Source of the DNA: Bugula neritina
Lineage: Eukaryota; Animalia; Bryozoa
NCBI GenBank assembly: GCA_964035545.1
Contig: OZ037768.1
Coordinates: 9,332,741 to 9,396,740, forward strand
Length of the DNA stretch: 64,000 nucleotides
Direction of reading: 5' to 3'
Positions 1-64,000 of this stretch are shown here, one piece after another. The translations under genes and the position numbers were made by a program. Positions within the stretch are counted from its first letter, which is position 1. Each line of letters starts with the position of its first letter. Below the pieces are notes generated by a model. That model searched no databases, had not been told where the DNA came from, and saw only the letters and a list, made by a program, of their open reading frames with translations.

Positions 1-998
1 CCTCTTGATTTTGTTACCCATACCAATATTGGAATGACTTAAAGTTAATTCATTTTTGTATCGATACCGACACCAAGTTTTATACCCAGTCTGACATTGA
101 AATGATTATTTACATTTTATAGCAACCAATTCTATCTATAGTGTTTCAAAACTGTAATTTGCATCTTTACTAAGTTCAATACTCTCACTACTATTCACCA
201 TTATTGTGATCTGCATTGTATTTCACTGGTATTAAGTAGTTGGCATATTTTGTTTTGATCAGTAAGATTAGTAGATAAATACTGAAATATATTCACATTT
301 TCACTCAATTAGTTACTGAAACAAAGTATTCATATTGTAGCAGCATTATGATTGTGATTAGTTTTTCATGGTTTTGACATTTAATAATTTATAGTGATTG
401 CAGTAGTTCTAATTTTACTTTTCTACTATGAAGTTTAATAACATAGAAGTTGGGATATGTGTAGCAATTACAAAATTAATCTTCAATAAATTTTACTGCT
501 ATTAAAGTGTAAGTTCGTACTCTAGAAAACTCAAACACCACTTTTAATACAAGCAAAACCTTAGCAATTCAACTGTTGTGTTTTGTTGTTTTTTTTATTT
601 ACACATCAATGAACTTTAACCATTAACTCTAATTTTCACAACATTCCAGAATGACACTTTTAATCAGTTAATTCTGTTTATAAACTGTCGGTTATTTATG
701 ATTATTCAATTGTTTAGTTTGGTTTTTGGTTTACTATAAAACAGGAAAAAATAACATGTTAGAGCATTTCACATTCTATTTATGCTCACGAAAAGACTGC
801 AACAATTATTTTTCATTGTGCTTTGATTAGTCAGAGTAAGTAATGATATGATATGTTTAATTTATAGAAGATATTTTGGGATCACTTTTCAAAATTGTAG
901 GACAAGAATGCTAAAGTTATTCTAATTTTTATTAACTTATTATATAAATAATTGTTTTGCAGTTATAGCGATAGTTTGATAGAAATACAAGTATTATA

Positions 999-12088
<11,090 letters not shown>

Positions 12089-13693
12089 TTCACTCCTGGA
12101 ATTTCTGTGAATTCATCACACACTATGAGCTCTACAAATCACTAAAAGTACAAGAAATTATCACAAAATTCTTTTGAGCTCTTCCTCCTTCCCATGTTGG
12201 ACCAAAGAGAAAATGCAAGCACACTGTAGCCATAGCAATGCAAATTGTTGGTCTATGTTAGAAGCTTTTCGTGTTATATATTGTATTTTATACTAGCAAG
12301 CCTAATGCTAAAGCTCATATTTATTTATATAATATACTTTTTTAATGTTGGCTCTACTTTTATCAACTTTATTTTTTTATGTTGGTATCTACCACTGTAG
12401 ACAGATTGTATAGTTATTGATGGTATTATCATCGACCAAATTTTCTTACACCCTTCCACAATTTTTAGCAAGATGATTTTATTAACGTGGACAATTTATT
12501 GTCTCAAATGTAATGTTTTTTTTAATATGTTGTAGCTGGTGCTATCCTGTTTCAAACCATAGCAATTGACTAATGCCTGTTTGTGTTTATTTTGAAATTA
12601 TTAAATTGTATTGAGAATTCTTATTGGTGCCAATCTGTAAATAAAAACGGTGTTGCTATTTTCATATCATTTTAATCATTAATTTTAAAAATAAATGGCA
12701 ACAATTTAATTGACTATGTATGATTTGGCAAAAATTGGGCTGCTTGATTCAGTTACAAATATAATAATTTAGATTCAAATAACATTTTATAATAAAATTG
12801 TATTGATTTGTCAAGCAATATGTTTATGTTATTTGTGCAATTTCCATATAATGTATTGTTGTTCATAGCAGCTATATGATGATTCAGATTTATTTTTAAG
12901 GGTTAAAATTTTGTTGCAAATAAAATAAAAAGTATTATGATCAATAGCTTTTTGATGAAGCCAAAACTTGAAAAGTTTCAATGTCGTTACATATCAGTGC
13001 ACAGTGTTGCTTTGTTTTCAATAAGAGCATGAAAACCTTTTAAAACTGTCAAACCTGTGCAAACTCTGATGTTGCATAGTTATTTACAGAATAAATTGTA
13101 AACACTTAAAGTACCGGTTTAAAATATGATTACTAAGCATTTATTTGAAATATATAAAACTCTGTTGTTTATGGCAATTGTGATGAGCAAGTATATTTCT
13201 AAAGTACTGCTTGTTTTATTTATTTAACCATTGCTAAATGCTGAAACAATATAACTGATGATAATACTAAAACACAACATAATTATTGTTCCAACATAAT
13301 ACTATGCTAGGCTTTAATTGTTGGAGTTGTCTTTTCTTAAAAGCGGTCGCGCAGTTTTGCGTACATTCCTTATGTAACCCACTGAAATGGAGTATTATTT
13401 ACTCAAATTCAGTGATTTAATCATTATTTTGCAAACTTTAAATATAAGAGTATGCATAAAAACATATGATAACAAATGTTGACAAATTAATTTAAACTTA
13501 CTATTTGCACTACAAAATAAAAATAAATGTAGATATAAATTTCTTTTAGAAGTCTTGAGTTTGTAGAGTAACATTGTTACTTGGCAACTGCATTTTATCT
13601 TTTGATAGTTATCGAATTCAATATGAACATTTAGATGGGAAGCGCGAATGTGATACTGAAGTGACCGAGGAGACTGTTGAGGCATTTTTAAAA

Positions 13694-15309
13694 ATGGCAG
13701 AGCTTGACAAAAGATTTCAAGGCGCACCCTTTGGCACTCAAACTCCAAGATTTGATGTAGCTGGTGTGCATCCTGGAACCAAAATGCCTTCTTCATTTAC
13801 TCAGGTGAATTGACTTGAAACTAAAAGTAAAAGTTAGAATGCCAAAAGCAATTTCAGCAGATTATAGTTATGATTATGTATGTGCTAAAAAGTTTTAGTC
13901 ATATTTTTATTTCGATAGTGATTTTAGGACTCATAAGGTTTACTTACATTTTTAAATTTAAATAAACTGGCTTAGCTTTATTATATACAACCTTTAGTAT
14001 ACATCATTACATAAGTAGTAAAATACATGTACAGTAATTGTATACACAGATTGTAAAAATTCTTTAATTTTTACTTAAAATCTTATAATAATTTTTTGCC
14101 AACAATCAATACAAATTATTCTAATATTTATAGGTAAACTACTGTCACAGATCAATGGATGCTATAACTCGAAAGCGAGGACCAGGCATGTATGATGTTG
14201 AACAAGGTGGATTTAAACCTGAAGCTGTTGTGCGGCGTTCATCTGGTCCTGGATGGGCAAGAGAACATGAGATGAAACGTCTTGCTGCACTGCCTCATCT
14301 GCTTAATAAAGATCAATGGGAAGCACGTCGGCTGCTTGCTAGGAAACTTGGTCCAGGCTCGTATAACATAAAAGACTTTAAGCAAGCAAATGATGAAATA
14401 CCCAAGAGCAAAATTGGCATTTGTGGATATTTGGGAAAACGAATGAAATCTGCTTTTAAAGAAAAAACCCCTGGACCAGGAACATATGGTGAAGGTGGTG
14501 TCCCTCATTCTGGTATTGAGGAAAAAGCTAAAAAGTCAATGAGCACAGTAGGTTTGCTTGATGCAGTAACCAGCAGAAAAAGAGATTTACCTACAGTTGG
14601 TTGTCATCTTGGTCCTGGAAATTACAATTTCAAAGGTTCTGTAGATGAAATGCAAGAAAGAGAAGTTAGTAAACGGGGCCCATATGATTTGTTCAGCATC
14701 GATAGAAATAAACCAATCAAAACCGGCCATTTGGCAAAGTTTGGATGCTCAACATTGGGACCTGGAGAATATGACCTGGGCTCTTTCACAGATGAACCCA
14801 ATAATTATAATAGCAGCAGTAAGAAAAAGGGAATGTTTGGAAAGACCGTACAACATCCTGAAAAAGCTGAAAGGATATATTATTCTACTCTTAGCCAAGT
14901 GCCAATGCCTGAAGCTAGTGACAGACCAGGTCCTACATCTTATGATCCAAAGATTGAGTATCCCAAACCACAAAATCATGGCGCAGCTGGATTTTTATCA
15001 GAGTCTCTCAGGAATGATAAAAGATCAATGAATTTTTTCACTGGCAATTTCAATTCCGTTGGAGCAGGTCGATACGAAGTGCAGAAGTTCCATGAGGCTG
15101 AGCATAGGAATGGGCATGAAAGTGTATTTAAATCAAAGGTAGGCCGATTAGCGCACCACCAAGAGTTTGCTTTCCGTGAAAGAATTCGGCAAAAAGATGT
15201 TAAAAAGTCAGATAGAGTACATCTTTTGGAGCCTGAGCAGCCACCCTATTACTATAAGAATAATTTAACAGACCACTATAGCCAAACCAAATCTATTACT
15301 GTTGCTTAA
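13694..15309 (+). CDS. CIMAP2: Ciliary microtubule-associated protein 2 / lymphocyte expansion molecule (SHIPPO PGPGxY repeats), 2 coding exons
   Basis: Exons 13694-13804 and 14134-15309, both phase 0. FQGAPFGTQTPRFDV, KLGPGSYNIKDF, RGPYDLFS, ERIYYSTLSQ and VGAGRY match the recalled human LEXM/C1orf177 sequence; multiple GPGxY repeats. Confidence 0.88.
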
Positions 15310-15854
15310 TGTGACTCTATATGCAATTAAGCCAGCTTTTTATTAATATGCTAAAATAGATGTAGTTAGGCCAGGTAATTTTATGCATCTATTTCCTTAT
15401 ATTTTGTTATTTAAAAAAAATATTGGATGTTTGCTTATGCTCAACTATTTTTCCAGCCCCATTGCTCAAGGTATTGAAATTTTTTAACTTATATTTTATA
15501 GTAAAATCTATTGTGTATTGTCTTGCTCAATATTTGTTTTTCATCTTTTTGTGGCTTTACTTTTGCATCCTGTTATGAATTTCAACATGGGGCAGGCAGT
15601 ACATTTATTTTCAAGTAAAAATATTTTGTTATTTCAGCGAATTTACTGTTTATAACATATTTCTACAATTTATTTATAAATGACAGATTTGTATTTTTAT
15701 TGTAATTTGTATTAAAAAATATATCAATAATGAATTAAAAAAAAAACTGCAACTTTGCAATAATAATAAATATATCATAGGTAAATGCAATGCAATGAGG
15801 GTAATAAAAATAAGTTGCAAGTAGAGCCATTGAGTCCATTACTCATGTTGTCCT

Positions 15855-18800
15855 CTAAAGTGTTGATAGTTTCACCTTTACAACTTCGTGTATGTCTGGG
15901 ATGTTAGTGATGGAAAAAATATTTACCCCTGGTCTAAAAAAGATTTAAAGTACGCTAGAGACATACCATATAAACATTGAAATCCACGCGCATTCAGATA
16001 TAATTATTCTATAAAAAAATTTTATTTCAATTAAAGATATTAATAAGCAAAATTATGAGAAACATAAAACATTACTGGACATCCTCAGGTAGTTTTATAA
16101 AATTGTTTGATTAAAAATGATTTGATAAGGCTCTTAGTGTAAATACATATTTTTTATATTATGTACAAATAGATACAACATCATTATAAATGGATGACTT
16201 TATCATGTAATTAGACAGTTGAATTTTCCAAAAACCCACAAATTTAAAGGAGTGATTGCATAACTAACCATAAGATGGTACTTGCCTGATTTCGTGGAAC
16301 TGATAAAACACATGTATGTTAACAGCTGGCTCTAATATGCGAAATGAGATTTTCTCTTTCAAAGATTCTATAGTGTCTGAACAATCAACTTTTATGCTAA
16401 AAAACAAAATGAAACTACATATTAAGCGCTATTTAAAGGGGGTTTAGTTTTCCCATATAATAAACACTGGTTATAGTTAATATATTGAAAACTCAACTTT
16501 ATAATGCTTGATAAACGGTCTGTTATTTTTAGTTTGGCCATTCACAAAAAGTACAATAGTATAATAGGTTAAACTATCAACTTACAGAATTGAAGTATAA
16601 GATTTCAGCTGTTCCACTAATTCATCCATTGAATCATTAGAACTAGTCATATCTGCAATATAATACCTCTACCTTATTATGTATGAAACTTTACAGGTTT
16701 CTGTTTGCTACTAGAGTTATTTAATCAAACTCTATATAAAGCAAAGTTCATTTCACCATTTAAAATAATGATTCATTAGATTCAAATCAGACACCCACTA
16801 CTGACTGCACACACAGTTTACTTCCACACTGTCCATTAGGGCAACGCCTGCTCTCTTAACAACATTGAATATTTCTTAAGTAAATTTAAATTAGCAAGCA
16901 TGAAATAATTTCTTCCATCATTGTATATGTGGTTAATACCAAAAATGCTATATTCTTTTAGTTAATTAAATTACTTATGACGCAAGCATGGTTTAGAGAA
17001 GACAACTTCTCTTGCCAAAAACATACAAATATACATAAAATATGGTTAGAAACAAGCTTCAATTTGAGCATTTACTCACTCAGTTAATCACCATAGCCAC
17101 CTACCATTCTGATTATAAATAGTTTTGCTACGTTCGATAAACAATAACATAAAATACAAACATAACGTGTTTAGATAAAAACCAGTTCTTACAAGTCACA
17201 AAATTGACAGAGAAACACTGGTTTATTGAATTACCTTCTGGTAAAACTTGGAGAGAAAAATAAACGTGTTTATGTTTCTTAATCACATTCGGCCACACAG
17301 GACTGTTTAGGCCTGATGCATAAGATGGTGCTTGATCTGAAGAAGATAAAGAAATCATACAATAAAGATATCAAATTTTCATTTTTAAGCTATACTTCTA
17401 AAAATTTTATTTTGTTAACAACAACCATTTCCAAAAAGTAGATATAATCAATAACAATTAAATGCTATTTCTAACCTTGAAAAGTCAATGCTATTACAAT
17501 TCCCTGAGACATCAATATAAATAACCATCAGGTGGAGGCAAATCACAGAATGATTGATCTCATGCACAACATATGTTAGTATCATATTAGCAATATTGCA
17601 ATTAAATCAATAATAACAAATCAAACAAATCAACAGAATAAACCTAACATCTAATTTGAACAAAAGTGAGTAGTGAGAACTTAACTCCCAACCAATCTCA
17701 GTTTACACTTTAAAGTTAGTTGGTGCAATTATTTATAACAACCAGGTTGAAGTTATATCAAGAACAGGTTGTGATATACACCTTTTATAACTTTATGTAA
17801 GTAACTGAGGCAGCCTATTTCCTATTTTACCTTCGTGATAACAAGCTTAAGTAAATGTAGGTTAAGCAATAATTGGGAGCACTAGATGGTTGAGAACATA
17901 ACTCCAAGAAAAAAATTTTAAATTCTAGTAATACTACTACTGAAAGGGTCACAAATAAAATTGCTTTTATAGTTTAAAACTTTCTGCATCTTTTAAATAA
18001 CATAACAGTTTGTCTGGCTTCTGATCGAAAGAAAAAAAAGTATAGAGAATCATAACTCACTGTAGTCTAATACAACGTCTTTTTATCAATAGTGGATTTA
18101 CTTAAAATGCACTATTTTTAGGAACAAAATCAAAAGATGATTTGATAAATTTGGAATAAATTTTGACATAAAAAAAATTATAACTAAGCTATGACATGAA
18201 CTGATATAACGGCACTTGGAAGATAATAAAAACCGGTTCGGTTTGAAGATTTTAATTAACTTCAGCACTGCATCCAGTATGTTGAAACAAAACTTTTGTA
18301 ATACTGACATCAAGGTCAAGAACTTACAATGTCAACCTCACAACAGTGTTCTCATTTATTACAAAACTCAACACTCATCAGTTTTCTCAAGAGTGACAAA
18401 GTTAAGAGAATCATTTTGTGTGTGTTTGAATCATTAATAAAAAAACCTATAAGGCAAACAAGAACTAAAATAAAAAATATATCAGAACATCACAAACCTG
18501 GAAGATGAAGGCTTTTCCCAGTTACATAATAAAGATGTTTATTTCTAGAGCTTTTGGGGCATTTAAAGATGTATTTAAGTCTGTAGTCATCTTCAGAATT
18601 CACTTGTTGAACTTAAAACAATAATAACATAATTACTGTTTATTATTGTTATAACATATTATTATGACATATAGAATCAAAATGAATGTGGCCTGGGGAT
18701 GTGCAAGCCAGCACACACCGGATAAACACAGAGAGTTGGCATCAGGAAAGGCATCCGGCTGTGAAACCTTGCTACATTAGTACATTATACAGGAAACCAA

Positions 18801-21800
18801 ACGACAATCAGTGAATGCTAGGGCATACCCCGTAAGCTACGCGCAGCAGGGCTTCCTTCGACCTGCGGTGAGAAGACAGAGGGACAAAACCAGCATATCA
18901 GAGCGGCCACAGTCAATATCAGAACACTTACAGGGAAAGGGAGGGTGATAGCTGCCATGATGAAAACCAGAAAGCTTGACATCTTATGTCTACAGGAGAC
19001 CAGGTAGACAGGAAGAAAATCTAAAGGGAAAGCTCGAAACCTCGGAGATGGATGTAAACGGTACTTCGTACAGTGGTGGAGTGAAAATTAGAAACGGAGT
19101 TGGCATCTGTCTGAATGAGTACTGGCAGGACAAGGTGATAGATGTAGTGAGGAAATCAGATAGGTTAGTAACAATGAAGTTGGTAACATCTGCAAAGAAC
19201 TACAATATCATGTCAGCCTACGCCCCGCAGCAGGGTTGTAGTGAGGAGGAGAAAATGTGTTTTGGAACCAACAAGAAGATGAGATTAGCCGGATACCAGA
19301 CACAGAACAGTTGATGTTGGCCGGGATCTGAATAGTCACATAGGACAGGAGAGAACTGGTTACAGAAGATGGCATGGTGGTGAAACAGTAGGACAGAGAA
19401 ACCAGGAGGGAGAGTGCATTCTAGAGATTGCTAGGATACATGATTTGGCCGTTATAAACACGTTCTTTCACAAGAAGGAGGAGCACTTGATAACATTCAG
19501 GAGTGGGAAATACCATTTTGTGATTGACTAAATACTTGTGAGAAGGGAGGCAATGGGCAAAATCAGGAACTGCAAGGTCATTCCTGGTGAGTCTATTGCT
19601 ACACAGCACAGGCTCATGGTGATGGACACGAGAGAAAGGAAAAGCAAGGAGAAGAAGAGGAGGCGTAAGGAGAGAATAAGATGGTGGAAACTGAAGGAGA
19701 GTGAAGGGCAAGAGTTTGTAGATAAGCTTGCAGAGACCATAGGGGAGCAATGGGATAGATTAGGAAGGATGTGGAACAACACAATGACAGAGCAATGGAA
19801 ATCGCTAAAGATAAACTAAGAGTATCGGTTGGTGGAAAATATCTGGAAAAAGAATCATGGTGGTGAAACTCAGAGGTCCAGGAGAATGACAAGAGGAATG
19901 CATTTAAGAAATGGAAGACAACAAGAATAGAAGGTGAGGAATAAGAAAGCAGACAGGCAGAGGAACAGTATAGAGATTTGAACAAGAAGGCTAAAGAAGA
20001 AGTGGCGAAAGAAAAAAAGAAGGCTTATGAGCAGTTGTATAAAGACCTTGAAGAGAATGGAGTGAAAAGCCTTTACAAACTAGCTAAGACCAGAAAGAGA
20101 AGATCTTTGGATTTAGACAGGATGAAGTTTGTGAAAGATAGCAAAGGGACAATAGTTTCAGAGGGTGAAGAGATCAAGGAAAGATGGCGACAGTATTTCA
20201 GTTTGTTATTGAATACCAAGAACAAGAGTAAAGAATTAAAGGAGGCTGGTAAAATAGAGAGACCTATCACTCAGATTACTAGAGAGGAAATAAAGAAGCA
20301 ACTAAAGAAAATGAAGAATGGTAAGGCTGCTGGACCCGATGAGTTCTCGATGGAGAGAGTGAAAAAGCATGGAGATCTTGGCCTAGACTGGATTACAACG
20401 GTACTAAGGGAGGTGCAGGATGAAGGTATACCAGAAGAATGGAGGAGAAGCAAGATGACACCAATCTACAAACAGAAATGGGACCCCTTGGTAATTACAG
20501 AGGGATCAAACTGCCGAGCCACTGTCTCAAGCTATGGGAGAGGGTAGTGGAGAATAGGATTAGGGGCTTGGTAGAGATATTGGACAGGCAATATGAATTA
20601 CAACCTAGAAAGTCAACAGTACAACCAATGTTCTGCCTCCGGATGTTACAGGAGAAGATGAGAGAATATCAAACAGACCTTCACATGGTATTCGTTGATC
20701 TAGAAAAAGCGTACGATACGGTGCCACGAGAACTCATATGGTACTGTTTAAGAAAGAAAGGTGTACCAGAGCATATGTTGGGATTATCCGGGATATGTAC
20801 AAGAACTGCACTACATCAGTTACAACCAGTGAAGGAGCAACAGAAGAGATAGACATCGAAGTGGGGTTGCACCAGGGATCTGCTTGAGTCCTTTCCTGTT
20901 CATAGTCATATTGGATGTAATCTCAGAAAAAATAGATGAGGAAACACCGTGGGCAATGCTCTTTGCAGATGACCTAATTATTTGCGATAGAGAGGGAGGA
21001 CGAGTAGAAGAGAGATTAGAGACATGGTGTGGACATCTAGAGGACGCAGGTCTCAAGGTGAGCCGGAAGAAAACTGGGCATTTTCCACCAATGGAAAGCA
21101 CCACCAGGGTCAGAATGAAGAGATATGACCAGGGAGATTACACTGAGCTACTAACAACAAACAAGTTCAAGTGTTTGGGGACGATGATAGATCAAGATGG
21201 AGGCTGTGGGGCGGAAGTCACAAGAAGAATAAGCGCAGCATGGGATCGATGGAGGGACCTATCAGGAGTTCTGTGTGATAAAAAAGCGCCTAAGCAACTG
21301 AAGGTATTACTCTACAAAACAATCATAAAACCAACACTGATATATGGCAATGAAACATGGCCCATCACCCAGAGGCAAGAACAAAGGATAGAGGCAATCG
21401 AAATGCGAATGCTCAGACACATACATGGAATAAACTGGGAGGATCATGTTAGGAATGAAGACATAAAGAGCGAAGCTAAGGTTAAACCTGTGTCTAGGCA
21501 TATGAGGAAGAGAAGACTTCAGTGGTATGGTCATGTGCAGAGGAGAGATAGTGAAGAAGATATTATATATGTGACTGAGTTGAAAATAGTGGGGAAAAGA
21601 AAGAGAGGACGGCCCAAACGAAGATGGATGGACACGATAGGAGATGACATGAAGCGTTGGGGCCTTAAACCAGAGAATGCAGAAGACCGGTAAAGACGGC
21701 GGACGCTGATAGAGATTGGAAGCCTGCAGACCGGTCACCCGTACAGAACTACGACCGTATAGGTGTGAGAGGTGTGAAATATAGAATCAAAATGCATGAA

Positions 21801-24255
21801 CATAACAAGATCATGATGGAAAAATGTAACTGACAAATGCAAAACAATAACAATGCGAATATATACATACAATATATACATTTTTGTACGAATATGAAAT
21901 AGCGCTTTCGTTACAAGTGTTGAATTATATTGCCACTATGCACTTATATTACAGTTTCTACGGTTAACAATATAGGATCAATAGTTTGACAGCTCAACTG
22001 AAAACATGAGGTTTGATTGAATGCATAAAACTAAAGCTTTAAAATCCAGGTTCAGTAAACAGCAAGTACTGTGAGCAGTACAGCAGTGAGCAGTACAGCA
22101 GTGAACAGTACAAGAGTGAACTTTGAACCTACCATTGCTATAGTCAGGGAATTTGGCATGGAAAAAATATCCCTTTTTGTACTCTAGATCTTTGCTGCCA
22201 ATATGAGGCCCATCATGCAGTTGTGACTGCGATGAAGTCCGAGTTAGATCATCTTGATTTTGTCTATCGATATATCGATATCGAACTGTTCCATCGGGTA
22301 GGTCAACCAAAACAGGAACATCTATCAAGTGAGTCTACAAATACAAATCGTTTTAGCGTAGGGCCACACGACGCGTTTTACGCGCTCGTGACGTGCGAGA
22401 AAACCCGTACCGACCTGCCACACACAGTGCGTGTGTTGCGAGTGCAAAAATTTATTAGCTAATGATGTTAGTGTTAAACTTTACTGCTCACCTACAGACG
22501 TTTGTTTATAAAACTACGTCATCGGCAAAGTGACTTTAGATATTATAAAAGCAGAAATGCAAATTATATGAAACTGTTTTAATTCAGTTCGCTAAAAGCT
22601 AAAACGTAAATTGAAATAAAAAAGTGTGCTCGCTAAATGATAATAAGCCAATCAGATCAAACACGCACGAGCTTGCCGAACTTCTCGCTCAGCATGTTAG
22701 ACGCATAAGAATTTTTGGGCTAAACGGGTTTTCTCGCACGTCACATGCGTGGAAAACGCGTCGTGTGGCCCTACGCTTAGTCAGTGCTAAATGTTGACTG
22801 CTGAAAACTGCAGAAATCAACAAGATTTTTCCTTTTGTTTTTTTTTAAATTGACAATTTTTTGCATAAAATTTAACATAAATTGCTGAAAATGTGTTGAA
22901 TTTTTTAATAAAAACATTTTGCTGAAACTGATGAATGTGAAAATTGATTGTAATTCATACCTAACAATTCCCAAAGCTTTACATGCAAATAGAGAAAAAA
23001 TATGTGCGTGTGGTGTGTGTGTATATAATTTAGTGTAAAGCTAATTCCAAAATCTACAGGATTCACAGCCTTATTTAAAATTAGTGTCTTATTGTCTTTA
23101 AGGCCAGAGGTTGAAGTAAAAAGTAGCAACTTCCAGATTTATAACAACTCAAACATTTATGAATGTTTGTTGAGTTTTGAGTTTGCTGACTAGCATTAGC
23201 CTTAGGCTTAGCAGTTTATAACGTAAATTTGAAAATATTACACATACATCTTATCCTGTGCCTACGATACTAATTCTAAAATAGAATAATCTATTGTAGA
23301 ACTAGAGGTTGATTTGTACTGAGTTTGATGACCCAATATTGTTACGGTTTTGCGGGTTTGTATGAAATAGATTACGTAGTCTACATGCCAGTACTATTAT
23401 TTGCTGAATAAAAGTCTTCTTTGAATGTTGAGTATAATAGTCTTTATTTATGTATAGTTGTTTCCTCGGCGAGCTCCAGTGCAAGACTAATTTTACACTA
23501 GAAATTCTCGCCCCTCTATATCAATAAAATTTCCCGCCACTTTGGGGGTCTGAAACTCGGCCGAGGTTCGGAGTTCCGCCAGCCGAAGTCGGAAAGGATC
23601 TGTACGAAATCGTACAGACCCTTCCGAAGTCGCACCTTTGGCTCCGACTTCGGCTCACATACACGTTAATCACTTAATAGCAAAAAAGTGGCGGGGAACA
23701 TAACTCAACAAAAACTATTACATTATTTTATAAACAAAAAAAAAATAGGAAGGGCAATTCACAATCATTACGCTAAGAGCTTAGCTATAATTACGATATT
23801 GAAGGCATTGGAAAGTTACGCAAGGAGCTTAGCTATAATTACAACATTCAACAGCATTTAGAAAGTTATGCCAAGTCAGTTATAATAGTGACGCGATATA
23901 ATTACTAGAGCGTTAAAATCCATTACAATATCAAGACCGAGTGATTTAATTTAGAACTCAAGAGCCGCACTTGATGATTGTCACAAATTCATTTTGATAG
24001 AACTATCATGAATATAACTATAAGATTGGAGCGACTCGTCATATTATTACCATTAGCAATATAATAATGATTAACTACCATTAGTAATTAGCCATTCAGT
24101 GAATGATTCACTATGACACTCACACTGAGTATAGTTATAGTAATTACTAAATTAGTACTTACCTTTTTAGCTGCCTGTGCAACCTTAGAAGCATATTCAA
24201 CCCTAGGGTTAATGGATACACCTACATCTGGCTGCGAACTTGGTGCAGATCCCAT
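15855..24255 (-). CDS. Uncharacterised 219-aa protein with N-myristoylation motif and C-terminal ubiquitin-like fold, 7 coding exons
   Basis: Minus-strand exons 24255-24163, 22226-22133, 18611-18498, 17336-17235, 16652-16586, 16396-16286 (GC donor AG|GCAAGT), 15933-15855 join in frame to 660 nt with no internal stop. Begins MGSAPSS; contains LIKVDCSDTIESLKEKISF. Confidence 0.75.
18685..21778 (+). mobile_element. RTE-clade non-LTR retrotransposon (APE endonuclease + reverse transcriptase), near full-length, disrupted by stops and frameshifts
   Basis: Endonuclease motifs (LDILCLQET, NGVGI, SAYAPQ, PGESIATQHRL); RT motifs (FVDLEKAYD, FADD, RRLQWYGHVQRR, GKRKRGRPKRRW). Perfect 16-bp TSD ATATAGAATCAAAATG at 18669-18684 and 21779-21794; tail of two AGGTGTGA repeats. 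Antisense in intron 2 of the ubiquitin-like gene. Confidence 0.95.
22356..22776. mobile_element. PIF/Harbinger-like MITE (421 bp)
   Basis: About 50-bp terminal inverted repeats (TIRs) GCGTAGGGCCACACGACGCGTTTT...AAAACGCGTCGTGTGGCCCTACGC; TTA on both sides (22353-22355, 22777-22779). Confidence 0.85.
23531..23698. repeat. GC-rich nested palindrome, probable small MITE remnant
   Basis: Outer inverted repeat CCCGCCACTTT/AAAGTGGCGGG; inner AGCCGAAGTCGGA/TCCGACTTCGGCT; core hairpin TCTGTACGA-aa-TCGTACAGA. No TSD identified. Confidence 0.6.
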
Positions 24256-24762
24256 ACGTGATATGCTAAACAACCATCAGCAATAACAAATTTACAAGAT
24301 GTCCAGAACAGCTTACTGCAGACTATCACGCTTTATTTACCCTTCTCCTAGCCAACACAATGAGGGCGGACGTTACGTTCAACGGCGAGAGTAAGGACAA
24401 CTCCAACTACAGAATGCTCAAGTAGTTTTCACATGTACAACTTTCCACCAGCTCGTTGACAAATGATTTCATATTTTTGAATTCAAATGTTGTGAAGAGT
24501 TCATACTATATTTATTAGACAACTATTTCTATAATTAGAAAAACCTTATGCACAGCACTCTTATTTTCTTGGAATATATGTGGTAAAAATTATCGGATGT
24601 GAAAAAATTGTAGTATACAATGCCTTGGTATACTGCAAATTGCCATAACAAAATTTAGTTGCAAAGGAATGTTATATACTTCAAATAACACAAGTGTCTT
24701 TGAATGTTGCACAGTTTATTTTTAAATAAGAGGTTAACAAATAAATTGATTTGATTAACCAA

Positions 24763-27007
<2,245 letters not shown>

Positions 27008-27186
27008 TTTGGTGGCCTGCAACACAAAACATAGAGAAAATTTAACGATTATTTACTATTTATTTCAAATATAAACTAAAGAGTAAATTGAAAAAAATGC
27101 TAATAAACGTATGATGTTAGCAATACAATAAAAGGAACATAGATAATTTTCCCATTCGTAAATTAATAAACAGTCATATTACTTAC

Positions 27187-27200
27187 CAATGAGAAAAGGA
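27187..27200 (-). promoter_or_regulatory. RPL10 TCT initiator / 5'TOP non-coding first exon
   Basis: Minus strand TCCTTTTCTCATTG|GTAAGT: pyrimidine tract directly followed by a perfect donor, typical of ribosomal protein genes. Confidence 0.75.
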
Positions 27201-28341
27201 CGAAACAGGATGTGGTGTCCAAGTACTGAAAGTAATATTACTCTTACAGTAACGTATTTGAAAATTTGTTCAGCGTTATAAAGTTAAAAAAATTTAGCAA
27301 TACATTTTTTACTAAAAAGTAAATTTAAAATACATTCATTTTAAAATTGTTATTGATCTTTTTTCTTAAAAGGCATTAGCAAAGACAACTCCCTAACAAT
27401 TAATTCAATGAAAGGTCATAAGGCTAATTATCTTGTTATGTGAGCATATCCTTGGTAAAACTAAAACCTAACAAAGCAAAACAAAAATATTTTAAAAAAA
27501 TAAAATTATTTTTTGAACAATTTTTAATTATTATATTCATTTGCATTTTAGGCATACAACATTATTGAGTGGTAATTCTAAAATTATTGTGAAGACACCT
27601 TTTAAAAGTTGACATCTATACAATACTTTTTTTCTTATTCTTCATCTACATGTAAATGTTAAATTCTGATGAGATAGTTTACTGGTTCTTTGCTAAAGAA
27701 AGGTCTAGTATTTAGCATATATTATATAGAAAGGTTTTAAAAGATATGGGAAGATAAAAGGATAGAGGTTGTCGTACTATGTTGAGGAAAAGAGGAGGGT
27801 TGCCTTTTAATTTGAAGTTTTTTCATCAGCAGGCTTTCGTAGAGCAATGATGATTTGCAATATATAATATTTTTATCAATTTCGGAGTTATTTTTCTTCT
27901 AACAAAGCAATCGTCAAAAACATGAAAATGCTGTAGCGTTACACTCACGTGATAATTAACAACGTTGAGGTCTCAACTGAGTTAAATGGAGTTATTTGAT
28001 AACTTTGGAAGAACGGTAGCGCGCTTTAACATAGCGAATTAAATGTACTTGTTAATTAAATTCCGATACGATACGACAAAAGAAATAGCGAAGATTTAGC
28101 TGAAATAAATAGAGAAGTCAATGCCCTTCAATAATAATATTGGGAGTTTCCAATGGAATAACATTTATATAAATGCTTATCACTATCAGTATGAATATCA
28201 CTATGGGCTATGGCTATATCAATATGCTGCTATTACTAGTACTACTATAGTATTAATTATAAAATATATAGTTCTACATGAACTTAAAATCATAGTGATA
28301 GTCATAGTGATAGTCAGCTGGGTGTGGGTGTTTGAAATTAA

Positions 28342-28738
28342 CCCTTTCATGCGCAGCGTCCACAGGTGTGGACGCTGCCCTTGTTGCACTAAAACAGCTT
28401 AAAATTTTGATATTTCACATTTTCTAATAAGTTATTCAGCATTGTTAAAGGGTTTTTTATTCTACTATAAAATAACTTTGTGTAAAAAGATCAAGGTAAA
28501 CTTATTAAAAGAAAGTTTCGAGTTGCTGTTTCACTTGCAAGCTTTCCTTGTTTTCCCTCGTAGACTATTTCTATAGTAAATGCATGGCGTCCACCTATGT
28601 GGATACTAATCTTTTTTCGCATCTACTGGGTGAAAATTGAAAAAAGTTGTAAATTTATGTTTAGAGACATGAAATCAATTATATTCAGCAAAAATATTTA
28701 GAAATTTGCTGTTAAAAGATAATTCATGCATGAAAGGG
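28342..28738. mobile_element. piggyBac-like MITE (397 bp)
   Basis: TTAA|CCCTTTCATGC ... GCATGAAAGGG|TTAA; internal repeated GCGTCCAC..GTGGA palindromes. Confidence 0.85.
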
Positions 28739-30646
28739 TTAAATTCAATAATAATATTAATAATATCAATATGATGATAGAATTTAATTAAATCATAAAA
28801 TAAAAATAAAATTAAACGCTCTAGACTTACTCTTAAAGTTACAGTTAGTGTTACTAGTAGTAGTTAGTTACTGTTAGTGTTGGGCTCACATTCACATTGG
28901 TTTTGTATTGAATTTCAATTTGATGAGGTTTTTACGGTGGGGGTGACACTGACAGTGACTGAGAGTGGACCAGACTACAGTAACAGTAGTTGTCTAATTA
29001 TAAGTATAATCAATATCATAATGAATTTGTACACATATCATGATTGTTCATGACTTCATGTTGCCCGAACTCCAAACTTAAGATCCCCGGACCGCTGCAC
29101 ACAGTCACCCCAACTTGCCACTGGCTGCCACTTGACTTGGTGCTGCTTTAAGCGATTTTCATAAAGTTGTGCCTAGATCATTTCAAGTTTAACTTTAAGC
29201 TCAAGTTTATTACTATTAGCGTTGGTATTACTATTACTATTAGTATTATAGTTAACTTGAACTTTAAGTAAAAGCTTGACTTATTTACTTCTGTTAAACT
29301 CAGTCACCATGACTATAGCATAGGCATAAGGCATCAACTCAGACTTAGAGTAACCACCACCTTAAAATTTGTACTATAACTATAAGTCTTACTATTAGTA
29401 TAATTGTATAAACTAACTAAAAACTGTTTTTCGTGCACAGGTTTACAAACATTAATATGGCGCTAAATCAACATTATAAAAGAATAACCTTTAGCAGTTA
29501 GAAACTGTCACTTTAAATTCTGATGGAGATAGTCACCATCATGGTTATTGAAAAACTAGCAAGCACTTGGTGTTTTCAGTTTTCACATCACTTTCATGAA
29601 CATATCCATTCCCCACATCTTAATTGAATAAACAGAAAACATTTGAAAGAGTCCAAATTATTTTGTGTTTATTCTGTTTTTTTAACCATAACTTAATTTA
29701 TTATATAAAAAATAACCATGGAAATTAATTAAGCATAGGTTATTGCTGTTTATGATTAAATTAGTGCAGCACTAATTTTAAACATAAATTGTCAAATTTA
29801 GTAGAACTGCTTAAAAAGACATAGCTCATATTGTAAAAATAAATTTCATTTTCAGTGAAATTCCTTAAACAGGTTCTTAAAACATTGAATTTTTAACATC
29901 TATGTAAAATTGATATACTCAAGAAAAATGCTTGAGCACTGTTAAAGTCATTAGACTTCATAAATAATTGACTGTGCAATATATAAAATGTTACTCTACC
30001 AATAATTTTGATTGCTTTACAAAAAATATTGCTAATGCTAGCTTTGCTGCTGCAAGTATATATAACTATTTACATAAAATTTACATATGAGCCTACAAAA
30101 TGGTATAAATAGCAACTTGCAATGGTTATTCACTTATTCTTACAGTTAGTGTTTCAGTGGCTTCTGTGTTATAAATATCTAAAGTAATGTCTCAGCATAA
30201 GTTGTTCACCCATTATAAATTATGGCAAACTCTTCATAAAATTGTAATCTAGTTGCTGGAAATTTCATCATAATAAGTTCTATGACATCCCCAATGTTTT
30301 ATAAATTACAGTACAACTATAAATGAATACTGTAATATCAGACTTCCAACTATTATTTACAATAATAGTGTAAATACATATGCAAACATGCTTTAACAAA
30401 ATTAGTTCACTGTGCCTGCATTTGTCCTATTACCGTCTGCCATATCTACTTTTTTCCTACTTCAGTTTTTTTCACCTCAAGAGTGCAGCTGATGTTCAAC
30501 TACACAAAGCTATTAGTAATAGATTTGGCTATATAGAAATATGGTTTTACCAGTTCTGTAAGATATATTGTTTAAATTGTTGTCAAATAAATGTTAATAT
30601 TGCAGAATATTGGACTGCTAGTTCTGACTGAAGCTGTTCTATTACT

Positions 30647-33600
30647 ATGAGTTTAGGTAAGTTATTGGGTTTCAATAGCACATTAACTCATAACATTATA
30701 TTATAAAATTTATTATTATTGTTTTTGTCTAGTTTTAGTCATGTCCAAATCCAATTACCAAATAAAGTAGTAATTGTTGAAAAAGTGTTTTAATAAAATT
30801 ATGCACACAATCTAACAGGGTTAGGGTAATTGTAATTGGCTGTAATTAATTACATTTTTTCAAGTAATTGAATGTAATTTGTAATTGATGTATAAAAATG
30901 TAATTGTAATTTATTACATAGCTAATGTAATTGATTTTTACAATTATTTTATAATTACATAACAATTACTTCAAGTTTTCAAATCTTATCAAATTTATAC
31001 TTTTCCCACCATGCCTACTGGTTAATAAAAAGTTCAGATTAGTTCAATATAGTATTGTATCACCCTATTAATCACTGTTGAGAACAAAGGAGGTTTTTTC
31101 GCTGTCAAAATTGCCCCAGATAGTTGGACCACAGAAGTGAGATTATATAACTTCTATTTGTCACAACAAAAGTAATTGTAATTAATTACATTACCATGTA
31201 ATTGTAATTAATTACATTAATTTTAACTGTAATTATAATTGTAATTGTCAAATTTTCGTGTAATTGTAATTGATTACATTCCTATGTAATTGAACCCAAC
31301 CCTGCAATCTAATATATCATTTTAAATGATCGAATTCATTATATGTGTAAGCTGAAATCAGGAATTAAAATTAACCTTAGCATTAGTGACAGTCGCCTAA
31401 TATTTGACTTGTAGAACATACAAGAATGTGATATAACTTTTCTGTTCATTAGACCAATATTTTAATTGACTACCAGAGTTTTTTTAGTAAGTAAATCCAT
31501 TGGTTTGTTGTTATTTAGCTTAAAACCAGTATTTCTAACACTTCATAATGTTTTTTACATATGCAAAATATCTTAATTCCACATAACTGGCTTGATGCTT
31601 GAAGTGTGTGTTGCAAGGATTGTTCTAAACACACATTATTTCTTCAAAAAAGTCTCAATCCTGCAAGTCTGTAGTAAGATTTAAGTTTAACGTCTTTTAC
31701 AAGTTTTATGATAACCAGCTTTTCTGAGACCAGCCAGTAATGGGGTTCATTTGTTGTGTAATTTCATGTTTTATTTTGTCCAGAGAGCAGCTCATATGAC
31801 TCTGAGCGGCAGAATCTACTCTCTCGACTTATAGATGCTACTAAAGAGGTAAGTGTGTTTCAAGTTTACTTTATAGAAAAAGCTCTTTCTGCATGGAAAG
31901 CATATCTACTAGAACGGCTGATCATTTAAAAATAGTATGTATAATAGTAATTTTTTCTATATAGTAAATATTACTAAACTGATGCTTATTTAATGTAGTG
32001 TCAGCTGAGATTTGGTGGCAAAGGTGAACTAGCTACAGAGAATGACAGCAGGTAATAATACAATGATATAATATAATATTTTTTAGTCGATTATGCTGTA
32101 TTCTTTCATCAATATCAACATGTTCAACCAATTTTCTTACTTTTGTGAAGTTTAAAACTCTAATAGTTTTCAGTGCAAGTTTTTCCACTGCTTCATCAAA
32201 TCAACTTTTAAGTTGAGATAATCGAGCCTAAAAGTCAATTAGCATAGCAGTCAATCTTTCTGGGTAAACAGCTGGTGCACTGGATAAGGTTGTGCTCTAC
32301 AGTCTATTCTGTTGGAAAAGTTTGTTTTAGTAAAACTTACCCCTACTATAAGCAGAATTTACGAGACACAATACTTACATTAATATAATTGTTGCACGTC
32401 ATTTTTAGTAATTGAAATGATTATTCTTGGTGGTATTATATTTATATAAATTTTGTTTTTCAGAGTAGCAATATTGTGCACTGCGTGGGAGAATTGCTTG
32501 AAGCATGGTCTCAAACCTATCAATCGGGCTCGTGTGGCTCTCAAGTATGTTAATTATATTAATATTAGCTTCTTCGTTTACCTTCTACAGTACAATCAGT
32601 ACAACCAAACCAAGCTGCAGTTGGTTAGATTGTACTGATGAACCATGTAAGCAATTCTACAGATTTTATGAAGTTTCATTGTTTTATCTGTAAAAATAAA
32701 CTTGTTTCATAATTCATTACAGACAAATGTCAGAATTCACGGGACTCTCCAAGTTTAAATCCGGTATCTTAGGAGAAATAAATGACTTTGAGATTGAGCC
32801 AGGTAATTTATTTTATAGTCTTTGTTATGTTTTTGGTATTTGCTATAATTATTAATGTTAACTGTTTGTTTTAAGCCTAATAAATTAAATGTTAAGCATT
32901 TTATTTCTTCGAAAAAAAAAACTATATAAACAATATATGAAGTATGTATTCAGAAAGCTTCTATGTATTGTTGAGATTATATGTGATTATTTCACTCATA
33001 TACTAGGCATAATATCGTAACCAGCATATATTCATACTAATTTATACACTTTTATCAGCGTTCTGGCATATGATACGAGAGACATTAGGCAAACATGAAT
33101 CCGAGAGGTATCTGCTTCTTAAGCATGTTAGCAATGACACAGGAAGAGGAAGGGCGTGGCTTCGATCTTGTCTTAATGAGAAATCTTTAGAGAAACATAT
33201 CAATGGTCTCAAGTCAAACACTAAGCTCATCAGGTCAGTTTGATACTTCAATATTAGGTAGAATTTCAGGATACTTCATCGTAGTTTTTGTGTTGCAGTT
33301 GTATTCTGATGATCTATTTTTATCTTTTAGTCAGTTCTATGAAGACTGGGCACTACTAAAAGACCAACAGCGATTCATTTTATTAGCTAATATGGCATCT
33401 GGTAAGATATCCCACTCAAAAGGCATATTGCATAAATATTATATAATATACTAGTAATACTACTAACTACTATGATTCAACAAGCCATTGTTCTTTTCCA
33501 GTCTTCTATAATTTTATAAAGCTTCTAGTAACCATATATATGTTAATAAAGATAAAGCGGCACATCAAACGCAATAATTTAATATAATGCAGTCCTAATT

Positions 33601-36600
33601 GAGTTATGTGCAATTAATTCAGTATATGTTCCCTCGTTACCAATGGTGTGCTTATTAAACATGCAGGCATTGCTTAAATACATGTGAATCAATATAAAAA
33701 CTACATATTCCAATGTTTGCTGTTGTTGGTGGTCTAGTTGTGTAAATCTTGATTTTATGCCAAATATAATTAATACCATGATATATGTACTGACCAAAGT
33801 GCACTGAACTCAATTCTCACTATTACTTGCTGTTTATTTTATATAGAAATGCACAAACAGTATAAATTGTAGGCCTTGGATCTGTGCTGTTTGCCATTAC
33901 CATAGACTGTGAAGATATTAATAAGACAACCTCCAGCTCAACTTCCTCAGGGGCCGCTGCTAAGCCCGCTGCTTCTAGCAGCTCTAGTTTTATTAAATTC
34001 AACAATATTTTTTCAACATTCCAAAAAACAGATACTCGTCCTCTCTCAGCTTCTGGCAGTGAAGCAATTGGTTAGTTATTAATGAGAGTTATTTAAGAGT
34101 TATTGCTTGTAGTATCTTCATAATCGCGTATGTTATGTTTGTATATTATGTTTGTATGTCTGTGTGTGTCTGTGTTGTGCCTGTAGATGTCTGAGTGTTA
34201 CGTTTGTATATCTGTGTTGTGTGTGTGCGTGTGTGCATCATTATGCACAATCAATTTTTTATCTTGAACACAAAAGGTGAGAATTTCATTACTATATCAC
34301 AGCTGTTGTTAGTTGTGAATTGTGCTTCATACACACTATGAATATTTTAGAAATTTATACAGCATTTATGTGATCTGCAATTAATATTTTGTTTACTCCT
34401 TCAACTATAGATGTATTTTCTAGCCATTCCAGAACTAAAACAACAAAATCACAGTAGAAAAGCAGCTAAGATTGTATCATTCAACGATTCTGATGATGAA
34501 GAGAATGGTGTTGGGGTAGACAACTCCGAATCAGTTGCTTCTTCGTCCAAACCTTCTCTACAGCGAAATGAAAGCAAAGTGTCTCTAGGCAGTGACAACA
34601 GTATTCTTCTCTCCTCTATTGATGAGTGAGTATCATCTTGCACACGGGAGTGTTAAACAGCTGCCATGTTTGTTTTGTTATTATTTAGTGCTGACCAACA
34701 ATAAATTTTTTTATCGTCAAGTAATTTTGATTTTAGTGAAAATATTTCCCCCTCATTTACACCATTGGCACCATCTGGCCTTCCGTTGAATCTGGAAGAC
34801 GGGGATGATGCTTCAGTTGATTCTGACGTTCCAAGCATATCCTGTTCATGGAATGATGAGTCGGCTAATGCGTTATCTCTTGCCACAAAAACTAGAAGGT
34901 ACTTTCACATAGCCTAATACTCTTGTATCTATAATAAGCAAAGAATTCATCTACTGTTACCTGTTTAGGCAAAGTTATTAGAAATCACAGCTTATTGTTA
35001 TAATTTTCCAGAATTATAATATTGTGGGTATTTATGTATGCTTCCAATTACTGCATCCCTGATGTGTTATGTAATCAAACCAAGTGTAAGTGAGAACCGT
35101 GAGAATAAGAGATATATATTTAGAAACAAGATACAAGAAATAAAAGGTTTACATGAGTTATAGAACAGAGCAAGAAACAAGTGTTTAAAGGATTTCTCAA
35201 TCTTAGTTTATTACAATCACATAATAATTATGAACTATAATCTAATGTGTATGCAAACAATTGTGACTTTGCAAAGGGATATGTGCCTAGAAAACAGCTT
35301 TTCAAAATTCCAATTTTGAGGGAGGTAAAATTTTCAGCCATGAAAAAGAATAGCCTAATACGTGACGTGTGAACGCCAGTAACTATGCTGCACGTGCTAA
35401 CTATAACGCTAGTATTCAAGGTTGCTGAGCACAACATCAACCAATAACGCTCAAGCAATTACAGTGCGCTATCTAGGTCAGCTTTGATGTGCCCGTAATA
35501 TTGCACAATCTGACCTAGTTTAGATCGATCGCAGGCATTCATCCTAAAGAATGCATGTTTTTGCAATGCTTTTTTCTAATGTTTACAAGCAAAATATGGC
35601 CTAATGTTATCACATACATGTTATTTAAAATGTCAAAAAACTATAGATTGAGATAATTCACATTTGCACTTCTATAAATATACAAATTACGAGCTGAAAG
35701 ATCACATCTCACAGTCATATTTCTATAGTTATTCATTTGTATAGTCACGTGACCAGCAGGAATGCTGGCGCTGTTACGTCACATTTCCCAGCTCATTTCA
35801 AAATCGGCGTTTTGGCTGTTACCAATCTACACCCTCAACTTCAACTAACTTTTTCTACCTTTGGTCAAATGCTTTTTGTCAATGCATGCTTAGAAAAACA
35901 CAATATTATGTGTGTTTGACCTAAATGGCCATTTATTAGACAAGATAGAGCAATCCTTTAAGTGTATACTGTCAGCCTAGCCGGTCTATTGAGCGCGCCG
36001 GAAGGCACTACTTATAAGAGAGTTGATCACGTGTCTTCCCTACAGCTGATTGGATCGCATCTTGTTATTACGTGCCAGTCACGTTACCTCTCCGCATACC
36101 AAATGGAGGGACTAATAGAAGAGCGTCATGACTATAACTAATATGTAATAGGGTATTAGGACTTCACTTCCGATAGCCATTACCTTATTATAGATACAAC
36201 TAAATATAGACCTACTGGTTGTTGAACTGCTTGAAATCTGTTTGTATTGTTTACAGTGAATCATTTATCAGAACGCAAGGTGATGGTAGCTCACTGCCTG
36301 AGGAGAGAAAAAACACAACAGAAACAATGTCTAATGGTGAGAGCTTGATGGCTATTTGTTCTGTAAGATTAAACCAATGTGATTGTATTAAAGTACATCA
36401 CATAATCTTCAGTTAATGTCACTATGGATAGGTGTTTCTGTTACAGCTGAGCTCAAACAAGCAATGGTTACTATGATGATGAAGAAAGATGAAATTGAAG
36501 ATCGAAATGGGTGGGTTTTATTATTTGTATGCTTTTAAGCAGTTGAATGTTCTATTTATAACTGTTTGCATTTTACCTAAAATAACACATTAATTATGCA

Positions 36601-39600
36601 TCAAAATGTGTTTTGCATAATCCTAGGGTTCTGAAGTCCATGCTGGAACAAGAAGAGCAGTATACGAAGGGGCTGAGAGAAGAGCTTACTCAGCTCACTA
36701 AGAAGTACGAAGAACAAGCACTGAGAGATCAGACTAAAGTGCAATCTGTTACCAAGTATGTCTGACTTTACGTGACTTGAATAGAGTAAAATATGCTCTG
36801 CTACACTCTGTATATTAGTTATGTGTGTATATGTATTGAAAGTTATATATAAGTTGCATTTTAACTTAAATTTTCTTTGTCTGATTCACAGAGACAATGC
36901 CCTGTTGAAACACCAGTTGAAGAAATATATAACAGCTGTTCAAATGCTCAGAAGAGATGGACCTAATGCCGAAAGTGAGTATGCTATAAACTTAATGGTT
37001 GTATTATGTGTATGGTCGTACTATTATGCAGTATTTGTATGTTTGTGTTGAACTATAAAATTCGAAGTTATATTACTGGGGAATTTCATTGAATGCGATG
37101 ATTATTCCAGTAATTATTTAAAACTCTTTCTCGGTTTTTGTGTAAGGAATACACCAATATACTGTGTTTACTATAAGTTGCTGTCACAGCAAAGTGTTAA
37201 GCTTATGTTGTTTATGAACCAGTTATGATATTTTTTAACCTGAAGTTCAGGCTTCTCATGTTAACCCCATGAGAAAGTTATGTAATGTTGCCTTTCATTT
37301 CAGATCTTGGAATTCATTTAGACGAGCAACCGTTGCCCACCATTACTCCATCTGCTTTAGAAGAAACTACGAACCACGAGGCAACAGAGTATCGCAGAAA
37401 ACTTATTCAGGTAAAAGAAGTCAATTGAAACAAAATTTCAAGAATAAATTTAATGCTTCAGTAGTTTTAGTTGGACTAAACGGAGCTCCCCATATTTTCT
37501 TTGAATGATTGAGTTTTTATAATCTTAGCATATGAAAACATGAAGGAAGGTTATATGACTTTGTCTAATATATTTCACCAGGGATCCTAAAATCTCACGA
37601 TAATAACAATGCTAATTACTGTGACCTAATTATTATATGAGTTGCAGTTTTATTTGGAAAATTAAATGGATAATATAGTGCAATCCTTCACCAACATGAC
37701 CCAATAAATAAACTCAACAAATATTTACTGCTCAAGCTATAAAATCAGTACACTAAGTTTGTGTTAAAGCATAAAATGACTGATAGAAAAAGCATAATTT
37801 TAAAATAATATTTTGTGCTAGTGCTACACTGTCTGTTGCCGCATTTGTTTAACTGCCTGGTAAAATAATCTAGCATATAATGGCACCAGCAGAGTAAAAT
37901 ATATCACAGCTATTTACATTAGCTGTTACATTCAAAAATTAGATGGATTTATACTTGTTTGTCAGTTCATCATAGTTTTGTCTGCTGAATCTGCTTGTTG
38001 TATTTAGTTACACCCTCGTAAAAATATAAGAGCCAAGTAACACGGTTGTTTGAATTACATTGATTAATTGTTCAGAGTATCAAGTGTAACATTATTTTAC
38101 AAGTTCTTTCTTCAGTTCTAAAGTTTGATCGTACTGATTTGTTTTAATTTTAAGCAAATTATCTCCCACCAGCCTAAATAAATATACATTGCTGCACTCT
38201 ACTCACAGGTTGCGGAGATGCATGGTGAGCTTATGGAATTCAATGAGCATTTGCAGCGTCAACTTCTTCAGAAAGAGGCTTCTCTTAAGAAATTGACTTC
38301 GGAACTCGTTGAGTTGCGAGGACCTGTAAGCTGTCAATTGGTTTATTCAATAAATTTGATATTTCTAATGCTTTAATATTTCAAAATTAATTTGAATGCT
38401 ATGCTATAACTCTACTTTAAACTGTGTTTTAGTGAACTGCTTCTATAGTATGGCGTATTTCTATGAATTACACATATTTACATCTTCCTTAAAATACCTT
38501 AGAAGAAAATTAATATAACAATAAGGAGTTGTGTGTTTTATTGCAGCTACCAACTGATGTTAGCAGCTCATTACAAGACAGTTATGGTGTCAGTGGCAGC
38601 AGGTGAAAATCGACTGCAGTACTATCAGTTTCTGAACTACTTTTGGTTTTTACAACTTGAAAAAATTTCATCTCAGCAGTTTATGTTTTAATCCTTGTGT
38701 CTGTTTAAAACATCATGAGTTTGAAAATGCAAACTTTTAATGTTTAGTAAGATATTGCAAAATAAATAATAACCTGAACATTACAGTTACTACAATCATT
38801 AGTTGATGAAAAGCAGAGAGTATTGCTGATGATTAATAATAAAATATTTTAGCTGCGAAAAAGTGACTGCTAGGTGATGCACAGTAATTTTTCTCTGACC
38901 ATGGGATTGTTATATAATTTTTAAAGTTGCATTCAATTATCTTTGAAATATTTTTCAAATAATTCATATAGACAGCTGTTTACCAACGTTTAAATTTTTT
39001 TCTCAGTGAGTGGCGACCCCTGGTGAATATTTGGATTCCATCAGTCTTTCTTAAAGGATCCAAAAGTTCATCTCACCATGTTTATCAGGTATTTTGTAAT
39101 GTTGTGTATAGAAATATTTCGGAGTGCTTCACATAATTTATAGAAAGATTGTTGATGGCTTCTTATCTTGTATCCTATCTTGCAGGTGTTTTTGAGAATA
39201 AAAGATGACGAATGGAATGTTTATCGTCGGTATTCAGAGTTTTATTCTTTCTTTGTGGCAGTCAAGAAATTATATCCATTAATTGCAACATTTGAGTTTC
39301 CTCCTAAGAAATCTGTTGGAAATAAGGTAAGTTGTGTTTTAGATCACCACTGCATGCAGCTATACTCTCATTAAAATACTATCCTATGTTTTTTATCATC
39401 AGCTGTCTCAGTTAGCTTTGTTGGCAATGTATTTTCAGGAGATGCGTTTTGTTGATGAAAGGCGGAAGAAATTGCAGTTATTTCTGAGGAAAACTATACA
39501 ACACATCGTGTCTGAAGATGAAAACCTTGCCAGCGATTTGTGTAAAGCAAAAATTGTTTCTTGTTTTTCAATGCTGGGGTTAGTTAATTAATTTTGAACA

Positions 39601-39808
39601 TACGTTTTGTAACATTTACGTACCAATACTCTTGCAGACCTATTACTTCAAACTGTTTGTTAATCAACTATTGCTAGTTCATGCTTACTTTGAATGTTTT
39701 AGAGATAACACACAGCCAGAAATCAAAAGTAAAAGATCGAAAGTGAAATCTAGTAAAAGTTCTATAGCAAGCAACAGTGGCTCACCATCTCATTACACTG
39801 GCTTATGA
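30647..39808 (+). CDS. SNX29: Sorting nexin 29 (RUN domain, coiled coil, PX domain), about 21 coding exons
   Basis: ATG AGT TTA G|gt at 30647-30656; exons from 31784 encode RQNLLSRLIDATKECQLRFGGKGELATE, GRGRAWLRSCLNEKSLE, FYEDW, LKHQLKKY, VAEMHGELMEFNE, LVNIWIPSVFL, VYQVFLRIKDDEWNVYRRYSEF, FPPKK; ends HYTGL* at 39808. Confidence 0.93.
30816..31304. mobile_element. hAT-like MITE (489 bp) with TGTAAT/ATTACA subterminal arrays
   Basis: Ends CAGGGTTAGG...CCCAACCCTG; perfect 8-bp TSD CAATCTAA at 30808-30815 and 31305-31312. Confidence 0.88.
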
Positions 39809-41265
39809 TGCACCAACTTTTGCTGTAGGCATATTTATAAGTTTTACTTAAAATTCTAGTTGGGCTAAATTTTTAAACTACAAATGGCAATATTGCTATT
39901 TTCATGCCAAGTGATTACTAAATGGTAGCAACAAAATTTTGTAGTGACACAATTTAAATTATTTGTATTATGAACTATTTGATTTTCAAACTGGTGAAAA
40001 CTGCTCATCAGTTTGAAAAGCCAGAAAGTTGCTACATTAGCCAATCAAGTATATTTATTGGACTGTTAGAATTATTTTAAAATGTTCATCAGTATTTAGA
40101 GTAGATATAAGCCTAATCTAGTTTGGTAAAATTACTTCTAGGTTTGACCCAAGTTTAAACTATAGAATTATAATTAGCAACTGGTAGCCTCAGTATTATT
40201 GGTGCTTTCTGCATAATATTTACTCTGAATCAGAAATTGAGACTAGTCAATACTTACTAAATGATCAAGTTTTTTATAATGTAAAAAATTCAACTATGAA
40301 TAAGTTTTCCTGCAGGTTTATGTATTAAAATTAAATAATAGGTCTTCAGATGTGGCCTATTATAAAACATGTATATTGCAGTATAACAAAAAGATGGTGC
40401 TAAATATTTCAGTTTTACTGTGGGTTGGGTCAAGTTGGTATTTAATTTTTATTGTTGAGACAATGATAGAAATACATAATTACAATGTGTGCCACTACTA
40501 CTATATTTTATAACAATTGATATTATTTTTTCAATCCAGCTTATGACAAGACATTGGTATATTATTGTATTTATAAAAGAATCTTGATTTTTATCAATAC
40601 TAAAAGCAATACTGCAAGATTTTGAATTTGTAATTAAATATACATTATTGAGTATATGAGTCTTAATACATTTATACTTGTTTTTAAATGTTAATTTCTA
40701 TTTTATACACCAATATTGCTGTCCTAATTAGAAATCAACATCACGAGTATGAACCCAATTTACAAGCATTTTCGAGTTTTTACCTAAAATAGCATAACTC
40801 AAATGACATCTTTATAAATGATTTAAATATATGCCATAATTGATTATGTGAGGCCACAATCATTATAAAATAAAACTGATTATGTTTGCCAATAAGAAAT
40901 TAATTTCAACATTAGCCATTGGATAAATCTACCAAAGGATATCTAAAAATAATCTGAGGTTTTTTAAAACAAGTAACACCAAAATATACCTGGAAATGAG
41001 CTTTTGAAAATCTAGAAACTACAAAAATATAAAATTTGGACTAGTACATTAAAAAACCAATAAAAGTTTGTGCTGTCCATAACTAACATAGAGTGGAAAA
41101 ATGGGTGTAGGTGCAGTAATAAGATATTTACAAAAAACTGTCTTCTACAAGAAAAACCTTGCAAACAAGTTTTAACCTGCACCCAAACTAAAATTTACAG
41201 AAGCAATCCTAGAACTAGAGCTATTGAAACTTCTCCTTTGCTGCACCTGAATGAAAAATAGGAGG

Positions 41266-42075
41266 CTAAGTTGCCCTTTTCCAAGATCCATCTTTATGTA
41301 TCTCAGGCTTGACTATAATGAGCAGCTCTCGTTCTTTTTCTAATAACTGTGTTTGTAAATAGTGTAGAACCTTGCTATTATCTCCCAGTGAGTCTGGTGA
41401 TTTTAGTTTAGAGTCAAGATTATAATAAGTATCTACAATTTTTCTTATAGCTACCCAATGTTTTCGATTGAAGCTAAGTGGTATTAAACCACCCAGTTTA
41501 TAATCTGACGGGATATTGAGAATAAATCCTTCTATGTTCTCAAGCTGGAGTTCATCAGTGTTCCTAAATAAAAGATACTAAATTACTAAAGAAAAGCTTG
41601 ATTTTGTGCTCTTCAGCAAAAAAAAAGGTTTTAAAATAAACAATTTATACAATAGGAAAATACCTTCTTTTATCAAACCAAATGACTTCATGGCCTTGAG
41701 ACTCCATAGCAGCCATTATTACATTCACATCGTAATTGCCCGTACCAAACATACTTCGGTGAGGATTGAAAAATGTACTAGGTGAAAGTCTAGAACAGCA
41801 GGTATTACAAAAATAATGTCAACTGCATACAAAAGTAGATCTCTAAGCATAATCAATTTTGTTGGATATGAAAAACAACACACTGAGTGAAGTGAAAAAT
41901 AAAGAAATATGGAAGGCACTCACTGATAACAAAGTTTATCTATGTCTTTTTGCACAAATGCTTTACGCTGAAAAAGATTATTCATAGCATGTATAGCACA
42001 GAGTTCTTTTTCCTGACGCTCGTGGTATATTTGTACTCCGCTATTAGCACTTTCAGTTTCCACTCTATTTTTCAT
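41266..42075 (-). CDS. JOSD1: Josephin-domain deubiquitinase (JOSD1/JOSD2 ortholog)
   Basis: Exons 42075-41924, 41789-41664, 41563-41266. [21 protein letters not shown] (catalytic Cys), [24 protein letters not shown] (His), YYNLDSKL (Asp). Confidence 0.93.
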
Positions 42076-42246
42076 TTTAGTCTGACTTGTAATCTTGGTC
42101 AAAATTAGCCCCATTCACAAAGTATGCTACAAATAAGTATGGATATAGCTACATTCTTATTGTAGTGAGCTTTAGCGTGTAGTGATCTTAGATTTATCTT
42201 TCCACATTTTTCGTTTAAATACAGTAATTTTTCTGCAATTATGTAA

Positions 42247-42393
42247 ACCGATCTCGTCGAAAATCGGAAGTGTGAAGGTGTCGGGACCACCGACTGGGTT
42301 CGATGGCATCTGATCGGACTCAATCGAATGCGATCGGACATGTCGGAGGCTCCAACATCTTCACGGGAACCCCGATTTTCGGACTCGATCGGT
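42247..42393. repeat. CpG-rich imperfect palindrome, probable decayed MITE upstream of the Josephin ATG
   Basis: ACCGATC..TCGAAAATCGG ... CCGATTTTCGGA..GATCGGT arms with repeated TCGG/CCGA. Confidence 0.5.
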
Positions 42394-43494
42394 AGAAGAT
42401 TCGCAAAGGGACATTTTTTCAGTACATAAGAAGGCGAGCCCACAAAGTAGAATCAGTCCACCACTGGAGCTCGTCGGATCAAGACACACAGATATACTTA
42501 CAGCATTCAATAAAGATTATTCTACTCAACACCGACAACCTATCTTGTTTCTTATATTGTGGAGTTATGCTCCCACTTAATTGCATTCTACCCACAAAAC
42601 TACTACATTATTATAAAATATTAAAGTGGCTTTTATAAATACGGATCCAAAGTTATATTTAAAATGAGTGTTCAATAATCTAAAATACATAACTCAAAAG
42701 CTAGCATGACCTTTATAATAGCTTCTCTCACAAAAGCAGAGCCTGTAGTATCAACTTAATGTAAAACATATAATACCCACTTCCAAAAATAAGGGCATCT
42801 ATTGAGCTCATGATTACAGACCAAAATCATATACTTGTATGTTACTTTTCATCCTTTTCAAAAATTTTACAACAAATATACCAGATTTTTAAAAAAAACC
42901 CACTAATATGCTAAATGTCACAGAATCAACTATCTTAATTATGCATTCATGTGCAGATACATATGTGTGTATATTCATATGCACCTCTAACACAGAATTT
43001 CACACCTGATCAGCTAAGGAACATCTGCCTGTGCTCATAGACAAGTTGGATACTAGATAACTAGAGCTTGGAGATCAAAACTTGAAAGTTGTGATCATCT
43101 CAAGGTTTTAAAATAGAGCAAAAACAGCATTTACTTGAAAACTTGGGCATAGCCTTCATTTTAAGGTGGTTGCCAGTTGCATACTCCAAGATTAAGCTGA
43201 CTTCCTTGATTAACTATACTATTGATCATATAGACCTTTTCTACCTTATATTTCCAACTATTGCAGTACATTAAATATTATTGCTGAAAGCTGTTTTATG
43301 CCATTTTTATATATGCACATAAAACACAGAGGCACACAACACACATAAAGTATCAAACACAGTATCTAATATAAAATTGTCCTTTGTGTGAAATATGCTC
43401 AATATGAAAGTTGAGTCACGTCAATTGTCCAACCAGAACTATTTAGAAAAATGCTATGAAACCATTGCACTATTTCCTACTACATTTAACTTGA

Positions 43495-44350
43495 AAGCAC
43501 CACCACCACTACTACCACCACCACCACTACTACCCCCCAACCCCGACACTACAACCACTACTACTACTACCAATACTACTACCACTACTAATCATTAATG
43601 TACTACTACCACTACTACCACCACCACTACCAGTAATAGTGGTAGTAGTAGTAGCAGCAGCAGCAGCAGCAGTAGTAGTACTAGTCAAAGTAAGTGAATG
43701 TAAATGCAACACTAACACTCAAGTCCAAAAGTTATACTAAAAATTAATACCATAACTTATAACTATAAGTATAACATTAACTATAAGTTATTAGTTAATT
43801 ATTTAGTTACTTATAGTTATAGTTACACAGTATGAGTATACGACTAAGAGTAAGTTATAGTACTAGTATTACTATTGGTATTAGTATTACACTATTATTA
43901 TTAGTATTACTATTATAGTAATACTATTAGTATTAGTATAATTATAACTTTAACTTATAGTACAAATACCACTTAAAGTTAGTATAACGTACTCTTAGTG
44001 ATGCTAATAACTAAATAAGGCTAACAATAATACTAACAATAATACTAATAGTATTACTATTACTAAAGTAATACTAATAGTAATAGACTCATACTCATAG
44101 TAATACTAATACTAATAGACTCATACTCATAGTTATAGTAATAGTAATACACTTACACTTACAGTATCAGCATGACTATGAGACATGAGCATCATTATGA
44201 GCTGAGTATTTTATACTCATACTGATAATGATACTGATAAAGAGTAAGTGTAACACTAACAGACACCTATCAAGTGACTACTGACTAGTAGTAGTAGTAG
44301 TACTAGTTAGACTTAGTGTTACTGTTACTGTTAGTGTTAGTGTTACAGTT
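43495..44350. repeat. Low-complexity triplet tract (CCA/CTA/TAG/TAA/GCA)
   Basis: Directly visible; accounts for the poly-P/T/A/S ORFs 43395-43598 and 43530-43718. Confidence 0.9.
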
Positions 44351-45028
44351 GTGACTTACTCATACTGTTATATTTATGATAACACTTAATAGTTAGACTA
44401 ATACTTGTACTAAAAGTAAATATATTATCCATACTTGTAGTAAACTTCAATTCTGGCTTAATAAAGTTTCGTTTACCCGGAAAATTTTCAATCTGAGTAG
44501 TCCAATTCACTACAAATAATTCACGTCTGTAAGAAGCTAGCGCTAAGTGCACTGAATGCAAAGAATCAACTACTGCACCAATCATTTTGCGCTCGAAAAT
44601 GGCTTAAAACAGCGCCAAGTTAGTAGTCAATGAGTGCATTGGTGCAAAAGATCTCGAGTTTAGATAACCGCGTTTATGCGAATAATGTTAATGTACTATG
44701 CCACCCCCATTCGGGTGCTACTTTTAGCTTTATTTTTTTCCGTTCCATCACTTTTAATACTAGGCTAAAGTCATTTGAAAAAAAAATTCGTACTACTAGA
44801 CAAGACAACTCTTTGAAGTAAGAACGCGTTAGCTCGTAATAAGCCCTTAATACTTGCGTAGAAATTACGAAATTAAGCCGGCACAAAGTTTGGCGAATTA
44901 CCTAGCTTTTATTCTATTGACGTGCTCAGGGTTTGGCGTGTAGTTATGGAGCAAAAGTGTCCGTCGCGAAAGGCAACACTCAGCGCAGAGTCATTTCCAC
45001 GAATTATTTTATAAGGAGCTACGGGTGA

Positions 45029-45774
45029 ATCACGGGCTTTCCATCTCAGATCGATCTGAGAAATGTGCTCAGATCGATCGTTTTTCCATGAGAGTGTCAG
45101 ATCGATCTCGCGAAGTTGCCTCCTCTTAAGTGAAGGATACTTTAAAATTATAATTTGTTCACCTATTTGAGTGATTAAAGCTACTACTGTTGAAAACAAG
45201 ATGGTAGTAGTCTAAAATTTAATCCCAGCTATAAACTATACGCAGCAAAGCTTTCAGTGTATGGTAATTTGGCCAATTTAAAATAATTAATTTTAATTTT
45301 TTAGCTTGACAGCTTATATAAAATTAATGGATGTGTTGCAGATTATTAATAAATTTACAGGACTGTTAGGCTTAAAATTACAAAGAAAATAGCTAATGAA
45401 ACTAAGTTTTGATAGTCATTTAAACTCAATTTAAATTTTCCCATTTTTTTACCTTCTACTGCATATAATTGAGTTTTCTGAATCATTGTACTGAAAGTCA
45501 AAGTTTTGGCATCTGAAAAAGTGGCTATCATGATTATTTAATACTTTGTTTAGTAATTATCAATAAGTGATCATTTTTATTAGCAGACAACATTGTAGCG
45601 CGCAGTCTTTTTCTACTTCTCAGATCGATCTGGCGTCTTTCCATGGTCTTATTGACATGAGATCGATCTGAGTTCGAGCTCTACAGACCGACCAGCTCAG
45701 ATCGACTGAGATCGATCTTTTGCGTCTTTCCATAGATCGATCTCTCTGAGATCGGTACATGGAAAGCCGGTGAC
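45029..45774. mobile_element. Harbinger-like MITE (about 745 bp) with AGATCGATCT palindromic subterminal repeats
   Basis: TIRs TCACGGGCTTTCCAT / ATGGAAAGCCGGTGA (1 mismatch); clusters of AGATCGATCT and TTTCCAT at both ends; flanks TGA/TAA (imperfect TSD). Confidence 0.75.
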
Positions 45775-47489
45775 TAAGTGTAGTAGTTTGTGATTCTAAA
45801 GTTTAGAGTTGAGGGCGTTCAATTCTAAATCCTCAATTACTGCACTCGGTCACTCCAACTCGACTCTGTTCCGGACGGCACGGATTTATAGTATGATGTA
45901 ATAGCAATGCAACGGCGATAATGTTGCACTTACATTCGTAGTATGATCAATAATCACACGCATCTTTTAAATAAAAATTATTTTCTGTATCCTACAGTAA
46001 ACTGCAGACCGCGAAATGACTTACACCGACTAAATACTTCTGCCTTCAAGTTAAAGACATGTAGCTGTGCTCTACTGTAAATCCTGGCGCGAGGGCGAAG
46101 GCTCTAATAAAAACTTAGAGTTAATGTTACAGAAGAATAGTAAGTAACAGGAGCTATTGAAAATTAAATTTGTGCTCTGATTTTATAGCTTTCAAGGTTA
46201 CAGTTCTGAAAACTTTTGCGCCTTACTTGATTTGATTCTGTTATCTGTACTTGGCAGCTGGAAACGGTGGTCTGTTCTATTTCGGAGAGTTGCCTGATCT
46301 ATCCGTTACCCGAGAGCATAATATGTTTTAGCGTTCTGCAATAGCAGAGTAGTGAAATAGCGCCCCTGTCCTACAATAACCGTTCATGTAGGAAACTGGT
46401 CAACTGTGTTACGTTGCAACACATTCTAATTATAATATTAATAATTGCTACTCTATGACTATTGTTATCATTATAATTATTTATTACTAAATCTAATACT
46501 TACTCTCAGTAATTGAAATTTTGGGAATTGTTATCATACTTTATTGTAGATTGTTTTCATCAGTGTAAATAGGAGCATGAATGATAGAATGAGAATGTTC
46601 AATGTGAAAGTTTCTTCAGATTCAGTTGACGGCCAATTTTCATTTTGATTAGGTTTTACTTTTGCCTTTTTATTCTAAAGCAAACATGAATGACTAATAG
46701 TATTAGTGTGACTAATAGTAATTTTGCTCTCTAATTTAGTAAACGTAGTTGTAAGATTAAGTAAAATAACCAGTCGTTAAATAAAATTGAATCGCAATGT
46801 CACTGTCAGTAACTGTAAGTGAGTATGAGTATCAGTATGACTATCAGTATCACTATGAGTATAAGTATTGCTATTAGATTCATTCAGTTTCGGTAGGACT
46901 AGTGATACTACAGCTATAAGTAAATAGTTATACTTAGAGTTAATGAGCCTAGTTTTAATTTCGTAAGTGTTACTATCAATATTGAGTTTGACTTCAAGTA
47001 ATAGTAAATCTATTACTATTACAGTATTAGTATTACTATTACTATTACACAGTGGACTGTAGACAAAATTGCTAGTAGTTAGACTTACTCTTAGTGTTGC
47101 ACTTACAGTTACCCTACTAAAGACGAAAACTTGCAAATATGTCGGAGTATAGACTATAAAGTGGTTAAGTTATTAATTACATATATATACAATACTTAAT
47201 GTGTATGTGCATTTCATTTATGTGTGAGTAGGTAAGGGAGCTTTATGTAATTCTAAATTGCAAATAAATCTTACGGTTTCTCAATGGTACTCATGTACTC
47301 TATATCTGGTATAAAATAAGTCGGGTCACTAACCAAGAGCAAATATATCTGTTGGAATGACCATAAAGATCAGCAAGAAATCAACAAGCTACCTTTTTTA
47401 TTGATTGACAAAGTTTAACCTTAAGCTAAGTAAATAAAAGCTCTAAAAATTGTTGTTAGAAACAAAAGTCCAACGCAAAAAATTTGGCT

Positions 47490-52018
<4,529 letters not shown>

Positions 52019-53768
52019 AACGCTCCATGTTAAAAGGCATCTTTTGTAAACACATTTATTTTTTGTAAAGATAATTTTTGGTGCCTATAGCATGCTGAAA
52101 ATAGGATCTCTAAGGATATTTGTCGCTTGAGTATAGCTTGTTCAAGTTATTCTGAAGGCATTTTTTAGTAAATCAAGAGGAAAAAGTATTTTTATGCATT
52201 ACTATGTATATGTATTACATTGGAAACTTTTCATAAAACACTAGCATATTTTTACGTAAATTAGCTCATGTTTTTTTGTAATCAGAGAAGAATTATTGTG
52301 TTTTTTAGTAATTTACATTTTGGCTTTAGAATTAAAACTTTTGTAGTGCATGCTTATGGTTAACAGCATTCATTTATCATTTTAAAAAAATTCAAATTAC
52401 TATTCAGAGTTCTCATGTTTTTTTTCTTTTTTTATGGTCATGCATCTATTCTATTGAAAATTGCCCCAGATTAATTATTCATAAAAGAACTACATGAAGT
52501 TACATTTTTGCTGTAATTTATTTAATTTCACACATAATATGTACAATGAAAATAGATACAAGATTGTTAAATTGATGTTCAACGACATTAAAAATTTAGA
52601 AAATGGAAATTTTTTGTAATGTTATCTCACTCAGGCATTGGTGAAATCTGTTTAAAATGCAGACATTTGGAGTTAAAACAACTAAGAATTAAGATATTGT
52701 GTCAACAGCCACACGTTTTACTTAACATAAGTCAATAACGTACAGAGTAAACTCAACACAACCTAATAAACAAGTTTGAGGATAGTAAAACTTTTAGAGT
52801 TGGGAGAAATTAACATTTACAAGTATACCTCAATAGAATTGTAAAGTTTTTCCAATTTCAAGCCATCAATGCTTTAGGACTAAGGTCACATATTTGTTTG
52901 CATACCTGGTGTGATTAGAAGTGGAATCTGTAGAAACTAGTACGCTCATGACGAGTTGAAAGAAAAGTCTTTTAATTCCTACAACTCATACCTTTTAGTG
53001 CTGTGAAGAGTCTGCTCAATATTCCATACTTCAATGATGGGACAGCATAATAAATCATTAACCATACCTTGCATTGAAGAGTTGTCATTGAAGGTGAGCA
53101 GTTTCAGTGCAAGGTCTCCTCTACTGCAATAATTGAATAGAGCAGATAAAATAACTTTAGTCTTTTATCGTATGCTCCCTGTAGCTACCAACATAACACT
53201 ATACCATATCTTCAGATAAAACTCGATGTAATACAAAGAAACACTTTTTTGAATATCAATAGCTGAATTTTGACAAAATATTGCAAAAAATGAGGTGTAC
53301 CTTCTAGACGTGTGTAAGTCTATGTGTATGCAACATTGAATACCTGTGACATAGAGATGACCATTGTGATATATAAACCCAACATGATAGTATGAAGGTA
53401 GACGCGGGAAGTCTACACTCTACAGTAGTAACCAACCAACTGTCATTCCGTTTAAGGCAGTCCTGTTTTGTACAACTCTCCTTATTGTATTATTTGAATG
53501 TACAAGGAGCCAGATAAATTTACGTGGACAGCAATAAAATCCAGGTTATTACAACAGCATCTTGTAGCTTACCAACATTATCATGACTATAATTGTTAGA
53601 TTGCAACCAACAAGTAAAATTTTATAATTCACCTCAATAGTGAAGGAATCAGCTGTTCAGAAGAGTGACACACGGAAACCTTGTTGCCTAAAGCAGCACT
53701 TCTTGAATAGTTAATTCACATTGTGGAGGCACTCACCTGTTAGAGTTAAAGGAAATACCAATACAGAG

Positions 53769-56616
53769 CTATTGCAAGGTTTCACTGTCTCCATTACTTT
53801 GAAGATTCAAATTCAGTTCATCATCTTGTAGGGAGCCATTTGCTCTACCCTCTGCCACATCTCTCACGAGACCTGAATCAGTTCTCCCATCTTCACTGCT
53901 CTGACCATTCAAATTGGAATCCAAATTTGACTTTTCTATATCTCCTTCCTTATTTTCAAGTTGATCTACTAGTAAAGCATGACATTGTTACTAACATAGG
54001 TACAAATTTATCTCATTATTAGGTATTAAGCATTTTCATTGTCAATTTCACTACCTTTAGTTGAATCATCTGTAATTTCACTTCTTTTTTCATTTTTTCC
54101 CGATTTCCCCATACTGCGATCTCGCTCATTGCTGCCAGCTCGAGATGCTCGCTGTGACCCCTTATCATGGCGGTCTTTAGATCGGCTTCGTCTGGATTTT
54201 TCTTTTGAGCGTCTTCTGTCTCGAGATCTTGAGCGATGTCTACCAGTTGACCTAGATCTTCGCCGATCTCGCGACTGACTTTTTCTCCTTGTCCGGTCTC
54301 TACTGCGTGAGCGTCTGCCTCTACTTCGGGAACGACGTCTCTCTCTATTATCTCTACTCCGTGATCTCCGCCTAGTTCGAGAACCTCTCCTTCCTCCCCT
54401 ATCTCTATCTCTCCGATCTCGAGAGCGAGATCGCCGCCGGGCTCGGTCACGCTCTTCACGTTTTTTGCGCTCATCTTCTCTCTGTTTCTCCATTTCAGCT
54501 TTGTGTGTTGCAATTTTCTGCCTCTTTTTCTCCTTAAACTCTTCAACTGTAGCTCTCATCTAAATTCAAGATAAAAAATAATACCCAACTGTGTACTTGC
54601 ATACATTGACTTTTACATAACAGTTGAAATATGAACTGTGCTATAGAGCCAGTACATAAATAATCATTGACGTGTAATGCGTCAAGCAAGCAATTATGTC
54701 TTACAGTCTGGGACCCACCTGAGCATAGCCCATATGCTGTTTGCCCATCAAGTGTTCTCTTTGTCGAGATTCTGCATCTCCAACAATGAGAAATGCTCCA
54801 CAGACTGGACAAACTTCCATTTGCTTTGCTTGAGATGCATGGTCAGGCCTGTCATTTGATATGTTCTCTAAATGTTGTCTCTCTTTACGAAGCTGCTCGC
54901 ACAGTTTCATCACACCTTGTGCCTCTTCGACTTTCCCCTCATTACCAAGGCGTTCGGCATTTTCAACTAAGTCATCTGTCATAATAAATTCAATTATAAA
55001 ACTAGTTTGAAACCCAAAACACATAGTGAATTGTACAAAAAAACTTTCATCAAATGTTCGTGAGTAACAGCTTCCAAATACATACTAATCTTAGTAGTAA
55101 GTTGGGTGATCTGCTCTTGCTTGGGTCCACTCGCCTGACTTTGAGGTGGTTCGCCTTCCTGAGTCATGGCTAACCTCTGATGGCCACGCTTTATCTTTTT
55201 ATCTACATCACTCACAATGTCTTCAAGGCACTCAATCCATCTTTCTTCATAGCCCATCTTCTCAAATCGACTACTCTTCTGGTATTCTCGTCTCAGCGGC
55301 TCATCATGTATAAGACTACAAGGCCCTAAGTCAGCCTTTGTGTTGGTAAACAGTTCGCTTGGACAATATCCACATAGAAAGTGCTTGCAAACCTACCAAA
55401 ACAAACAAAATTACACAATCCATTATTAGAGGCTCTGAAATTTTAAAAATACAATCACTACTATACCTTAATTACTACAAGAACTTGAAGTGATAAATGC
55501 AGGGAACTTACTGTTACTGAGCAGGCTACATAGGAAAATGAATCCTGCTGGTACAAAGGAAAATATTAAAACAAATATTAAATTCATTCAAGGATATTTG
55601 AACAAAACATCATTACTAGTGTGTATGAACAATTACTATGAACATGGTTTAAACTCATAAAACTATAATTACTCACTAAGTGAAAAAAATCACATTTTTA
55701 TCTTGTCAACAACTACAAGGGTAAGCAACTGTTCTAGATCAAGTTAATAACATAAGCATGAGTCACTAAAACATGAAGTCTTGAAAATTCAAATGGGAAA
55801 GGTGTTGGGTTACTATTACTATTAGTATTAGTCTATTAGTATTAGTAATACTAAAACTAAAAGTAATAGAATAAATAGTAATACAGTAGTAGTAGTACTA
55901 GTACCAGTAGTAGTAGTACTACTACTAGTACTAGTAACATGTGATACATTTAATGATTTATACTAATTACTATTAGTATTACAATTAGGCCTACTATTAG
56001 TATTAGTATAACTATTAGTATTACTATTATACTTAGTATTAGTAATAAGTAATACTAATAGATTATTATTATTAGTAATACTAATAGTAATAGTAATAGC
56101 AATAGTAGTACTAATAGTAAAACTAAATGTAATAGTCAACATGAACATCAACATGATGAACCTGAACTGTGAGTGTGAACATCGGTCAAACTGAAAATCA
56201 ATCATAATCATAATGATAATGACCAAGAGTAAGACTGAAAGAGTAACTGTAAGACAATGATAACGATAACCATAACATTAATGCTAATGGTAAACTCGTA
56301 ATGTGAAACTGAAAGTTAAACTAAATCTTAAAATTTAACTTCTTCATTCTGGTTCACTTTAACAGTTTAACTTAAAGTTAATGTGAATCACAATCAGAAT
56401 GAGAATCAGTCATCAACTTCAAGTTCGACATGTTTAGTTTAGCCCTTAAAAGCTCAAAGCAAAACAGTGAGCATTTACATTTCAATTTAACAAAGAATAA
56501 ATAAAAGAATTTACCTCTGCATTGTCCCATTTGATATTGCCACCTTCATCATTGGGATTGGCGTTTCGGTTACGTCCCATAAGCTCATCCAACAAAGCAG
56601 CCGCACTCGACGCCAT
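53769..56616 (-). CDS. LUC7L3: LUC7-like protein 3 (U1 snRNP-associated; two zinc fingers and RS domain), two possible C-termini
   Basis: Exons 56616-56515, 55392-55086, 54975-54719, 54559-54055, 53965-53769, or read-through to a stop at 54026. MASSAAALLDELMGRNRN, CKHFLCGYCPSELFTNTKADLGPC, MEVCPVCGAFLIVGD..HLMGKQHMGY, long RS/RD region. Confidence 0.95.
55810..56300. repeat. TAG/TAA/ACT low-complexity tract in LUC7L3 intron 1
   Basis: Directly visible (TAGTAA)n/(TACTAT)n-like sequence. Confidence 0.85.
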
Positions 56617-57784
56617 GTTTATTTACTTGACTAATACAATGAGCTCTCTATTTTAAAACGAAGACGAGAATATAGAGTTGTCTATCTCCAAAGGAAGATG
56701 ACTCCAGAGATGTAATAATAATATTATTATTATTCTAATTCCCTGAAGAACTGTTGGTATCAAATAATTATTTAATTCAATGCAATACAATGACAATATG
56801 TGACATTGCTTTGTGTGGTTTTATAAACTTGCAATATTATACAACATTATAAAGCTGTGATAGCTCATAATAAGTTCTTACAATAAATACTCATAGTGCC
56901 CACCAAGCAATAACACTTAATACAACAATAATAACAATTGTTTCTAAAACTGTAAAGTAAATTTTTATTACTTGTTATAATTTTAGCTCGCCGTTGATTT
57001 TGTCAAAGACACATTCATTGCTCAAGATAGTTAATGCTGCAATAGTATCAATTGATATGTGACATATAAACTGTCTATGCCAAGCGCTATGTTCTCAGCA
57101 GGCAGGATAGCATTGGCTGGTCCAGTAAAGTTTTACTACTTCACTTAATTAAAATATGACAGTCACAGCTCTATTTTGCTAACCAAATTTAGATTTAATC
57201 ATTGCAGTTTTATAATGCTAGAAAGTAGAAGACGGAAGTGCTATCTGATAATATAACTATATAGACTTCTTTAAATATTTGAAATTGAGCAAACAAAGTG
57301 CTATAATAACCGTAGAAGCTTGCATTTAAAGTTTTAGATACTACTAGAGTCTAGATTCTAAACAATGGATGTTCAACTTCTTCGAATCAATAGCCTCAGT
57401 GAAATGAAGCTTAAATTGGGAGAGAGGGGTGCACAGCATCGATATTTTTTGAATTAAGTTTTTTCAAATCCTAAAGATTATTAAACAACAAATCCAAATA
57501 ATTACTGAAGGCTACATATATCGGAATATAGACAGTTTATAAATGAGACCTTAAAAAAGTTGATAGAATTAACCATAACTCATCAAAATGGGCATAGATA
57601 TACATGAAGCAGTATATAATAATAAACAGTATATTATACTTATATATGTGGCTACCTGCATGTGCAGGGCTACATCCATCTAGGTGAGAAGTTAAACAAA
57701 TTTACATACAAAGCATATTTATGTTTGCATGTTCAATTTAGGTGCGTATCAGACTCCCCAAATTATAGTTAAATAATATAAGCA

Positions 57785-58200
57785 TTAGTGAAAAACTGTT
57801 GCTGTTTGCTTGAGCAATTCTCGCAATGTCAGGTTTTGCACTAGGCCTCTCTTGACACATGGCACTGATGTATTACACTTGACAGGATAAGGGGATTAGC
57901 CCAAGGATTTGGTTGACGAACAGTCTAATTAGTTCATTGTTTCTGTCATTAAAGAAGTAATGACATTCAGCAGAGGATAAGATATTCTTCTTGCAATTAT
58001 ATTTTTGGCAAGTAAATACTCCTTACTGAAGTTTTTTATGTGGGCAGAACTTATCCACAAAATATGTTCCCAATACCCAAAAAACATTAAAAAATAAACA
58101 CGTTTCAATATTGCATTCATCCAATATATGGCAAAGAACAAGCTATTAAGATAACAATATGGAATGTTCAGTGTCAGCGAATCTCATTCCGGTTAAGATT
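57785..58200 (-). pseudogene. Possible fossil hAT (Charlie/SCAND3-type) transposase C-terminus
   Basis: Frameshifted minus-strand fragments GYWEHILWIS, VITSLMTETMN*LD and KPDIARIAQ..QQQF..H* resemble the hAT dimerisation-domain tail. A Charlie-like end CAAGGGGTGCCCAGCC lies at 58622. Confidence 0.35.
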
Positions 58201-59273
58201 GGCTGAAAATTTGGTGTTCAAATTTCAGCAAGCTTATTAAATAGAACACATCTTCAAAAATTGGCACAAATAGTTCTAACTTGCTTCTTTTGCAAATTTG
58301 CCATCTTGAAATAGGAGCTGATTTTTACCCAGTTGTTTTACAAGGATCAGGCTACAGTCTGAAGCGTTTCATTAATTTCATTGCATTCATTAGACATTAG
58401 TGATTAGAGTGTTACCGATGCTGGTTCAGCTTTATTGATAGAGTCATGCTTTCAATTTTTTACTCACTGAGTGTTCATCAAACTTGCTGTGCGCTGTGTT
58501 GTATTCTGATCTTACATGTTTTTTCAACACTATTACTTGATTGCATATCATGCAAACTACAATACGACAAGTATTAGAAGACCAGCTAGCAAAACGCACG
58601 ACAAGTGCTATGCTTCAGAGACAAGGGGTGCCCAGCCTTTTCAGACTGAGGGCCACTAAAATGTGCCTTCACAATATAATTTTGATTTAGTGTGTATAAA
58701 TTGATCAATGCTGAATCCATAGATCACGAAATATTCCTTGGGACAGCATTTGGTTGGTGGATTTACAAGAGTAAGCAACTTAGCATGAGTGCAGAAAACG
58801 AATAAGTTGTTGCCAGAACTTCACATACAATTCTAGGAGCCTCTGAAAGTTAAACAAAATGTGCTGAAAAGGAAAAAATGATGCCATCTCAGCTTTGCTA
58901 GAAACTATTGAAGATGTGAGCAGAACCTCCAGCTGTTTGTAAGAGAATACACTTTATTATAAGTATATAACTAGAATGAGTCAACATAATAAAATCTCGA
59001 TGAGCAAGTGACATAATTTGTATGTGTTGGCAACTTAACCAAAGTTAGACCAAAAAAATGAGATTACCAGTATACCTTATACAATGATAAAAATAGTAGT
59101 AGTTAAGAATTTGTACTATTAGAAACATTGCACTAAAAGGCTGACTAGAGAACGGAGTGAAATGTACATATTTTCTAAGCAACTAAGTAGCGCTCTACAC
59201 CTAAATACTGTAATTGAATATTGATATATAAATCCTGGCCGGAATTGTTTTTTTGCCGAGTAAGTAAGCAAGT

Positions 59274-63868
<4,595 letters not shown>

Positions 63869-64000
63869 CTGTAAAGAGATCAAAACATTTTATCAAGTTT
63901 ATTACAACTAGCTAAACATGGACAATGTTGAGGCACAGCCACTTCTAATGACATACCCTTTTTATCAGTAATATGAGCTGGTTTAGTTTCAGGATCTCTG

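What the first reader, a model, noticed from the sequence alone, without database searches (positions are those of the whole stretch)
52820..53760. Array of AG|GT donors, micro-exons and zero-length exons in the LUC7L3 3' UTR: candidate autoregulatory splicing/NMD sensor
Seen (minus strand, first intronic base given): CAG|GTGAGT 53736, GAG|GTGAAT 53632, CAG|GTATTC 53343, AAG|GTACAC 53300, AAG|GTATGG 53067, AAG|GTATGA 52991, CAG|GTATGC 52905, GAG|GTATAC 52828, plus TTG|GTAAGC 53572. That is eight AG|GTR sites in about 0.9 kb; my rough composition estimate is 1-2, and the last four are spaced 76-86 nt apart. Several pair with pyrimidine-rich acceptors to define micro-exons of 20 nt (53652-53633), 9 nt (53000-52992) and 22 nt (52927-52906), or zero-length exons (ctctaacAG|GTGAGT, tgtcacAG|GTATTC). 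The first junction is 32 nt after the stop at 53769; adding the 20-nt exon moves the next to 52 nt, at the 50-55 nt NMD boundary. Known: LUC7L3 is a U1 snRNP factor favouring donors with strong exon-side (-3 to -1) matches, and splicing factors often autoregulate by AS-NMD or decoy exons. Inference: the UTR reads out LUC7L3/U1 activity and feeds back on its own mRNA.
Basis: partly seen in the sequence, partly recalled or inferred. Interest (0 to 1): 0.8.

Follow-up and report, generated by a model that had tools for sequence, protein, structure and literature searches.

The report
Splice-donor motif array behind LUC7L3 gene
The gene for the splicing factor LUC7L3 has a real, anciently conserved intron just after its stop codon, followed by a cluster of splice-donor-like AG|GTA motifs that recurs in LUC7L3 messages of other animals, which suggests, without proving, that the factor senses and limits its own level.

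Summary
All eight AG|GTR sites, the TTG|GTAAGC site and the stop codon sit at the stated coordinates. About 1.4-1.9 AG|GTR sites would be expected; shuffle P = 0.0004.

The gene belongs to the LUC7L3 subfamily. RNA contigs from three studies show that only the first site (53736) is used. It is the donor of a 613-nt 3'UTR intron ending at acceptor 53124, and the intron is both spliced and retained. A donor 25-47 nt after the stop recurs in four relatives, in Priapulus and in a fish. Zebrafish luc7l3 is already listed with one at 33 nt.

No junction was seen at the other sites. RNA contigs end at 53071-53097, before the last four sites. This genome is also rich in AG|GT tandem arrays, so the local cluster alone is weak evidence.

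AGGTA is nevertheless the most over-represented of all 1,024 pentamers in 27 LUC7L3 3'UTRs from metatranscriptomes (z = 11). It forms 50-90-nt-spaced arrays in copepod-like mRNAs, where 7 of 7 sites are conserved at 54% UTR identity, and in Priapulus. The sites are of the "left-handed" type that LUC7L3 favours.

An autoregulatory U1/LUC7L3 sensor is the best reading (about 0.5). The micro-exon and NMD-boundary mechanism is unproven.

The parts
56513..56616 (-). First coding exon of the LUC7L3-type gene, with the ATG at 56616.
   Evidence: ORF and Pfam LUC7 match. RNA contig piece 56513-56611 is joined to 55390.
55086..55390 (-). Exon 2, holding the first zinc finger (CKHFLCGYCP...).
   Evidence: RNA contigs, translation, Pfam LUC7. 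The exon end was refined to 55086, with donor A|GTATGT, from the four letters that lie between the two sides of this joint and the sequence.
54719..54975 (-). Exon 3, holding the second zinc finger of LUC7L3 type (CPVCGAFLIVGD...HLMGKQHMGY).
   Evidence: RNA contigs, translation. The best full-length hits are all named Luc7-like protein 3.
54055..54559 (-). Exon 4, the arginine/serine-rich domain.
   Evidence: RNA contigs, translation.
53737..53968 (-). Exon 5: the last coding exon plus the first 32 nt of the 3'UTR. The stop TAG is at 53771-53769.
   Evidence: RNA contigs 53737-53968 in X1, X2 and X3. The reading frame follows.
53754..53759 (-). GGTATT motif 23 nt upstream of the donor. It is shared by the four nearest relatives at 22-24 nt.
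   Evidence: Sequence contexts. Its function is unknown.
53124..53736 (-). 3'UTR intron of 613 nt: donor CAG|GTGAGT, acceptor ttattgcAG. It is both spliced out and retained.
   Evidence: Joint 53123/53737 in three RNA studies. Spliced versus retained contig depths are 197 v 169, 65 v 18 and 67 v 70.
53633..53652 (-). Candidate 20-nt micro-exon between tcttctgaacAG and GAG|GTGAAT (53632). It is the positional counterpart of the polyY-AG + GGTTAGT element of relatives.
   Evidence: Sequence and comparison with L010, L003, L006 and L002. No RNA joint was listed for it.
53298..53345 (-). Two intronic donor-like sites, CAG|GTATTC (53343) and AAG|GTACAC (53300). Neither has G at +5.
   Evidence: They are present in the intron-retaining contigs only.
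53071..53123 (-). The exon after the 3'UTR intron, as far as RNA contigs reach (ends at 53097, 53092 and 53071).
   Evidence: tables 3, 5 and 8. The end of L015 is shown. No AAUAAA-like hexamer lies upstream.
52826..53069 (-). Four AG|GTAT sites (53067, 52991, 52905, 52828) spaced 76, 86 and 77 nt apart.
   Evidence: All four are kept in the other haplotype. RNA runs X1-X3 have no contig depth between 52576 and 52969.
52517..52526 (-). Overlapping ATTAAA/AATAAA hexamers, the only canonical poly(A) signals downstream.
   Evidence: Sequence. Their use is not shown: X1 and X3 have no depth there.

Best explanation
The region is the 3' end of a LUC7L3-subfamily gene.

Shown:
- Site 1 (53736) is the donor of a stop-proximal 3'UTR intron, spliced to 53124/53123 and also retained.
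- A donor 25-47 nt after the stop is conserved in relatives, in Priapulus and in fish.
- AG|GTA motifs with weak intron sides (G at +5 in only 13%) are the most over-represented pentamer in LUC7L3 3'UTRs of many other animals. They form arrays with 50-90-nt spacing, and their instances are conserved while the flanks diverge.

Inferred:
- The window's other seven sites are this species' version of that array.
- They are landing sites for U1 snRNP whose occupancy depends on LUC7L3, the factor that favours this 'left-handed' class of donor.
- The productive mRNA uses donor 1, which puts the junction 32 nt after the stop, and ends soon after the acceptor. It therefore carries none of the eight AG|GTR sites.
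- When LUC7L3 is abundant, U1 engages the weak sites. The outcome could be use of an intronic distal donor (53632, 53343 or 53300), placing the junction 136-468 nt after the stop so that NMD could follow. It could also be intron retention, or read-through transcripts that keep intact donor motifs. Such RNAs are known elsewhere to be held in the nucleus and degraded, or to have polyadenylation blocked by U1.
- The net effect would be negative feedback on LUC7L3.
For: - Gene identity. The second LUC7 gene of the genome has the LUC7L/L2-type finger for contrast.
- Junction and retention.
- Donor after the stop: 38, 47, 46 and 38 nt in L010, L003, L006 and L002; 25 nt in Priapulus; 33 nt in a fish. 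Zebrafish luc7l3 is listed as a proximal 3'UTR-intron gene at 33 nt, with an alternative transcript at 146 nt. It also appears among genes upregulated in one of the three data sets of S2 Table (EJC mutants or upf1 morphants) (PMC7310861 S2 and S3 Tables).
- Arrays elsewhere: in Priapulus the locus-wide maximum of AGGTR (9 in 941 nt) lies on the sense strand 1.2-2.1 kb after the stop.
- In 27 LUC7L3 mRNA contigs there are 68 AGGTR in the 3'UTRs, against 22.7 +/- 4.7 in shuffles. A 28-contig tally of the same set gave 71 sense and 28 antisense.
- AGGTA ranks 1 of 1,024 pentamers (48 v 11, z = 11.3), and still ranks 2 without the copepod group. Its reverse complement is not enriched.
- In copepod-like mRNAs 7 of 7 sites are kept at 54% UTR identity, where random 5-mers would give 1.5.
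- Left-handed character: +5 G 13%, +4 pyrimidine 62%, matching the LUC7L3-dependent class of PMC11842720.
- The genome's U1 has the canonical 5' end AUACUUACCUG.
- Intact donor motifs are known to cause U1-70K/ZFC3H1-dependent nuclear retention (PMC9074902, abstract as listed).
Against: - No joint at any site but the first is listed for the RNA contigs, and those contigs stop before the last four sites.
- The nearest relatives L010, L002 and L006 show no excess after the stop: 1, 1 and 3 in about 950 nt.
- Half of the 18 metatranscriptome lineages have no AGGTA in their (mostly short) UTRs, and only 2 reach P<0.01 on their own.
- This genome makes many AG|GT-containing arrays anyway.
- Four of the window's eight sites have G at +5, so they are less clearly left-handed than the arrays elsewhere.
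- There was no control set of unrelated 3'UTRs from the same organisms.
- Binding of U1 or LUC7L3 and any feedback are untested.
Confidence: 0.5

Rival explanations
1. Only the first donor matters. The other seven AG|GTR sites in this window are a chance cluster, or a by-product of this genome's habit of generating splice-junction-like sequence. They have no role. The arrays in copepods and Priapulus are a separate matter.
For: - 0.9% of 941-nt windows in 200 kb of random genome reach 8 AGGTR, and one non-repetitive cluster of 7 was found.
- Two other first readers noted pervasive splice-junction arrays in this genome.
- The nearest relatives lack an excess.
- There are no RNA joints at these sites, and the last four sites have no RNA coverage.
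- Conservation in the other haplotype is uninformative at 3% divergence.
Against: - The array is not a tandem repeat, unlike nearly all background clusters.
- Four AGGTAT in 304 nt against 0.26-0.28 per kb genome-wide.
- The same motif, strand, position and spacing recur in the same gene in other phyla.
Confidence: 0.25
2. The 3'UTR is a multi-intron unit with micro-exons or zero-length (recursive) exons. Including them moves the last junction across the 50-55-nt limit and sends the mRNA to NMD.
For: - A polyY-AG followed after 0-20 nt by a second donor is conserved in five species. The second donor is an exact GGTTAGT in four of them.
- Zebrafish has an alternative luc7l3 transcript with its 3'UTR intron at 146 nt.
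- NMD isoforms are expected to be rare in steady-state contigs.
Against: - No such joint appears in three RNA studies.
- Stop-to-second-donor distances would be 52, 46, 47, 57 and 45 nt, so they do not consistently cross a threshold.
- The 9- and 22-nt exons lie where no RNA contig was laid.
- The intron is only 613 nt, so recursion is not needed.
- The NMD rule of this phylum is unknown.
Confidence: 0.15
3. The AGGUA(U) motifs bind something other than U1/LUC7L3. They could be an unrelated RNA-binding protein's sites, or GU-rich downstream elements that help cleavage at a proximal poly(A) site near 53.07-53.10 kb.
For: - RNA contigs end 3-30 nt upstream of the first AAG|GTATGG, and no AAUAAA lies upstream, so unusual 3'-end signals are needed.
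- The motif's +4 to +6 positions do not match U1.
Against: - The invariant core is exactly the U1-pairing AG|GUA, and the preceding base is rarely U, as at true donors.
- In copepod-like mRNAs the arrays lie inside the message, hundreds of nt from its end.
- The gene concerned is itself a U1 donor-selection factor.
Confidence: 0.1

Closest known systems
[quoted passage not shown] 2020, PMC7310861)
   Same: An intron less than 50 nt after the stop in a gene for an RNA-binding protein. Zebrafish luc7l3 is in their master list at 33 nt, against 32 nt here, and appears in their table of upregulated genes for the EJC-mutant and upf1-morphant data sets.
   Different: That work does not discuss LUC7L3, invertebrates or any donor-motif array. 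Whether the spliced form here is NMD-sensitive is unknown.
Auto- and cross-regulation of LUC7L and LUC7L2 through exons with right-handed donors (Kenny et al. 2025, PMC11842720)
   Same: A LUC7 paralogue is controlled through the donor class it prefers. LUC7L3 is the left-handed specialist.
   Different: There a single premature-stop exon in the coding region is involved, and no autoregulatory element of LUC7L3 is described. Here there are many weak left-handed motifs in the 3'UTR.
Nuclear retention and decay of mRNAs with intact 5' splice-site motifs (Lee et al. 2022, PMC9074902)
   Same: Unspliced donor motifs inside a polyadenylated message, as in the intron-retaining contigs here and in the copepod-like mRNAs.
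   Different: That pathway is described as quality control for misprocessed RNA with single consensus motifs. It is not described as a conserved multi-site array in one regulator's own message. Not tested here.
U1A autoregulation and U1 snRNP inhibition of polyadenylation in terminal exons (own knowledge)
   Same: A U1 snRNP component limits its own mRNA through elements in its 3'UTR.
   Different: U1A protein binds a stem-loop element and blocks poly(A) polymerase. Here the elements are donor-like motifs, and their position relative to the poly(A) site is unclear.
Unproductive splicing of SR-protein genes via 3'UTR introns and poison exons (PMC4379411 and own knowledge)
   Same: A splicing factor gene has alternative splicing in or near its 3'UTR.
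   Different: No ultraconserved cassette is present, and the conserved unit here is a short motif repeated many times.
Recursive splice sites / zero-length exons (own knowledge)
   Same: YAG|GT juxtapositions. L003 has ctctcAG|GTTAGT.
   Different: Those sites serve very long introns. This intron is 613 nt, and no intermediate is shown.

Membership tests
LUC7L3 subfamily of LUC7 proteins | LUC7 N-terminal domain with two zinc fingers | tested here: met
   Pfam PF03194 matches the exon ORFs at E = 6e-30, 6e-10 and 2e-5. Both fingers are read.
LUC7L3 subfamily of LUC7 proteins | Second finger of L3 type, and nearest named relatives are LUC7L3 rather than LUC7L/L2 | tested here: met
   The exon-3 peptide's best full-length hits (65-69% identity) are all named Luc7-like protein 3. 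The genome's other LUC7 gene has the CGAYLG...HFGGKLH type.
LUC7L3 subfamily of LUC7 proteins | Arg/Ser-rich C-terminal domain | tested here: met
   Translation of exon 4.
Stop-proximal 3'UTR intron (proximal 3'UI) | A spliced intron beginning less than 50 nt after the stop | tested here: met
   Joint 53737/53123 in three RNA studies, 32 nt after TAG.
Stop-proximal 3'UTR intron (proximal 3'UI) | Position conserved in orthologues | tested here: met
   Consensus donors lie 25-47 nt after the stop in six other species. This rests on sequence only, with no RNA for those species. Zebrafish is annotated at 33 nt.
Stop-proximal 3'UTR intron (proximal 3'UI) | mRNA rises when the EJC or UPF1 is removed | not testable with these tools
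   The only pointer is that zebrafish luc7l3 is listed in S2 Table of PMC7310861.
Alternative splicing coupled to NMD, autoregulatory | An alternative isoform with a junction 50 nt or more after the stop | tested here: inconclusive
   No such joint is among those listed. Contigs drop rare forms, and 66 joints were not shown.
Alternative splicing coupled to NMD, autoregulatory | Isoform choice responds to the protein's own level | not testable with these tools
   Needs an experiment.
Recursive splicing / zero-length exon | YAG|GTRAGT-type junction inside a long intron, removed stepwise | tested here: not met
   The sequence contexts exist. The intron is only 613 nt and the listed contigs join 53737 directly to 53123.
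5' splice-site-motif nuclear retention element | An intact donor motif inside a mature polyadenylated mRNA | tested here: inconclusive
   Met for the intron-retaining contigs and for copepod-like mRNA contigs. Not met for the last four sites, which have no RNA coverage. Polyadenylation and localisation cannot be seen in contigs.
This genome's splice-junction tandem arrays (earlier notes s1-456822, s1-469132) | Short-period head-to-tail copies of a donor or acceptor | tested here: not met
   TRF finds nothing in 52300-54000, and only short chance-level repeats appear. Background arrays have 14-30-nt periods. The LUC7L-type paralogue does have such an array.

The most novel reading that the evidence does not exclude
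Across animals, LUC7L3 messages carry a selectively maintained, multivalent array of left-handed donor motifs (AG|GUAYN) behind an ancient stop-proximal 3'UTR intron. This array is the sensor through which cells hold LUC7L3 activity constant, and with it the balance between the two classes of 5' splice site. It would be a new architecture of splicing-factor homeostasis built from many weak U1 sites rather than one poison exon.
Probability: 0.4. Interest if true: 0.85.

Novelty: new variant of a known kind. Interest (0 to 1): 0.7.

Why it matters
LUC7L3 and LUC7L/L2 were recently shown to set the use of two classes of 5' splice site (PMC11842720). That work shows how LUC7L and LUC7L2 are auto- and cross-regulated, but describes no autoregulatory element for LUC7L3.

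A conserved array of exactly the donor class that LUC7L3 promotes, sitting in its own 3'UTR, would give a concrete and easily testable feedback element. Reporters, motif mutation and LUC7L3 dosage would be enough to test it. It would also link donor-class balance to NMD or to U1-dependent nuclear surveillance.

In addition, the stop-proximal 3'UTR intron of this gene keeps its position to within a nucleotide between this invertebrate (32 nt) and fishes (33 nt). That argues the placement itself is under selection.

Tried and rejected
- Tandem-repeat origin of the array: TRF found nothing and only short chance repeats appeared. The four roughly 80-nt units score above shuffles, but they were aligned with their shared AGGTAT core in register, which shuffling destroys, so the score does not show a common origin.
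- Transposon or repeat: the stretch is single-copy in the genome.
- Hairpin hiding the 53067 donor (13-nt arms): the fold is no better than shuffles, z = -0.19.
- Known RNA families: only a sub-threshold snoRNA match on the other strand.
- DNA-level conservation of the UTR between species: blastn and tblastx found only coding exons.
- Conservation in the second haplotype: all eight sites are kept, but at about 3% divergence this is expected by chance about one time in three.
- Search of JGI metagenome contigs for the exon behind the intron: no match.
- Spider (L019) as a test case: the annotated protein is frame-shifted in the RS domain and its true stop is unclear, so it was set aside.
- The annotated fish protein was also frame-shifted. 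I used the conserved ...SEGDTQSN end instead.
- The LUC7L-type paralogue's eight YAG|GTGTGT repeats looked like a mirror case. They are a plain 24-nt tandem repeat of the kind common in this genome, so they are not counted as support.
- Sycon and the intronless Symsagittifera gene show neither a clear stop-proximal donor nor an array.
Full report
**Observation.**
On the minus strand the eight AG|GTR sites sit at the coordinates given, as do TTG|GTAAGC at 53572 and the stop TAG at 53771-53769. The last four sites are 76, 86 and 77 nt apart.

- In this 64-kb window (both strands), 941-nt windows hold 1.44 AGGTR on average. Only this one reaches 8.
- Dinucleotide shuffles of the region give 1.89 +/- 1.28, and 2 of 5,000 reach 8.
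- The excess is carried by AGGTAT: five copies, four of them within 304 nt, against 0.26 per kb in the window.
- There is no tandem repeat and the stretch is unique in the 216-Mb genome.

One caveat came from two earlier first-reader notes on this genome. I then took 200 kb of random samples. In them 0.9% of 941-nt windows reach 8 AGGTR. Nearly all of these are short-period (14-30 nt) tandem arrays that contain AG|GT, and one is a non-repetitive cluster of 7. Against random sequence the cluster is highly significant. Against this genome's real background it is unusual but not decisive on its own.

**The gene.**
The exon ORFs match Pfam LUC7. Contigs of three RNA studies (X1, X2, X3) give these minus-strand exons:

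| Exon | Coordinates |
|---|---|
| 1 | 56611-56513 |
| 2 | 55390-55086 |
| 3 | 54975-54719 |
| 4 | 54559-54055 |
| 5 | 53968-53737 |

All are in frame and end at the TAG. X16 is collinear with the genome and behaves as DNA.

The exon-3 peptide (CPVCGAFLIVGD...HLMGKQHMGY) finds, as its best full-length relatives, proteins that are all named Luc7-like protein 3. The genome's second LUC7 gene has the LUC7L/L2-type finger.

**What the RNA shows.**
- The first site is a real donor. In all three RNA studies a joint links 53737 to 53123, skipping 613 nt with GT..AG ends on the minus strand.
- Contigs that run straight through the intron (53097-53766) are also present at comparable depth: spliced versus retained 197 v 169, 65 v 18 and 67 v 70.
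- No joint at 53632, 53343, 53300, 53067, 52991, 52905 or 52828 is among those listed.
- RNA contigs end at 53097 (X2, X3), 53071 (X1) and 53092 (Logan contig L015). The three RNA runs have no depth between 52576 and 52969. The DNA-like run, of the same haplotype, is laid from 52873 upward.
- The detectable message therefore stops 27-53 nt after the acceptor, just before AAG|GTATGG at 53067.
- Contigs cannot prove a poly(A) site, and no AAUAAA-like hexamer lies upstream. The only canonical hexamers are at 52526-52517.

In this species, then, site 1 is used. Sites 2-4 exist only in the intron-retaining form. Sites 5-8 are not seen in RNA.

**The stop-proximal donor is ancient.**
Genomic contigs of four unnamed relatives were fetched through exon ORFs. 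Their coding exons are 72-79% identical in DNA and their UTRs cannot be aligned by BLAST. Each nevertheless has a strong donor soon after its stop:

| Species | Stop to donor | Donor |
|---|---|---|
| Window | 32 nt | CAG\|GTGAGT |
| L010 | 38 nt | ACG\|GTAAGT |
| L003 | 47 nt | GAG\|GTAAGT |
| L006 | 46 nt | AAG\|GTAGGC |
| L002 | 38 nt | ACG\|GTGAGT |
| Priapulus caudatus | 25 nt | CAG\|GTAGGT |
| Fish (Xenoophorus) | 33 nt | CAG\|GTAAGT, after the conserved ...SEGDTQSN end |

This feature is already on record for vertebrates. In the master list of Gangras et al. 2020, zebrafish luc7l3 is a proximal 3'UTR-intron gene with a distance of 33 nt. It also has an alternative transcript at 146 nt, and it appears in their table of genes upregulated in the EJC-mutant and upf1-morphant data sets (PMC7310861 S2 and S3 Tables). 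What is new here is only that the position holds in invertebrates.

**Further conserved details in the window's clade.**
- A (Y)GGTAT(T/A) motif lies 22-24 nt upstream of the donor in all five species (window 53759-53754).
- 46-84 nt into the intron there is a pyrimidine tract with AG, followed after 0-20 nt by a second donor. That donor is an exact GGTTAGT in the four relatives and GAG|GTGAAT (53632) in the window.
- Its use is not shown. The resulting stop-to-junction distances (52, 46, 47, 57 and 45 nt) do not consistently cross an NMD threshold.

**Arrays elsewhere.**
The window's nearest relatives show no clear AGGTR excess after the stop: 1, 4, 3 and 1 in about 950 nt. Two other sources do.

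- *Priapulus.* The locus-wide maximum lies on the sense strand 1.2-2.1 kb after the LUC7L3 stop: 9 in 941 nt, against a mean of 1.74. The sites are mostly AG|GTA followed by a pyrimidine.
- *Metatranscriptomes.* A scan of metagenome contigs with an exon-3 alignment returned 80 loci, many of them full-length spliced LUC7L3 mRNAs. All have the L3-type finger.
  - A first pass over 28 non-redundant messages counted 71 AGGTR on the sense strand of the 3'UTRs and 28 on the antisense strand.
  - In the 27 tested against shuffles there are 68, against 22.7 +/- 4.7 (z = 9.6).
  - An unbiased scan of all 1,024 pentamers ranks AGGTA first (48 v 11 expected, z = 11.3), with GGTAT third and GAGGT fourth. 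The reverse complement TACCT is not enriched.
  - Without the strongest group, AGGTA is still second, behind only G-runs.
  - The strongest arrays have seven sites each, 46-104 nt apart, in L060, L061 and L064. Their proteins are nearest to copepod LUC7L3. A Daphnia-like message carries five AGGTR sites, two of them full consensus donors.
  - Between L061 and L064 the UTRs are 54% identical, yet 7 of 7 sites are kept in place, where random 5-mers would give 1.5. The more distant L060 keeps three in place and again has seven in all.
  - By lineage (18 groups), six representatives reach P<0.05 and two reach P<0.01. Nine have none, and most of those have short UTRs.

The feature is therefore recurrent and under selection in some lineages, but it is not universal.

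**Kind of site.**
Over 68 sites the core is A(-2) G(-1) | G U A(71%). Position -3 is rarely U, +4 is a pyrimidine in 62%, and +5 is G in only 13%. This is the 'left-handed' profile, strong on the exon side and weak on the intron side. Kenny et al. 2025 show that LUC7L3-subfamily proteins promote this profile in humans and plants (PMC11842720). The window's own sites are less pure, with G at +5 in four of eight. The genome's U1 snRNA has the canonical 5' end.

**Reading.**
The best-supported account has three parts.

1. An ancient stop-proximal 3'UTR intron, alternatively retained here.
2. Behind and inside it, this species' copy of a LUC7L3-specific array of weak, left-handed donor motifs.
3. 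Inferred only: these motifs recruit U1 snRNP in proportion to LUC7L3 activity and divert the transcript from the productive form. The productive form uses donor 1 and has a short UTR that holds none of the eight sites. The diverted forms would use distal donors 136-468 nt after the stop, or keep intact donor motifs through retention or read-through. Such forms are substrates of NMD or of U1-dependent nuclear retention and decay (PMC9074902, abstract listed).

I found no paper describing such an element in LUC7L3. The Nature 2025 'interstasis' paper concerns the GA-rich coding region instead.

The main rival is that the window's sites 2-8 are a genome-specific or chance cluster and that only donor 1 matters.

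**Verdict.**
- Observation: confirmed.
- Interpretation: partly supported.
- The stop-proximal intron is a known kind.
- The donor-motif array in LUC7L3 3'UTRs appears to be undescribed, and it is worth a systematic survey and a reporter test.

Noticed in passing
G000:C5:~892,900-894,600 (L109, reverse strand): The genome's LUC7L/L2-type paralogue ends its RS exon in eight perfect 24-nt tandem units, each carrying YAG|GTGTGT. It is a plain tandem repeat of the kind common in this genome, so it is not counted as support.
   Followed up: partly
L110, L116, L118 (random 10-kb samples of G000): Short-period (14-30 nt) tandem arrays made of copies of AG|GT junction-like sequence are frequent in this genome. 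Two earlier first-reader notes say the same.
   Followed up: partly
window 59600-64000, minus strand: A Piwi/Argonaute-type gene lies upstream of LUC7L3. Piwi_N, PAZ and Piwi domains were called on the other-haplotype contig L012.
   Followed up: no
window 51159-52425, plus strand: A convergent neighbour gene has RNA-supported GT..AG introns at 51276-51461 and 51608-51885. In the same place on L012, genes with weak EF-Tu-type GTPase hits are called on that strand. A GTP_EFTU gene also neighbours LUC7L3 in Priapulus and in a spider, which may be old microsynteny.
   Followed up: no
window 55925-56320 (intron 1): An AT-rich repetitive stretch shows very high summed contig depth (up to 59,567) and many aberrant joints in the runs. 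It is probably a dispersed repeat or satellite.
   Followed up: no
window 52883 (L012-L014): The second haplotype or strain is about 3% diverged in the UTR and 7-9% diverged overall. It carries a 30-nt tandem duplication here, and all public RNA runs carry this haplotype rather than the reference.
   Followed up: partly
G000:C244:2223-5136: A small contig has a LUC7-like match interrupted by nine in-frame TAA codons, and a divergent U1 gene next to it. It may come from an organism with another genetic code, or be a contaminant.
   Followed up: no
L020 (Symsagittifera), L019 (Trichonephila), L018 (Xenoophorus): The acoel LUC7L3 gene is intronless. The deposited spider and fish protein models are frame-shifted in or after the RS domain.
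   Followed up: partly
PMC7310861 S3 Table: [quoted passage not shown] The feature may therefore predate the split of the two LUC7 subfamilies.
   Followed up: no
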